Origin: Gemmatimonadota bacterium
GTDB taxonomy: Bacteria; Gemmatimonadota; Gemmatimonadetes; Gemmatimonadales; GWC2-71-9
DNA length: 64,000 nt
Assembly (NCBI GenBank): GCA_039586365.1
Contig: JBDHKN010000005.1
Coordinates: forward strand, 1 to 64,000
Direction of reading: 5' to 3'
Below are positions 1-64,000 of this stretch, in pieces. How positions within the stretch are numbered: the stretch's first letter is position 1; each line of letters begins with the position of its first letter. The notes beneath the pieces were generated by a model. The model had not been told where the DNA came from and did no database searches. It worked only from the letters and a program-made list of their open reading frames with translations. The translations under genes were made by a program, and so were the position numbers.

Positions 1-226
1 GGCCCCAGCCCGTAGATCCGCTAGAAATCGGCGGATTCCATCGTGGTATTCACTGGGCGGTTTCTTTGACATGCGAGCTACCCCTGCAAATGGTGCCACT
101 CAACCAGTCAACCCGATCGTGCCTGCCTCACCGCAAAAGGGGAGCAACGCCACGAATCCAGCTCATAAACTACGACTGCTACCGACGTCCTGCTAGCGGG
201 GGATGTCATGAAGCAGCCAGTAGCCA

Positions 227-3200
227 TCAGCCGCCAGCTCCCGGTCTCAGCTCTCTGCTCCCGCCGACATGCAGAATGCCTTTTTCCACCACCAGATCAT
301 TGAACTCCGCAATATCCTGTTCCCGCAACACCCGCATCTGGGACTGTGCGTCCCGCAATAACCCCTGCAGCCGCTCGTGCACCTCAAGTTGCTGTGTGGT
401 CGGCACGAAATCCGACCCACCGATATATCCAGCCAGGCTAGTGATCTTCGCATAGAGCTGCCGCGGCCAGCGCAGACGATCTTGACCAGCCATTCCTCCC
501 GACATTCTGAGATCTGTGAGGGTCATTTCGAAGTCGATCAGCTTCTGGTCGATTTCCTTCGCCGCAGCACGGACATCGTCACTGCCTTCCATGTCTCTCA
601 GCCGCTCGCTCAGGCGCATGACCTGGTCCCGCACCGATTCGGCTTCGTTGATGAGATCCACGACGGCGTTTGCCTCGTCACGCAACTCGAGCAGGACTGT
701 CAGCTGAGTGCGGATGTCGGCTGCCGAGCCGGTGGAACTGGGATCCTTCAGTACCACGAGAGGCTGGGTGAATTCCTCGTCGCCCACAATGAGCCGCACT
801 ACGTACTCACCCGGAGGAGCCAACGGTGCCACACGTCCTGTCTCACCGGCGGGTCGCCAACCGTCGTCACCGATGGGTACGTGGGAGTGCTCCAACACTT
901 TCGTACGCATCTTCGGTGTCTCGGAGGCTTCATAGCGCAGATCCCAGTGGACTCGGTTCAGGCCAGGTTCACTTGGCACGGAATTGAGACTCTGCACCTC
1001 CTCACCGCTCTCGTCCAGGATGCTCAGTTCAACTCCGCCCTCAGGCTTTCCCTTCAGATAGTAGTGAATGGACGCGCCATACTCCGGGTTGCGCCCGGCG
1101 CCGGGATCATCCGGTTGGCTCACTGGAGCCTCTTTGTTGCGGAACCGATACGCCGGGCGTGGTGCAAACAGGTGGGCATCGGTCGCCATCACCTCATTTG
1201 TGAGGTGCTGCAGAGGAGTGATATCGTCCAGGATCCAAAAGCCGCGCCCATATGTGGCCACGACCAAGTCGTTGAACTGCTCCTGAATCGTGAGCCAGTG
1301 TACCGGTGCGTGCGGCAGATTGGCTTGCAGCGGGACCCAATCGTCACCGTCGTTGAACGAAACATAGAGGGAGTTCTCAGTACCCAGATACAGCAGGCCG
1401 GGCCTCACCGGATCCTCCCGGACCACATGTACGTAGCTGAATACACTACGCGGTATGGTGGAGCTTAGCGACCTCCAGCTACTACCATAATCAGTCGTCT
1501 TGTAGGCGTACGGATCCGTGTTGTTGACTTGGTGGAAGTCCACGGAGATGTACGCCGTCCCGGCGTGGTGGCGAGATGGCTCGATATTGCTGATCGTGCC
1601 CCACGGTGGTAGGTCGGGGATGTTGTCGCTGACGTTCGTCCAGTTCGAGCCGCCGTCCCGCGTCACGTGCACCAGCCCATCGTTAGAACCGGTCCAGATC
1701 ACACCTTCCTCGACGGGTGACTCGGCAATGGCAAATAGCACCGCTGCGTAGGTCGGACTGGCGTCGTCTGGAGTGAGACCTCCTGTCTTTTGCTGCTTGC
1801 TCTTGTCATTGGTAGTGAGGTCGGGACTGATCACCGACCAACTGTGCCCCCCATCGGTCGTCTGATGCACGTACTGGCTACCCACGTACACCTTGGTGTG
1901 ATCGTGGGGTGAGATGGCGATTGGGAACGTCCACTGGAAGCGGTACTCGAGTGGTGCTGCTGGCCACCCCTCGGGATTGTCAGGCCACACGCTCACGTTG
2001 CGGGCATGCCCAGTTCTATGATCATACCGATCGAGGATCCCCTCGTAGCAGCCGGACCACACGATGTTGTTATCCACGGGATCCGGCACTGCGAAACCCG
2101 ACTCACATCCACCGACAGAGTGCCAGGCACCGATAGGTATCGTCGAGCCAGTAAGGCTGTTACTGGGACCGCGGTGCGAGGCTCCGTCTTGCCTGTTGCC
2201 GTAGACGAAATACGGAATCTGGTTGTCGGTGTAGCCGTGGTACATCTGGGCGATCGGCAAGCGTGGTCGCATCCAGCTCGATCCTCGTGTAGTTGAGATG
2301 CTAATGCCGCCGTCATTACCCACGACCATGCGGTCGGGGATCAGCGGATCAATCCACATGTCATGATTGTCACCGCCCGCCCCGCCACGCGCGATCGTAA
2401 GTCCGCCATCCAACGACGTCGTGTGCGACGTGGCAAGAAAATGAACCTCGTTGTGGTCATCGGGCGCCGCGACCACACGTGAGTAGTAGTGCGGGCGCTG
2501 GGCCAGCGTGTGATCACCGTTCACCATGCGCCACGACTCACCACCGTCATCCGATCGCCACAGCACTCCCTGATGATCGTCCAGTTCCGCGAATTCCCGG
2601 TTGGCGTTGGTTTCGATGAGTGCGAAGACACGGTCGGAATTGTCGGGCGACATCGCCAGGACAACCTTACCCAATGGTGGCCTGGGGAGGCCGCTTCCGC
2701 TCAAGTGTTTCCATGAGTCACCACCATCACGCGACATATAGAGCCCGCTCCCGGGACCACCGCTTTGCCGCCCCCAGGTCCAGATCACCATCTGCCACAT
2801 GCCTGCGAAGAGGATCCTCGGATTGTTGGGATCCATCACGATGTCCGACGCACCGGTATTCTCGTCGACGAAGAGCACACGCTCCCAGGTCTTCCCCCCG
2901 TCGGTCGTGCGAAAGACGCCCCGTTCCTCCTGCGGGCCATACAGGTGCCCCAACGCCGCCACGAACACAACGTCCGGGTCCGTTGGGTGGATGACGATGC
3001 GACTGATTCGACCTGTCCTTTCGAGCCCCATGTGGGACCACGTCTTCCCCCCGTCGGTCGACTTATAGATCCCGTTGCCGATAGAGACGTTGCTCCTGAT
3101 GTGTGCTTCGCCTGTGCCGGCCCACACGAAATTGGAATTGACGGGATCTATTGCCAGAGCGCCGATCGACGCCGCCGGCTGGTCGTCGAACACCGGTTCC

Positions 3201-3439
3201 CAATGCACACCACCGTCGACGCTCTTGAAGACGCCGCCAGACGCAGCGCCGAAGTAGTACGTGTTTGGATCGCCAGGAACACCAGCCACTGCGCTCACCC
3301 GGTTTCCGACCGGGCCAATATGACGGTATCCGAGCTGAGTGAAGAACTCGCCAGTCAACTGGCTGGCATCCTGCGGCCGAGCGACCGAAGCGACGCCGCT
3401 GCAAGCAACCAGCATGAGGGCCACACGTGTGAGAGACAT
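227..3439 (-). CDS. Secreted VPS10/BNR-repeat beta-propeller protein (glycosyl hydrolase/sialidase-like), 1070 aa
   Basis: Signal peptide; many Asp-box repeats (SVDGGVHW, STDGGKTW, TTDGGKTW, SRDGGDSW, SDDGGESW); C-terminal Ig-like region and coiled coil; AGGAGA upstream. Confidence 0.85.
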   Translation of the reverse strand: MSLTRVALMLVACSGVASVARPQDASQLTGEFFTQLGYRHIGPVGNRVSAVAGVPGDPNTYYFGAASGGVFKSVDGGVHWEPVFDDQPAASIGALAIDPVNSNFVWAGTGEAHIRSNVSIGNGIYKSTDGGKTWSHMGLERTGRISRIVIHPTDPDVVFVAALGHLYGPQEERGVFRTTDGGKTWERVLFVDENTGASDIVMDPNNPRILFAGMWQMVIWTWGRQSGGPGSGLYMSRDGGDSWKHLSGSGLPRPPLGKVVLAMSPDNSDRVFALIETNANREFAELDDHQGVLWRSDDGGESWRMVNGDHTLAQRPHYYSRVVAAPDDHNEVHFLATSHTTSLDGGLTIARGGAGGDNHDMWIDPLIPDRMVVGNDGGISISTTRGSSWMRPRLPIAQMYHGYTDNQIPYFVYGNRQDGASHRGPSNSLTGSTIPIGAWHSVGGCESGFAVPDPVDNNIVWSGCYEGILDRYDHRTGHARNVSVWPDNPEGWPAAPLEYRFQWTFPIAISPHDHTKVYVGSQYVHQTTDGGHSWSVISPDLTTNDKSKQQKTGGLTPDDASPTYAAVLFAIAESPVEEGVIWTGSNDGLVHVTRDGGSNWTNVSDNIPDLPPWGTISNIEPSRHHAGTAYISVDFHQVNNTDPYAYKTTDYGSSWRSLSSTIPRSVFSYVHVVREDPVRPGLLYLGTENSLYVSFNDGDDWVPLQANLPHAPVHWLTIQEQFNDLVVATYGRGFWILDDITPLQHLTNEVMATDAHLFAPRPAYRFRNKEAPVSQPDDPGAGRNPEYGASIHYYLKGKPEGGVELSILDESGEEVQSLNSVPSEPGLNRVHWDLRYEASETPKMRTKVLEHSHVPIGDDGWRPAGETGRVAPLAPPGEYVVRLIVGDEEFTQPLVVLKDPSSTGSAADIRTQLTVLLELRDEANAVVDLINEAESVRDQVMRLSERLRDMEGSDDVRAAAKEIDQKLIDFEMTLTDLRMSGGMAGQDRLRWPRQLYAKITSLAGYIGGSDFVPTTQQLEVHERLQGLLRDAQSQMRVLREQDIAEFNDLVVEKGILHVGGSRELRPGAGG

Positions 3440-3602
3440 TAGGAGAATCTCCTGGGTAAGCAGGTATCAACCTTCAGCCAGCAATCAGCCAGCAGTTGTC
3501 AGTGATCAGTGATCATTGCGTCGTTAGATACCGGCTGTCAGGGTAACGCGCAAGGAAACGGAACTACCCCTTGCCACATGGTGCTATGTCATCTTATTCC
3601 TG

Positions 3603-4829
3603 GTGATGCCAAACATGGTACTTTCCCGCGCGCAGTTCCGCCTCGCCAGGAACCGCAACGCTGACCGCTCTGAGTCAGCCCATCAGTCACTCCGCGAGCT
3701 CCTGGATCCAGCATTCACAGCAGCCGTACGCAGCGAGATCCGCTCATGGCCCGGCTATGCGGCGACCCCCCTGGTCGACCTGACTGGAGTAGCGCGAGCT
3801 GTGGGGGTTGCGAAGATCTGGTATAAGGACGAAGGTCGGCGCTTTGGGGTGGGCAGCTTCAAACCACTGGGCGGTGGCTACGCCGTGGCACGGATCGCTG
3901 CCCGTCATGTGATGCGTACGACCGGCCTGGATCGTCTGTCCTCGGTGGAACTGCTGAGCGATAGATACCGCGAGATTGCATCACAGACTACGGTGACTTG
4001 CGCAACCGATGGCAACCACGGGCGAGCCGTGGCGTGGGCAGCACACAAGTTCGGCTGTCGGGCCGTAGTGTACATGGCATCGATTGTCAGCCCGTTGCGC
4101 GAACAGGCCATTCAGTCGTTTGGCGCGGGGACGATTCGCAGCCAGGGCACTCACGAGGATGCGGCGCGTGAATCACGCGAGGTTGCGCAGCAAAATGGCT
4201 GGTTCGTGGTCTCAGAGACTGAGAATGCGACCGAGCCGCAGATCGCATTTGATACCCTCGCCGGCTATACCACGCTGTTGGACGAAATCGCGTCACAGCT
4301 CCCCGACGATCGGCCGCCGACGCACATGTTCGTGCAGGCCGGAGTGGGTGGGCTGGCCGCCACCGCAGCCTGCTACGGAGCCGCCCGTTGGGGAACTGCC
4401 CGACCTGTCCTGGTAGTGGTCGAGGCCTTGAACGCCGACTGCATCCTGCGCAGCCTCGAGCGGGGCAAGCCCGTGGCAGTCGGAGGAGAACTCGACACGA
4501 TCATGGCCGGCCTTGCAGCCGGTGAAACGTCGGGGTACGCGTGGAGATCACTCCGCGTCGGCGCGGGCTTTGGTATGAGCATTCCGGACGGAGCGGCAGT
4601 CGAGACGATGCGGCTCTTGGCGGATGCTCCCTATGGCGACCAGCCGGTGGTGGCGGGCGAGTCCGGCGTGGCAGGCTTGGCGGCGACCCTGCTCGCGACC
4701 CAAGACGAAAACTCCCGTGAACTAGTTGGGTTGGACGAGACATCTAGAATCGTGACGATCGGGACAGAGGGTGCGACCGATCCGGCCGTCTACGAGCGAC
4801 TGGTGGGGCGTCCGCCTGGCGTGCCGTAA
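3603..4829 (+). CDS. dpaL: Diaminopropionate ammonia-lyase (PLP fold II)
   Basis: YAATPL, KDEGRRFGVGSFKPLGG (PLP Lys), ATDGNHGRAVAW, QAGVGGLA, TIMAGLA, GESG, TEGATDP motifs; exact start uncertain. Confidence 0.85.
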   Translation: MMPNMVLSRAQFRLARNRNADRSESAHQSLRELLDPAFTAAVRSEIRSWPGYAATPLVDLTGVARAVGVAKIWYKDEGRRFGVGSFKPLGGGYAVARIAARHVMRTTGLDRLSSVELLSDRYREIASQTTVTCATDGNHGRAVAWAAHKFGCRAVVYMASIVSPLREQAIQSFGAGTIRSQGTHEDAARESREVAQQNGWFVVSETENATEPQIAFDTLAGYTTLLDEIASQLPDDRPPTHMFVQAGVGGLAATAACYGAARWGTARPVLVVVEALNADCILRSLERGKPVAVGGELDTIMAGLAAGETSGYAWRSLRVGAGFGMSIPDGAAVETMRLLADAPYGDQPVVAGESGVAGLAATLLATQDENSRELVGLDETSRIVTIGTEGATDPAVYERLVGRPPGVP

Positions 4830-4883
4830 CCCAACCTTACGGCAGCTGGCGGGCACGGGTACCTCTGCACATGGAGGAATAAA

Positions 4884-5195
4884 GTGGATGATGACGGCGT
4901 GATGTTACCACGCTTTCACCTGCGGTCGGATGAAGAGCTGGTCGTAGGCCTCGACCTCGACGAGTCTGGGGAGTCGTGGAACCTGCGTTTCGAGCTCCTG
5001 TTACAGGTCAGCGACAAGATGGTGCACAGATATGGACCCGTCTGGATCGATCCCGCAGCTGTCCAGGCCGTTGAACCCGACAAGCTGGAAGAGATGATTC
5101 GAACCAGGTTGGCGGAGTCAGGCTTTGCCTCGGAGCCTCTCGAGTCCGACAGCGATGAACCCGATCCCCAACGACCAATCGTTCCGAGTGCGTAG
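4884..5195 (+). CDS. Hypothetical acidic protein, 103 aa
   Basis: GGAGG RBS before GTG; lies in series between dpaL and the YkgJ-family gene. Confidence 0.5.
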   Translation: MDDDGVMLPRFHLRSDEELVVGLDLDESGESWNLRFELLLQVSDKMVHRYGPVWIDPAAVQAVEPDKLEEMIRTRLAESGFASEPLESDSDEPDPQRPIVPSA

Positions 5196-5634
5196 CGAAC
5201 TCTGGTACAGAGATGGCTTGCGCTTCCGCTGCATGCGCTGCGGCAACTGCTGTGGCGGCGGTCCCGGTACCATCAGGGTGACCGACGGTGAGATCCGTGC
5301 TCTCGCCGAGCATCTCCACATAGCGTGCACAGAGTTTCGAGAACGCTACGCACGCGACGTCGGCGATCGCTACGTCAGCCTACGTGAGAAACCCAACTAC
5401 AACTGCATCTTCTATGACGAGGATGCCGGCTGCACGGTATATGCGGCTCGCCCGCGGCAGTGCCGAACGTGGCCATTCTGGCGTGGCGTCGTAGCATCCC
5501 GACAGCGTTGGGTCGAAACCGGCGAGGAATGCCCGGGCATCAACCAAGGACCGCTCTACAGCGCTGGGTACATCGAGCGTACCAGCACCAACGACGGAAC
5601 CCTTGGCACCGCCCGTAGGCTGGAGAGGATTTGA
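5155..5634 (+). CDS. YkgJ-family cysteine cluster (putative Fe-S/Zn) protein
   Basis: WYRDGLRFRCMRCGNCC, CIFY, CTVYAARPRQCRTWPFW, CPG; start is ATG 5155 or GTG 5188. Confidence 0.85.
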   Translation: MNPIPNDQSFRVRSELWYRDGLRFRCMRCGNCCGGGPGTIRVTDGEIRALAEHLHIACTEFRERYARDVGDRYVSLREKPNYNCIFYDEDAGCTVYAARPRQCRTWPFWRGVVASRQRWVETGEECPGINQGPLYSAGYIERTSTNDGTLGTARRLERI

Positions 5635-5678
5635 TGAGCCGTGAGTTGCGGTATCCCCAACCTGAGCAACACAGGGGG

Positions 5679-6077
5679 TCACCTCTCTGAGGTCCGAGGA
5701 ACCTCATTCACCAACGCCAGCAGATTCCCTTCGGAATCCCTCAAAAAGGCCATCCACAGATCGTGACTGTCGGTCCTATGTACTATGCCCGGCGGCTGCT
5801 CGAATTTCACTCCACAACCAGCAAGGCTCTCATGCGCGGCGTCAATGTCGGTCACCTTGTAGTAGATGAGCGACGCCGGATGGTCCAGCTCCGGCCGGTC
5901 TGGCAGTCCCAGCATCAGCCTCACATCACCGCATTGAAAGAACGCCATGTTGGAAGCATCGAAGAGAAACTGCATGCCGAGTGTGTCGCGGTAGAACGCG
6001 ACAGCCCGCTCGAGGTTGTGGACGTTCACAGCGATCTGTCCGATCCCTGTAATGCGATAGTCCGGAGATCCGCTCAT
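5679..6077 (-). CDS. VOC (glyoxalase/bleomycin resistance) family protein
   Basis: IGQIAVNVHNLERAVAFYRDTLG...AFLRDSEGNLLAL. Confidence 0.9.
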   Translation of the reverse strand: MSGSPDYRITGIGQIAVNVHNLERAVAFYRDTLGMQFLFDASNMAFFQCGDVRLMLGLPDRPELDHPASLIYYKVTDIDAAHESLAGCGVKFEQPPGIVHRTDSHDLWMAFLRDSEGNLLALVNEVPRTSER

Positions 6078-6120
6078 CTAGTCATCTCCCAAGAGTGGTA
6101 GCTGACGCCGCGCGTTACAC

Positions 6121-8601
6121 TCAACCACCGCGCTCGCTATCCAGAATCCGGTCGATTCGGGCAACCACATCTTCCAGGTGATACCGTGTGGCCCGGTCTC
6201 CACTCCGGCGTGCTGCTCTATCCGACTCCTCACGCAACTCCTCGAGTTGACCGCGCACGAACGGGCGGATATCTGATTGGCTCACGTCCACGGGTGGTCC
6301 CGCACTGAAGGGACCAGCGGGCGACTGCACTTCCTCTGTCATTAGGAACTCTAGTCGCTCCAGATAGCCACGCTGCAAGTTGCGACGGTATGTGTCGATC
6401 GGTTCCGCGGCAGCAAGCTCACGCCAGACACCCTGTTTGACGTCGGCCATGAACTCGAGGAGCCCGTATGCAACGTCGGGCTGGAACACCTCCGCCTCGA
6501 TCAACCGCTGCATGCGGGAGGGATCGAACAGTTGCCCCAACCGTCTCACTTGGAGATTCCGGACTCTATCCACGGCGCCGGTGTGCTCGATACGCTTGAG
6601 GATCTCGGGCTCATTGAGCCACGTAGGGGTCTCAAAGACCTGCGCGATCAGGAATTGCACCGCCTCTCGTTGCCTCGCACGTGGCACGATCTCAAAGACC
6701 ACACCAAGCTGGTCACTCGTCTTGATATCCCGATAGGTACCACCTACGACTGTCAGCACGTGGCCTATGTAGCGGTTCCACTGGGATACCAGTTCACCAT
6801 AGAGTTCCTCGAGATCACTGTAGTCTTGCCCATCCGTCGAGGTCCACCGAATCAAGTTTGGCACGACCCGCTTGAGGTTCTCAATTGCGTAGCCACTGGC
6901 CCTGACCGGATCATCACCCAGGTCCTCGGTTTGCGTGCGAGGATCGACTGCTCCCCCGCTCTGTGGGCTGAAGCGGTACAATGGATCACCGGCTCGCTCG
7001 AGTATCCACCGATCCAAGGTCGACTTCTCCTCATCAGGTGTGGCGGCTCCTGGAATGACTCGATAGCCCCAGTTGATGACGTAGTTGTCGTAGGGACCGA
7101 GCATTCGAATGAAACGGATGTCGCCATCACCGGGTTGGGCGATGTAGTTCTGCCGAGCGTAGTCCATGATAGTAGCTGCAATACCCATCCGCTGCGTAAA
7201 GCTGGGTGACCTCAACGAGTCCACCGGATATGCAGAGCTCGCCATCATGTTGTGTGGCAGTCCCAGCGCATGGCCGATCTCGTGTGCGATCACCGCACGC
7301 ATCGCCTCACCCATGAGCTCGTCGTCCAGCTTGAGGGATCGCGCCCTTGGGTTCGCCGCCCCCGTCTCGATCATCAGTCGATTGCGATATGAGCGCATGT
7401 GGTTGTGGTACCACATGATGTCACTCTCGATGATCTCACCTGAACGCGGATCCGACACACTCGGACCCATGGCATTGCGAGTCATACTCGCTACCCATCG
7501 TACGGTAGAATAGCGCACATCTTCAGGGCTGAACTCCGGATCTTCCTCAGCGCCGGGAGAATACCGCGCGATGATCGCATTCTTGAAACCAGCCGCCTCA
7601 AACGCTGGCTGCCAGTCTTCCACTCCCTGCTTCACGTAGGGACGCCACTTTTCTGGGGTTGCTGGATCGAGGTAGTACACGATCGGCTTGACCGGCTCAA
7701 CCAGCTCTCCCCGCGCATATGCCTGAGGATCCTTCGGCTCGAGCCGCCAACGACGCAGATATGTCCGGCTGGCAGCCTTCTGCTCGTCCAACCCGAAGTC
7801 GATCTGCTCTATAGTGAACCAGCCCACCCGCGGGTCTGCCACGCGTGGACGCATCGGCTCCTTGGGCAACAACACCATCGTCTGATGCATCTGCAACGAG
7901 ATCGTCCCAGTCTGAACGTTGGTGGGAGGCTCAGTGGCTTCGAATGTGAGTGTGTGGCGCACGTCCACGTTGAGCGGATAACTACGCGCGTAGTCGATGA
8001 ACGTACGGTCGGGATCAAGGCGACGAACCTTGAACCGATCTCTCAAGCTCTGCGAGAGACCGCTGATCGCGCGAGTGTCTTGCTCGAACAACCCCGTTAC
8101 CTCAATGACAACAGCACTGTCATTCGGATGGAAGGTTTCGATCGCCGCAGCGTGAACGATGGGCGGGAAGTTGTTGACCTGTACGGATTGGGATATCGCC
8201 AGAGTGTCGCTAGCGACACTCTGATAGGAGATAGTGCGGAGCAGCACCTTGTCACCTGTTCGCTCCCAGCGAACCATCTGCTCTGCGACCTTGCTGCCAG
8301 CATTGAGAAATGGACTGAGGTTGGAAGGAGCCTGCGCGATGCGGCTGATCAGCAGCATGTCCCGGCCCAGTAGACTGTCCGCTATCTCGTAGTACAGCTT
8401 CTCGTCCACTTGGTGAACGGTGAAGAGACCCCAATCTGAGACCGCCGCTTCGGTTATGACGTTACTGTAGGCCTTGACGCCCGGCCTGTCGGGTTGTTGG
8501 ACCCGAGGTGTCGGGGCAGTAGGGGTGGTCCCTCGAGCTGATGCACATGCAGTGATACCCGCGGATACAAGAGCTAGTGAAAGAAGCACAGCAGTCTTCA
8601 T
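6121..8601 (-). CDS. Zinc-dependent metalloprotease lipoprotein (metzincin; DUF5118/DUF5117/DUF4953 type)
   Basis: HEIGHALGLPH zinc motif, IMDY Met-turn, DPRSGEI, lipobox-like ITAC. Confidence 0.9.
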   Translation of the reverse strand: MKTAVLLSLALVSAGITACASARGTTPTAPTPRVQQPDRPGVKAYSNVITEAAVSDWGLFTVHQVDEKLYYEIADSLLGRDMLLISRIAQAPSNLSPFLNAGSKVAEQMVRWERTGDKVLLRTISYQSVASDTLAISQSVQVNNFPPIVHAAAIETFHPNDSAVVIEVTGLFEQDTRAISGLSQSLRDRFKVRRLDPDRTFIDYARSYPLNVDVRHTLTFEATEPPTNVQTGTISLQMHQTMVLLPKEPMRPRVADPRVGWFTIEQIDFGLDEQKAASRTYLRRWRLEPKDPQAYARGELVEPVKPIVYYLDPATPEKWRPYVKQGVEDWQPAFEAAGFKNAIIARYSPGAEEDPEFSPEDVRYSTVRWVASMTRNAMGPSVSDPRSGEIIESDIMWYHNHMRSYRNRLMIETGAANPRARSLKLDDELMGEAMRAVIAHEIGHALGLPHNMMASSAYPVDSLRSPSFTQRMGIAATIMDYARQNYIAQPGDGDIRFIRMLGPYDNYVINWGYRVIPGAATPDEEKSTLDRWILERAGDPLYRFSPQSGGAVDPRTQTEDLGDDPVRASGYAIENLKRVVPNLIRWTSTDGQDYSDLEELYGELVSQWNRYIGHVLTVVGGTYRDIKTSDQLGVVFEIVPRARQREAVQFLIAQVFETPTWLNEPEILKRIEHTGAVDRVRNLQVRRLGQLFDPSRMQRLIEAEVFQPDVAYGLLEFMADVKQGVWRELAAAEPIDTYRRNLQRGYLERLEFLMTEEVQSPAGPFSAGPPVDVSQSDIRPFVRGQLEELREESDRAARRSGDRATRYHLEDVVARIDRILDSERGG

Positions 8602-8646
8602 GATTCAATCCTGAGTTGTCGTGAACACATACGCCAGATGGTACGA

Positions 8647-10287
8647 CTAGTGCCGTACCCCCACGGCACTGCCGGCCCAACGAGGATCGGCGACGCCAAC
8701 GTACTCTCCGGTCGCAGGGTCGTATTCGATTCCGTGAATCATCGCAAAATACGAAGCAGACAATCGGGCTTCCGGATTGACCCCGTAGCTCCGCAGCTCG
8801 GCCACTACCGACGCGGGCCAAGACGCCTGGTCGCGCATCTCGAGATAGACGGTCTCGGGTGTCGCATGAAATCGCGGTTCGGCCATTGCATCCGCCAGAG
8901 GTAGACCCTGGTCCACTATGCGGCTCACGACCGCCACTAGCGCTGAGATAATTCGCCGCGCTCCCGCGGCCCCAAGTACATACAGTGGTCGGTCGTCCTG
9001 CATTACGAGGAGTGGCGACTGCGACGAAAACGGACGCTCCCCAGGCTCCAGCTCGCCTAGATAACCCATGGTCGCCGCATAGACAAAACCAAGACCCGAC
9101 GTTGCCACCTTTGACCCCATTGTGGGCCCTACCGACTGGGTCAACGCTACGAGCCAACCTTCGGCGTCCGCTGTCGAGAGGTGGGTCGTGAAGGGTGGCT
9201 CCCAGACTGCCGAAGTGAGTGCACCACCAACCATCGATCCCACCGTCACCGCTGCCGGGTCACGTACCTGAGCTGCACGCGAAGCCGCCCACTCTTCGGA
9301 CACGATCGTACGAGCATGCTGCTCCGGCGGACCCAAGTCGGCAACGCGATCTTCAAACGATAGCAGCAGCGCCTGAGCCAACAACGCCAGCCACTCGGCA
9401 GATCCAGTCCGACCGGTCAAGTCGAATTGCTCCAGAATGTGCAGTGCCTCAATGGTGGTTGCCCCGGATGCCGGCAGGTAGGTACCGACGAGGTCGTAGC
9501 CGCGGTAGTGACCCCGCACCACCAACGCAGAGTCAGCTCGATATGTCGCCAAATCACCGAGCGTGACCGACCCACCGTTCCGCTCCATGTCCACCGCGAT
9601 ACTCTCGGCGATCCAGCCTCGATAGAATACAGCTGCTCCCCCCTGGGCAATGGCTCGGAGCACACGAGCGAGATCTGGTTGCACGAGCCGATCACCGACC
9701 TGGTAGGCGGAACCATCGGGTTTCAGAAAGTGGCGGCGCGCACCCTCAGATTCACGCAGTTGGCCAGCCACACCTGCAATACGACTGGGTTCGCCAGCGG
9801 ACAAGACAAATCCCTCCTCCGCCAACTGAACGGCAGGTGCTATCAGATCAGCGAGTGGAAGTGAGCCGTACAAGTCGGTGGCCTCCACAAGAGCTGCGAC
9901 TGTACCTGGAATGCCGATCGTACGATAGCCATACGCGTCTTGATCCGCTTCAAGGCTAGCAGCAGGTGCACTTGCCGGCACCTCCGTGGTCCCGTCGATC
10001 CCCACAAAGTCACCGCCAGGTGTCCGGATGAGCATCTGGGTGCGGCCTCCCAGACTCGACATGGATGGCTCCACCACTGCCAGAACGAAGGCGGTCGCCA
10101 CTGCCGCGTCGACTGCGTTCCCACCCGACTCGAGAATCAATCTCCCGGCATCTGTCGCGAGGGCTGCTCCGCTCACGACCATGCCATCTGTCGAGCGAGC
10201 GATCTGCTGTGGCGCTTCGGACCCACGCTGACAGGCAGCCGCCAACACCGTCGCGACGCCAATGCTGATGTTCCTAACAAACCCCAC
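8647..10287 (-). CDS. ggt: Gamma-glutamyltransferase family lipoprotein
   Basis: GGNAVDAAVA, VVEP, IPG, TTHLS (Ntn nucleophile Thr), ADPR; lipobox LAAAC. Confidence 0.85.
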   Translation of the reverse strand: MGFVRNISIGVATVLAAACQRGSEAPQQIARSTDGMVVSGAALATDAGRLILESGGNAVDAAVATAFVLAVVEPSMSSLGGRTQMLIRTPGGDFVGIDGTTEVPASAPAASLEADQDAYGYRTIGIPGTVAALVEATDLYGSLPLADLIAPAVQLAEEGFVLSAGEPSRIAGVAGQLRESEGARRHFLKPDGSAYQVGDRLVQPDLARVLRAIAQGGAAVFYRGWIAESIAVDMERNGGSVTLGDLATYRADSALVVRGHYRGYDLVGTYLPASGATTIEALHILEQFDLTGRTGSAEWLALLAQALLLSFEDRVADLGPPEQHARTIVSEEWAASRAAQVRDPAAVTVGSMVGGALTSAVWEPPFTTHLSTADAEGWLVALTQSVGPTMGSKVATSGLGFVYAATMGYLGELEPGERPFSSQSPLLVMQDDRPLYVLGAAGARRIISALVAVVSRIVDQGLPLADAMAEPRFHATPETVYLEMRDQASWPASVVAELRSYGVNPEARLSASYFAMIHGIEYDPATGEYVGVADPRWAGSAVGVRH

Positions 10288-10289
10288 TG

Positions 10290-10574
10290 CTAGTCCTCCC
10301 GTGAGGGACGTCTTATCGGGCGACCTGGAGCGGCCCCGGTGACAAACTCCCCTGCGTCCAACACCACCGTTCCGTTCACAAGCACGTAGTGCACTACTTC
10401 TGAGTACTGTGCCGAGTTCAGGTGAGTAGCCCGACCGATGATCGTTGTGGGATCAAAGACGGTGATGAGCCGGTCCTCGCTGCCCTGCAGAGCTTCCTCC
10501 AGCTCCGTAACTCGTGCCCGGGACCCTGCTAACTCGGCAATCAGTTCCTGCTTTGTCTTCCGCTCATCCTTCAT
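10290..10574 (-). pseudogene. Chimeric 94-aa remnant: sensor-kinase-type N-terminal coiled coil fused to the C-terminus of an N-acyl-D-amino-acid deacylase (amidohydrolase)
   Basis: MKDERKTKQELIAEL...EEALQGSEDR joined directly to ITVFDPTTIIGRAT...YVLVNGTVVLD...APGRPIRR; neither part is a complete domain. Confidence 0.6.
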
Positions 10575-10763
10575 GAGATCAGCCCTCTGCCGTCCTTTAC
10601 CGCCTTTTCCCGCCCTTGTCGATTACAATAGAAGCACAGTTGCCGGCGGACGCCAACTCGTGCCACCGTAGCGACTGCGCCATCCAGCTGCTACTTTCGG
10701 CCAGCCCAGGCCGGTGATGGCGAAAATCCCGATACTCTGTCATGGCAAATCCCTGGAGCCAAC

Positions 10764-11114
10764 ATGCAGATACTGATCATCATACACGACCCACCCTATG
10801 GTACGGAGCGTCCCTATCAGGCGCTGCGCTTGGCTGACGCTCTCCTCCAGATCGAAGATGACCTCGAGCTGACTGTCTACTTGACGGCCGATGCGGTCTT
10901 CTGCGCCAAGCAGGGACAGACCACCCCTGACGGCTATTACAATGTCGCGCGGATGCTCAAGCCGATCCTGCGCCAAGGAAGCGTGATGACCTGCCGCATG
11001 TGTATGGAGGCGAGGGGGTTGGAGGGCTCCGATCTGCTGGAGGGTGTGGTGGAGACGCGCCTAGGTGACTTGGCCCAACTAGTCCTGGAAGCAGACAAGG
11101 TCCTCGTCTATTGA
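10764..11114 (+). CDS. DsrE/YchN family sulfur-relay protein
   Basis: DPPYGTERPYQALRLA, YLTADAVFCAK, CRMCMEARG, ADKVLVY; GGAG RBS. Confidence 0.85.
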   Translation: MQILIIIHDPPYGTERPYQALRLADALLQIEDDLELTVYLTADAVFCAKQGQTTPDGYYNVARMLKPILRQGSVMTCRMCMEARGLEGSDLLEGVVETRLGDLAQLVLEADKVLVY

Positions 11115-11211
11115 TGCGCGCCGTAGCCAGTCACAGCTGTGGACAGCTACCGTCAGCTGGATCGCGTGCTATCATTGGATGGCCAATGCCCAAGTAAATA
11201 ACGGAGCCGGG

Positions 11212-12435
11212 ATGAAAGACCTCATCTACCTAGATAATGCAGCAACGAGTTTCCCCAAACCGAGTGTAGTACATGACACGGTACGGGATTTCTATAGCAA
11301 GAACGGCATCAACCCCGGCCGCACCGGGTGCGACCTCGCGTTAGCCGCCGAAGAGATGATCCACAACACCAGAATAGCCCTGTCTGGCTTCTTCAATCCG
11401 AGCCTGGAAGAAGCGGGCACACCGAAGGACCCCAATCGCCTGGTTTTCACGCTGAACGCCACCATGAGTCTCAACCTGATCATCAACGGCACTGTTGGGC
11501 CCGGCGACCACGTGGTAACAACCAAGGTGGAGCACAACTCGGTGATCCGCCCAGTCAACCACAAGGTGAAGCAGGGGTCCGAGGCCACTTTCGTCGGACT
11601 TGACTCGGAGGGATACATAGACCCCGAGGACATTCGGAAGGCTATCAGGCAAAACACCAAGCTCGTCATCGTGAACCACGGGTCGAATGTTACGGGCGTC
11701 GTGCAGGACATGAAGGCAATTGGAGCGGTGTGCAGGGAGGAAGGTATTCCGCTCGCGGTAGACGCCGCACAGACTGCGGGAGTGCTCCCGATCGACATGG
11801 CTGAGTGCAACATCAGCTACCTGTCGTTCACCGGCCACAAGTGTTTGTTCGGACCCACCGGGACCGGTGGCATCTGCGTCGCCGACGACGCGCAGATCGA
11901 GGGCACCATCTGGGGAGGAACCGGCGTGAAGAGCGCCTACCCGTACCACCTGGAGGAGTACCCCTACAGACTCGAGGCAGGCACCCTCAACCTCGCTGGT
12001 ATCGCCGGACTCTCAGCAGGGCTTGCGTGGATCAAGCGGCAGGGGCTAGCCAATCTCCATGAGCATGAGATCAAGCTGCTCGGCTTGCTTCAGGAGGGCT
12101 TGTCGGAAATCGAGGAGGTCACCTTACACGGTACCAGGAACCTCGAAAATCGGGTGCCCACCCTGTCGCTGACACTAGCGAATTACGACCCGTCCGACGT
12201 CGGCACCTATCTCGACGTCGACTACAACATTTTGACGCGTACAGGACTCCAGTGCGCACCGTTGATTCACGAGCACCACGGTACCAGTCCGCGCGGTACT
12301 GTCAGGTTCTCGATAGGGCCGTTCAATACAGAGGAGCACATAGAGGCTGCCGTCAGCGCGGTAGGAGAGATCGCCGCCACCAGACCTGTGGCTGGAGTCG
12401 CAAGTGCGGCCGCCAAGGAGCGTGACGGCTGCTGA
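11212..12435 (+). CDS. Aminotransferase class V, cysteine desulfurase family
   Basis: IYLDNAATSFPKP, EHNSV, DAAQTAG, FTGHK (PLP Lys), EAGT, RTGLQCAP (catalytic Cys); GGAG before ATG 11212. Confidence 0.88.
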   Translation: MKDLIYLDNAATSFPKPSVVHDTVRDFYSKNGINPGRTGCDLALAAEEMIHNTRIALSGFFNPSLEEAGTPKDPNRLVFTLNATMSLNLIINGTVGPGDHVVTTKVEHNSVIRPVNHKVKQGSEATFVGLDSEGYIDPEDIRKAIRQNTKLVIVNHGSNVTGVVQDMKAIGAVCREEGIPLAVDAAQTAGVLPIDMAECNISYLSFTGHKCLFGPTGTGGICVADDAQIEGTIWGGTGVKSAYPYHLEEYPYRLEAGTLNLAGIAGLSAGLAWIKRQGLANLHEHEIKLLGLLQEGLSEIEEVTLHGTRNLENRVPTLSLTLANYDPSDVGTYLDVDYNILTRTGLQCAPLIHEHHGTSPRGTVRFSIGPFNTEEHIEAAVSAVGEIAATRPVAGVASAAAKERDGC

Positions 12436-12543
12436 ACTGGTCAACGCGCTCTCCCTGACATGCCAAGCGCCGGGGGGGCTGCTCCCGGCGCTCTTGTCAC
12501 TACAACTCAGCGATGCCAGGCCCTGCGGGCGGGCAACAACCGG

Positions 12544-13887
<1,344 letters not shown>

Positions 13888-14222
13888 GTGTTGCTCCTAT
13901 TCACTCCATAAACGTTGCCGAGCCGGTATTCCGGTCTCGCTGTCAGCGGAAATCGTGAAAAACGCCACATAAGCATACCAAGACGGGACGAAGGGCGGAA
14001 CAGCACCCGGATAGAGACTCCAGAGTCGCTGCATCTTGCCGTGCCACCCTGTTTGGCATGAACGAGATGAGCGGCTAGATTCAGGGTCCTCCACGGGGCA
14101 TTGTGAACCCGCGAGTAGGAGGCTCCTCAGCCCACGTGACCCATCGTAAGGAGTCCTGCGCCAGGCGATCGGAACCACGCGGGCGTTGCCAAGAGAGAGA
14201 AGTACCTATCAAAGGACCAACA

Positions 14223-15440
14223 ATGAGCATTAGCCTGATTGGAAAATCGATTGGCGAATCGGCGACCCTCAAGCTCAACGAGACTGCAGCGATTCTGCGA
14301 GCCAAGGGCGAACCGGTCATCCACTTGGGTGGCGGTGAGCCGAAGACCAAACCTCCCATGGACGCCCTGGTAGCGGCAGCCGGGCTCCTCAACTCGGGGG
14401 AGGTTCGCTACACACCAGCCGACGGGATCCCTGCCCTCAAGCAGGCGGTCATCCGCTACACCGAAGACTTCTACAACCGCAAGGTCGAGCCGGAGAACAT
14501 CATCGCCTCTGGCGGGGCCAAACAGTCGATTATCGTGTGCCTGCAGGCAATTCTGAATCCGCAGGACGAGGTAATTTTCCCGGTACCATATTGGGTAAGC
14601 TACCCGGAGATGGTGAAGCTCTGCGGTGCGGTACCCGTTCCGGTAAGGCCGGAGGACGGATCATTCCACCCGCGGATACAGGAGATCGAGCAGAACGTCA
14701 CCTCTTACACCAAGGCAGTGATCATCAACAGCCCCAACAACCCGTCTGGAGTCATGTACTCGGAAGAGTTCATCGGCGAGATAGTGGAGTTCTGTGAGAA
14801 GCGGGGGCTCTACCTGATCATGGACGACATCTACCATCGGCTGATTTTTGACGGGAAGAAGCCGATCAACTGTTACAGCTACGCCAAGGATCTGTCCGAG
14901 AACTCCAAGCTGGTCGTAGTAAACGGCGTCTCCAAGCAGTACGCCATGACCGGCTTCAGGATTGGCTGGGTGGTCGCCAACAAGAAACTCGTCGAGGTGA
15001 TGACCAACATCCAAGGCCACCAGACTTCGGGCCCGTCGGCACTGTGCCAGCACGCCGCGGTGGCAGCCATCAACGGCGTGCAGAGTAGTGTAGAGGGCCT
15101 GCGTATGACGCTGGAGAACAACCGCAACGTCATGATGGCGCAGCTCAAGTCGTTCGACGGTGTCAAGGCGCACAAGCCGGACGGCACATTCTACACCTTC
15201 GCCGATTTCAGCTACTACCAGAAGGATTCGACCAAGCTCGCCGAGCTCTTGGTGGACAAGGTACGGGTCGTCACCGTACCCGGAGTGGAATTTGGCATGG
15301 AGGGTTTCCTGAGACTCTCCACCTGTGGGACTATCAAGGACATCAGAGACGGTATCGAGCGCATGAAATGGGCCCTCGACCCGAACTCACCGAACGAACT
15401 CTACATCGGCGACCGGAAGCTGATCAGGGACTGGATGTGA
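14223..15440 (+). CDS. PLP-dependent aminotransferase class I/II (aspartate aminotransferase-like)
   Basis: GGAKQ, PYWVSY, NSPNNPSG, DDIY, SKQYAMTGFRIG; AAGGA RBS before ATG 14223. Confidence 0.9.
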   Translation: MSISLIGKSIGESATLKLNETAAILRAKGEPVIHLGGGEPKTKPPMDALVAAAGLLNSGEVRYTPADGIPALKQAVIRYTEDFYNRKVEPENIIASGGAKQSIIVCLQAILNPQDEVIFPVPYWVSYPEMVKLCGAVPVPVRPEDGSFHPRIQEIEQNVTSYTKAVIINSPNNPSGVMYSEEFIGEIVEFCEKRGLYLIMDDIYHRLIFDGKKPINCYSYAKDLSENSKLVVVNGVSKQYAMTGFRIGWVVANKKLVEVMTNIQGHQTSGPSALCQHAAVAAINGVQSSVEGLRMTLENNRNVMMAQLKSFDGVKAHKPDGTFYTFADFSYYQKDSTKLAELLVDKVRVVTVPGVEFGMEGFLRLSTCGTIKDIRDGIERMKWALDPNSPNELYIGDRKLIRDWM

Positions 15441-15480
15441 CGCCGGCTGACAGCTGACAGCTCTAAAAGGAAACTCTACT

Positions 15481-17139
15481 ATGACGAAGTACCTCGAATT
15501 CGATACGCCGGCGGTCAAACAAGCCAAGGATCTAGCCAGCGACTACAAGCTCACGAACCACGGTCTGGTACACCTGGACCGCGTATTCTGGAATCTGCCG
15601 CCGTCGGCTCTCTACGAGGAGGCGGTGTTTCGTGGTGAAGGACACATAGTCCATGGCGGGCCGTTCATCGTGGATACGGGCAAGTGGACCGCCAGAGCGG
15701 CGGCAGACAAGTTCGTCGTGCAGGAGGAATCCACCGCGGGAAAGATCTGGTGGGGTGAGTACAACCGCCCCTGCGCCCCGGAAAAGTTCGCCCACCTAGT
15801 GACCCGGCTGCAGGCCTTTCTCCAGGGTGAAGAACTGTTTGTGCAGGACTGCTACGCAGGTGCCGACCCGGACTACCGCATGCCGATCCGGATCATCACC
15901 GACAGAGCGTGGCACAGCCTATTCGCGCGGAACATGTTCATCGGCGTCGATAAGCAGGACGACTACAAGAAACACATCCCGGAGTTCACCGTCATTGCCT
16001 CGCCCTCGTTCAAGGCGGACCCGAGGGTCGATGGCACCCGCTCCGAGACGGCTATCATCATCAACTTCGCTCAGCGCCTGGCTATCATTGCTGGGTCGGC
16101 CTACGGCGGAGAGATCAAGAAGACCATCTTCACGGTATTGAATTTCCTGTTGCCGCTGGAGGGTGTGCTGGCGATGCACTGCTCCGCCAACGTGGGTAAG
16201 GGGGGAGACGTCGCCCTGTTCTTCGGCCTGAGTGGCACCGGCAAGACCACCCTCTCGGCCGACCCCAACCGCCTCCTCATCGGAGACGACGAACACGGCT
16301 GGAGTGACAACGGAGTGTTTAACTTCGAGAATGGCTGCTACGCCAAGGTAATTCGGCTCTCGCCCGAGAATGAGCCTGAGATCTACGCAGCGACGCGGCG
16401 ATTCGGCACGATTCTCGAGAACGTCGTCTACGACCCTGCCACGCGGAAGGTCGATCTCGATGACGACGCCCTCACGGAGAACACCCGAGCCTCATACCCG
16501 CTCGAGTTCATAGACAATACAGTGCCCGAGAAAATGGCGCGCTCGCACCCCAAGAACGTAGTCTTCCTGACGTGTGATGCCTCTGGCGTACTGCCGCCGA
16601 TAGCGCGACTCAACGCCGAGCAGGCTCAGTATCATTTCATCAGTGGCTACACGTCGAAGATTGCAGGGACTGAAATCGGCTTGGGAATCGAGCCGCAGAT
16701 TACGTTCAGCGCCTGTTTTGGCGGTCCGTTCATGGTGCACCACCCATTCGAGTACGCCAAGCTCCTCAAGGAGAAGATGGCCAAGTACGGTGCGAACTGC
16801 TGGCTAGTGAACACCGGCTGGGTAGGCGGCAGGTTCGGCGTCGGTAAGCGAATCAGCATCCGGCACACCCGCAACCTCTTGAACGCCGCGTTGGACGGCA
16901 AGCTGGACAAGGTCAAGTACCGCAAGGACAAGCTGTTCGGCTTCGAGGTACCCACGCAGTGCCCCGATGTGCCAGCCGACGTGCTGGAACCGTCGGAGTC
17001 CTGGGGCAGTAAGGACGAGTACTGGAAGAAGTACGACGCCTTGGCTGCACGGTACATTGAGAACTTCAAGCTGTTCGAAGACGGTTGCCCACCCGATGTA
17101 GTAGCGGCCGGGCCGAAACGGTTGGCGAAAGCAAAATAG
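15481..17139 (+). CDS. pckA: Phosphoenolpyruvate carboxykinase (ATP)
   Basis: YGGEIKK, MHCSAN, GLSGTGKTTLS, LIGDDEHGW, FENGCYAK, TENTRASYP. Confidence 0.96.
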   Translation: MTKYLEFDTPAVKQAKDLASDYKLTNHGLVHLDRVFWNLPPSALYEEAVFRGEGHIVHGGPFIVDTGKWTARAAADKFVVQEESTAGKIWWGEYNRPCAPEKFAHLVTRLQAFLQGEELFVQDCYAGADPDYRMPIRIITDRAWHSLFARNMFIGVDKQDDYKKHIPEFTVIASPSFKADPRVDGTRSETAIIINFAQRLAIIAGSAYGGEIKKTIFTVLNFLLPLEGVLAMHCSANVGKGGDVALFFGLSGTGKTTLSADPNRLLIGDDEHGWSDNGVFNFENGCYAKVIRLSPENEPEIYAATRRFGTILENVVYDPATRKVDLDDDALTENTRASYPLEFIDNTVPEKMARSHPKNVVFLTCDASGVLPPIARLNAEQAQYHFISGYTSKIAGTEIGLGIEPQITFSACFGGPFMVHHPFEYAKLLKEKMAKYGANCWLVNTGWVGGRFGVGKRISIRHTRNLLNAALDGKLDKVKYRKDKLFGFEVPTQCPDVPADVLEPSESWGSKDEYWKKYDALAARYIENFKLFEDGCPPDVVAAGPKRLAKAK

Positions 17140-17164
17140 GCTAGCCAATCGCGCTGAAACCAAG

Positions 17165-17200
17165 TGGGGATAGGTCCCAGGACTTATCCCCATTTCATTT
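17165..17200 (+). terminator. Intrinsic terminator after pckA
   Basis: TGGGGATAGGTCC-CA-GGACTTATCCCCA stem (one G-U pair) followed by TTTCATTT. Confidence 0.75.
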
Positions 17201-17531
17201 GCCTACGAAGGAGGCGCCGGTTGTTGCAGCGGCACTAGCCAGTGTGCGGCGGCTCCCTTCAGATCGGCGCCGGTCTACGGAGCGACATCCGGGTGCACGT
17301 GAACCAACCAATCCCGCACACGATCTCGCAGCTCTCCTACAGCTGCAGTTAACTCGTCGGCCTCGTCCGGATGTTGCGCCCCATTCCTGTGGTCGGGGTG
17401 TTGGACCCTGGTCCCACGTTGAGTCACTGTGGCCCGGGTGTATTATTGAGCCTCATGTCTTTAGTGGTTGCGTCGTTTGCCGCAGCGATCCAACAGAACC
17501 GGGGCGTGCTCTACGCCCACACGCGCTGAGC

Positions 17532-18911
17532 ATGGCCAACCCAGTCGACCAGGGGGAAGCCACGAGCCTGACCAGGAGCATTTGGCGCTCGGTAGTCCGT
17601 GGCCCGATCCGGCCGCGCGACGACCGGGAACGCAAGTGGGTGGTAGTCAACAACCTCGTACTCCACTTTCGGCCCGTCCGAGTGCCGACCAAGACACTGG
17701 CGTACACGCACACCTTCGGGCTGGGCGGCATGTCTCTCGTACTGGTGCTGTTGCTGGTTGCGACTGGTGTGTTGCTGATGTTCGCGTACGAGCCGGCTCC
17801 CGGAAACGCATACGAGTCGCTTGTCAGACTCCAGCAGAACGTTCTGTTCGGCAAACTAGTGCGCAGCGTGCACCACTGGAGTGCGAACTTCCTCCTCGTC
17901 GTCGTGCTGTTCCATCTGCTGCGCACGTACTTCACCGGCGCATATCATCAGCCGCGCCAGTTCAACTGGGTTCTCGGGCTCGCGTTGCTGATCTGCGTGC
18001 TGGCGTCGAACTTCACCGGCTACTTGCTGCCGTGGGACCAGCTGTCCTACTGGGCGATCACAATCTCCACCGGCATGCTGGAATACGTGCCGGCCGTTGG
18101 CGGGTGGCTCCAGAATGCGATACGGGGTGGATCTGAGATCGGGCAAGCGACGCTCATCAACTTCTACACGTTCCACACCACGTTAATCCCGGTCACCATC
18201 TTCGTGTTGCTGGCGTTCCATTTCTGGCGAGTGCGCAAAGCGCGCGGCGTGGTCGTGCCGCGGTCGCCGGGAGATGAGCCAGAGAGCCAACCCGAGAAGG
18301 TGCTCGCGCTGCCGCATCTCATCTACCGTGAGTTCGTGGTTTCATTGGTGCTGGTCGCCTTCATCCTGATGTTCTCGGTATTCGTCACGGCATCGCTCGG
18401 CGAGGTTGCGAATCCGGGGATGAGCCCCAATCCCGCCAAGCCACCGTGGTACTTCGTCGGGATCCAGGAACTGCTACTCCACTTCCATCCGACTTTCGCA
18501 GTATTGGTATTGCCCGTGGCTGGGACTGTTGCACTCTTCTCGGTTCCGTATCTGGCGTACGAGCAGGACACGTCGGGAATCTGGCTTGCTTCCCACCGAG
18601 GACGGCGTTTGGCTGCGGTGGCGGCAGTGGTTGCAGTGATGGTGACCACGGCCCTTGTGGTGCTGGACGAGTACTGGATCGACTTCGGTTCCTGGTTGCC
18701 CTGGCTACCATCGGTGGTAAGCAACGGGCTTGTGCCGGTGGCGCTGCTCATTGCTGGGCTGTGGGGCATCGATGTGTGGCTTAGGAAGCGCCACGGGGCC
18801 TCGCGCGTTGAGAGAGTGCAGACCCTCTTCGTTGCGGTCCTCGTCGCATTCGCGACGCTCACGGCCATCGGGGTGTGGTTCCGGGGAGCGGGAATGGCGC
18901 TGACACTGTGA
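17532..18911 (+). CDS. Cytochrome b/b6 (N- and C-terminal domains fused, extra C-terminal TM helices)
   Basis: Heme-ligand His pairs in RSVHHWSAN...FHLLR and FHTT...[24 protein letters not shown] (PEWY-like); ATG 17532 preferred over the longer ORF start. Confidence 0.9.
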
Positions 18912-18938
18912 CGGCAACGCCAATGAAGGAGTAGTGCG

Positions 18939-19535
18939 GTGAGTCGGAAGCGTCGATCCAAGCAGCAAGCACCGAGGACGCCTGAGCTGAAGGCGCAGCC
19001 CGAGACACCCCGGCAGGAGTCGATACCGGAGCAGGCCGCCGCTCCGGACGCAGCGACCCCGTCAGGCGAGTCCCGTCGCAGCTTTCTCGGCAAGGCGTGG
19101 CTCGGGCTCGGTGTGGTTGCACTAATTGAATCCGCCTGGATCGTGCTCGAGTTTCTCCGCCCCAGGAGGGCTCAGGCAACTGACGAAGCTGCGATAGTCA
19201 TCGCGGGCCCCATCGATCGGTTCGAGCCTGGATCCGTTACCGCGTTTCCCCAGGGCAAGTTCTACCTCGCACGGCTGGAAGACGGCGGCTTCATGGCTCT
19301 CGCTAGGGAGTGCACCCACCTTGGCTGTACGGTCCCCTGGCTGGCCGACGAGAACCGTTTCGTCTGCCCCTGTCATTCATCCGCATTCGACATCCACGGT
19401 GATGTCATCGACCAGCCCGCGCCTCGAGCGCTCGATCTCTACGCGGTCCGCATCGAGAACCAGATCGTGAAGGTCGACACGAGCAAACCCATCCGGCGGC
19501 GTGCATTCGACGCAGCCCAGGTGGCGCGAGCGTGA
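18939..19535 (+). CDS. Rieske [2Fe-2S] protein
   Basis: SRRSFL twin-Arg motif plus TM helix; CTHLGC and CPCH boxes; AGGAG RBS. Confidence 0.92.
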   Translation: MSRKRRSKQQAPRTPELKAQPETPRQESIPEQAAAPDAATPSGESRRSFLGKAWLGLGVVALIESAWIVLEFLRPRRAQATDEAAIVIAGPIDRFEPGSVTAFPQGKFYLARLEDGGFMALARECTHLGCTVPWLADENRFVCPCHSSAFDIHGDVIDQPAPRALDLYAVRIENQIVKVDTSKPIRRRAFDAAQVARA

Positions 19536-21835
19536 GCGAACAGTCGCACAGCGGTGATGGCCTCAGAAGGTGGACGTTGATAGGTCTCGGCGCGTCCGTG
19601 GTGATCGTGCTCGCGGTGCCGCTATATCTCGTCAAAGAGAGAATTGCCGGTGGTGGGGCGGCAGGAATGCAGGCTCGGGTGGAGACGTTCGTCGGCCGCG
19701 AGAGTTGCCTCTCGTGTCACGAAGTCGCCTACCAAGCGTGGTCGGGATCCGACCACGACAAAGCGATGGACGTCGCATCCGATTCTACCGTGCTCGGCCA
19801 CTTCGATGGTGCGGTGTTCGAGCACCGGGGTGTTACTAGCGAGTTCTATCGGCGTGACGGCAAGTACTACGTCCGCACTGAGGGCCCTGATGGTGATGCT
19901 GACGAGTTCGAGATTGCCTACACCTTCGGCGTCGACCCACTGCAACAATATCTGATCCGATTCCCGGGCGGACGCCTCCAGGCGCTGTCTACCGCGTGGA
20001 ACGTCGTCCGCGGCGAGTGGTTCCATCTCTATCCCGGCCAAGACATTCCCTCCAATGACTGGTTGCACTGGACCAGGGGCGCGCAGAACTGGAACGGCAT
20101 GTGTGCAGAGTGCCATTCCACCAACCTGGTGAAGGGCTACGATCCGGCCACCAAGACCTTTGAGACCACCTGGTCGGAAATCGACGTCAGCTGTGAGGCC
20201 TGTCATGGGCCCGGATCCCGTCATGTAGCTTGGGCGGAGCTGCCACCGATGGCTCGGCCTCCGAGCGATGACTACGAGTTGGTCATCCCGAGCAGCGATA
20301 TCACTGCCCGGCAGCAGGTCGAGCTTTGTGCTCCGTGCCATTCCCGCCGCACAGAACTGGGGGACTACGACCACCGACGCATGGACCTGCTGGACAGCCA
20401 ACTTCCCGCGGTGCTCCGCGAGGGCCTCTACCATCCGGACGGACAGATCCTGGAAGAGGTGTACGTATACGGTTCCTTCGTTCAGAGCAAGATGTACCGC
20501 AACGACGTTCGGTGCAGCGATTGTCACGATGTCCACAGCCTCGAGCTGGTTGAGGAAGGGAACCAGCTGTGCCTTCAGTGCCACCGCGGTGACGCGTACG
20601 ACAGTTACGAGCATCATTTTCACCAGCAGGTGTACCAGGGCGAACCCAGCGACGGTGCTCTCTGTGTGAAGTGTCACATGGTCGAGCAGCCGTACATGGT
20701 CATCGACTGGCGGGCGGATCACAGCCTGAGGGTGCCGCGTCCGGATCTAACACTCGAGATTGGCACACCCAACGCCTGCGCTCAGAGCGGCTGCCACGAA
20801 GACCAGTCGGCTCAGTGGTCGGCCAGGTACTACCGGCAGTGGTACGGTGAGGCGAAGCAGCCGCATTTCGCTACCATCATCGCGGCGGGGCGGGAAGGAC
20901 GGCCAGAGGCGCGAGACGATCTAATACGGTTGGCCGGGGATGATCTGTATCCCGCGATCGTTCGGGCGACCGCGCTCACGCTGTTGGCCTCGTATCCCAG
21001 CGAGGAGAGCACGGCAGCTTTCAACCAGGCGCTCGCCGACGAAGAACCACTCCTCAGGCACACCGCCCTCACCAGCCTGAACGTGTCCACTGCAGAAGTG
21101 TACGTCGAGCTCGTGGCGCCGCTGCTGTTCGATCCGGTGAAGGCCGTGCGGATCGAGGCCGCCTCGCGCCTTGCCGGCACGCGTGCGGATATGTTGGAAC
21201 AGTATCAGCTAGACGCATTGGAAGAGACACTCGCCGAGTACCGGGAGACCGCGTCGTACTCGCTCGATTTCGCCTTCGCCGGCCACAATCTGGGGAACCT
21301 CTACGCTCGGCTCGGCGACGCCGCTCAGGCCGAACGGTACTACCGATCGGCCATCGAGATCGACGATCTGTTTTACCCGGCCAAGATCAACCTGGGAATG
21401 CTGTACAACTCGAGTGGCCGGAACGCGGAAGCCGAGCGACTGTTCCGCGAGGTGTTAACGGCGGATCCCGAGCAGCTAGAGGTCGCGTACCTGCTGGGAC
21501 TGCTGTTAGCTGAACTCGACCGCCTCGAGGAAGCAGTCGAGTATCTGGGGATCGCATCGGACGGAATGCCTGAGCGGGCCCGGGCACATTACAACTATGG
21601 CTTGGCACTCCAGGCAGTGGGAAGGCCGGCTGGGGCGGAAACGGCCTTGCTGAAGGCGCTCAATGTCGAGCCGCGGAACTACGACTATCTATATGCCTTG
21701 GCCGACCACTATGTGAAGCGCCAACAGTGGCACCAGGCGCTAGCTGTGGCCGACAGAATGATCGAGGCCCAGCCGGAGAATCGTATCGGCTCAGACATAC
21801 GAACACTGGCGGAGGGAGAACTGCGGCGGGAATGA
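19532..21835 (+). CDS. Membrane-anchored multiheme c-type cytochrome with HEAT and TPR repeats
   Basis: 7 CxxCH motifs (CLSCH, CAECH, CEACH, CAPCH, CSDCH, CLQCH, CVKCH) plus CAQSGCH; C-terminal TPRs; 4-nt overlap with the Rieske gene. Confidence 0.9.
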   Translation: MSEQSHSGDGLRRWTLIGLGASVVIVLAVPLYLVKERIAGGGAAGMQARVETFVGRESCLSCHEVAYQAWSGSDHDKAMDVASDSTVLGHFDGAVFEHRGVTSEFYRRDGKYYVRTEGPDGDADEFEIAYTFGVDPLQQYLIRFPGGRLQALSTAWNVVRGEWFHLYPGQDIPSNDWLHWTRGAQNWNGMCAECHSTNLVKGYDPATKTFETTWSEIDVSCEACHGPGSRHVAWAELPPMARPPSDDYELVIPSSDITARQQVELCAPCHSRRTELGDYDHRRMDLLDSQLPAVLREGLYHPDGQILEEVYVYGSFVQSKMYRNDVRCSDCHDVHSLELVEEGNQLCLQCHRGDAYDSYEHHFHQQVYQGEPSDGALCVKCHMVEQPYMVIDWRADHSLRVPRPDLTLEIGTPNACAQSGCHEDQSAQWSARYYRQWYGEAKQPHFATIIAAGREGRPEARDDLIRLAGDDLYPAIVRATALTLLASYPSEESTAAFNQALADEEPLLRHTALTSLNVSTAEVYVELVAPLLFDPVKAVRIEAASRLAGTRADMLEQYQLDALEETLAEYRETASYSLDFAFAGHNLGNLYARLGDAAQAERYYRSAIEIDDLFYPAKINLGMLYNSSGRNAEAERLFREVLTADPEQLEVAYLLGLLLAELDRLEEAVEYLGIASDGMPERARAHYNYGLALQAVGRPAGAETALLKALNVEPRNYDYLYALADHYVKRQQWHQALAVADRMIEAQPENRIGSDIRTLAEGELRRE

Positions 21836-22141
21836 TCTCAGTCCAGCCGGGGCCAACTGGCCTGGTACCGCACAGACGGACGTTCTGAGCCGATCACGGC
21901 CGAACTACCATATTCAGCAGGTTCTCCGTTTTCCAGGATGGCAAGTGTGGTGCGGCCTGCCGTGTACGGTCGCCACTTGGACTGCCACGACGGCAGAGTC
22001 TTCGCGTGTTGCAGCCAACGCCACGCGTCGCCCAGCCCCCTCCTGGAATTATGAAGATTATGAAGAAGAGGCCGCGGCCAGCCAGCGGCGAAATCCCGCC
22101 GCAGGGCTGTATATGATTGGCCAGTAATGACTTAGCATGGA

Positions 22142-22165
22142 CAGGGCGACCCTTGGGTCGCCCTG
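22142..22165. repeat. Perfect GC-rich palindrome (REP-like)
   Basis: CAGGGCGACCC-TT-GGGTCGCCCTG, 11-bp arms. Confidence 0.7.
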
Positions 22166-22182
22166 AGCGTCACCTCAAATCC

Positions 22183-22430
22183 TCAATTCGAGGTCTCGAA
22201 TCGCCGATTCGAGGCCAAGTCCGGGTGATTTTTCCCTCGGATCGATGATTCCATCTTCCGGAGACATCGCTTTTCAGCCGAAATCAACGATTCGAGGTCT
22301 CGACTTGACGATTCGAGGTCTCGACTCGACGACTCGAGGCGTCGACCTGACGATTCGAGGCCTCGAATCGACGACTCGAGATCAGGGTCAGGCGCTTCGC
22401 AGCGTGGTCCAGGAGACTCGAGACCTCGGG
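22183..22430. repeat. Degenerate 21-nt tandem repeat array with palindromic units
   Basis: Best-preserved units at 22287-22380 (ACGATTCGAGGTCTCGACTTG and variants); periodicity traceable from about 22186 to 22420 with one 1-nt slip. Confidence 0.8.
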
Positions 22431-22585
22431 GCGCCTGGGAGAGTGTGCCAAGTTGGCGGGGTGCCAATTGGTAAGCTGATTGCCATTCTGCGCAACAGGG
22501 CCGGTTGCCGATGGGCGGCCGCCCACACAAACAGCGCGCAGCGTGGAGTCTGCAGTTGCTTCATTATGACCCGAATCCGTTGCAC

Positions 22586-22599
22586 AATGTAACTACATT
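22586..22599. promoter_or_regulatory. Probable autoregulatory operator overlapping a -10-like hexamer of the TA operon
   Basis: Inverted repeat AATGTA-AC-TACATT; TACATT ends 7 nt before the antitoxin ATG; no SD sequence. Confidence 0.55.
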
Positions 22600-22606
22600 C
22601 TTGGGC

Positions 22607-22897
22607 ATGAAGGTGGTAGGCATCAGAGAACTGAAGAACCGCCTCAGTGAATACCTCAGGCTGGTCCGAAGCGGCGAGGACGTGCTAGTCACTGATCGCG
22701 GTGCGGTCGTGGCCGAGCTGCGGCCTCCAGGAGCAACTAGCGTGGAGATGCCATACCCCCGGCTGATCGAGTGGGATCGTGACGGTAAGGCACACATTGG
22801 TGCCACGAACCGGCCGGACCTCTACCCTGAGCTGCAGCCTATGCTTAAAGGTTGCACTGCGAACGAGCTGCTGTTGCAGGAAAGGGGAGAGCGCTGA
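22607..22897 (+). CDS. Phd/YefM family antitoxin
   Basis: MKVVGIRELKNRLSEYLRLVRSGEDVLVTDRGAVVAELRP. Confidence 0.9.
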   Translation: MKVVGIRELKNRLSEYLRLVRSGEDVLVTDRGAVVAELRPPGATSVEMPYPRLIEWDRDGKAHIGATNRPDLYPELQPMLKGCTANELLLQERGER

Positions 22898-23319
22898 ACG
22901 TCTACGCAGAATCCAGTGCCGTGCTCTCCTGGCTGCTGGGCGAAGACGAATCCGATGCGGTGCGGAGTGTTCTCGCCGGGGCCGAGTTGGTCTTGGCGTC
23001 CGACCTGACCCTGATCGAGTGCGAACGGGTCGTCATTCGCGCCATGGCCACGGGCGGGCTGAACGAAGCGCAGGCAGGAGACCGCAGGGCCATGCTGCGC
23101 CGTGTCTCGGAGCACTGGACGACGCTCGCGCTGGTAGAAGAAATTTCTGACAGAGCCCGCACACCGTTTCCGGAGGAACCGGTTCGCACTCTCGACGCCA
23201 TCCACCTCGCCACCGCAGTAGTGTCCCGCAAGCTCGTTCCGGAAATCAGGCTGCTATCACTCGATGAGCACATCCGGAGCTGCGGACGCGCGCTGGGCCT
23301 CGAGGTACTACCACTCTAG
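22894..23319 (+). CDS. PIN-domain (VapC-type) toxin
   Basis: NVYAESSAVL...LIECERV...RTLDAIHLATA...LSLD; coupled to the antitoxin stop; apparent CTG start. Confidence 0.85.
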   Translation: MNVYAESSAVLSWLLGEDESDAVRSVLAGAELVLASDLTLIECERVVIRAMATGGLNEAQAGDRRAMLRRVSEHWTTLALVEEISDRARTPFPEEPVRTLDAIHLATAVVSRKLVPEIRLLSLDEHIRSCGRALGLEVLPL

Positions 23320-23429
23320 CCACGGCTCCGCCCTCCCCACTTTCCCAAGAGCAACCCCGAACCAAGCTAGCTGCAGGCGGGCCCCTTGCTGCTGCTCGGC
23401 GGAGGATGCCGGCCTAGCGGCTCAACCGA

Positions 23430-24254
23430 TCACGGCTGGACCACAGTATTTCGCAGTACCCCCACCCCCTCGACTTCCACCTCAACCACATCGCCCGGAC
23501 TCATCGCCTGCGTGCTGCCCGGCGTGCCGGTGAAGATCACATCGCCCGGCATGAGCGTGACGTAGCGGCTCACGTAACTCACGATGGTCTCAATGTCAAA
23601 GATGAGGTCGCTCGAGCGTTCCGATTGTCTCACTTCGCCGTTCACCCGTGTCTGCACCAAAAGATCGTTGTGGTCGAGCCCCGTAGCGATGACCGGTCCC
23701 AACGGGCCAAACGTGTCCGACCCCTTGGCCCGCAACCATTGGAGGTCATCTCGTTGCCAGTCGCGTTCGCTCACGTCGTTGCCGGCCGTCACACCGAACA
23801 CGTACTCGGCCGCCTCTGATACCGGAACGTCTTTTGCCATCCTGCCCATGACTACCACCAACTCGCCTTCGTAGTGCAGGTTCGCTGCATCCGGCGGCAT
23901 CACGATGTCGGCTGCAGGACCGACAATCGACGTGGGGTACTTGGCGAATAGTCCGGGATACTCGGCAGGTTCCCGCTCACCCAGATGGCTCTGATAGTTG
24001 AGCCCGACAGCAACTACCTTGGATGGCTCGCACGGGGCCAGCAGCTCTACAGCCGACAGCTCCACAGTGCGCCCGGTCGCGCTGGGCGAAACAAACAGAT
24101 CACCTTCCAGTTCGCGAATTGTCTCGCCCTCCAGGATTCCGTACGACGTCTGACCCTCGTAGGAATACCGCACGTACTTCGTGACGCCCGCCTGGGCACA
24201 GGCGCTCTGAGCCATCAACGTCACAACCAACACGCCTAGCATCGTTCGCTTCAT
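23430..24254 (-). CDS. Fumarylacetoacetate hydrolase family protein with signal peptide
   Basis: KVVAVGLNY, HYEGEL, NDVSERDWQ, KGSDTFGPLGP, GDVIFTGTP. Confidence 0.9.
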   Translation of the reverse strand: MKRTMLGVLVVTLMAQSACAQAGVTKYVRYSYEGQTSYGILEGETIRELEGDLFVSPSATGRTVELSAVELLAPCEPSKVVAVGLNYQSHLGEREPAEYPGLFAKYPTSIVGPAADIVMPPDAANLHYEGELVVVMGRMAKDVPVSEAAEYVFGVTAGNDVSERDWQRDDLQWLRAKGSDTFGPLGPVIATGLDHNDLLVQTRVNGEVRQSERSSDLIFDIETIVSYVSRYVTLMPGDVIFTGTPGSTQAMSPGDVVEVEVEGVGVLRNTVVQP

Positions 24255-24310
24255 GATTTCACCGTTGGTCTAGTTCAATCCGCACCAATCCGCTCCCTAG
24301 CTGCGTTCTA

Positions 24311-25297
24311 TCAGCGGCCCGCCTGCTGAACTATGCGAGCGATCGTCGTGGAGTCAGCACTCAAGAGCCCTGCTCCAGGCAGCCGCCACAGCAACTCGAT
24401 CCAGCTCTCGTCCTGCGCGAACGAGCGGCGGAACAGTGGTATTGCCTCTGCGACGTGACCCATGTCGGCCAGCGTCACCGCCTGCCAATAGACCAGCTCA
24501 CCATTAGTGGCACTGTCCGGCAGGATCCGCGCAGCCCGGCCGTACGCAGCGATCGCCGAATCGATCTCTCCGGCTGTTACGAAATTGTCTCCATCGGTGG
24601 CAGCCTGATAGGCCCTGGCCACCGTTAACAGCCGAGCCAACTCAGCCAGCGGGTCGGGCGCATCTTCCACTCGCAGGTCGAAGACCTTCTGCCACGGCGG
24701 GTCACCGCGATCACCGCTCACGACTACCAGTGCCGCCGACTGTTTCCCCCGAATGTCTCCGCCGGCTGCCTCGGCCGCCTCGAGAGCTACGAGCATTCGA
24801 TCGGCCAGATCGCCGTCTGCGGTCTCGAACGCCTGTGACATCGCCGGCCAAATGCGGTCGTTCCGCATGAGATTGGCCTGCACCGAATAGCCCGCGCCGA
24901 CGTGGTGACCGGCGGCCGGGATGTCCCGCGAGCCCGTGTGCGCTGCGACACGCCCGTCAGCGTCGATCATCGCCACCTGGCGAACCTGACTGTCCGGGTC
25001 GGCTCGCAACAGAGCCGCCAACGCGTCGGGGGCCGGTGTACCCGTGCGCATCATGTAGAGCCCGCGCGGTCCGTAGCTGGGGTCCACAAACGACTGTGTG
25101 GCCACCGCCCCAACACCAGGCTCGGCCCATGTGACGATGCTCCCCACGCTGAACCAGTGCGACTGGACCGCCACACCTATCTCTCCGGTCACCGAATCCA
25201 CCGCGACAATCGAATAAGTGTGAACCGGCTGAGTGGGCCGTGGGCGCTGTGCCGCGAGTGGTGAAACAACAGCGAGACACAACAAGAGAAACCTCAT
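24311..25297 (-). CDS. DUF1028 (Ntn-hydrolase-like) protein with signal peptide and C-terminal TPR
   Basis: TYSIVAVD...GVAVQS...GAVATQS...GGDIRGKQSAAL...LRVED. Confidence 0.88.
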   Translation of the reverse strand: MRFLLLCLAVVSPLAAQRPRPTQPVHTYSIVAVDSVTGEIGVAVQSHWFSVGSIVTWAEPGVGAVATQSFVDPSYGPRGLYMMRTGTPAPDALAALLRADPDSQVRQVAMIDADGRVAAHTGSRDIPAAGHHVGAGYSVQANLMRNDRIWPAMSQAFETADGDLADRMLVALEAAEAAGGDIRGKQSAALVVVSGDRGDPPWQKVFDLRVEDAPDPLAELARLLTVARAYQAATDGDNFVTAGEIDSAIAAYGRAARILPDSATNGELVYWQAVTLADMGHVAEAIPLFRRSFAQDESWIELLWRLPGAGLLSADSTTIARIVQQAGR

Positions 25298-25353
25298 CTT
25301 CGGGACTCCTTGCTACTCGGTGAGTTGGAACGACCGCAGCCTGGGGATGAACG

Positions 25354-25383
25354 GAACCCCGCAGCCATGTGACTACGGGGTTC
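25354..25383 (-). terminator. Hairpin after the flotillin gene
   Basis: Minus strand GAACCCCGTAGTCA...TGGCTGCGGGGTTC stem; weak U tract. Confidence 0.55.
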
Positions 25384-25405
25384 GTGCACCGTTTGTTGCA
25401 ACACC

Positions 25406-26674
25406 CTACGACTCCTTGGTCGTCTTCTCGCCCAACCGGCTCAGGATGTTGACGCCCGTAGCCGTCTCGATCTGTTCCGTGATCTTGATGATTGCCTCCG
25501 GAAGCTGGCCGGCGGCCGTGGCGACGCCGGTGCCCTTACCACCGGAATCGATCACAGTCACCTTGCCGATGTCCATGTCGCCCACCGACTTGGTGATCTC
25601 CCGGATGATGTCAGGCAACATGTTCAGAATGAAGATGCGTTCCGCCTCAGTACCGGCGGTTTGATATAGCTTGATCGTCTCTTCCAGCACGAAGAGCCTG
25701 GATCGTCCGTCCTCGGCGATCGATGCTGCCGCTCCCTTAGCCCGTTGTTCCGCGGCCTCACGGTCCGCCTTGGCAGGAAGCAGTACGTCCGCCTCGAGAC
25801 GGCGTTGCTCCAGGGACACGCGTTCCTTTTGGAGTTCCTGCTCTGCCACCACACGCGCCTTCTCACCCGCCACTTTGGCCTCTGACTCCCGGGCCAACGC
25901 CTCACCTTCCAGTTCGGCTCGTCTGACCCGGAGCAGGTTGTTCTCCTCCGTGATCTTGAGATCGGCCTGAATGGCCGCTACCTGAGCTGCTTGACGCGAT
26001 GACGCTTCTATCTGTTCCGCCTCTGCGGCGCGTTTCGCCTCGGCAACTCTGGCCTGCATGAGGATCTCCGCCGTTTGCTGCCGGCCGATGGAGTCGAGGT
26101 AATTCACCTCGTCGGTCACATTCTGGATCTTCAGGGTATCCAGCTCGAGACCGAGCTTCTTGAGATCTTCGTCGGCTTCCTCGATCAGACGGTGGGCGAA
26201 CTTGAGGCGGTCCTCATTCACTTCCTCCGGCGTGAGCGTGGCCAGCACCCCGCGCAGGTTGCCCTCGAGTGTGTCCTTGGCAATGTGCATCATTTCCTGG
26301 AATGGCTTGTCCAACAAGCGTTCGACCGCATTGTGCGAGATCGGGTCACGGGCGCTCACCTTGACATTGGCTATGCCTTGCACGATGAGCGGTATTCCAC
26401 CCTTCGAGTACGCGTTGTGCACCATGACGTCGATTGGAATCGTTCGCAGATCGATGCGCGACACTCGCTCCACGATGGGAATTCTCAGAGTACGCCCACC
26501 GTGCAATAACCGATACCCCACCCGCTGGCCGTCGCTAGTGGTACGGGCCCTTCCGGTAACGACCACCAGCTCGTTGGGCAGACATATGACGATGAGGGAT
26601 CTCACCGCCCATATCAGCGTCCCGATCACTGCAAGACCGACGGCTCCAAGCACTACTCCGACGGATGGGTCCAT
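25406..26674 (-). CDS. Flotillin/SPFH domain protein
   Basis: N-terminal TM; AYSKGGIPLIVQGIANVKV; LEGNLRGVLATLTPEEVNEDR; AEA/EA-rich coiled coil. Confidence 0.9.
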   Translation of the reverse strand: MDPSVGVVLGAVGLAVIGTLIWAVRSLIVICLPNELVVVTGRARTTSDGQRVGYRLLHGGRTLRIPIVERVSRIDLRTIPIDVMVHNAYSKGGIPLIVQGIANVKVSARDPISHNAVERLLDKPFQEMMHIAKDTLEGNLRGVLATLTPEEVNEDRLKFAHRLIEEADEDLKKLGLELDTLKIQNVTDEVNYLDSIGRQQTAEILMQARVAEAKRAAEAEQIEASSRQAAQVAAIQADLKITEENNLLRVRRAELEGEALARESEAKVAGEKARVVAEQELQKERVSLEQRRLEADVLLPAKADREAAEQRAKGAAASIAEDGRSRLFVLEETIKLYQTAGTEAERIFILNMLPDIIREITKSVGDMDIGKVTVIDSGGKGTGVATAAGQLPEAIIKITEQIETATGVNILSRLGEKTTKES

Positions 26675-26681
26675 GGTACCC

Positions 26682-27326
26682 TCAGCTTTCCGGAGGTGGT
26701 AACTCCCGCGACTCAAACGGTATCACTTCTGCGACGGTATCGGAGACACGCAGAACCACGACTTCGCTCCCCGCAGCAATGGACTCCCCTGCGCCCTCCG
26801 CGAGCCGAGCGACCAGGTGCACCTCACGACCTCCCACTAGACACGCTATCCGACCGCGCTCTCCCGCTGTGAGGGGGAGCACGACACGACCGATGCATCC
26901 CTCCAGCTCAGTATCGCTCACTGCGTCCACCGCCGTGTCACTCCGCTTGAGCCAGAGGAACACGGAGTGGGTTAGCATCATTGCTACGAACCCCATGACC
27001 AGCGACGGTAGCAGGCTACCCGTCTCCGAAGCGGGGGTGATCAGTGTCAGTAGCGTGCCGGTGAGTCCGAACGCGGCGAGGAAGAAGATCAGGTTGCGCG
27101 GCCGGAACAGCCCGAGGAGTAGCTCGCCGGCGCCGCTATGTACGTCATGGCTCACATCGTGGTCGTGCCCGACATCGTGATCGAAATCGTGCCCGGTGTC
27201 AAAATCATGGCCGGCATCGAGACCAGACGCATCGGCATGCGAAGCGTCGTGGTCACCGCCGCCGAGCAGAGAAAAGAGCAACAGTCCGCCACCGATGATG
27301 GCTGCGAATAGATAGATACCCAACAT
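26682..27326 (-). CDS. NfeD-like (YqiJ-type) membrane protein with His/Asp-rich loop
   Basis: TM helices, GHDFD repeats, C-terminal OB-like domain (GCIGRVVLPL...GSEVVVL); operonic with flotillin. Confidence 0.8.
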   Translation of the reverse strand: MLGIYLFAAIIGGGLLLFSLLGGGDHDASHADASGLDAGHDFDTGHDFDHDVGHDHDVSHDVHSGAGELLLGLFRPRNLIFFLAAFGLTGTLLTLITPASETGSLLPSLVMGFVAMMLTHSVFLWLKRSDTAVDAVSDTELEGCIGRVVLPLTAGERGRIACLVGGREVHLVARLAEGAGESIAAGSEVVVLRVSDTVAEVIPFESRELPPPES

Positions 27327-27449
27327 GGGCGTTCAGCCCGCCTCTCGCGTACCTAGCGACTGGAATCTGCCCGCCGGTCCCGGGCGTCGCAAGCACCTGC
27401 CTGCGTTTTCCCGGGCGCCCTCCTCCCTCTCAGACGTAAACAAGCGCAC

Positions 27450-27475
27450 AAAAGGGCCGCCACGACGGCGGCCCC
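27450..27475 (-). terminator. Intrinsic terminator after the ACT-domain gene
   Basis: Minus strand GGGCCGCC-GTCGT-GGCGGCCC-TTTT. Confidence 0.75.
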
Positions 27476-27526
27476 GCTCATAGCTGATGGCTATTAGCTC
27501 ACAGCCGATAGCACCGACAGCTTTGT

Positions 27527-27943
27527 CTACTTCGCCTTCAGTACCCTCACCGCCCTGGCATAGGCCTTGGGGTTCACCCACAGGAGCATTCCGTATCTCC
27601 CCTTGCCTGCCGCTACGGCATCAGCCGCCGTCACGTTGATCTTTGCATCCGCAAGTTTGCCGATGTGTTTTTGCACCGCCCCCATTTGATCGGTGCCGGT
27701 GATCAAGAACCCCTTCTTGATCTTGCTCACTCTCCAACCGTTCGTCCTGGCAACCCGCTGGAAAGCTGTCATGTTCTCTGGAATGAAGTCGAGTTGAGCT
27801 TTGCCACCCTTGATTGGGAAGCCCGAATAGGCCAGGAGATTCACTCCTGCATCTTTGAGTTCGCTGAGGACTTTTTCACCTTGTCCTGGCCGATTCGACA
27901 CCGTCAGGTAGCAATAACTGATCTTCTTCACTCGATCCGCCAT
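27527..27943 (-). CDS. Tandem ACT-domain protein
   Basis: VSNRPGQGEKVLSELKDAGVNL and DQMGAVQKHIGKLADAKINV. Confidence 0.75.
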   Translation of the reverse strand: MADRVKKISYCYLTVSNRPGQGEKVLSELKDAGVNLLAYSGFPIKGGKAQLDFIPENMTAFQRVARTNGWRVSKIKKGFLITGTDQMGAVQKHIGKLADAKINVTAADAVAAGKGRYGMLLWVNPKAYARAVRVLKAK

Positions 27944-28026
27944 TTGAACCCCCTGTTAGAGAACGTGGCTTTCATTGCTCTGTTGGCAAGATACCCGCCT
28001 GTACGATCGACAGCGAGCCTTCGCTG

Positions 28027-28407
28027 TTAGTCGGGAGGATTAGTTTGAATCAGGGTCACCAAGCGACGGATCACATCGTTCGGAATAATCATCCTCGCGA
28101 TTGGTCGGATATCATGGACCGGAATGGCTCCACTGTCGCCAGTGATCGCGACGTGCGATTGGCCGAATGTCAGGTGGTAGTGCGACTCGACCTTGGCGAT
28201 CTGGACATGGTCTGCGAACCTTGGTTCCAAGACATCGCTGGTACCCCACACTGCCTGCGGCCGCGCCACCTTGCGCCGCTCCACCCGCAACATGTCGTCG
28301 GTGTCGAGTGAGTAGTACGCCTCATCCTCCTGACGACCAGACCGTGAAAGCGACTCGCCGGCGGATCTCTCGTCTCCCCCTAGGCCAGGGCTGCGATCAA
28401 CAGACAT
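28027..28407 (-). CDS. Hypothetical protein (possibly DUF3467-like)
   Basis: RFADHVQI...HLTFGQ...IARMIIP...LVTLI pattern; GAGGGG RBS. Confidence 0.5.
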   Translation of the reverse strand: MSVDRSPGLGGDERSAGESLSRSGRQEDEAYYSLDTDDMLRVERRKVARPQAVWGTSDVLEPRFADHVQIAKVESHYHLTFGQSHVAITGDSGAIPVHDIRPIARMIIPNDVIRRLVTLIQTNPPD

Positions 28408-28535
28408 CTATCCCCTCTCGTGTGAAGACTCCGAGCACAATTGACCAATCGATCGAGCAGCGCCCGAGGTTCTGCAGTATCCGCTGCAATCTAAGGTGCA
28501 GCCCGTTCGCGCTGCAAAGAGCACTAGCTTGCCTG

Positions 28536-29516
28536 CTATCTCTGCTGTACGCCTTTTACAGCTCCTTCGATGAGTCGATATGCAGCTCTGAGTGACAAAC
28601 CGTCCCTGTCTCTCTCCCCAGCAGGAGTCGACGCCACTCCGAACGCGGCAACCTTGTCGTACTTGAACATCTCTCTCACGGCCGCTGCGAGTTCGCTGCT
28701 GGTGGGCCCGTCAGCCACTGTCAGGGAATGCCCGGCCACCTCGGCGGGATCCAGCACATCCATGTCGACGTGAACGTAGATGATATCAGTGAGACGTGAT
28801 AACCGCTGCATCTTTGAGTGGAAGTTGTCGGACAGTGTGCGGATATCCTCCACCGTTAGCATCTCGATATCCGAGCGATCCATCAGTTCCTGTTCCAGCG
28901 GATCTGTGTCGCGCACGCCGACCATCACGATGTATTTGGTCGGCAGGGCCGGGTCGAGTCCCGACTTGAGGCGCAGGTTGGTCAGAGCAAGGCCGGCTGA
29001 AATCGCTACCGGCATACCCCCCAACATTCCGCTCAGCGTAGTCTCAGGAGTGTTGAAGTCTCCGTGCGCGTCGATCCACACCAGTCCCACCTTGAGCGGG
29101 CGCCGCGGGGGGCCCGAATACTGCAGCCCACCGAGCATCCCCATGAGCGAGCTACAGTTCGCCAGGAGACCAACCGGCAAGTATCCGTTCCGCACATTAG
29201 CGGCCACGATTGCGGCGAGGTGTCCGTTCGCCAAACCAAGTCGGTGCCACTCACCATAGTCGTCTTGTTCCTCGGATGTGAGCGCAACTAGCTCAACCGG
29301 CTTCAGTGTGGCACCCAACGCCTGTAGCCGGTCCACAAGGCCGCCTTGCTCCAGATAGTCCGGCGTCCCCGACAGCTCGGCTACGTTGCGGGCTCCCGTA
29401 TACGGCATCTTGACCAGGGCTACGTTCACTTTTCCTCCAGGGTCACTCACCTGCTGGGCTGAAACCATTGTGGGAACAACCAAAAGTATCGTACCCCACC
29501 TGCCGACCTTTCTCAT
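28536..29516 (-). CDS. Arginase/ureohydrolase family protein with signal peptide
   Basis: WIDAHGDFNTPETT.SG.LGGM and HVDMDVLDP metal motifs. Confidence 0.85.
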   Translation of the reverse strand: MRKVGRWGTILLVVPTMVSAQQVSDPGGKVNVALVKMPYTGARNVAELSGTPDYLEQGGLVDRLQALGATLKPVELVALTSEEQDDYGEWHRLGLANGHLAAIVAANVRNGYLPVGLLANCSSLMGMLGGLQYSGPPRRPLKVGLVWIDAHGDFNTPETTLSGMLGGMPVAISAGLALTNLRLKSGLDPALPTKYIVMVGVRDTDPLEQELMDRSDIEMLTVEDIRTLSDNFHSKMQRLSRLTDIIYVHVDMDVLDPAEVAGHSLTVADGPTSSELAAAVREMFKYDKVAAFGVASTPAGERDRDGLSLRAAYRLIEGAVKGVQQR

Positions 29517-29537
29517 GTGTCTACTCGCGATCTTGGA

Positions 29538-30380
29538 TTACCGTATTTGGAAAGTGAGCGTGGCCCACTTGCTCTCGTAGTCGATGCTGTCTTGTTGCAC
29601 TGGAACCATGGTGATGAACTCGACAAACCAGATTCCCGGTGCATCAATCGTTAGTACAGCTACTCCTTGCTCATCGGTCCGCACTCTGCGCTCATCGAAG
29701 GCGCCATCCGAACCCAATCCTCCAACTCTGACGAGTTGGTTTGCTACCGGGAGTTCGTCCACCAAACACTGCACCTGAAGTTCGGCACCGACCGACATCC
29801 TGTAGGGATTGATCAAGGGTATGATCTCTGCCGGGTAACCGAGCGCAATGAGGTATGTGGGCTCAGGCCGCCAGAACTGCCACCTGCGCTTTGGCTTGGC
29901 CAGCCGGTCGCCGACCTGAAACACCGCCTTCACGTGCTTGGAGTAACGTTCCCGCACGTCCGTCTCCAGCTCACCACGCTGTCTTCGCTGCTCCAACACG
30001 TCGGGGATGCCATCGTGCTCCAGGTACTCGTTGAACTCGGCTCCGGTTAGGTCCAGCTCTCTGGGATACGTGGACGCTCCTACGACATACGTGCCAGCGT
30101 CATCTGTCGTGAGCGACAGAAAAGTGGTGTCTCCCTCCGCGAGCCATGCCGTGGTGTCGATGCGCTCGCGTCCCTGCGGAGTGACCACACTGATGTCGGG
30201 CACCCGGTCGCGCGAGATCGAGTTCGCGCTCGAGTCTATGGTGCCGTTCAGTACCGGTATCCTCACGTCTGTGTGCGGAGCCACGAAGTAGCTGTCGAGC
30301 TTGATGAACAGGTCGTGCGCATATAGCAGGGACGACGCACCAATCAGGACAAGGGAGATCACCACAAGTCGAGGTTTCAT
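29538..30380 (-). CDS. DUF4198 domain periplasmic protein
   Basis: Signal peptide then AHDLFI; FNEYLEHDG; ERYSKHVK; EIIPLINPY; TDEQG; ATLTF; GGAGGA RBS. Confidence 0.8.
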   Translation of the reverse strand: MKPRLVVISLVLIGASSLLYAHDLFIKLDSYFVAPHTDVRIPVLNGTIDSSANSISRDRVPDISVVTPQGRERIDTTAWLAEGDTTFLSLTTDDAGTYVVGASTYPRELDLTGAEFNEYLEHDGIPDVLEQRRQRGELETDVRERYSKHVKAVFQVGDRLAKPKRRWQFWRPEPTYLIALGYPAEIIPLINPYRMSVGAELQVQCLVDELPVANQLVRVGGLGSDGAFDERRVRTDEQGVAVLTIDAPGIWFVEFITMVPVQQDSIDYESKWATLTFQIR

Positions 30381-30532
30381 GCTTCCTCCAGTCTTCGGTG
30401 TTCGGGGAACGTACAAAATATACTCGGCACGACACTGCGCGAACGGACGCCTCATATTGCCTCACCAGCAATTGCCCTGCGCCCCACTGCTAGTTTGATT
30501 TGGGAATCATCCAGCTTTCTGAGAGGCTCTAC

Positions 30533-31186
30533 ATGAAGAGGATCATCTGCGTTGTTGGATTGGCGGTCACCATAGCTGCATTGCCGGCCCACGCCCAGGT
30601 TGGTGTTGCCGCTCACGTCGGCACAATGGGTCTGGGGGCCGATGTTGCGGTTTCGCTCACCCCGCGGGTTTCGCTCAGGGGTGGAGCCAACTTTGTGCCG
30701 TACACACCGGAGTTCACAGCTGACGACATAGACTACGAGTTCAACTTCCCTTCGCCACAGTTCACCGCGCTGGTAGACCTGTTCCTCACTGGAGGGCTGC
30801 GGCTCAGCGGAGGGCTGCGGATAGCGCCTGACGATCTCTCCGCAAGCGGCCAGCTTGCAGGGCCCGAGGAGATCGGAGGCGTCATCTACACTCCGTCCGA
30901 AGTCGGCATTCTCACGGGAACCATCGTGACGCAGAAGGTCTCCCCGTACCTCGGCATCGGGTTCGGCAACGTTGCGCTGAGTCGGGTCGGTTTCTTCGCT
31001 GACCTCGGGATCGCACTCCACGGGTCACCTGAGGTCACTCTCACGGCGAGGGAGGGGTCGTTGGCCAGCGATCCGACGTTCCAAAGCGACCTGAACCGAG
31101 AAGCTCAGAGCTTCGAGGACGACATCGATTGGTACAAGTTCTATCCGGTGTTGTCGTTTGGGATCTCGTTCGCGCTCAAACAGTAG
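30533..31186 (+). CDS. Outer-membrane beta-barrel-like protein
   Basis: Signal peptide (AHA-Q), GTMGLG, PYLGIGFG, YPVLSFGISF C-terminal strand. Confidence 0.7.
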   Translation: MKRIICVVGLAVTIAALPAHAQVGVAAHVGTMGLGADVAVSLTPRVSLRGGANFVPYTPEFTADDIDYEFNFPSPQFTALVDLFLTGGLRLSGGLRIAPDDLSASGQLAGPEEIGGVIYTPSEVGILTGTIVTQKVSPYLGIGFGNVALSRVGFFADLGIALHGSPEVTLTAREGSLASDPTFQSDLNREAQSFEDDIDWYKFYPVLSFGISFALKQ

Positions 31187-31194
31187 GCGCCCGT

Positions 31195-31391
31195 GCGCGG
31201 CTCCTGACGGCCTTGGATCACACTCGTCCACGGTAGTTATTGTGGCATTTATGGCAGACGCCCCGGGGTCTCTCTAGCCTCCCCGGGGCACCCATTGCTG
31301 TTCCCTGCTCTCAGCTCCCTGCTCTCAGCTCCCTGCTGACAGCTCCCCGCTCCCCGCTCTCTGCTCTCTGCTCTCTGCTCCCCGCTCTCCC
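31195..31391. repeat. Dispersed element copy 1: conserved core, CCCCGGGG hairpin and GCTCnnn heptamer array
   Basis: Aligns by eye to 33754-33908 in direct orientation. Confidence 0.8.
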
Positions 31392-33590
31392 CTACATCCT
31401 GAGCGCGTACTGCAGCTTGACCAGCAACTGGTTCGACTCGAGTTGCCACTGGTTCAACCACTCAGATACGTTGTGGTTGTACACCACGAACAGGTCGCCC
31501 AACGGATGGAACGTCCACCGGACTCTCGAGTTGGCCCCCACCGATTCAGTCTCGTTGTCGTACTGCACGAAGCCCGAGAGCTGCAGATCAGGTGAGAAGT
31601 TGATCAGCATGCGGGCACTCACCAGGTCCTTGGTGAAGTCGCCTGCCGGTATGCTTCCCACATTGCGCTCGCCGGCCAACTCGAGCGAGGCCGTTGCGGA
31701 CGGTTTGAGCGCCAACCGCGCGGTCACCTGGTGCAGGTGCCCGCCGAAGAAGCCTCCGAACCACCAGCTGACCCTCCCACTCACCTTGCGCTTAGCGGCG
31801 ATGTCGGCTTCTAGCCGGTAGCGCACCCAATGATACTCGCCTGGGGCTATCACTACGCTGTCTGCGATTTCAAACGGTTCGACGAGCCGTTCGCCCTCTG
31901 GCACCACGTTGAACTCGAACCGCTCACCGCTTTCGAACAGCCAATTGACCGGCGCGGTGAAGACCCGATAGCTCTCCCATCGGTTGTCCAGATCGAGCAC
32001 GAGGACAGGTCGCAGCTCATAGTACATCCAGCGCATCCACGACAACTTCGGGCGCGAACGGAGGTTGGCGCCGCCGCTCAACTTCTTGATCCCGGGGCGC
32101 GGAACAAATCCAAGTGACGGATCAAACGCATCACCGACCTGCATGTAGGTGAGTGCAATGTCCCAGGTGTCGTTCGGATAGTCGATCTTCGCGCCAAAGG
32201 CCTTCTTGTCTCCCTCCAAGCCTTCGCGATCGGTTACCAACGCCCAGCCACCAACCAGGAAGTTCTTGTTGCCTGCAAAGCGTGACGTTTGATACACGGC
32301 GTCGACACCGGTCATCCAGCTATTCGAGCGGCCTTCGGGATCACCGAAAGTGGCAATCGCTCCTATTGACGACTCCTCCAGAATGTTCTGCTCCACCCGT
32401 ACCACGCCCATAGTAGCCGCCGGGACCAGACCGTCCACGTCACCGGTACGCACGGTGAGGCCACCAAAGTTGGTGTTCCCTACCCGGCCGTTCACCTTCC
32501 CTCCCATACGGAGCGGCACCGTCTCTCCGTCGAACAATCCGATGCGGCGACTGTGAAACGGCATCAGATCGACCTGGTGGAAGCTCTGCAGACCAAGGCC
32601 AAAGTCGAAGATATCGGCGCCTTCGAGGAAGAACGTGCGCTTCTCCGGGAAGAACAACGAGAAACGCGTGAGGTTGGTACGCCTGGTGTCTACCTCCGTC
32701 TCGGCAAAATCGGTGTTGACGGTGAGTGAGGCCAACATGTTGGCACCGATCCGCTGTGTGACGTCGAGGCTCGGTTCCACTGAGCCTTCCGTGTCGACAT
32801 CGAAGTCGGGCTTCTCGAACCCGGAGACTACAGCCGGACGAACGGTCAACCCCAGACCGAAATTGAAGTCGGGCAGACCTGTCAAGCGACCTGCGCGGAT
32901 CGATTGCGAGATCTTGGCGTCGCGCGTGGGACTGGCCCACCTGCTGGTCTCTTGAAGCCGCTGGAGACGCCGCTCGACATTGAACCCCCACTCATCCAGG
33001 GCGGCGTTGAAGCCCAGACTCTGGATCGGAATCCGGACCTCGGCCGACCAACCCTCCGGACCACGGTGAGTTGCCGCTTCCCACACTGCATCCCAATCGC
33101 CGTTTTCCCCCTCTCCCTGGTTAGCAACCAGCGCGTCGTAACGGGCACCGCTCGGATTCAGCGCGAAGATGTAACCGGAACGACCATCCAAGAATGTGTC
33201 CAGGATGAACTTGACGTGGTCCTCGCTCCTGAGCTCAGAGTCTCGAGCCTTGGAGTAGCTGACGATCCCGCCCGGATCCGGATCGTGACACACCACGCCG
33301 AGCACGATGACACGAGAGTCGGCCAACAACCGAACCACCGTATTGCCGGCAAGTACACCACCCTCGACTGGCTCGGTCATAGTGAGTTTGCTGATCTGGT
33401 CCGCTCCCTGCCACTCTGGTTCGTCCAATACTCCGTCGAGGATCAGACCATCGCCGAGCGCTCCGATCCGGAGCGTAGGACGGCCATTATCCTGAGCAGA
33501 TAGACCCAGCGAACATGTGGTTAGTGCGACCAGCAGCGGTAGGACAGCGTTCGAAACGCAATGAGCAGATCTATGTCGTGCAAGACTCAT
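31392..33590 (-). CDS. CBM9-like plus DUF5916 domain protein (probable outer-membrane protein)
   Basis: LDGVLDEPEW, LDTFLDGRSGY.F..NPSG, WSAEVRIP, NTDFAETEVD, FFPEKRTFFLEG. Confidence 0.85.
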   Translation of the reverse strand: MSLARHRSAHCVSNAVLPLLVALTTCSLGLSAQDNGRPTLRIGALGDGLILDGVLDEPEWQGADQISKLTMTEPVEGGVLAGNTVVRLLADSRVIVLGVVCHDPDPGGIVSYSKARDSELRSEDHVKFILDTFLDGRSGYIFALNPSGARYDALVANQGEGENGDWDAVWEAATHRGPEGWSAEVRIPIQSLGFNAALDEWGFNVERRLQRLQETSRWASPTRDAKISQSIRAGRLTGLPDFNFGLGLTVRPAVVSGFEKPDFDVDTEGSVEPSLDVTQRIGANMLASLTVNTDFAETEVDTRRTNLTRFSLFFPEKRTFFLEGADIFDFGLGLQSFHQVDLMPFHSRRIGLFDGETVPLRMGGKVNGRVGNTNFGGLTVRTGDVDGLVPAATMGVVRVEQNILEESSIGAIATFGDPEGRSNSWMTGVDAVYQTSRFAGNKNFLVGGWALVTDREGLEGDKKAFGAKIDYPNDTWDIALTYMQVGDAFDPSLGFVPRPGIKKLSGGANLRSRPKLSWMRWMYYELRPVLVLDLDNRWESYRVFTAPVNWLFESGERFEFNVVPEGERLVEPFEIADSVVIAPGEYHWVRYRLEADIAAKRKVSGRVSWWFGGFFGGHLHQVTARLALKPSATASLELAGERNVGSIPAGDFTKDLVSARMLINFSPDLQLSGFVQYDNETESVGANSRVRWTFHPLGDLFVVYNHNVSEWLNQWQLESNQLLVKLQYALRM

Positions 33591-33753
33591 CTGGCTTCTC
33601 AGATATGCAGTGTAAGTGTCGGCTATTGACTACCGGCTGCGCAGGATGGACTCCGGGCCGACCAGAGGAACACAAGCGACACCGTGCGCATAAGTATACA
33701 CTGAGCCCGCCCTGGTGGCTGCGAATCACATGCGCCCGACGCTTTGCTGACGC

Positions 33754-33908
33754 GCGCGGCTCCAGACGGGCTGGTCCACGGCATTAATTGTGGCATTGAT
33801 GTCAAACGCCCCGGGGTGTCTCCTGCATCCCCGGGGCGCCTACTGCTCCCCGCTCTCGGCTCCCTGCTCCCTGTACTCTGCTCCCCGCTCCCCGCTCTCG
33901 GCTCCCCG
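33754..33908. repeat. Dispersed element copy 2: conserved core, CCCCGGGG hairpin and heptamer array
   Basis: GCGCGGCTCC.GACGG.CT...GTCCACGG...ATTGTGGCATT.ATG.CA.ACGCCCCGGGG...CCCCGGGGC shared with copy 1. Confidence 0.8.
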
Positions 33909-35039
33909 TTACGGTGTAAACTCTCCGTGAATCCCCAACCGAAAGCCGCGCAACCAATACTCCACGCCCTGCAGTTTCGTTTGGCCGGTGACCGCATCAG
34001 CCTGGAGGACGACTGCGAACTTGCGGTTGGTCTGGAAGCGCAAGTCCGCACCGCCCCGCAGGGACAGACCTGCCTGCTTTGTGGGACCCGTCGGATTGTC
34101 AACTGGCGCTTGCTCCGAAGTGCGGAACTCGGCCCGCGGTGCTAGCGTCCCACGCCGCCCCATACGAAACTCCCACCGGGCTCCGGCGGCGAACAGGTTA
34201 CCCTTGGGAAGGGACTGGGCTCCGAGGACAGTGCTGCTGAGTTGCGGGTTGGTCCGATAGACGTCGAAGCCGTACACAACGAGCGAGGATGGCCCAACAG
34301 CTTGGTTGAGTGATAGATAGCCAACGATTCGATCGCCCACACCGTTTTGGACAACGCCGCCCAGCTGGTCTGCTCCCCGAACTGCGTAGATCCCCGCGAC
34401 TCGCAAATAGGTGCGCTGGCCGAGCGGGCCTTCGAGACCCGCCCTGAAGCGGCCCTCGTTGCCTGGTCTCAGTGAGGGGTCGCCGAACACGGCATGGTAC
34501 CTGAAGGCTGCTCTATACGTTGCACCAAAGCCCAAAGCGAAGACCCCCACAGGTACGGCACCAACGAAACCGCCGCCCACACTACCCCCATTTCCCAGCT
34601 CATTGGTGGTGAGCCCGATGATGTCACTCGAAATCGCCCCCACGACGGATAGCTCGTCCTGCCTAACCGTCTTTATACCGGTCGGGATGACTCCGTGGGC
34701 TATGACAGATAGCCGACTGGGGATCACCTCGACAGTGAGCCGCAGTTCGGTGTCAATCACGCCTGACATCGTCTGGTCACGTACTACTGTGGGATTCTGA
34801 GATTTCAGCTCGACGTCGGTCCACCCAGTCGAGATTGTGAGGTTGGTGCGGCGACCGAAGCTCGCATCAATGCCTACGGGGACGGTGAATTCGCTCAGGA
34901 AGTCGAAAACGAAACCGTCCTCGAATTTGTAGTGCTCGGCGAAGAATGCCGCGTGCGTGGCAACAGCAACCTGCCCCTCGAGTGGAGCGACGGCACACAG
35001 CAACGCCAGTACCGAAACTGTCTTGGCGGCGTGTCTCAT
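33909..35039 (-). CDS. Hypothetical secreted beta-strand-rich (outer-membrane barrel-like) protein
   Basis: Signal peptide; alternating amphipathic strands; 4-nt overlap with the upstream gene. Confidence 0.65.
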   Translation of the reverse strand: MRHAAKTVSVLALLCAVAPLEGQVAVATHAAFFAEHYKFEDGFVFDFLSEFTVPVGIDASFGRRTNLTISTGWTDVELKSQNPTVVRDQTMSGVIDTELRLTVEVIPSRLSVIAHGVIPTGIKTVRQDELSVVGAISSDIIGLTTNELGNGGSVGGGFVGAVPVGVFALGFGATYRAAFRYHAVFGDPSLRPGNEGRFRAGLEGPLGQRTYLRVAGIYAVRGADQLGGVVQNGVGDRIVGYLSLNQAVGPSSLVVYGFDVYRTNPQLSSTVLGAQSLPKGNLFAAGARWEFRMGRRGTLAPRAEFRTSEQAPVDNPTGPTKQAGLSLRGGADLRFQTNRKFAVVLQADAVTGQTKLQGVEYWLRGFRLGIHGEFTP

Positions 35040-36412
35040 GGTAGCCTGAAGATGATGCGGACAGTGCCCACCGTGATGGGTGATTGACCTTGGTTTGCGA
35101 CGGTTGTGCCCGGATTAGAGGCCGTTGTCTGAGCCCCCCTGGCCGTTGTCTGCGTCTGATCGACGACCCGCACCAACTCCGCCTGTGTCGCGGCGACGTC
35201 CAATTCCGCGGCACCGATGGCTTGGTTGGCCGCATCCTCAAATGTGGCCACGAACACGGCATCGGGAGCTGGGACGCTTTCGGCGGCATTCACTGTCACA
35301 CTAGTCGGGGCAGCTGCCTCAACGACGGGGGCCATTGTGTTCGCTTCAAACCGGTCGCGAGCCATCTGGAAATCCGGATCTTCGCGAACTGCGTCGGCAT
35401 AGTATTGGGCGGCCGCCGAGTAGTTTCCCCTGTCTTCCTCCAGTAGGCCGTGCGAATAGGCCAGAAACGCAAGCATGCTCTGAGTTCCGTTCTCCAGAAT
35501 GAGGCGCCGCTCCGCAGCGGAGAGCAGGTAGCCCATCTGACCTGCGAGTGCCACCACCAGTTCCTTCTCCAGCCGCATCAGATCCTGCTTGCGACCGGCG
35601 AAGTACTGGGTCCCCGCAATTTCCCCGGTCGACTGCACCACAGACGCTTCGAGCCGCATTTGGCCTTCCGGAGGGATCGCTGCTAGGCCTTGAACCAGGC
35701 GTCCAGCCTGAAGCAGCCGCCCTATTCTCGACGCTGTAGTAGGGTCCACCTGTTGAGTCTGAGACAGCGCCAGCTCATCCATCAGCACACCCACCTGCAG
35801 TCGCTCCACCATCCTGAATCGCTGCAACAGCGCCAGGTCGGAAGTGAGCATCTGCGCAAGGCCGCGAGACAGAGGTTGGTACATCGAGTCGGCGGCAATC
35901 TCGAGTGGTAACACGGCAACGACCTCGGGATCGGCAGGTACCTGCGCCAGCTCGGCCTCTCGAGCAAGTGCGGCTTGCGCGGCTTGCGTTGTCTTGGCCC
36001 GCACCGCAAGAAGCTCACGGGCACCCACAGCCGCAGCACCGGCTGCACCACCGTAATCCCCGATATAGGAGCGGTACAGCTCAATTGCCTCCTCGTAGTT
36101 GCCAGCTCGTTCGGAACACTGGCCGACAACGAGCGGCCCGAGTGCATTCCTCGGTTGCAGCCGCATTCCGGCACGCGCCACCACTACTGCGGTATCACAC
36201 TGCTCGGCCACGAAGAGAGCTGCTGCGTAACGCAGCAGCGTTGTGCCGTTGTCAGGATCTTGCGCCAACCGCTGCTCTAGCACAGGAATCTCGTTGGGCG
36301 ATACTTCCGTAAACTGCCCGCTCCCACACCCGATCGATGCGACTGTGGCCACTGTGAAGAGAACCGATGCTGAACGGAATTGCACACTGAGGCGGGCAGA
36401 TGCATCACCCAT
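35036..36412 (-). CDS. TPR plus CsgG/HfaB-like domain lipoprotein
   Basis: SIGC lipobox; TPR helices; VAVLPL...GLAQMLTSDL...MVERLQV...LMDEL...RIGRLLQA..LVQG; start uncertain. Confidence 0.75.
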   Translation of the reverse strand: MGDASARLSVQFRSASVLFTVATVASIGCGSGQFTEVSPNEIPVLEQRLAQDPDNGTTLLRYAAALFVAEQCDTAVVVARAGMRLQPRNALGPLVVGQCSERAGNYEEAIELYRSYIGDYGGAAGAAAVGARELLAVRAKTTQAAQAALAREAELAQVPADPEVVAVLPLEIAADSMYQPLSRGLAQMLTSDLALLQRFRMVERLQVGVLMDELALSQTQQVDPTTASRIGRLLQAGRLVQGLAAIPPEGQMRLEASVVQSTGEIAGTQYFAGRKQDLMRLEKELVVALAGQMGYLLSAAERRLILENGTQSMLAFLAYSHGLLEEDRGNYSAAAQYYADAVREDPDFQMARDRFEANTMAPVVEAAAPTSVTVNAAESVPAPDAVFVATFEDAANQAIGAAELDVAATQAELVRVVDQTQTTARGAQTTASNPGTTVANQGQSPITVGTVRIIFRLP

Positions 36413-36596
36413 TTCACAGCTCCGACACGCTGAAGTGCACTTAGAGAACGGGACCAAACAGCCTGATCCCGCAGGAGACTGAACTTGCTCTTGGTGTACT
36501 ATAACGTCAAGATGTCGGAGCAAGCCTCATGCCGTGGGCCGTTCGAGGGAACACAGAGGAAAGATCGGTGAGATTCAGAACAGCTGGGCGAAACGC

Positions 36597-36785
36597 TTAT
36601 CCAGCCTGCAGCATCTCTCGCATTCGGCGCGCCAACGACTCTATCTCTCTGAGCGACGTCGCAGTTTCATCATCGTACTGATCTGCACCGAGCAGCAGCA
36701 GCTGTGTCTCAGCCAGGATGGCTGAGAGAGGATTGGAGAGATCGTGCCGCAGTTTACGGATTCTCTCGTCCTGTTCCAGCGTCAT
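36597..36785 (-). CDS. Stand-alone histidine-kinase dimerization/phosphoacceptor (HisKA-like) peptide, 62 aa
   Basis: LRHDLSNPLSAILAETQLL H-box and a second helix; ATGA overlap with the upstream gene. Confidence 0.75.
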   Translation of the reverse strand: MTLEQDERIRKLRHDLSNPLSAILAETQLLLLGADQYDDETATSLREIESLARRMREMLQAG

Positions 36786-37069
36786 TCAGCGATTGAGCGA
36801 TAGAGATCGCGGAAGTGGTGGTCCCGGAGATCACGCACGGACTGCCACAGGTCGTTTTCGTTCGTCGCACAGAAGATCTCAGCCGTGGCCGGCGCAGCAC
36901 CGATCTCCTCGGAACCGAATATCAATTTCGCACGCCAGGTGCCGTCTTCAGCCCGCCTGACCTGAAGTCTGAGTGGGATTTCCTCCCCGCCGTAGAGCAT
37001 CGGGGGAATCTCGTGCACAACAGGTTCGGACCGGTCTGAGGCCCCGTACCGCAGCGGATTAGCCTGCAT
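36782..37069 (-). CDS. Hypothetical protein, 95 aa
   Basis: AGGA RBS; AT-rich promoter-like region upstream; coupled to the HisKA peptide gene. Confidence 0.65.
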   Translation of the reverse strand: MQANPLRYGASDRSEPVVHEIPPMLYGGEEIPLRLQVRRAEDGTWRAKLIFGSEEIGAAPATAEIFCATNENDLWQSVRDLRDHHFRDLYRSIAE

Positions 37070-37203
37070 TTATTATCCTGTTGGTTTGCGCAAATATAAA
37101 AGTATCCTTGACTTACGCAATAGTGAGCAGGCGCTCGCGTAGGGACGGATCCGTGGCAACAACAGCACATGTAGGATCCATATGGAGCGGTGTTGAGGCA
37201 ACG

Positions 37204-38319
37204 CTACAAGGCAAACGGCACCGGCATGAAGGTCACCACAAACAGCAACACGGTCGCCCAACCGAGCGGGAATCGGCTCCTGGGAAGCGCTCGATGCCTG
37301 TCCAGCACCGTGGGATGGCCGATGTGGCCGCTACCCAACAGCAGCGTGAAGCCAGCCCAAAGCCACCAGAAAGGAAAGTCGAATCCCAGGACGATCAGCG
37401 AGAACCAGACCAGGATTCCTATGAACTTCTGTCGTTCCCGCACCAACGCGTACAGTACGTGGCCGCCATCCAACTGTCCCAAGGGAAGTAGGTTCAACAT
37501 TGTCACCAGCACGCCAAACCACCCCGCCTGAGCCAGCGGATGAAGCACAACTGTCCCTTCACCCACGAGCCACAGGCGGGCCCACTGGGTGATGAGAGAG
37601 TCGCCCAGGTAAATGCGATACTGGCCAAACACCACGACCAACTGTGTGGGGCCCACTTCATTGATTACGTCCGACCGCTGCAGACCTATGAGGAGCACAA
37701 AGAGCGCGACCACGAATCCCAGCCACGGCCCCGCTGCCCCGACATCCATCAACTGCCGCCGATCAACGACCGGACTCCGCAAGCGGATGAATGCACCAAA
37801 GGTCCCGATGACATTGATGAACGGAGGAGCGGGAAGGAAGAATGGTGGTGACGCGTTGATCGAGTATCGCTTGGCAACCACGTAATGCCCCATCTCGTGC
37901 GCCAATAATATGCCCATCAGCGCGACGGCGAAATCCAGCCCGACATCGACTCTCAGCTGCAGGACCCAGTGGATGAACTGGCTGCCGAAGTTGGGAACCT
38001 CTCGCAGCGAGACGGGTCCGGCTACATCTGCTCCCGAGAGCAGGGCCCCCCCCATCCACACCGTAAGGAACGAGACGGAGAACAACAGGCCGTGGAGCCA
38101 CCAGCGCTCCTTCGCGGTAGGCCCGATGCTCCTGATCAGTACCATTCTCCCAGCGCCATCGCCGTGCGCCCAATAGTGGGTTCCCGGCCACTCTTTGAGA
38201 GCGGCCGCAAACTCGGGGGACGGACCGCGGTGTTCGGGCTGCACGACCGCATCGATGATCTCGCGGTCACGGGCGGTGACAGTGCGCCAGACAGTGAAGA
38301 ATCTGACTAGCGGAACCAT
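37204..38319 (-). CDS. Site-2 protease (M50) family intramembrane metalloprotease
   Basis: HEMGH, AAGP, NLLPLGQLDGGH. Confidence 0.92.
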   Translation of the reverse strand: MVPLVRFFTVWRTVTARDREIIDAVVQPEHRGPSPEFAAALKEWPGTHYWAHGDGAGRMVLIRSIGPTAKERWWLHGLLFSVSFLTVWMGGALLSGADVAGPVSLREVPNFGSQFIHWVLQLRVDVGLDFAVALMGILLAHEMGHYVVAKRYSINASPPFFLPAPPFINVIGTFGAFIRLRSPVVDRRQLMDVGAAGPWLGFVVALFVLLIGLQRSDVINEVGPTQLVVVFGQYRIYLGDSLITQWARLWLVGEGTVVLHPLAQAGWFGVLVTMLNLLPLGQLDGGHVLYALVRERQKFIGILVWFSLIVLGFDFPFWWLWAGFTLLLGSGHIGHPTVLDRHRALPRSRFPLGWATVLLFVVTFMPVPFAL

Positions 38320-38327
38320 GCGGCCTC

Positions 38328-38356
38328 TTGACGCCCCCGGAAAACCTGGATATCAT
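38328..38356 (+). promoter_or_regulatory. Sigma70-type promoter upstream of rho
   Basis: TTGACG-17 nt-TATCAT. Confidence 0.65.
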
Positions 38357-38486
38357 AACGTGCTTTCACATCTAGATACCCCCGAACTGCAATCCGACTC
38401 TCATTGTGCACGCGGCTGCGCCGCGCACCACTAGTGACTGCGCTTGACAGCAGTAGGTAACCCTCCTAAACACGGAGTCCCTTCAA

Positions 38487-39737
38487 GTGGACATCGCAGA
38501 ACTGAAAAAGAAATCGATCCCGGAGCTGCACGCGATGGCCGAGGAGTTGAACATCACCAACTACTCTGGCCTCCGCAAGCAGGACTTGATCTTTAGAATC
38601 GAACAATCGCTGTTGGACTCCGACACGGTATTGCGTGGTGAAGGTGTTCTGGAAATCCTTCCCGAGGGGTACGGATTTCTCCGCAGCCAGGATTGGAACT
38701 ATTTGTACGGCCCCGACGACATATACGTCAGTCCCAGTCAGATCAAGCGGTTCGACCTGCGTACTGGAGACACGATTCTCGGGCAGGTCAGACCTCCTAA
38801 AGATGGGGAGCGATACCTCGCTCTCCTCAAAGTCGAGACGGTAAATTTCGAGGAGCCAGAGAAAGCCAAGCACCGCATTGGCTTCGACAATCTGCGACCG
38901 AGGTATCCCGAGCGGCGCATTCCGCTAGAGCGCGTGGACGGGGATCTGTCCATGCGGGTCGTGGACATTTTGGCCCCCATAGGCTGCGGGCAGCGCGGTT
39001 TGATCGTGTCACCACCCAAGGCCGGAAAGACAATCCTCCTCCAGAAGCTGGCCAACTCGATCACCGAGAACAAACCTGACGCGACACTGATCGTCCTCTT
39101 GATCGACGAACGACCGGAAGAGGTCACTGACATGGAAGAGCACGTGGACGCCGAAGTGATCTCGTCCACGTTCGATGAGCCGGCAGATCGCCACGTGCAA
39201 GTGGCTGACATGGTGCTCGAGAAGGCAAAACGACTGGTCGAGCACGGGCGCGATGTAATCATCCTGCTCGACTCAATCACCCGCCTGGCCCGCGCTCACA
39301 ACGTGGTTATCCCGCACTCCGGCAAGATCCTCTCTGGCGGCGTGGACGCCAACGCCCTACAGAAACCAAAGCGGTTCTTCGGCGCAGCCCGGAACATTGA
39401 TGGTGGGGGATCACTGACCATCATCGCCACCGCTCTCATCGAGACCGGCAGTCGCATGGACGAAGTGATTTTCGAGGAGTTCAAAGGAACCGGCAACATG
39501 GAACTCGTCTTGAATCGGAGCATTGCCGATAGACGTGTATACCCCGCCATCGACGTGCAGCGGAGTTCCACTCGGAAAGAAGAGCTCTTGCTCGATCCAG
39601 ATGAGCTGAACAAGACGTATCTGCTGCGCAACTTCCTGGCGGACATGCCCACTGTCGAGGCAATCGAGTTCTTGCTCGAGCGGATGAAGCGGGCCAAGAC
39701 CAACCAGGATTTCTTCGCCACAATGCAGCAAGGGTGA
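38487..39737 (+). CDS. rho: Transcription termination factor Rho
   Basis: [53 protein letters not shown]. Confidence 0.98.
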
Positions 39738-40225
39738 CGGGGCAGCGGAACGGCAGCACTGCGGGACGGCAACACGGATCGCCGCACAACCCCGGGGAGT
39801 TGCCGCTGCGGGGCCGCGTACTGGCAATCGACGTTGGCGATAAACGCATCGGTCTTGCACTCTCCGATCCCACACAAACGCTGGCTCAACCTCTCGCTAC
39901 ACTCACCCGCCGCGTCGGAAAACGTTTCCCGATGGGCAAGCTCAAGCAATTCATCGACACTCATCGCCCGGTCGCGCTGCTGCTCGGTCTGCCGCTTGCT
40001 CCCGACGGCTCGGAGGACGAACGAGCAGTCGCGGTGCGAGAGGTAGGCGCTCTCCTGATGGCGAAAGCCGAGCTGCCAGTTGCGTATTGGGACGAGCGTA
40101 TGAGTACCGCGCGTGTACACTCAGCGGTGAGAGAGTGGGGTGGTACACTTGGCAGGAAGGGCGACGTTGACCAACTGGCCGCTACTGTATTTCTCCAGAC
40201 TTACCTCGACAGCCGCCGATGCTGA
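39734..40225 (+). CDS. ruvX: Holliday junction resolvase-like / pre-16S rRNA nuclease RuvX (YqgF)
   Basis: [31 protein letters not shown]; start may be about 39800. Confidence 0.92.
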
Positions 40226-41202
40226 AACGTCTCGCTCTGCTGCTGGCAGTCGCATCGATGAGTTTGATAGGTTGCAGTCGAGGCAACCAGGCCGATACCA
40301 CGGTGCGTGTGACGATACCTCGAGGCGCCACGCTGACGGCAGTTGCGGAGACTCTGTCCGCACGTGGCGTCATTCAGTCACCGAGCCTGTTCAGATTGTA
40401 CGCCAGGGTGACCGGCCGGGAACGGGCGATCCAGGCTGGCACGTACGAGTTCCAAACCGGCCTTTCACCGCGCCAAGCTCTCGCTGTGCTTGTATCGGGA
40501 AGAGAAACACTAGAAGCCTTGTCGATCCCTGAGGGACTCATGCTCTTCGAGGTGGCGGAACGGGTGAATCGGCAGATCGGCCTGCCCGCTGAGAGCTTGC
40601 TCGCTGCTGCTCGCGATAGTGCTCTAACGGCGACCTTGGGTGTAGAGGCCGAGACCCTGGAAGGATACTTGTATCCGAGCACGTACTATGTGCGGGTGGG
40701 AGCCACAGCTTCGGAGGTCGTGGAACAGATGGTGCGCGAGTTTGAAGCCCGCTGGCAACCGGAATGGAATGCCAGACTTGCTGAACTGCAGCTATCGCGC
40801 CACGAAGTCGTCACTCTCGCATCCATCATCGAAGGTGAGGTCCAATTCCCACCAGATGGCAGGTACGTGTCTTCCGTCTATCACAACCGGCTTGCGCGGG
40901 GCATGCGGCTGCAAGCCGACCCCACGGTCATATATGCTCTGGGGCGACGGCGGCGGCTGTATGAACGAGACTATCAGACTCCATCACCTTACAACACTTA
41001 CTTGATTGATGGTCTGCCCCCGGGCCCGATCGGCCAACCCTCTGAGAGCAGCATCGAGGCGGCACTGTACCCGGTTCGCACCAACTTCCTGTATTTCGTT
41101 GCGCGGACGGACGGGAAGCACGTCTTTTCCCGAACTTACCGTGAACATTTGACCGCAGTGGCAGAGGTGCGCCAGATGGAGAGGGAGCTAGGCGCGAGGT
41201 AG
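40219..41202 (+). CDS. mltG: Endolytic transglycosylase MltG
   Basis: LEGYLYP.TY, LASIIEGE, NRL..GM.LQADPT, SPYNTY...GLPPGPI, LYFV. Confidence 0.93.
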   Translation: MLKRLALLLAVASMSLIGCSRGNQADTTVRVTIPRGATLTAVAETLSARGVIQSPSLFRLYARVTGRERAIQAGTYEFQTGLSPRQALAVLVSGRETLEALSIPEGLMLFEVAERVNRQIGLPAESLLAAARDSALTATLGVEAETLEGYLYPSTYYVRVGATASEVVEQMVREFEARWQPEWNARLAELQLSRHEVVTLASIIEGEVQFPPDGRYVSSVYHNRLARGMRLQADPTVIYALGRRRRLYERDYQTPSPYNTYLIDGLPPGPIGQPSESSIEAALYPVRTNFLYFVARTDGKHVFSRTYREHLTAVAEVRQMERELGAR

Positions 41203-41207
41203 TGGGC

Positions 41208-41840
41208 TCAGCCGGGGGACTCCGATTCGACAATGTCGCGGAGTTCGCGGGCTGCCTTCTCGGCGTCCGGAACTCCGAATATGGCGCTAATGACGGCAAT
41301 ACCTTGAGCACCTGCTCGTAGGACGTCGCCGGCGTTCGACTGGCGTATTCCCCCGATCGCGATAACCGGCATACCGCGTGGCGCCTTCCGGGCTAGTGCT
41401 CTAAAGCCTGCGATCCCGATCGGATTACCGGCATCTGACTTGGTGTCGGTCCTGTAGATGGAACCAATACTCCAATAATCGACATCTGCCCGGAGTGCGT
41501 CACCGGCTTCTTCAAGCGTCCCGACTGATACACCTATTCGCATCGGCCTGGGAGCGAACTTCCGCACCAGAACCGGCGAGATGTCTGCCGCGCCGAGATG
41601 CACGCCGGCCGCCCGTGCTGCTAGGGCCACGTCGGCCCGATCGTTCACATACACGGGAATCGACAGAGAGGCGATAAGCTGTTGCGTAATCCGAAGGACT
41701 TCGTTGGCAGGAGTGCCTTTCAGCCTCACTTGTACGGCGGTTGCCCCTCCTGCCTGCGCCGCACTACAACTATCCACTATGGAGTCGGCCGTGAGAAACG
41801 GCGGTCCCGCGATGGCCAGTAGTCGGACGTCGAGTGTCAT
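41208..41840 (-). CDS. thiE: Thiamine-phosphate synthase
   Basis: VQVRLK, VNDRADVALA..AAGVHLG, T.TK, AIGGI, AVISAI. Confidence 0.88.
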   Translation of the reverse strand: MTLDVRLLAIAGPPFLTADSIVDSCSAAQAGGATAVQVRLKGTPANEVLRITQQLIASLSIPVYVNDRADVALAARAAGVHLGAADISPVLVRKFAPRPMRIGVSVGTLEEAGDALRADVDYWSIGSIYRTDTKSDAGNPIGIAGFRALARKAPRGMPVIAIGGIRQSNAGDVLRAGAQGIAVISAIFGVPDAEKAARELRDIVESESPG

Positions 41841-41955
41841 TAGGGCTGGGACAAACGGGCACAAGGCTGCGCCATTGCAGATACTTAGAGTACCAGGTGG
41901 GTCCAGTCAATGGCTGGGTGTTGACAGCAAAATCCGGCACCGCAAGGTTGGAGCC

Positions 41956-42831
41956 ATGCCACGACGCGTTACCTCCGTTCGACGGACAGCACAGATACAG
42001 CGGGTCCTGATCAGCATCCTGGCTGCCAACATCATCGTGGTGGTGGTGAAGCTCGTCATCGGTGTTAGAGCCGGTTCTCTCGCGGTACTCAGCGACGTGG
42101 TGCACTCCTCGGTCGACGCGATGAACAACGTGCTCGGCTTGGTGGTCGTATTGGTGGCCAGCCGAGCACCGGACGAGGACCATCCCTACGGACACCAAAA
42201 GTTCGAGACCTTGGGCGCCCTCGCGATCGTAGCTTTCCTGTCCGTGACCGCCTTCGAGGTCGTCAAAGGGGCAATCAAACGGCTGGCGGCTGGAGCCCCC
42301 ACGCTTCACATTACCGGCATAGAGGTATCTCTGCTGGCCGGGACTCTGGTGATCAACTTCCTTGTGGCCGCGTACGAGTCCCGCAAGGGTCGTCAGCTCC
42401 ACAGCGACTTCCTGCTTGCCGATGCAGCCCACACCAAAGCTGATATTTTCGTTACATTGGGAGTGCTCTCAGGAGTGCTGCTAGCTCGAGTGGGAGTCAC
42501 GTGGGCCGACCCGATCGTCGCCTTATTGGTCGCTGCAGTGATCGTGCTGTTGGCCTACCGCATCATCACGGGATCAATTCCGGTACTGGTTGACCAACAC
42601 GTGCTTCCATCGGGCACAATTCGGTCTGCGGCAGAGGAGGTCGACGGAGTAGTCCGGGCCTATGACATTCGCTCACGAGGATCGCGGGAGCGGGCATTCG
42701 CCGAACTCACCATAGCAGTGAACGGGAGCACGAGTGTGGAGCGAGCGCACGAGGTTGCCGATGCCGTTGAAGGACACCTGCGCCTGCATCTCCGGCTGCA
42801 CGAGATCATAGTGCACGTCGAACCATGTTGA
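41956..42831 (+). CDS. Cation diffusion facilitator family transporter
   Basis: SDVVHSSVD, DEDHPYGH.KFE, ADAAHTKAD, C-terminal VHVEP; GGAG before ATG 41956. Confidence 0.92.
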   Translation: MPRRVTSVRRTAQIQRVLISILAANIIVVVVKLVIGVRAGSLAVLSDVVHSSVDAMNNVLGLVVVLVASRAPDEDHPYGHQKFETLGALAIVAFLSVTAFEVVKGAIKRLAAGAPTLHITGIEVSLLAGTLVINFLVAAYESRKGRQLHSDFLLADAAHTKADIFVTLGVLSGVLLARVGVTWADPIVALLVAAVIVLLAYRIITGSIPVLVDQHVLPSGTIRSAAEEVDGVVRAYDIRSRGSRERAFAELTIAVNGSTSVERAHEVADAVEGHLRLHLRLHEIIVHVEPC

Positions 42832-43631
42832 GCAGTCCTCGTCCCCGCCCGCGGCCACTGCGTCAGCAATCGCTCCGACAAGAGTATGAGGAGTTTGTGC
42901 TCCAGCGGATCGAGGAGTACAAAGAACAGTTGTCACGCACAGAGCTCTTGGCCATTGCCGACGAGGCCGTGCGTGAGTTGGAGGTCAGCGCGGAAGAGCA
43001 ACTGGTGCTCACAGAGGTGTTGGTGTTGGAGCACGTGGACCGCCTAATAATGAGACGTCTCCGCCTGCCAACGTTCCGCCGCTGGCGAGAGCGATATCTG
43101 GAACTGCGCAAGTCACAACAGAATCCTGAGCATTGGGACCTCGATCCAACCACCCCTCTCGTCGAGCTAGCGCATCGCCTGGACGAATCAGACATGGTGT
43201 TGGTAGTGGGAGGCGGTGCAGCCCCTGCTGGCTTCTACCTTGCGGCGCACGAGTGGCCTGCCCTCCTGATCGATCAGGAGCTCAGGACCGTTGAGGCGGT
43301 CGAGGCTCGGGCCGCTGCCGAGGGTCTCAGGTCACGCATCCAAGCCCTGGTCGTAAGCATGGCAAACTGGTTCCCAGACGTCACTCCCACCCTGACTGTG
43401 ATCGAGCCGAGAGCGGTCAGCGAGCTGGATCCCCAGGTTCGGACCAGGGCCATGGACTCATTCAAGTCGCAGACTGCCTCAAGGGGAGTGCACTTCGTGC
43501 TGCCAGCCGACCGAAGAGACGGTGTTATTCCCTTCGCAGCCGAGGCACTTCAGGAACACTATGCGGACTGGTGGGTTCAGAGGACCCGGAGTGACCATGC
43601 CAACTGGGGATTCCTCGCGATAAAGCCGTGA
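42825..43631 (+). CDS. Hypothetical protein: helical N-terminus plus degenerate SAM-methyltransferase-like fold
   Basis: Overlaps the CDF stop; VLVVGGG...LLIDQE Rossmann-like pattern. Confidence 0.55.
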   Translation: MLSSPRPRPRPLRQQSLRQEYEEFVLQRIEEYKEQLSRTELLAIADEAVRELEVSAEEQLVLTEVLVLEHVDRLIMRRLRLPTFRRWRERYLELRKSQQNPEHWDLDPTTPLVELAHRLDESDMVLVVGGGAAPAGFYLAAHEWPALLIDQELRTVEAVEARAAAEGLRSRIQALVVSMANWFPDVTPTLTVIEPRAVSELDPQVRTRAMDSFKSQTASRGVHFVLPADRRDGVIPFAAEALQEHYADWWVQRTRSDHANWGFLAIKP

Positions 43632-43711
43632 CTAACCTGCTAAACGTTGCAGGGCCGGCAGCGTGCCGGCCCCATTACGCAACGTACTGCAACGGCTACT
43701 GTGAACTCGGT

Positions 43712-43885
43712 CTAGCGACGCTTCGCCCGAGCCTTCTTCTTAGTGGCCTTCTTCTTAGTGGCCTTCTTCTTGGTGGCCTTCTTCTTGGTGGCCTTCTTCT
43801 TGGTGGCCTTCTTCTTCACAGCCTTCTTCTTGGTGGCCTTCTTCTTCACAGCCTTCTTCTTGGCGGCCTTCCTCTTTGCTGGCAT
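43712..43885 (-). CDS. Histone H1-like lysine-rich protein, 57 aa
   Basis: AGGAGG RBS; MPAKRKAA then nine KKKA[TVR] units; 15-nt tandem DNA repeat. Confidence 0.8.
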   Translation of the reverse strand: MPAKRKAAKKKAVKKKATKKKAVKKKATKKKATKKKATKKKATKKKATKKKARAKRR

Positions 43886-43985
43886 GCCTACCTCCTGTTG
43901 GTGGGTCAAGCCCCGCCATTCTCGACGGGACGGTTGCCTGAGCGACATACGATGCCACTCATTGTCTCCTGCTCTCTACTCTCTG

Positions 43986-45392
43986 CTACAACACTTCGCT
44001 GCTCTCACGCTCACGACCTAGGACATCACCGAGTTCGCTCCGCTGTATGGCGTCGGACCCGACCGTGAAGTGAAAGTCACGTACGACCACAGGTGGCACT
44101 ACTACAGGCACACCCAGGCCACCCGACTCTGAGGCAACTACTCGCACTGCCGATCCTATCGACTCCACGTTGTTCAGAATCGAGATAATGCTCTCCTTGA
44201 ACCACATATTGCTCACAGGCAGGACTATTCGCCCGTCCTCGATGAGAAACATCCCATCGCGCGTGAGCCCCGTGTACGTCAGTCGACGGTGGTCCACTGG
44301 CCGAACGTACCAGAACCTCGTTACCAGCAGCCCTCGGTCGACGGTAGATACCAGGTCGTCAACCGTTCCCTCACCACCGGTGAGTTTGATTCCGCCCCCA
44401 TGCAGCAGGGGCTCTCGACCCTGCCGACTTGCCCAGTAACGGTCATACTCGAGGTTCTGCAGGACTCCGTTCTCTATCCACGTCGTGTGACGCAGCGGTG
44501 TGCCGTCAGCGGCGAACGGACGGGCCAGCAGATCGGGGTCAGTTGGATCTGACAGCACCGAAAGGCGCTCGTCGATTACCTGCTCGCCGACCCTGTTGCC
44601 ATCCCCATTCCGCGAGAAGAAGGAGCGACCTTCATCTGCAGCTCTGGCAACCAAGGCGGCTTGTAGCAGTGTTATCAGGTTGCCGACAGCGGTCGGTTCC
44701 AAAACGACCGTGTAGGCTCCGACATCGACCGCCACGGCGTTTACACTCTGCCGTGCTCTGTTGATGGCCCGCTCCGCGAGTTCTCCCGGTGGGAGCATTT
44801 GCTCCCAATCGTTGTGGGTAGTGCCAGCCCAGGCTGACCCAGTTCCGTCCGTGGTTTGCACCGTCGTTGTATGGGATGCGAGGGTCGACTGGTGGTACGC
44901 GAACAATCCTGCGGTGTTCAGCAACGCCTCTGACCTAGCCCGAGTTTGGATGAACCCACCGGCGATCAAATCCGTTGAAGACGCCCGCTCAGTGACTGCC
45001 CGCACCGCGGTCACAAAGTCTTCATCCCCCAACTCATTTGTGCTGTCGAAAAACGCGGCACTGGGCAAATACTCTTGAGGGCCGAGGGGAGGCATGGTCT
45101 CCGGATCATCGGGGGCAAGCTGCGCCAACTCTTCAGAGCGAGAGACTGCGTCTTCAACCGCGGTGTCGCGCAGATCGTTCCACGTCACGGCTGCCCGCTT
45201 CTGACCGAATGTGGATGCTACGGTCACCTCTGCATCCGAGGCATCTCCCGATACCGTCATCTCATTGCGCGCATATCTAGCGAACCGAGTCAGCCCAGAA
45301 ACTAGCGTCACTTGCGCTGCATCTGCTGAGCTGTGCGACATGACCCTCTCGCACACCTCACGCGCATCGGCTTCGGTAAGAAACTCCGCCAT
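43986..45392 (-). CDS. TldD/PmbA family protein (PmbA/TldE-like subunit)
   Basis: TRFARYARN, YTVVLEP.AV, ADEGRSFF, WIENGVL, LLVTRFWY, TGLTRDG.FLIEDG. Confidence 0.88.
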   Translation of the reverse strand: MAEFLTEADAREVCERVMSHSSADAAQVTLVSGLTRFARYARNEMTVSGDASDAEVTVASTFGQKRAAVTWNDLRDTAVEDAVSRSEELAQLAPDDPETMPPLGPQEYLPSAAFFDSTNELGDEDFVTAVRAVTERASSTDLIAGGFIQTRARSEALLNTAGLFAYHQSTLASHTTTVQTTDGTGSAWAGTTHNDWEQMLPPGELAERAINRARQSVNAVAVDVGAYTVVLEPTAVGNLITLLQAALVARAADEGRSFFSRNGDGNRVGEQVIDERLSVLSDPTDPDLLARPFAADGTPLRHTTWIENGVLQNLEYDRYWASRQGREPLLHGGGIKLTGGEGTVDDLVSTVDRGLLVTRFWYVRPVDHRRLTYTGLTRDGMFLIEDGRIVLPVSNMWFKESIISILNNVESIGSAVRVVASESGGLGVPVVVPPVVVRDFHFTVGSDAIQRSELGDVLGRERESSEVL

Positions 45393-45404
45393 CGGCGACT
45401 CTAG

Positions 45405-47003
45405 CTAGACCGCCGTGTTGACGACTCTGAAGTCATGAAACCGCGCTGCCGGACACCCATGGCTCGCCGCATTTAGCTGCGTGGGCTGACCTTTGGCATC
45501 ACCGATCGTCCCGCAGAGCTGATAGCTACGAGCACCACCCAGCATATCCAGAGAATTCCAGAACTCCAATGTATTCCCCTGATAAGCTGTGTCCTTGAGC
45601 ATGCGGGTGATTCTCCCGCCGCGCACTTCATAACACACATGAGCGCCGAACTGGAAGTTGTATCGCTGCTGATCAATGCTATAGGGGCCACGCCCTTTGA
45701 TAAGAATCCCGCGATCTGTGGCGGCAACCAGGTCATCTAGCACAAGGTCGTTCTCTGCCGGCAACAACGAGACGTTCGGCATGCGCTGCAACTGGGCGAC
45801 ATCCCAAGACTCCCCGAACGAACAGCCGTGTGAACGACTGACGCCAGTCAACTCGGCGATCAGCGTCGCTTGCTCGCGAGTCGTCTGGTAGTCCACGAAC
45901 GTGCCATCCTGGATAATGGGCCAGCTGTCGGCGGTGACACCTTCGTCATCCCACCCCACTGTCGCGAGGCCACCCCTCTGAGTCCTATCGCCGATCACGT
46001 TCATGAACTCAGGTCCGTACCGAACTTCACCGATTGCAGTCTCCGGCGGTGCCAGGAATGACGTACCTGCGTAGTTGGCTTCATAGCCAAGCGCCCTGTC
46101 GAGTTCAGTAGGACGGCCGATAGTCTCATGAATGGTGTGGAACAGATTGGTCGGATCAATAATCAAATCGTAGCGACCCGGCTCCACTGCAGTGGCAGAC
46201 AGCATCTCGACAGCCAGCTCCGCCCATTCCGTGGCCCTGCCCGGCAGATCCGCAGCCTCGACATGCTCATATCCCAGTCCCATCGGGGCAATGTCAGTCG
46301 ATGTGTGGGACGCAACGTCACTGGAGTCGGTGGCCACGGCCGTTACTGTCATCGACGGGTAAGACCGGTAAAGTGTCTGCTCAATAATACTGCCGTCTGT
46401 GGAGGCAAACGTGGTTTCCACTTTCACGAAATACATGCTCGACGTCACAAACCGGGCAGCTGACACTGCTGCCGCTACCCTGTTTGCCTCGAGCAGCAGT
46501 TCGGTCTTGTCGCTCATCCTCACAGTGAAAGGGTCTCGCCGGACCGGCGTCATCCATCTGCCGTCCGGATAAGCGGTCACTCTGGCAAGCTGCACGGGTC
46601 GGCGAATTGCTTCGCTGTTTACCTCCGCTTGCTCCACCGCCCGCAACGCGATTCTACTACACTCCTCACGTGTCACAGTCCGACTCGCCGCAAACCCCCA
46701 GGCACCGTTGACCAGTGCCCTCACTCCCACTCCAAAGGTCTCACGGTCCTGCAATTCACTGACACGCTCTTCCTGCGCGGCAACGAACTGGTCGCGTTTG
46801 TTGACGATTCGCACATCTGCATATGTGGCTCGCTTCGAACGAGCGGCGTTCAGTGCAACCAGGCATAGATCTTTGAATGCCGCACCCTGCATGGTTCCCT
46901 GCGGAGTATACCCGAACTTCGGCAGCCAATCACTACCAACTGCGCCCAGTGCAACAGCGGAAAGCGTTGATTGCTTGATGAACTCGCGTCGTGTTCGTGA
47001 CAT
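45405..47003 (-). CDS. TldD family protein with Tat signal; zinc motif altered (HETIGR)
   Basis: MSRTRREFIK; YADVRI; ELDRALGYEANYAGTSF; WDDEGV; QRMPNVSL; SIDQQRYNFQF; SHGCP. Confidence 0.88.
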   Translation of the reverse strand: MSRTRREFIKQSTLSAVALGAVGSDWLPKFGYTPQGTMQGAAFKDLCLVALNAARSKRATYADVRIVNKRDQFVAAQEERVSELQDRETFGVGVRALVNGAWGFAASRTVTREECSRIALRAVEQAEVNSEAIRRPVQLARVTAYPDGRWMTPVRRDPFTVRMSDKTELLLEANRVAAAVSAARFVTSSMYFVKVETTFASTDGSIIEQTLYRSYPSMTVTAVATDSSDVASHTSTDIAPMGLGYEHVEAADLPGRATEWAELAVEMLSATAVEPGRYDLIIDPTNLFHTIHETIGRPTELDRALGYEANYAGTSFLAPPETAIGEVRYGPEFMNVIGDRTQRGGLATVGWDDEGVTADSWPIIQDGTFVDYQTTREQATLIAELTGVSRSHGCSFGESWDVAQLQRMPNVSLLPAENDLVLDDLVAATDRGILIKGRGPYSIDQQRYNFQFGAHVCYEVRGGRITRMLKDTAYQGNTLEFWNSLDMLGGARSYQLCGTIGDAKGQPTQLNAASHGCPAARFHDFRVVNTAV

Positions 47004-47410
47004 CAATCTCCTTCCAAGTATCGCATGCGACGGTGCGAATATTATAGATACCTTTAAAACGCGCAATACTCATTCATCACCAACAACACGCTGATCAATG
47101 CAGTTTCTGCCACAGTGGATTAGGGGGGCGTGCAAAACTGGGCTTCACTCGTGCGTCCCGAGCACACTAACGACTTCTGCTTGAGTGGGTCACGCCGGCG
47201 CATGTAAATGTTCATTGACATCAATCGATCGATGCTTCGAGTACTGTACCACTCTGCGAGCAAGAGTGAGACAGCAGGTGCACACTACTGTATGGACCGC
47301 GCGTGACCCTGCAAATTGTAAGAGTAGGTTGCCGGTGGTTACCATCATAGCGCGCCCTGAGCTCACACTCACACAGCGCACGCTTGAGGTTGAAGAACTA
47401 CACAGTGGTA

Positions 47411-49156
47411 TCAGTCTTCTTCCAGCGTCGACAGATCTCCTACTTCTTCCCCCCACTCGAGTGCCCGTAGATAACGCCTGAGGATCTTCCCCGACCTGGT
47501 TTTGGGAAGCTTCTCCGCAAACGCAATCTCGTGGGGCATGGCCAACGGTGACAGCCGCTTGCGGACGAAATTCATGATCTGGAGCTCGAGTTCTTCCGAA
47601 GGTTCATAACCTGGATTCAAAGCTACGAACGCCTTGACTACCTCCATGTTGATCTCATCGGGCTTACCAATGGCTGCGGCCTCTGCCACGGCTTCGTGTT
47701 CGATAAGTGCCGACTCGATCTCAAACGGACCAACCAGGTGTCCTCCTGTGTTGATCACATCGTCGTCACGACCAACGAACCAGAAGTACCCTTCGTGGTC
47801 CATACTGGCACGATCGCCAGACACATACCACAGATCTGGATTGCTGCGAAGTTCATCGGGCTGGTCGCCGGAGTTGGCGCCAATGAACTTGCTGCGGTAG
47901 ACGTCCGGCATCCCCCAGTATGTGCGGAACATAGCTGGCCAACCGGGCCGGAATGCGATCAGTCCGACGTTTCCCGGCTGTCTGATCGGCTCGTGGCTCT
48001 TCAGGTCTAGTACTGTGGCGGAGATCCCTGGAAACGGTTTGCCCATCGATCCGGGTTTGACCTGCATGCCCGGATAGTTGGCGATCATGATTGCGCCCGT
48101 TTCCGTTTGCCAGAACGTGTCATGGAAGGGAAGCCCGAGAGCCTTCTCACTCCAGATGACCGCTTCAGCGTTCAAGGGCTCACCAACAGATACGAGGTGA
48201 CGCAATGACGACAGATCGTACTGCCGTTCTGGATTCCCAGCCTCTCGCATCAATGAACGGATTGCGGTCGGGGCCGAGTACCATACGGTCACTTTGTTGT
48301 CTTGTATGAACTGGTACCAGCGGGCCGCCATGAAACCCGAGTCCAACACGCACTGAGTAACGCCGAGTGACCAGGGACCGATAATCCCATAGCTGGTGCC
48401 GGTCACCCAACCCGGGTCCGCGGTGCACCAGTACACATCCTGGTCAGTAAGATCGAGGACCCAATTGGCTGTCAAAGCCTGACCCCAGATAGAGCTGTGC
48501 ACGTGTAGTGCACCCTTGGGCTGTCCTGTGGTACCGGATGTGTAGTGCAGCACAGAAGGACTCTCGGGATCGGCTGGAAATACGGAAAAGTCACCCGCGC
48601 GCGGTGCCGCTTCGACGCCAAAGAACACTTCTCCGTCCTTGATCTTGGACTCATCTCCATCCACGACTATGACGTATTCCAGGCTGGGTAGCCTGTCTCT
48701 GATCTTGCGGACCTTCTTCACGTGCTTCTGTGTTGTCAGGATGGCCTTTGTCTCAGCATTCGCTAATCGAATCTCGAGTGATTCATCTCCAAATGCTGAG
48801 AAGAGCGGCTGTGCAATGGCACCGAGCTTGAGGATTCCGAGGAACGCGAAGTAGAGAGTGGGAATCTTGTCCATGAATATGCAGACCCTATCACCCTGCT
48901 GGACATCTAATCCCGATAGAAATTGTGCAATGCCATTGGACAATACGCGTAGATCGTCGAAGTTGTAGGTGTGCTTCTTCCCTCCGAATCCTTCCCAGAT
49001 CAAGGCGGGCTTGTCACCTTTACCTTGTGCACATATCCGATCGGAACACAGCGCCCCGATATTCAGAATCTCACCGTCGGTCCATCCCAACAGTTCCTTA
49101 GCGATATCCCAATTGAAATCGCTGACTCTTGTATCATAGGACACGATATTGCTCAT
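47411..49156 (-). CDS. acsA: Acetate--CoA ligase-like adenylate-forming enzyme
   Basis: HYTSGTTGQPKG, WCTADPGWVTG, DTFWQTETG, GRDDD, LPKTRSGKILRR. Confidence 0.88.
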   Translation of the reverse strand: MSNIVSYDTRVSDFNWDIAKELLGWTDGEILNIGALCSDRICAQGKGDKPALIWEGFGGKKHTYNFDDLRVLSNGIAQFLSGLDVQQGDRVCIFMDKIPTLYFAFLGILKLGAIAQPLFSAFGDESLEIRLANAETKAILTTQKHVKKVRKIRDRLPSLEYVIVVDGDESKIKDGEVFFGVEAAPRAGDFSVFPADPESPSVLHYTSGTTGQPKGALHVHSSIWGQALTANWVLDLTDQDVYWCTADPGWVTGTSYGIIGPWSLGVTQCVLDSGFMAARWYQFIQDNKVTVWYSAPTAIRSLMREAGNPERQYDLSSLRHLVSVGEPLNAEAVIWSEKALGLPFHDTFWQTETGAIMIANYPGMQVKPGSMGKPFPGISATVLDLKSHEPIRQPGNVGLIAFRPGWPAMFRTYWGMPDVYRSKFIGANSGDQPDELRSNPDLWYVSGDRASMDHEGYFWFVGRDDDVINTGGHLVGPFEIESALIEHEAVAEAAAIGKPDEINMEVVKAFVALNPGYEPSEELELQIMNFVRKRLSPLAMPHEIAFAEKLPKTRSGKILRRYLRALEWGEEVGDLSTLEED

Positions 49157-49218
49157 TCATTGACTCCAAACTGTGCTTTGAATCTGTTCCCCGGTGCGGG
49201 GTGGCGAACTGACCAACC

Positions 49219-51468
49219 TCACGTGCGGATCTCTGACAGCACGGGGACTCCGGACTTCTCAGTCCCCACCACCATCCTTGGCGATCCGCCACGCATTACT
49301 AGTGATTCTTTGAATACCGGAGCCCTCAGGGTCGTATCGCTGGTCGGAAACCGTGCGGTCCAGCTCTGACTGGGATCGAACAGTCCGATGAGATCGTTGA
49401 GTACGGCAGTCGCCACCGGTAACGCTCCCCCGACCGTGCCAATGAGTACGTTTTCACTGCCATCCGGATAGTGCAGTACCACGACTTGGTTCACATCCTT
49501 GACCATCCCTAAATGACTCTGCGCCCGAACAGCCATGGGTCGCACCGTAGCCAACACTTCGTCCGGTGCGCGTATTGCCATCGCCACCAGCTTGACTCTG
49601 AACTCGAGCTCCGGTGCACGTCTAACGAGTTCGGTATCGACTTGTTCAAGGCCGACAGTCTCAATCTGCTGGCCAACATGTCGCCGACCGGTTGCTTGGG
49701 TAAGCAACAGCATCAGTTTCTGAGCTGTGTCCCAGCCAGATACATCCAATTCCGAATCCGGCTCAGTCAGTTCACGTTCAACGGCTCTGGCAAGCGCCGC
49801 GTCGAGTGTAGCTCCTTGCTCCATGTGTTCCAACATTGTGTTACAGGCACTCGACAACACGGCTTGAAGGTCTCGTACAGTGCGCTGAGACAGCGGCCTC
49901 TCCAGCGAATGGATGAGCGGCCACCCAGCCGCAATCGAATCGTGGTATGCGATGCGAATCCCATGCTGAAATGCCAACCGATCCAACGCTTCGCCGTTGG
50001 CGCGCAGCAGCGCTTTGTTCGGGGTCACTACATGGTGGCGACGGATCAAGGCCTTCTGGACCAGTGGCAACGAGCCAAGCCCACGCGTCAGATCCAACAC
50101 AACGTCAATGTCTTGCCGCGAGACGACCGCATCCGGGTCGTAGCTGACTGGGACGGCGTCAAAGACGGGGTCCAGCTCCTTCTCAGTGTCCGTCTCCGCC
50201 ACCCCAGCAACTTCGATGAGCAGACCATTCCTGGTTGCCAATTGATGGCGTCGTTCCTCAATCAGCCGCAGGAACGACGCGGCAATCTGTCCAGCACCAA
50301 GGATAGCGAGCCGTACGGACCGCAGTTCACGCGCTTCGCGCGTGAACAGAGTCTTGGGCTCAGCGCCGGCTGGGCCACGCAAGATGTCTGCAATCTGGTC
50401 CGTGTCCAACAGGAAGGCGTCGTGACCGTTGGGCGACCGAATCTCTGCATACGCAACATCGCGACCCAGGTGCTCCAGGATGTCCGCCCCTAGCTGTACC
50501 TCAGCTGGTGGATAGAGATTATCCGAGCTGATACCGATCACGATTGTGGAACAGGTAACCCGGTTCAGTGCGCTCACCAGATCTCCCCGCCCCGCACTCA
50601 CATCGTGCAGATCCATCGCGCGGCTGAACAGCAGGTAAGTGAAAGGATCGAAACGCTGGGTAATTCGCCTGCCGTGATGTCTCAGCCAGGATTCGACATT
50701 GTACATTCCCCGCTCTCTCAGCACCGAGCCCGGCGCCTTGAACCAATCCCGACCGAACTTCTCCTCGAGGCCGATGGGAGAGCGGTAACTCATCATCCCG
50801 ACACCCCGCGCCACCATCTGCCCAACTTTGGCCACCACCTCATCTTCGGTGATATCGAGCTCGATTCCACGACGCTGGAGCCAGTTCAGGCCGATCTGAT
50901 AGGGTGATGTGCGCAGCGGCGCCGCCACAACGACAGCTTGGTCGACCATGTCTGGAGCCTCGATTGCCCACTCCCAGGCGATCATCGCTCCCATACTGGG
51001 GCCGATTACCATACTCAGACGTGGTATACCCAGTGCCTCCAAGAACAACCTCTGAACCCGCATCATGTCGAGGGGAGTGAGCAGCGGGAAGCGGTCCAAG
51101 TACGGTTTGCCGTCGCCGGACGGAAACCGCGGTCCGGTGGTCCCGTAGCAGCCGCCCAGGAGATTGGGGCAGAGGACGAAATGTGTGTCGGTGTCTATTG
51201 CCCGACCCGGGCCGATGAGAGGTTCCCACCAACCCAAGGGTTCGTCGGCAAACTCACCCGTAGCGTGGCAGTCGCTAGTCATGGGGTGAATGATGAGCAC
51301 AGCGTTGTCTCTTGCCGCGTTCAGCTCACCCCACGCTTCGTAGCTAATCTGGATTGCCGATAGCTCTCCGCCGTATGCCGCCCGGAACGGTTCAGGCAGG
51401 TCGAGGTGCACAACCTTGCCAAGCTCGACTGTTGGTGAGCTCCACCAGAGATCGCGATGGTCCTTCAT
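49219..51468 (-). CDS. Fusion of homoserine O-acetyltransferase (MetX) and a divergent homoserine dehydrogenase
   Basis: N-half: YEAWGELN..RDNAVL, NLLGGCYGTTGP, GPSMG, GHDAFL. C-half: ILGAGQIA, VVTPNKA, EPD...DVSGWDTAQKL; single uninterrupted frame. Confidence 0.85.
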   Translation of the reverse strand: MKDHRDLWWSSPTVELGKVVHLDLPEPFRAAYGGELSAIQISYEAWGELNAARDNAVLIIHPMTSDCHATGEFADEPLGWWEPLIGPGRAIDTDTHFVLCPNLLGGCYGTTGPRFPSGDGKPYLDRFPLLTPLDMMRVQRLFLEALGIPRLSMVIGPSMGAMIAWEWAIEAPDMVDQAVVVAAPLRTSPYQIGLNWLQRRGIELDITEDEVVAKVGQMVARGVGMMSYRSPIGLEEKFGRDWFKAPGSVLRERGMYNVESWLRHHGRRITQRFDPFTYLLFSRAMDLHDVSAGRGDLVSALNRVTCSTIVIGISSDNLYPPAEVQLGADILEHLGRDVAYAEIRSPNGHDAFLLDTDQIADILRGPAGAEPKTLFTREARELRSVRLAILGAGQIAASFLRLIEERRHQLATRNGLLIEVAGVAETDTEKELDPVFDAVPVSYDPDAVVSRQDIDVVLDLTRGLGSLPLVQKALIRRHHVVTPNKALLRANGEALDRLAFQHGIRIAYHDSIAAGWPLIHSLERPLSQRTVRDLQAVLSSACNTMLEHMEQGATLDAALARAVERELTEPDSELDVSGWDTAQKLMLLLTQATGRRHVGQQIETVGLEQVDTELVRRAPELEFRVKLVAMAIRAPDEVLATVRPMAVRAQSHLGMVKDVNQVVVLHYPDGSENVLIGTVGGALPVATAVLNDLIGLFDPSQSWTARFPTSDTTLRAPVFKESLVMRGGSPRMVVGTEKSGVPVLSEIRT

Positions 51469-51490
51469 CGAATATCGGGTTGACCCAACC

Positions 51491-52738
51491 TCACATTCCG
51501 AACTTTGCTTCGATTCCCTTCTTGTCCAACCCGAGGATCCCGTAGTTGTCGCCAACCTTGTTGAAGGCCTCGAGTGCTCGCTGCAACATCGAGACGTCGT
51601 GGTCAGCCGACAGCTGAGTTCTGATACGGGCCTGCCCCTGGGGCACCACCGGGAAGAAGAACCCTATGACGTATACACCCTCGTCATAGAGGTCTCGGGC
51701 GAAGTCCTGGCTCAGCTTGGCGTTGAACAGCATCACTGGGACGATGGGGCTCTCACCTTGCTTAATCACGAAGCCAGCATCAGTCAGTTCCTTGCGCCAG
51801 AACTTCGTGTTCTCCTCCAATCTGTCGCGACGCTCTGTGCTGCGGTTGACAATCTCGAGGACCTTGAGAGCTCCCGCAACCAGTGGAGGGGCCATGGTAT
51901 TGCTGAACAGGTACGGCCGCGCTCGTTGGCGGCAAAGTTCCACCAATTCTCTGCGCCCCGAGACACACCCACCAGACGCTCCACCCAGAGCCTTGCCGAG
52001 CGTCGTAGTGATCACGTCGATCCTACCCATGACACCGAAGTGCTCCGGGGTGCCACGGCCGGTCTTTCCGATGAAGCCGCTCGCATGACTGTCATCCAAG
52101 AACACCAAGGCGTCATGTTTCTCTGCTAGATCGCAGATCTGATCCAGCGGCGCCAAGTCGCCATCCATACTGAACACTCCGTCGGTCACGATCATCCTCA
52201 CGCGCTTGTCCTGATGTTCCTCCAACTTCTGCTCGAGGTGCTGCATGTTGGAGTGCTTATAGGTATCAGTCAGCGCCTTGCACAGTCGAATCCCATCCAC
52301 AATGCTGGCATGTACCAGACGGTCGGATATGATCACATCTTCCGGGCCCAGTATTGCCTCGAATACACCGGCGTTTGCATCCATACAGCTAGGAAACAGA
52401 ATCGTGTCTTCGGTACCGAGGAACGCCGAAAGCCTCTCCTCAAGTTCCCGATGAATGTCCTGCGTGCCACAAATGAACCTGACACTCGAAAGGCCGTAGC
52501 CGCGTTCCTCTAGCGCCCTGTGTGCTGCCTCTATGACTTCTGTATGAGAGGATAGGCCCAGGTAGTTGTTCGCGCATAGGTTCACGACCGACCTCAGTTC
52601 TGCGCCGGATGGAAATTCCACTCGAATGTTGGCGGACTGAGGCGAGTGAATGAAGCGCTCTTCCTTGTACAGCCCCTGGTCGCGAATGGAGTTCAGCTGA
52701 GCTTCATACGATTCCCTGAGTGAACCTCGATAGGCCAT
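51491..52738 (-). CDS. kbl: Glycine C-acetyltransferase (2-amino-3-ketobutyrate CoA ligase)-type alpha-oxoamine synthase
   Basis: CANNYLGL, SSVRFICGTQDIH, HASIVDG, DGVFSMDG, DDSH, TLGKALGG, RPYLFSN, PVVP.GQARIRTQ. Confidence 0.88.
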   Translation of the reverse strand: MAYRGSLRESYEAQLNSIRDQGLYKEERFIHSPQSANIRVEFPSGAELRSVVNLCANNYLGLSSHTEVIEAAHRALEERGYGLSSVRFICGTQDIHRELEERLSAFLGTEDTILFPSCMDANAGVFEAILGPEDVIISDRLVHASIVDGIRLCKALTDTYKHSNMQHLEQKLEEHQDKRVRMIVTDGVFSMDGDLAPLDQICDLAEKHDALVFLDDSHASGFIGKTGRGTPEHFGVMGRIDVITTTLGKALGGASGGCVSGRRELVELCRQRARPYLFSNTMAPPLVAGALKVLEIVNRSTERRDRLEENTKFWRKELTDAGFVIKQGESPIVPVMLFNAKLSQDFARDLYDEGVYVIGFFFPVVPQGQARIRTQLSADHDVSMLQRALEAFNKVGDNYGILGLDKKGIEAKFGM

Positions 52739-52739
52739 C

Positions 52740-52988
52740 TCACTCCCCTCCCTGGTGTTTCTTCACGACACGGACGATGTTCTTCACGGTGTCAAACGCT
52801 TCAGCAGATGCCTCTTCGTCGGAGATCGAGATATTGTACTTCTTCTCGAGAAATCGCTTCAAGCTAACCATGCTGAAGCTGTCGACTATACCGCTCGATA
52901 TCAGGGGAGTGTTCTCGTCGAGTTCTGTGTCCTCGTCGTCGTCTTCGAGGTATTCGTTGCGAATGTATTCCAAGACCACTGTTTCCAT
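52740..52988 (-). CDS. Acyl carrier protein
   Basis: Acidic 82 aa; LISSGIVDSFSMVSL (phosphopantetheine Ser); GAGGAGG RBS. Confidence 0.9.
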   Translation of the reverse strand: METVVLEYIRNEYLEDDDEDTELDENTPLISSGIVDSFSMVSLKRFLEKKYNISISDEEASAEAFDTVKNIVRVVKKHQGGE

Positions 52989-53059
52989 CGGTTCCTCCTC
53001 ATCACATTGAATCAATCAGCGACCGAGGGTCATGCACTACAGACAGCGAAGGGGACATT

Positions 53060-53440
53060 TCACGCTCTCTCCAACACCACTACGGCCCCTGCGTACTCGC
53101 GCTCGTGGCTGAGGCACAGATGGATTCTGCCAACTCCAAGGGCATTTGCCACCCTCTCGGCCTCTCCTCGGAGCCGTAGCCGTGGTGTTCCCCTGCCATC
53201 CCACGCCACCTTGATATCGTGCCACGACAGCCTGCCAAACAGACCCGTTCCGAGAGACTTGGACAACGCTTCCTTGGCCGCAAAGACCGCGGCGTATGAC
53301 GAGAATGGATGTGGTTGCGTTTGGCAGTTGGCAATCTCGTCAGCTGACAAGAACCCCTCCAAGAATCCCTCACCATGGCGAGTGACTCCGTCTCTCATCC
53401 GTGCGATCTCAGCCAAGTCAATCCCAATGCCTACAATCAT
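53060..53440 (-). CDS. acpS: Holo-ACP synthase (AcpS-type PPTase)
   Basis: GIGIDL, FAAKEALSKSLGTG, G.P, LSHEREYA. Confidence 0.92.
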   Translation of the reverse strand: MIVGIGIDLAEIARMRDGVTRHGEGFLEGFLSADEIANCQTQPHPFSSYAAVFAAKEALSKSLGTGLFGRLSWHDIKVAWDGRGTPRLRLRGEAERVANALGVGRIHLCLSHEREYAGAVVVLERA

Positions 53441-54041
53441 CTTGCGCGACTCACTCCGACTCGAGCCCCTGAGCGTTCACGGTCGAGCGCAGTCTCTCGG
53501 TCCGAAACTACACGGAAAAGACATATTCTGGCACCACCACAAGCAGCATTTGTAGATGAGATATCGGCGGCTGGCAGGGAGGATGAGACTCCCGATATGA
53601 GTGTGAGGCCTGTCAGCGACCGCCACATAATCCATATATATGGGACCCAGAGGCGGCCCGCTCGGGCCGCTACGTAGAGTGAGCGCTCACATATGGCAGT
53701 CAGAGGCAGAGGCGCGACCGCACAATGTTCCTGACGCGTCTCGATTGAGGTTTGCCATGGCCACATTCCGAAGTCCAACCGCACCTCAAGTAGTTTCGCG
53801 ATTTCAGGACTTAACCCTCACGCTGGCAACACACTACAGCGTACGGCTGTGCCACCATTAGGGGTCGCGTTTTTTGGCTGGAAGTTCTATTTTGGGAGGC
53901 GTTGTTTGTTGGTGCCGCGGGGATGTGACTCGCAGCACTGACGCAGACCGTAACGCTGATAGTGTTATGAAGCGCAGTGCCGAGCCGCACTGCTTATTGA
54001 CGCGGAACACTGGGATCGAGCCACATACGGAGGTTAGGCTG

Positions 54042-54692
54042 ATGCGGAGACTGTCCAGGGGTTTACTAGCTGTCGTGTTACTCGCGCTTGCGAGCGCGCC
54101 GGCCTCCGCCCAAACGGACGCGTGGAAAAACCGATGGTACTGGGGAGCACAGGGCGGGGCATTCATTTTCCAGACCGCCACGGCCGACTTCAAACGTGCG
54201 TTCAGCTACGGAGGGCACTGGCTCATCACGGCAAACCGTGTCGGCCTGCTCCTTAGCTTTGATCAGCTCAGCTTCAGGACCGGTACTACATCGGCGATCT
54301 CGGACTTCTCCGGTGTCCGCACCGTTGCATTCACGGCTGGTCGCGTAATCGGAGGTGAGCTTGTCGCGATGCCGACCATCGGGGACCTCATTTTTATGGG
54401 AGGCTTCGGGGTTAACATCTATCAGATCACCAACGCCGTGGCAGGTGGCTCATTCTCCTCACCCGCTGAGGAGGCATTGGTCGCTCAATTGGTGGAAGAC
54501 GCGGCCAGCAAAGCGATGGCGCGGATAAGTGCGGGTGTCCAGTACAACTACGAGAGGTGGGGTTTTTTTGCCACGTACACCCTCATCACGCAGGCACGTG
54601 ATTTTCTGATCACCTCCGAACAGCATCGGCTAAGTGGCGGGCTGCGCTACGCTATCACCGCTTCCAGCGAGGCCTTCGATACGGCGCGCTGA
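54042..54692 (+). CDS. Hypothetical secreted beta-barrel-like protein
   Basis: GGAGG RBS; signal peptide (ASA-Q); amphipathic strands; followed by a terminator. Confidence 0.65.
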   Translation: MRRLSRGLLAVVLLALASAPASAQTDAWKNRWYWGAQGGAFIFQTATADFKRAFSYGGHWLITANRVGLLLSFDQLSFRTGTTSAISDFSGVRTVAFTAGRVIGGELVAMPTIGDLIFMGGFGVNIYQITNAVAGGSFSSPAEEALVAQLVEDAASKAMARISAGVQYNYERWGFFATYTLITQARDFLITSEQHRLSGGLRYAITASSEAFDTAR

Positions 54693-54715
54693 GGATCCGG
54701 TCAATCGTACGTCAC

Positions 54716-54750
54716 GGGCGTGGGTGTCATCACCCACGCCCTTCTTTTTT
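54716..54750 (+). terminator. Intrinsic terminator
   Basis: GGGCGTGGGTG-TCAT-CACCCACGCCC-TTCTTTTT; overlaps the stop of the convergent mpg gene. Confidence 0.85.
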
Positions 54751-55356
54751 CAACCCCATTCCCGACCGTTCAGGCCGCGAAAGCCAAGGCGAACCCTGCT
54801 GCATGAATCGGAGCAGCCACGTCTCCGCCCGTGACACGCCGATACGCGGTCCGGCCACTACGGGCAGCGACTTCCTGACAGGAGGATGCAAGATCCTGAC
54901 GGGTCCAGTCACTAACGAAGCGCCGTTCAAAGAACCCGTGATACCCAGTGACTTACACAGCCGTGCGGGGCCAGAACAAAGCGCCTTCATGCTGTCCAGA
55001 CCGCGGCGTGCCCGCATCACTCCAATTCCGCACACAGGCTCCAGTGCGCGAATCAGCACTGCAGTGGGATTACCAGCTCGTTCCGTTACCGCATTCAAGC
55101 ACCAGTGCATCCCGTATATGAAATAGACGTAGGAAACGCCTGGTGACCCGAACAGCACCGCGTTGCGCGCAGTCCTCTTGTTTCCGTACCCGTGATCAGC
55201 GGGATCCTCGGCACCAACATATGCCTCCACTTCCACTATGCGTCCGCCCGTGCGGTGTCCCTCTACATGGCTTTCCAGGACACATCCTAACAAATCGCGC
55301 GCGACACTCACGGTGTCGCGCGCGTAGAAGTCGAGCGGGAGCGGCTCTCCGCTCAT
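54730..55356 (-). CDS. mpg: DNA-3-methyladenine glycosylase (MPG/AAG family)
   Basis: VARDLLG, GRIVEVEAY, YVYFIYGMHWCLN, AVLIRALEP, GPARLC, RIGV. Confidence 0.93.
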   Translation of the reverse strand: MSGEPLPLDFYARDTVSVARDLLGCVLESHVEGHRTGGRIVEVEAYVGAEDPADHGYGNKRTARNAVLFGSPGVSYVYFIYGMHWCLNAVTERAGNPTAVLIRALEPVCGIGVMRARRGLDSMKALCSGPARLCKSLGITGSLNGASLVTGPVRILHPPVRKSLPVVAGPRIGVSRAETWLLRFMQQGSPWLSRPERSGMGLKKEGRG

Positions 55357-55368
55357 TCAACGAACCTA

Positions 55369-57507
55369 CTACCTGTCTGAGTCCTCATCCTCCCCAGGCT
55401 CTGACCCTTGCATGGCACGTTGCAGCGCCGTGGTGATCCTCTTGAGGAAACCACGCCCCTCTGCAGACGACCCATCGGACATTGCGTCTCCGGACGACGC
55501 ACTCGGTGGAACGGCAGCACCAAGGGGCGGGCTGGGAGCAACTGTCGCAGTAGGTGACCCGTGCTCTAGGGGCTGACTGGGCATTTGCTCCTGCACGGGC
55601 TCCGGCCTGGGAGAGCCAGTATCGGTTGTCCTCCTACCCCTACTTCCCTTTCGAACGCCCAACGTACGGCCCTTCGCCTCCTGTCGAGTGACCGCGGACG
55701 CAGTGGAAAGGGTGACCGAGGGAACGTCCTGCTTGTCATCTTGCGTCTCAGCAACGGGAGGCCGTGGTGCCGCACCGCGGGATCCCCGTCGGAATCGTGG
55801 GTTGCGCCTTGGAGTCGTGCCCACTTCAGTTGACGCCACGACGCTGGCTGTTGAATCATGCTGCGACCCGGATTGACGAGGTGACGGCTCGGCGAGCTCG
55901 CCATTCTTGGCAGAGGTCCGCGCCTTTGATCTAGGCGAACGTTTGGTTGCAGTCCTCGGTCGCCGAGTTGAGCGCTTGGCCGGGCTGGGCGCCTCATCAG
56001 CAACCGACTTCCCTGTGGCAGCACCCTCATGTGACGCGAGCTCGGCTGCACCTTCGTCACCCTTAGGTTCGTCCTTGGAAACCCGCAGCCCAGTGGTTCG
56101 TGGGACTGTCTTGCGGCGTGGTGGTTTCGCAGCCTCTTCACCCTGTTTCTCCGATTTCACCGCCACCTCACCCCCGGCTACAGCTTCACCGCTTTCAGGC
56201 GCATCCTTCTTCTTGGCCCTCGATTTGGCGGATTTACGAGTTGTAGCACGAGCCCGGCGTGCCGGTTTCTTCGTTTCCACAATTTCAGTGACTGGTTCCT
56301 GCGACTCCGACTCCGCAACCACGTCGACTGCATCAGTGCCCGGCTCGGGAACACCCACTGCCTCGGCTACAGGAGCCAACCTCAGCTGGTAACCCTCGTC
56401 GTCCCTCTTGATAAGATCAATAATCCCGGCATCATGGGCCTGTCGCAGCATTCGCAAAAAACGCTTTGGCTCAAAAGCTGGTTCCGCCTTGTTGCCTGAC
56501 AGCTCCGTCAACTTGTCCCGAGCCCGATCAGCGTCGGTAGACTCAGCGCCCACTGCACCGAGCGCCACCAATGTTTGACGTAGCAGCTCGAAGCTCTCGC
56601 TCAGGGTGAGACTGGGTGCAGCAGCTGCTTCCGCTGCTCTGCGAGGACCCCGCAGTCGGGACTTGTCATCACTGGCTCTGTCACCGCCGACTTGTGGCAC
56701 TGACACCGGCTCTTGGGCGTGTGGCACGTTGGCGTTGGCGCCAATCTCAATGGCGTATTGGCCGTTATCCATCTTGGCCAGCTTGACCAAGCCACGCTGA
56801 CCCGCCGCCACAACGAACTTGCTAAACCTATTGTACCCCGCATCACGTTCGTCGAAGTTGGGATCCAGCGTTTGCATAACCTGTTTGAGACGGTCTGACC
56901 GCATCACGTCGCCGTCTCTCTGCATCCGCTGTACCGCTTCAACGACGAGTTGCCAGGGGTCTTTGCGAACGTGCTCGACCTCACGTTCCTTAGCCAATCC
57001 CGTCAATTCGTTGTAACTGTAGTACTCGTCGCAGTTCTGCACGAGCAGGTCGCTTGCAGACTCTCGTATTCCGACGCCGATTACGAACTTGCCGTATTCC
57101 TTCAGCTTCAGAACCAATGCCGAGAAGTCGGAGTCTCCTGACAGCAGGATGAAGGTGCCGATCTCGGGACGGATGAAGACAAGCTCGAGCGCATCAATAG
57201 CCAGCCGGATATCGGTTGCGTTCTTCTTGTTCGCACCGAATGCCGGCGCGAAGATGAGATCAATGGAAGCTTCGGATAGCGGGACTATGTACTGAGGGTA
57301 GCGCCGCCAGTCAGCATACGCTCGCTGGACCGAAACTTTGCCCTTGATGATGTCTGAATTTAGTAGTTTGCGAAGCTGATTCTGAAGATCCGAGCGGATC
57401 CCCAGCGTCACATTATCAAAATCGATCAGCAGCGCAGCATTGGGAGCATCGCCCAATGACTCCGACCGGGCGGATCGCTGCGACCGCCCGACTATGGTTT
57501 CTCTCAC
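55369..57507 (-). CDS. NYN-domain ribonuclease-like protein with OST-HTH/LOTUS-like domains and a long low-complexity tail
   Basis: [58 protein letters not shown]. Confidence 0.85.
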
Positions 57508-59111
57508 GTGGCACTCAGTTCCAGCCCGACAACCTGCGTCAGCTCTCTTCGCTTCACCTTCCCGCTCCCGGTAAGAGGGAAAGTGTCGAAGAAGCGAACC
57601 AGGTCCGGTACCTTGTAGTCAGCCACCTGATCACGGACAAAATCTCTCAATTCGTCTCCCGTGATGATGGCACCTTCCACCGGTATGACACACGCGCATG
57701 CTAACTCACCGAGAATCTCGTTCGGCACACCAACCACACATGCATCATCGACCGCTGGGTGCGTGCGGAGGACATCCTCCAGCTCGCGCGGAAAGATCTT
57801 GTAGCCGCCACGAATGATCATAGCACTGCGGCGGCCCACAATCGTCACGTACCCACGCTCATCCACAATCGCCAGGTCTCCCGTCAGGAAGAAGCCATCC
57901 TCCGTGAACGATCGTTTGGTCTCCGTCGGCATGCGGTAATATCCCGCCATGACGTTGGGACCCTTGACTGCCAGTTCGCCCACGGCTTCTGGACCGTGCA
58001 GTTCACCCGTCCTGACATCCACCACCTTCACTTGAACTCCATCCAGGGGCCGCCCAACGGTATGTGTGCGCGAGTCTGGTGGGTCGTCATCGCGCGTGAT
58101 GGTCACCGTTGATGCAGCCTCTGTTAGCCCGTAGGCGATCTGAATGTTGCACCACCGTCTGAGCCTTTGTACCAGGTTATCGGATACCGGGCTTCCGGCC
58201 ACGATACCGGTTCTCACGGTGGTGAGCTTGCGGCCCCTGAATGCTGGATCGCGCATCAGAAGCTCGAACATGGTGGGCACTCCGGGGCAGACCGTTATCC
58301 CCTCGGATTCGATGAGGTTGAGAGTCGCAGCGGGGTCAAAACGATCCTGCAGGACGATTGTACCACCCCGCAAGAGCGTTGCAATACCCATGTGCGCCCC
58401 GAACGCTGTGAACAGCGGCACCGACAGCAGGACCCGGTCAGACTCCGACAACTTCAACACATCGCCGGTTCCCTGCGTCGTCGCCGTCAGATTCCGGTGC
58501 GTGAGAACAACCCCCTTAGGCTTGCCCATCGTACCGGACGTGTAGATAATCGCAAGCGTCGCAGACTCCGGATCCAGTGCTGCGGGCTTGGCGTCAACTC
58601 GCCGCCCTCGCCTTAGCAGGTTGCTGAACCGAAACACCCTGTCGTCATACCAGAAATCCTCCTGACCGGCCAAGACCAGGTACTGCAGATCCGGCAACTC
58701 GGTGATCAGCTCGTCGAAAACCTCGAGATAATCCATTTCACCCAGAGACTCCACTGCCACGGCCAGACTGGCCTCAGCGTGTCGCAGCTGATACTTGAGA
58801 TCGCGGTAGCCTAGGGAAGGGTTCAGCGGAACGAGAACTGCACCCAGCCTTGCCGCTGCCAGCATGGTGATTATCCACTCTGGCCGGTTGGGAAGATCGA
58901 CGGCGATACGGTCGCCCGCCTCGATCCCTAGATCCAGGAACGACGCAGCCAACGCCGTGGAGTCAGCATTGACCTGATCATACGTCAGTTTGCGTGATCC
59001 GAGGACCAAGCACTCGCGGTCGGGGTGCTGTTGCGCCCGCTGGGCAAACAGATCCGCCAGGGCGTGCGTCGTCAAATAGACCCTCTCTCCTACACGTCGA
59101 GAATCATTCAA
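57504..59111 (-). CDS. Class I adenylate-forming enzyme (acyl-CoA synthetase-like)
   Basis: [37 protein letters not shown]. Confidence 0.9.
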
Positions 59112-59237
59112 GATACCGACTGTGCGGTCGGGCTACAACCGACGAAGCCGCCAATGATACAGAGTGGCAGGAGTGGCGGTGGGGAGGGGGGCGCCAGAAC
59201 GGCCGGCCGATGTTGCTGCCAACCCGGTCCCTCTCAC

Positions 59238-59657
59238 TTACTCTCCTAGTACCTTCACAATCACCCGTTTGCGTCGCTTGCCGTCCCACTCACCATAGAA
59301 GATCCGCTGCCACGGCCCCAGATCCAAATCACCTTCCGTTATGGGCACAATTGCTTCATGACCGATGGTCAGACTTCGCAGGTGTGCCGCACCGTTATCC
59401 TCCCCAGTCATGTTGTGGCGGTACCGCTTGGGATCCCATGGAGCCACCGTTTCCTCCAGCCATTTCAGGATGTCCTGCCACAGACCGGATTCATGGTCGT
59501 TGACGAAGACTGAGGCGGTGATGTGCATTGCAGAGACCAAGACAAAGCCTTCCCCAACACCGCTCTCCCTAACCTGCTCGGCGACTTCATCCGTGATGTC
59601 GACGAGCTCCTGACGGTTCTTGGTGTTGAACCACAAGTAGTGAGTGTGGGACTTCAT
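59238..59657 (-). CDS. yjbQ: YjbQ (UPF0047) family protein
   Basis: [53 protein letters not shown]. Confidence 0.9.
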
Positions 59658-59782
59658 ATGGCCTCCGACGGCCACGGTTGGTATGAATAGAGACGGAAGG
59701 GGAGACAGGATCAGCGGTTACATCGATCTTCGTCCGTCTTCCTCCTTTCCCCGCTCTTCAGCCTCGCATGTCGCCGCTTCGA

Positions 59783-60334
59783 TCAGGCCCTCGCCAACTC
59801 ATGTAGAGTACCGGCCCCATAGAACATGCGTATGTACTTTGCCTGCACAGGTGTCAACTTGCGGACGGCCCAAGTTAGGTATACGAAGTGAGGCTCCACA
59901 GGCCGCTTGAGAGGATGCATCCCGCACTGCTCCGGCAGTCGGTTGCCCTTTCTCGTGTTGCAGGTGGAACAGGCCGTCATGACATTGGTCCAATCGTTCG
60001 TGCCGCCGCGCGACAACGGGACCAGATGGTCGCGCGTGAGACATTCACGGAACTTGAACTCGCTCTGGCTGCGACCACAATATTGGCAGGTGTAGTTATC
60101 TCGAGCGAACAAGAACGTGTTGGTCACCTGGCGGCGGAACTTGCGGGGCACGTGAATGAACCTGACGAGCCGAATAACGGTGGGTTTTGGCACCGACAGT
60201 CTAGCGCTGCGGATAAACCGTTTGCCATCTGACTCGACGATCTCTGCCTTCCCGTCCAGGACCAGCCGCAGCGCCCGCCGGACCGGCACGAGTGTCAAGG
60301 GTTCAAATGACGCGTTGAGGGCTAGGCAGCGCAC
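59783..60334 (-). CDS. Stand-alone HNH endonuclease
   Basis: CLALNASFEPL, LFARDNYTCQYCG, TRDHLVPLSRGG, CSTCNTRKG; GTG start at 60334 preferred. Confidence 0.88.
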   Translation of the reverse strand: MRCLALNASFEPLTLVPVRRALRLVLDGKAEIVESDGKRFIRSARLSVPKPTVIRLVRFIHVPRKFRRQVTNTFLFARDNYTCQYCGRSQSEFKFRECLTRDHLVPLSRGGTNDWTNVMTACSTCNTRKGNRLPEQCGMHPLKRPVEPHFVYLTWAVRKLTPVQAKYIRMFYGAGTLHELARA

Positions 60335-60687
60335 TATGGCCCCCGGTTCAAGTACACAACAGCCCGTGGCTCCACGGGAGAGCCCCCGGGTCAGCACAGC
60401 GTTGCCTAATTGTACCGAACGCTGTAAGACGCTGCAATAGGGGAGCTTGTGGAACACATGACTGTTACGATCGGTAACCAGGCGAGGCTCGCGAGCCCAA
60501 ATCGAGGGGCACATCGCAGGCCACATGACTTCGGAGGGCCTGACCTCGGGGGCCAAAAAGATCCCAGTAGCAGGGTTCGAGCCGAGCCGGCGTCCAGCTC
60601 AGAAAGGCCAGCCGAATTCGCGGAGTTCCCGCTGATCACGACGACTGAACCTACCGCGATTTTGGCACCCTGCAAGATGGCTGACTG

Positions 60688-61656
60688 GTGAGGAAGCCAG
60701 TAGTCGTTTGGCTGATCCTGTCCCTGATTTGGGGCTCCACCTGGCTCTTCATCAAAGTCGGCCTGGAAGACCTCGAGCCATTTACGTTTGCGGCGTTCCG
60801 ATTCCTAGTCGCGATCCTAGCGCTGTTGCCCGTTGTGATCGTCCGACGAGTCCAGCTTCCCCAGGACGCAGCCGACTGGTGGCTCATGATCGTCTCAGGT
60901 CTCCTGACGTTCACTGTGACTTACGGGTTGGTGTTCTGGGGCGAGCAGCACATCTCTTCCGGCCTTGCAGCACTACTCTTCGGCACCTTTCCGCTCTTCG
61001 GCCTCCTCATAGCACACGTCAATCTGCCTAGTGAGCGAATGACTCTGACCAAAGTGCTGGGGGTCGTGTTAGGTATTGGTGGTATCGGCCTCGTCTTCTC
61101 CAACGAACTCTCGGTTACCGGAACAGTCGCGTTATGGGGCAGCATTGCCATCGTGGTGGCGGCGGCATGCTCAGCCTACGCCGACGTGTTGATAAAGCTC
61201 AGAGGCGGGCATCTCGATTCCTCGCTGCTCACACTGGTGCAGATGATCGCCGGCGTGATCCCGCTGATACTGATCGGCACGGTAGTAGAAGGGGATCCCC
61301 GTGATTTCACTTGGACTCCCCTGGCAGTCTTCTCCATCTTCTACCTCGGTGTGATCGGATCCGCGCTGGCCTTCGTGCTGTTCTATTGGCTCATCAAACA
61401 CATGGAAGTCACCAAGACCATGCTGCTCACGCTGGTCACACCGCTAGTCGCGGTCTCGTTGGGCGTCGTGTTGCTCGACGAGCCACTTACTTGGCGCACG
61501 ACAGCGGGCGGCACGGCAATTCTCGCAGGGCTGGCGCTCACGGTCTGGCAGGGGACAGTTGAGCTGAGAAATCGGGCCGCGTTCCTGTTCGCAAAGAAGC
61601 CGCGGGCCGTGCAACCAAGCGACGGCCCGCGGGACACAGCTTCCGGTGAGGGCTGA
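60688..61656 (+). CDS. EamA/DMT family transporter
   Basis: IWGSTWLFIK, ten TM helices in two repeats, TPLVAV.LG...LDEPL. Confidence 0.92.
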   Translation: MRKPVVVWLILSLIWGSTWLFIKVGLEDLEPFTFAAFRFLVAILALLPVVIVRRVQLPQDAADWWLMIVSGLLTFTVTYGLVFWGEQHISSGLAALLFGTFPLFGLLIAHVNLPSERMTLTKVLGVVLGIGGIGLVFSNELSVTGTVALWGSIAIVVAAACSAYADVLIKLRGGHLDSSLLTLVQMIAGVIPLILIGTVVEGDPRDFTWTPLAVFSIFYLGVIGSALAFVLFYWLIKHMEVTKTMLLTLVTPLVAVSLGVVLLDEPLTWRTTAGGTAILAGLALTVWQGTVELRNRAAFLFAKKPRAVQPSDGPRDTASGEG

Positions 61657-61659
61657 TCC

Positions 61660-63423
61660 CTATGGAGGTGTCAGCAGTTGGAAGTAGCTCGCCACGTTGA
61701 AGCCAACGGGATCCACCTCGAAGATCCTGCTTCTGACGAAGTGACCAGTGGTCGGGAAATACGGCGGTGGCAGGTTGGCCGCACATTGATCGTACGAGTA
61801 GCGCTTGATGTAGCCCCGGCCCGACGTCAAGCCCACGGCACCGCGTTGACGCTGAATGATGCCGCCGGTCAAATAAATGCAGCCGCGTCCGGCGGTTGTG
61901 CCCTCACAAGGTTCATCTGAACTCGATCCGCTGCTGTAGTTCTCCGCGGTAAAGATATCGAGCGCCAGGACAACGCCGTGAATGAACTCGCCGGTGGTCT
62001 CATCATAAGTCCGATACGAGTAGCCGCCCTCCGGGATCACCGGTGCGTTCAGGGTGTTGTCAGCTATGATGATGTCGTCACCGCTGAACATGCCCAGCAT
62101 GTCTGTACATGTGCCGGCTCCTGGGTCGACCGAATACCTTATGTCATCGCCCAGCACGATGTCATCGGTGGCGGCCACGGTCACCTGGCCCCGCAGCATG
62201 CCGCTGATCACCACCTTGCCGGTTACGAAGATCACTCCCTTGAAGTTGGGGTTCAACGCACGATTAATTGGAAACAGGTAGTTGGCGTCAGGCTCTCCCG
62301 CCACGAGGGCACTCACCGGTCCCGGCCACTGTAGCCACCGACCGCCCTCCGGATCGGGCCCTGCATCGAACTGGTTCCAGATTTCATCTGCGCCGCCCAG
62401 GTAACATCGTCTGGTCGCACTCGTCACCGCGGTGAGCCAATTGTGACCACCGCTGGGATGAGAATCCGCCGGTACGAAAGTGGTCCCGTGATAGTCTCCG
62501 CAGTTGACGGAGTTCTCCAGCTGCTTCGTACTGTAGTTGCTGGGGACATCCCCGCTCACCCAATCTGGATCGGTCAGATGTTGGTATACCCGAATGAAGC
62601 CCTCGTTGGCATCGGTGGAATCTCCGTCGCCGTTGAGGTCCAAGGCCTTGAATAGAATCCGAGTGGTAGCCTCCCCTTCTCCTCCAGCCGTATTGCCGGT
62701 GAAATCCGTGTTCCCCGACTGCGCCTGCACCTGGAGCTTCATGAGATCGGCGGTCTGCGGCATGGGAATGGCGGGTGCCCACTCAGTGTAGCCCTGATGG
62801 AAGGTGCCATACACCGCCTGGTAGACGTCTTGACCCGTTGTGACCTCGCTGTGGAACGTCGCGCCGCTGGAGTAGATCCGGATCCGATCGTTCGAGTGGA
62901 CGGGCCCCCAAATCTGGTCGTTGTTGGCAAACCAGATGTTGCCCTCAATCGTAGTGAAATACGCGTACTTGGCGAAGCTCTCCTGTCTGATCTCACCGCG
63001 GCGAACCACCTGGTTGCCAGAGTTGTCTTGAGCAACAGAGACTATGCTACCGAACACGCCGTACTGCCCGCTGGTGATACCTGTGGGGCCCACGTAGGTA
63101 AAGCGGCGCACATCCGGAATCACTCCATTGTTCGCATCGGTAATCGCGACACCATTCTCCAGCGCATTATAGAGGCTGTCGGGGTACAGCGTCTTGTCAC
63201 CGTTTATCCTGGAGCGGGCCTCTTCGATACCGGCTTCGGCAGCGGACTCGAGTACGCTGAGCCGTTCGTTGTACCGGTTGATGGCTGCCGCATTCGTGCT
63301 CATCATCGCAGCACCCACCGATATCGCTGCGACGGCAATCGCGACCAGCAATGCCACTACGAGTGCTATTCCTCGCTCTTCACGCATTCGTTCGTTCAAC
63401 TTCATGGGTGCCTCCGTACTCAC
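61660..63423 (-). CDS. PilX-like N-terminal domain protein (minor pilin/pseudopilin-associated)
   Basis: ERGIALVVALL prepilin-like site, AEAGI, GPVHSND, GGIIQ, Y.YD, PPYFP. Confidence 0.75.
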   Translation of the reverse strand: MSTEAPMKLNERMREERGIALVVALLVAIAVAAISVGAAMMSTNAAAINRYNERLSVLESAAEAGIEEARSRINGDKTLYPDSLYNALENGVAITDANNGVIPDVRRFTYVGPTGITSGQYGVFGSIVSVAQDNSGNQVVRRGEIRQESFAKYAYFTTIEGNIWFANNDQIWGPVHSNDRIRIYSSGATFHSEVTTGQDVYQAVYGTFHQGYTEWAPAIPMPQTADLMKLQVQAQSGNTDFTGNTAGGEGEATTRILFKALDLNGDGDSTDANEGFIRVYQHLTDPDWVSGDVPSNYSTKQLENSVNCGDYHGTTFVPADSHPSGGHNWLTAVTSATRRCYLGGADEIWNQFDAGPDPEGGRWLQWPGPVSALVAGEPDANYLFPINRALNPNFKGVIFVTGKVVISGMLRGQVTVAATDDIVLGDDIRYSVDPGAGTCTDMLGMFSGDDIIIADNTLNAPVIPEGGYSYRTYDETTGEFIHGVVLALDIFTAENYSSGSSSDEPCEGTTAGRGCIYLTGGIIQRQRGAVGLTSGRGYIKRYSYDQCAANLPPPYFPTTGHFVRSRIFEVDPVGFNVASYFQLLTPP

Positions 63424-64000
63424 GGGACAGTAACCAGACTCGACTGTACCATCGATGAAAGCGAAGGGGTGCAGTCCTGCGCAGCCAACGCATAGTAGTA
63501 CTGGTCTCCCGATGCCACGTCTTGATCTTCATAGGTATATGTCGCCTGCCCTGCCGGAATGCTCAGGAGAGGATCACCCCAGTCTGGCTGAGCAGCGAGC
63601 CGACGCCAGATCACGTACCGGGCGACATCGTTCTCGCCGGCGGTTTCGTCTACGGCCTGACCCCAGGACAGCGTCACCACGGGCTCACCACCGGGCAGCG
63701 TACCCCCTGCTGCTGTGAGATTTGTTCCCAGGATCGGTTCATCTCCGCATGATCGCTTGACCTCGAGTCCGGCATTGGGCAGCCAGACGAGTCTCGCCAT
63801 GGACCGCAGGCGTTCATCCGCCCCGGTGCGGCCGTTGGTGGTGGTGAAATTCACCTGTACCGCTCGGACGCTGTCGATGCGAGACGCCGTGCCAGTGTCG
63901 GCCGCCGAACCGTGCAGCGGCACAGAGTGGAACCATGGCAACAGCCCCGGTGCTACCGGTTCGATGCGAGTCGGCGCACTCGGTGGAGTCCGTTCACGGA
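63420..64000 (-). CDS. Partial (5' end outside the window) PilW-like protein with C-terminal fibronectin-III-like domain
   Basis: Frame open to the window edge; VRAVQV, VTLSW, Y.IWR, YEDQDV..G..YYYAL.A.D; overlaps the PilX-like start. Confidence 0.55.
   Translation of the reverse strand, partial: RERTPPSAPTRIEPVAPGLLPWFHSVPLHGSAADTGTASRIDSVRAVQVNFTTTNGRTGADERLRSMARLVWLPNAGLEVKRSCGDEPILGTNLTAAGGTLPGGEPVVTLSWGQAVDETAGENDVARYVIWRRLAAQPDWGDPLLSIPAGQATYTYEDQDVASGDQYYYALAAQDCTPSLSSMVQSSLVTVP

Follow-up and report, generated by a model that had tools for sequence, protein, structure and literature searches.

What does a stand-alone carrier protein do in a gene cluster that also encodes Acs, Kbl and MetX, enzymes annotated as CoA-dependent? 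The question arises on the minus strand of a 64,000-nt stretch of Gemmatimonadota DNA (the window), where five co-directional open reading frames, acpS, ACP, kbl, metX::hom and acs, follow one another with gaps of 71, 1, 22 and 62 nt. Gene identities were judged by profile scores against curated family cut-offs, and these scores and the open reading frames confirmed the five co-oriented, closely spaced genes of the initial annotation, as did the coordinates for the tight ACP-kbl and kbl-fusion spacing it had remarked upon. Promoter and terminator scans remained at chance level, Rfam returned no matches across the window, and a listing of sequencing runs showed none of RNA.

An acidic carrier protein with an optional AcpS

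The carrier protein (ACP; 52740..52988, minus strand) comprises 82 amino acids, starts at an ATG preceded by a GAGGAGG site and is acidic in composition (20 D/E vs 9 K/R), with Ser37 carried by a GIVDS motif (GIVDSFSM). It scored 23.2 against the PP-binding profile (cut-off 20.8), and 5071 of 5072 candidate sequences proved to be its homologs. The solved structures nearest to its profile were type II peptidyl carriers (6CXT, PigG and PltL) rather than AcpP. Type II peptidyl carriers such as PigG and PltL are loaded by stand-alone adenylating enzymes; in contrast to their prodigiosin and pyoluteorin systems, the neighborhoods of the ACP studied here lack a recurring proline adenylase, flavin dehydrogenase, halogenase or ketosynthase. 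Among the 16 recurring neighbor clusters scanned (of 60 listed from 91 loci), neither a ketosynthase or tailoring enzyme co-conserved with the ACP nor a recurring transporter gene was found.

The AcpS-type phosphopantetheinyl transferase (53060..53440, minus strand; 105.6 against TIGR00516, cut-off 59.8) is an optional part of the cluster, since acpS was found near the ACP in 40 of 80 loci and, within the eight loci of the host genus, only at the study locus and as a 35-aa remnant in G002. The host genome encodes another AcpS (C92:99446) and a canonical AcsA (contig C84), and the cassette acpS and acs are thus extra copies.

Kbl and Acs form separate clades around a conserved core

Across the 80 ACP loci, which span many phyla, kbl immediately followed the ACP in 74 and acs was nearby in 68, and the conserved core is (acpS)-acs-ACP-kbl. 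The co-conservation of all five genes, as initially envisaged, held for the acs-ACP-kbl part and not for one fixed unit, given the frequency of acpS and the presence of the family MetX in only five of these loci. The exact five-gene order was also found in G086, with tdh directly upstream, and the order ACP-kbl-fusion-acs in seven further genomes (G005, G006, G007, G250, G523, G524 and G526; three phyla), so the arrangement is more than chance. Our literature search, which covered open-access papers and few of their supplements, returned no published description of this core.

The Kbl paralog (51491..52738, minus strand), the only Kbl found in the host genome, exceeded both family cut-offs (TIGR01822, 593 vs 493; PRK06939, 588 vs 460). 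Its cavity and PLP residues N57, V86, H143, S190, H218, K249, L277, F278 and R373 are kept in 82-83 of 83 sequences and correspond to N52, V81, H138, S187, H215, K246, L274, F275 and R370 of Cupriavidus CnKBL, as given in the available part of PMC9814548. In the FastTree phylogeny, all 81 ACP-adjacent Kbls fell inside one clade of 83 among 106 sequences with a modest support of 0.76, and the fusion-linked subclade received 0.69. The clade is distinguished by R79, R140, V142, K341 and a C-terminal extension; R140 and V142 stand beside H143 where E,Q,A/N otherwise occur, in a patch that, by analogy with ALAS, may bind the CoA nucleotide. Models of serine palmitoyltransferase gave scores of 224-326 (cut-offs 500-670), and contig C105 carries a separate SPT-like gene; on these grounds a sphingolipid role was rejected.

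The Tdh-Kbl cleavage of threonine, known from E. coli and from Cupriavidus (PMC9814548, available part), shares with the cassette an identical Kbl active site and tdh as a recurring neighbor, but canonical Kbl uses CoA with no ACP, phosphopantetheinyl transferase or Acs alongside, and lacks the clade-specific basic residues and extension. The gene tdh lies near the ACP in 13 of the 80 loci (in 10 of them co-directional and upstream), and in G086 the cassette stands where G026 and G022 have the usual SDR-tdh-kbl locus. The absence of tdh, as initially remarked, holds within the window but not genome-wide, where an SDR-type Tdh is encoded on contig C77 beside an alanine dehydrogenase and a CoA-transferase. 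In G197 and G171 (93-95% complete), a cassette-type Kbl is present while neither ACP nor family MetX was detected, so that Kbl of this type can probably use CoA as well.

The AMP-forming acetate ligase (Acs; 47411..49156, minus strand) scored 732 against PRK04319 (cut-off 729), and all 74 ACP-linked Acs formed a single clade with support of 1.0 against 96 controls. V251, V324, W349 and K557, which we take to be the acetate pocket from their roles in Salmonella Acs, are kept throughout these 74 sequences. The basic CoA-loop region and N503/M504 differ from the canonical enzyme: of the loop residues of characterized Acs (E188-G189, R191 and R194), the loop start, E-G in Salmonella, is K144, H145 in the cassette Acs, the R191 position is variable and R150 is kept; B. 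subtilis AcsA deviates too, yet uses CoA. Related Acs (47-49% identity) were found in acsA-pdhA-pdhB-E2-ACP operons on plasmids NZ_CP124618.1 and NC_006139.1, which are known from annotation alone and likewise pair an Acs with a stand-alone ACP and with an enzyme that produces acetyl, here pyruvate dehydrogenase (PDH) in place of Kbl. In the tree, the two groups of Acs are only loosely connected (support of 0.93 for the wide group and 0.64 within it), and BLAST revealed no similarity between the cassette ACP and the PDH-operon ACP. Since PDH can only supply acetyl, the Acs of these operons hint at an unloading of the carrier. ATP formation by an AMP-forming Acs has a precedent in Syntrophus aciditrophicus, according to the available parts of PMC13404658 and PMC4992975, and the loop start that sets the bias of that enzyme is non-consensus in the cassette Acs too. 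The S. aciditrophicus Acs nevertheless uses CoA and belongs to another subgroup (PMC13404658), and because the CoA loop deviates throughout the Bacillus-type subgroup, the likeness is a weak hint. Together, the co-conservation and the separate clades of both enzymes support the proposal of the initial annotation that a dedicated carrier serves Acs and Kbl.

The MetX::Hom fusion tracks the carrier protein

The metX::hom gene forms a single frame of 749 aa (49219..51468, minus strand) that encodes a MetX-family domain (residues ~1-365; 50344..51468, minus strand) and a homoserine-dehydrogenase-like domain with two Hom Pfam domains (49219..50343, minus strand). A structure model of the fusion (25 sequences, pLDDT 76.6) confirmed both folds, with the MetX lid and acceptor loops at pLDDT < 50. 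The MetX domain exceeded the cut-off of PRK00175 (341.6 vs 331) and fell below that of TIGR01392 (327 vs 500). MetX catalysis runs through an acetyl-serine intermediate, and the triad S158/D316/H349 is kept in 119 (S158) and all 120 (D316, H349) of 120 fusions. The acetyl-type L318, two positions after the Asp, the homoserine-binding R221 and D350, and Y228 are invariant in all 120. The triad, a leucine instead of arginine and the homoserine-binding Arg and Asp are the MetX criteria described in the available part of PMC13683966. These shared features link the domain to MetX and DcsE, from which it differs as a separate long-branch clade that tracks the ACP in its presence and has an altered nucleophile elbow and acceptor loop.

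Family-specific residues of the MetX domain include P62, S65, P157 and several Trp. The acceptor loop reads H-P-M-T-S vs H-A-L-T-G, where A was found in 77 and G in 75 of 88 controls; position 62 is P/T in 22 of 24 family members and position 65 is A/S in 20 of 24. The two residues occupy the positions of Gly52/Pro55 in DcsE, where a swap reportedly has an effect, and the serine-type pair is absent. The family MetX was monophyletic (24 of 112 sequences, support 1.0) with cassette-linked sequences on its deepest branches, and in this tree the MetX::Hom fusion is a family of its own.

In the Hom domain, the catalytic and substrate-binding residues, named after the available part of a docking study (PMC3958823), are K485 (120 of 120 fusions), E569 (116), D575 (116), D580 (117) and K584 (120). 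H509, W516, SS(A/T)C replacing NGTS, and W579 are specific to the family; the NGT substrate loop is thus S539-S540-A/T541, and the score against PRK06349 was 195, below the cut-off of 205.

The ACP was present in 22 of 25 family-MetX genomes, often unlinked: in 13 of 14 carriers (background 22 of 119), 6 of 8 (22 of 151) and all three among 201 Gemmatimonadota, or in 18 of 21 without the four seed genomes, although the genomes within each sample are kin and the counts overstate independence. The fusion occurred without a detected ACP in G330, G321 and G462. In a metagenome scan, four of 80 loci held a family MetX (three beside the cassette, one not), and the other 76 held ordinary MetX and served as controls.

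The host genus shows three losses of Hom and Acs in which ACP, Kbl and MetX remained intact, and a single shared loss was rejected (AU p = 2e-7). The fused Hom is lost in four of eight genus genomes: G001-G004 retain ACP, Kbl and MetX, whose motifs are intact, and lack an intact fused Hom or cassette Acs, with the caveat that completeness is only 74% for G001 and 69% for G004 and that the break in G004 adjoins an N gap. Between G001 and G003, dN of the ACP was 0.057 with saturated dS, and dN/dS of MetX was 0.135/2.9; judged by these substitution rates, the ACP is under purifying selection after Acs loss. Housekeeping AcsA could load the ACP after such a loss.

The route from aspartate to homoserine is sparse in these bacteria. 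Ask was above cut-off in none of the seven Gemmatimonadales carriers tested, including the host genome (86% complete); Asd was found neither in these seven carriers nor in any of the eight genus genomes, and it is absent from 17 of 24 family genomes, with or without the cassette. Both Ask and Asd were found in all three Eisenbacteria carriers. The genus retains ThrB and ThrC, which excludes for it a replacement of these enzymes by the cassette. In one Acidobacteriota class, canonical Hom was present in 3 of 22 cassette genomes vs 45 of the 97 remaining genomes; the 12 carriers of this class, like G000, G006 and G007, have no Hom apart from the fused one. MetY was above cut-off in none of 21 family carriers, so that many fusion carriers differ from canonical MetX and Hom systems in lacking a detected Ask, Asd or MetY; a breakdown of methionine by MetY and MetX in reverse was dropped on this account and because it was judged uphill. 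The MetX domain might substitute for CysE: cysE was found in none of the eight genus genomes but above cut-off in four of the other 13 carriers, and two CysK/CBS-like genes of the host genome scored below cut-off.

A probable private acetyl-ACP pool and its direction

Taken together, the gene and residue patterns suggest that the cassette probably maintains a private acetyl-ACP pool, separate from CoA, in whichever direction it runs. This agrees best with an idea that the initial annotation had offered as its alternative, an acetyl-ACP that links glycine and threonine with homoserine and methionine metabolism. As to direction, we tentatively favor a loading of the ACP from threonine by Kbl and its unloading by Acs or MetX. 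AcpS would place phosphopantetheine on Ser37 of the ACP; Tdh would oxidize threonine to 2-amino-3-ketobutyrate, which Kbl would cleave to glycine and acetyl-ACP, with the ACP as the presumed acceptor. The Acs paralog would then run backwards, converting acetyl-ACP, AMP and PPi to acetate and ATP, and with its carrier separate from CoA this reversal would be feasible even as the ordinary AcsA works in the forward direction. The MetX domain may transfer acetyl from the ACP onto its own serine and then onto an amino-acid hydroxyl; its likeliest acceptor would be homoserine, which the fused Hom could make wherever aspartate semialdehyde is present, or else serine, and the product would feed methionine or cysteine synthesis. 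The PDH-operon Acs, the ATP-forming Acs precedent and the position of Tdh beside alanine dehydrogenase and a CoA-transferase support this direction. The initial proposal that Acs loads the carrier is left in doubt by the selection on the ACP after Acs loss and the hint of unloading from the sister Acs.

Counter to this direction are the rarity of canonical Hom in cassette genomes, the undetected Ask and Asd in the genus and the forward-running AasR, which loads its ACP and, in the available part of PMC9386255, acylates only its own. These observations, with the fused Hom as sole Hom in several carriers, favor an anabolic use of the same private carrier, a possible reading that we regard as nearly as likely as the favored direction. 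Here, Acs would load acetate with ATP, Kbl would condense it with glycine, pushed by a highly acetylated ACP, Tdh would yield threonine and MetX would draw off O-acetylhomoserine, making the operon an alternative threonine and methionine supply in cells without the aspartate route. Coupled threonine formation by Kbl and Tdh is reportedly known from older E. coli work. However, auxotrophs that ferment amino acids would lack Hom as well, Asd is missing regardless of the cassette, the ACP outlives three losses of Acs, and ThrB and ThrC are kept.

It is unlikely that these are ordinary CoA enzymes clustered by regulation, with the ACP as a passenger or a partner of Acs alone and MetX::Hom as a normal methionine-branch fusion. 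All of them do pass or nearly pass the canonical cut-offs, the Kbl of G197 and G171 occurs where no ACP was detected, and unrelated MetX-Hom fusions without any cassette exist in 5 of 201 Gemmatimonadota genomes and in L160 and L170. This explanation nevertheless leaves unaccounted for the almost invariable placement of Kbl next to the ACP in many phyla, the separation of the clades, the dependence of MetX on the ACP when unlinked and the purifying selection on the ACP.

With similarly low probability, acetyl-ACP might form a carrier-bound branch that links threonine, glycine and acetate, yields ATP through reversed Acs and drives the first ACP-dependent MetX-type enzyme, where the reshaped MetX loop and Hom would serve a C4 amino acid different from homoserine (from aminoketobutyrate to threonine or allo-threonine and its O-acetyl derivative). 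The bacteria of that reading would be unable to make homoserine from aspartate. Somewhat more doubtful is a new metabolite, in which Acs would load the ACP, Kbl would make an aminoketone, the Hom-like domain would convert it to threonine or allo-threonine and MetX would O-acylate the product. Conserved family-specific changes lie near the substrate sites of both fusion halves, the P62..S65 loop departs from both the homoserine type (A..G) and the serine type of DcsE (G52..P55), and the Hom catalytic residues are kept in a genus where Ask and Asd were not found. Against it stand the three losses of Hom from genomes that retain MetX, the frequent distance between fusion and cassette, the presence of Tdh and the finding that neighboring genes include no recurrent transporter or tailoring enzyme; in the three Eisenbacteria carriers, which have Ask and Asd, the canonical substrate is available. 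This reading, the main inference of the initial annotation, gained no positive support, given the canonical Kbl site, the Tdh partner, the retained homoserine residues of MetX and the dispensable Hom. Finally, it is very improbable that the MetX-like domain merely recycles the carrier as a transacetylase or thioesterase moving acetyl between ACP and CoA or water: its acetyl-serine intermediate, the recurring minimal set of ACP, Kbl and MetX without Acs, and an acetyl-CoA hydrolase/transferase::GNAT that lies close to the cassette in 10 of the 80 loci (another possible recycling enzyme) would fit, but the invariant R221, Y228 and D350 and the fusion to Hom point to an amino-acid acceptor.

Implications for uncultured lineages

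Among the nearest known systems to the proposed private acetyl-ACP pool is that of AasR, AcpR and serine palmitoyltransferase in Caulobacter and other Rhodobacteria, where, in the available part of PMC9386255, a dedicated ACP likewise co-occurs with an AMP ligase and a PLP alpha-oxoamine synthase, the same three protein families. Unlike that system, the cassette combines an acetate-pocket Acs with a true Kbl, has tdh and no lipid genes as recurring neighbors, adds an O-acetyltransferase::dehydrogenase and may run in the reverse direction.

If the private pool is real, AcsA, Kbl and MetX enzymes annotated as CoA-dependent in hundreds of uncultured genomes would run on a protein-bound acetyl pool, and an ACP-using MetX would be new for the MetX family as far as our literature search reached. 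The naturally reduced ACP-Kbl-MetX versions offer a small test system. The direction of near-equilibrium reactions would be set apart from the CoA pool, allowing ATP from threonine, or threonine from glycine and acetate, and metabolic reconstructions would change for sediment lineages such as Gemmatimonadota, Acidobacteriota, Eisenbacteria, Zixibacteria, WOR-3 and others.

The operon and its host genome

Five minus-strand genes, read in the initial annotation as one operon, are indeed present at 47411..53440 with intergenic gaps of 71, 1, 22 and 62 nt, and family scans assigned their products to AcpS, a PP-binding carrier (ACP), Kbl, a MetX fused to homoserine dehydrogenase (MetX::Hom, 749 aa, 49219-51468) and a Bacillus-type acetate-CoA ligase (Acs). 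Elsewhere, the host genome (86% complete) encodes a second AcpS, a canonical AcsA and an SPT-like gene, and no further Kbl was found in it. An SDR-type threonine dehydrogenase lies on host contig C77, adjoining a CoA-transferase and an alanine dehydrogenase. Downstream of the operon, a co-oriented TldD/PmbA pair (43986-47066) keeps its position across the genus, which is probably ordinary synteny, and a small lysine/alanine-rich ORF with KKKAT repeats (43712-43948) is histone-H1-like by composition. Upstream, 55369-59111 holds two genus-conserved genes, one for a long-chain acyl-CoA ligase-like protein (only 26% identical to the operon's Acs) and one for a NYN/LOTUS-domain protein with a long low-complexity tail.

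A conserved core around the ACP

The ACP family proved large and tight (5071 matches among 5072 candidates). Surveying about half of the GTDB collection yielded 565 confirmed stretches, the best 80 of which were used; three of these repeat genomes of the genus that were also taken individually. The titles of these 80 loci name Acidobacteriota, Gemmatimonadota, Zixibacteria, WOR-3, Aminicenantes, Calditrichaeota, KSB1, Bacteroidales, Ignavibacteria, Planctomycetota and Myxococcales. Kbl directly follows the ACP in 74 of them and Acs is nearby in 68 (directly upstream in 60); also found near the ACP were acpS (40), tdh (13), a second Kbl (13), a CoA-transferase::GNAT (10) and the window's MetX type (5). 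Two of the six Kbl-less loci end at a contig edge; another, L039, shares its assembly with a second locus, L061, which has acpS-ACP-kbl. This assembly holds a split cassette, with one ACP copy beside acs and the other beside acpS and kbl.

In phylogenies, all 81 ACP-adjacent Kbls fell inside a clade of 83 among 106 sequences (support 0.76), and all 74 ACP-linked Acs formed one clade against 96 controls (support 1.0). Most of 201 Gemmatimonadota genomes carry an ordinary Kbl (43-49% identity), and ten carry the cassette type (68% or more), with the ACP beside it in eight; in one genome, G086, the cassette occupies the usual SDR-tdh-kbl locus, replacing the ordinary kbl. A fusion of acetyl-CoA hydrolase/transferase with GNAT (L045:11714-13585 and similar) lies near the cassette at 12 of 91 loci, mostly from Acidobacteriota, and is a possible alternative route for recycling acetyl-ACP. 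An unfused acetyl-CoA hydrolase/transferase adjoins the host tdh (G000:C77:33619-34896).

Residues of Kbl, Acs and the ACP

By every tested feature the operon's Kbl is a Kbl, with the ACP as its presumed thiol partner. Every cavity residue named in PMC9814548 is kept in the cassette Kbl, suggesting glycine and acetyl as its likely substrates; clade-specific changes (R79, R140, V142, H167, K341 and the C-terminal tail) lie outside the cavity. The cassette Acs keeps the acetate pocket and catalytic lysine, has clade-specific residues at N503/M504 and other C-terminal positions, and carries a conserved basic stretch (K144, H145, K148, R150, K151) at the position given for the Salmonella Acs CoA-binding loop in PMC13404658. 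The ACP is strongly acidic, with 20 D/E against 9 K/R, and among solved structures it comes closest to type II peptidyl carriers; basic patches on the enzymes may face it. The module would operate as AasR/AcpR/SPT does (PMC9386255), with acetyl replacing the long acyl chains, but it lacks the substrate features that define that family.

The MetX::Hom fusion and its acceptor

A search for the fusion scored 8000 candidates and matched 207 proteins, of which the best 120 are full-length with 55-100% identity. Across these 120, the MetX triad, the acetyl-type leucine and the homoserine-binding Arg and Asp (roles from PMC13683966) vary little or not at all, and the same holds for the lysines and acidic residues of Hom (roles from the docking study PMC3958823). 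In the MetX half, the changes fixed within the family are P62/S65 in the acceptor loop, P157 ahead of the nucleophile, and several Trp residues; those in the Hom half are H509, W516, SSxC in place of NGTS, and W579. The MetX half is MetX-like overall, but its acceptor loop matches neither the homoserine type nor the DcsE type. In the tree, the family forms a single clade (24 of 112, support 1.0), and under midpoint rooting its deepest members are cassette-linked, two being MetX alone. MetX-Hom fusions of two other, unrelated kinds (L263-L265, L160, L170; about 34% identity) occur without the cassette, and the domain fusion therefore likely arose more than once. In the three of these that come from Gemmatimonadota, the usual E-x-x-V and NGT motifs are mostly retained.

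Judged by its residues, MetX most likely accepts homoserine, and serine is the next candidate because cysE was found in none of the eight genus genomes. In the host, MetH is present and a gene of the cystathionine gamma-synthase family scores above cut-off; MetY exceeded the cut-off in none of 21 family carriers. No homoserine source is visible in the genus, though ThrB and ThrC are kept: each of the five genomes examined for ThrB (G086 and four from the genus) has it, and ThrC is present in the host, whose ThrB/ThrC genes lie at G000:C91:27346-28425 and G000:C47:34619-35575. Neither aspartokinase nor Asd was found in the host, and Asd was not found in any of the eight genus genomes or in 17 of 24 family genomes.

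Co-occurrence of the fusion with the ACP, and the loss pattern

Of 119 genomes in one Acidobacteriota class, 14 carry family MetX and 13 of those also the ACP, which 22 of the 119 have in all; the corresponding counts are 6 of 8 against 22 of 151 in Eisenbacteria and 3 of 3 carriers among 201 Gemmatimonadota genomes. Leaving out the seed genomes (G000, G250, G227, G270), the ACP remains in 18 of 21 carriers. These genomes are kin, so Fisher values make the association look stronger than it is; unpublished genomes (G021, G084, G178, G203, G453) enter this and other tallies as counts. At least ten carriers have the fusion on a different contig from the ACP or 18 kb or more away. The reverse dependence fails: when 50 of the 80 loci were followed to their genomes, family MetX turned up in only 4 of these 50 cassette genomes.

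ACP, kbl and MetX persist in all eight genus genomes, and Hom and Acs in four. In the others (G001-G004), MetX ends at its own stop, Hom and Acs are absent or fragmentary with differing breakpoints, and no intact cassette Acs was found elsewhere in the genome; completeness is 74% for G001 and 69% for G004, and the G004 break adjoins an N gap. A tree of the three kept proteins places G001-G004 on three branches, rejecting one shared loss (AU p = 2e-7), and between G001 and G003, both without intact Acs, the ACP and MetX are under purifying selection. Two genomes keep a cassette-type Kbl (G197, L126:7665-8909; G171, L129:8132-9208, where the contig ends inside kbl), with no ACP or family MetX found in either; these lone Kbls offer a natural control for CoA versus ACP use, and the cassette-type Kbl can probably, from gene content, fall back on CoA. 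The ACP is therefore retained wherever Acs or MetX accompanies Kbl as a second partner, and is gone in genomes left with Kbl alone, as a shuttle would predict.

Direction of the Acs reaction

Weighing both directions, we lean modestly toward Acs unloading acetyl from the ACP with formation of ATP. The ACP outlives Acs in genus genomes, ATP-forming AMP-Acs has precedent (PMC13404658, PMC4992975), and related Acs share operons with an ACP and with pyruvate dehydrogenase, beside which a second acetyl producer would be of little use. These acsA-pdhA-pdhB-E2-ACP operons (L296:3810-9017 and L297:4935-10164, on plasmids NZ_CP124618.1 and NC_006139.1) likely represent a second carrier-linked acetyl system. 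Loading of acetyl onto the ACP by Acs is somewhat less probable and a serious contender: in one Acidobacteriota class canonical Hom occurs in 3 of 22 cassette genomes versus 45 of 97 others, no Ask or Asd turned up in the seven Gemmatimonadales carriers, and AasR acylates its own ACP (PMC9386255).

The literature searched, whose coverage excluded most subscription papers and supplements, held no description of this carrier-linked module. The ACP-Kbl-Acs core is real, widespread and uncharacterised, and what is new here is the MetX::Hom branch enzyme together with the loss pattern that ties it to the carrier.
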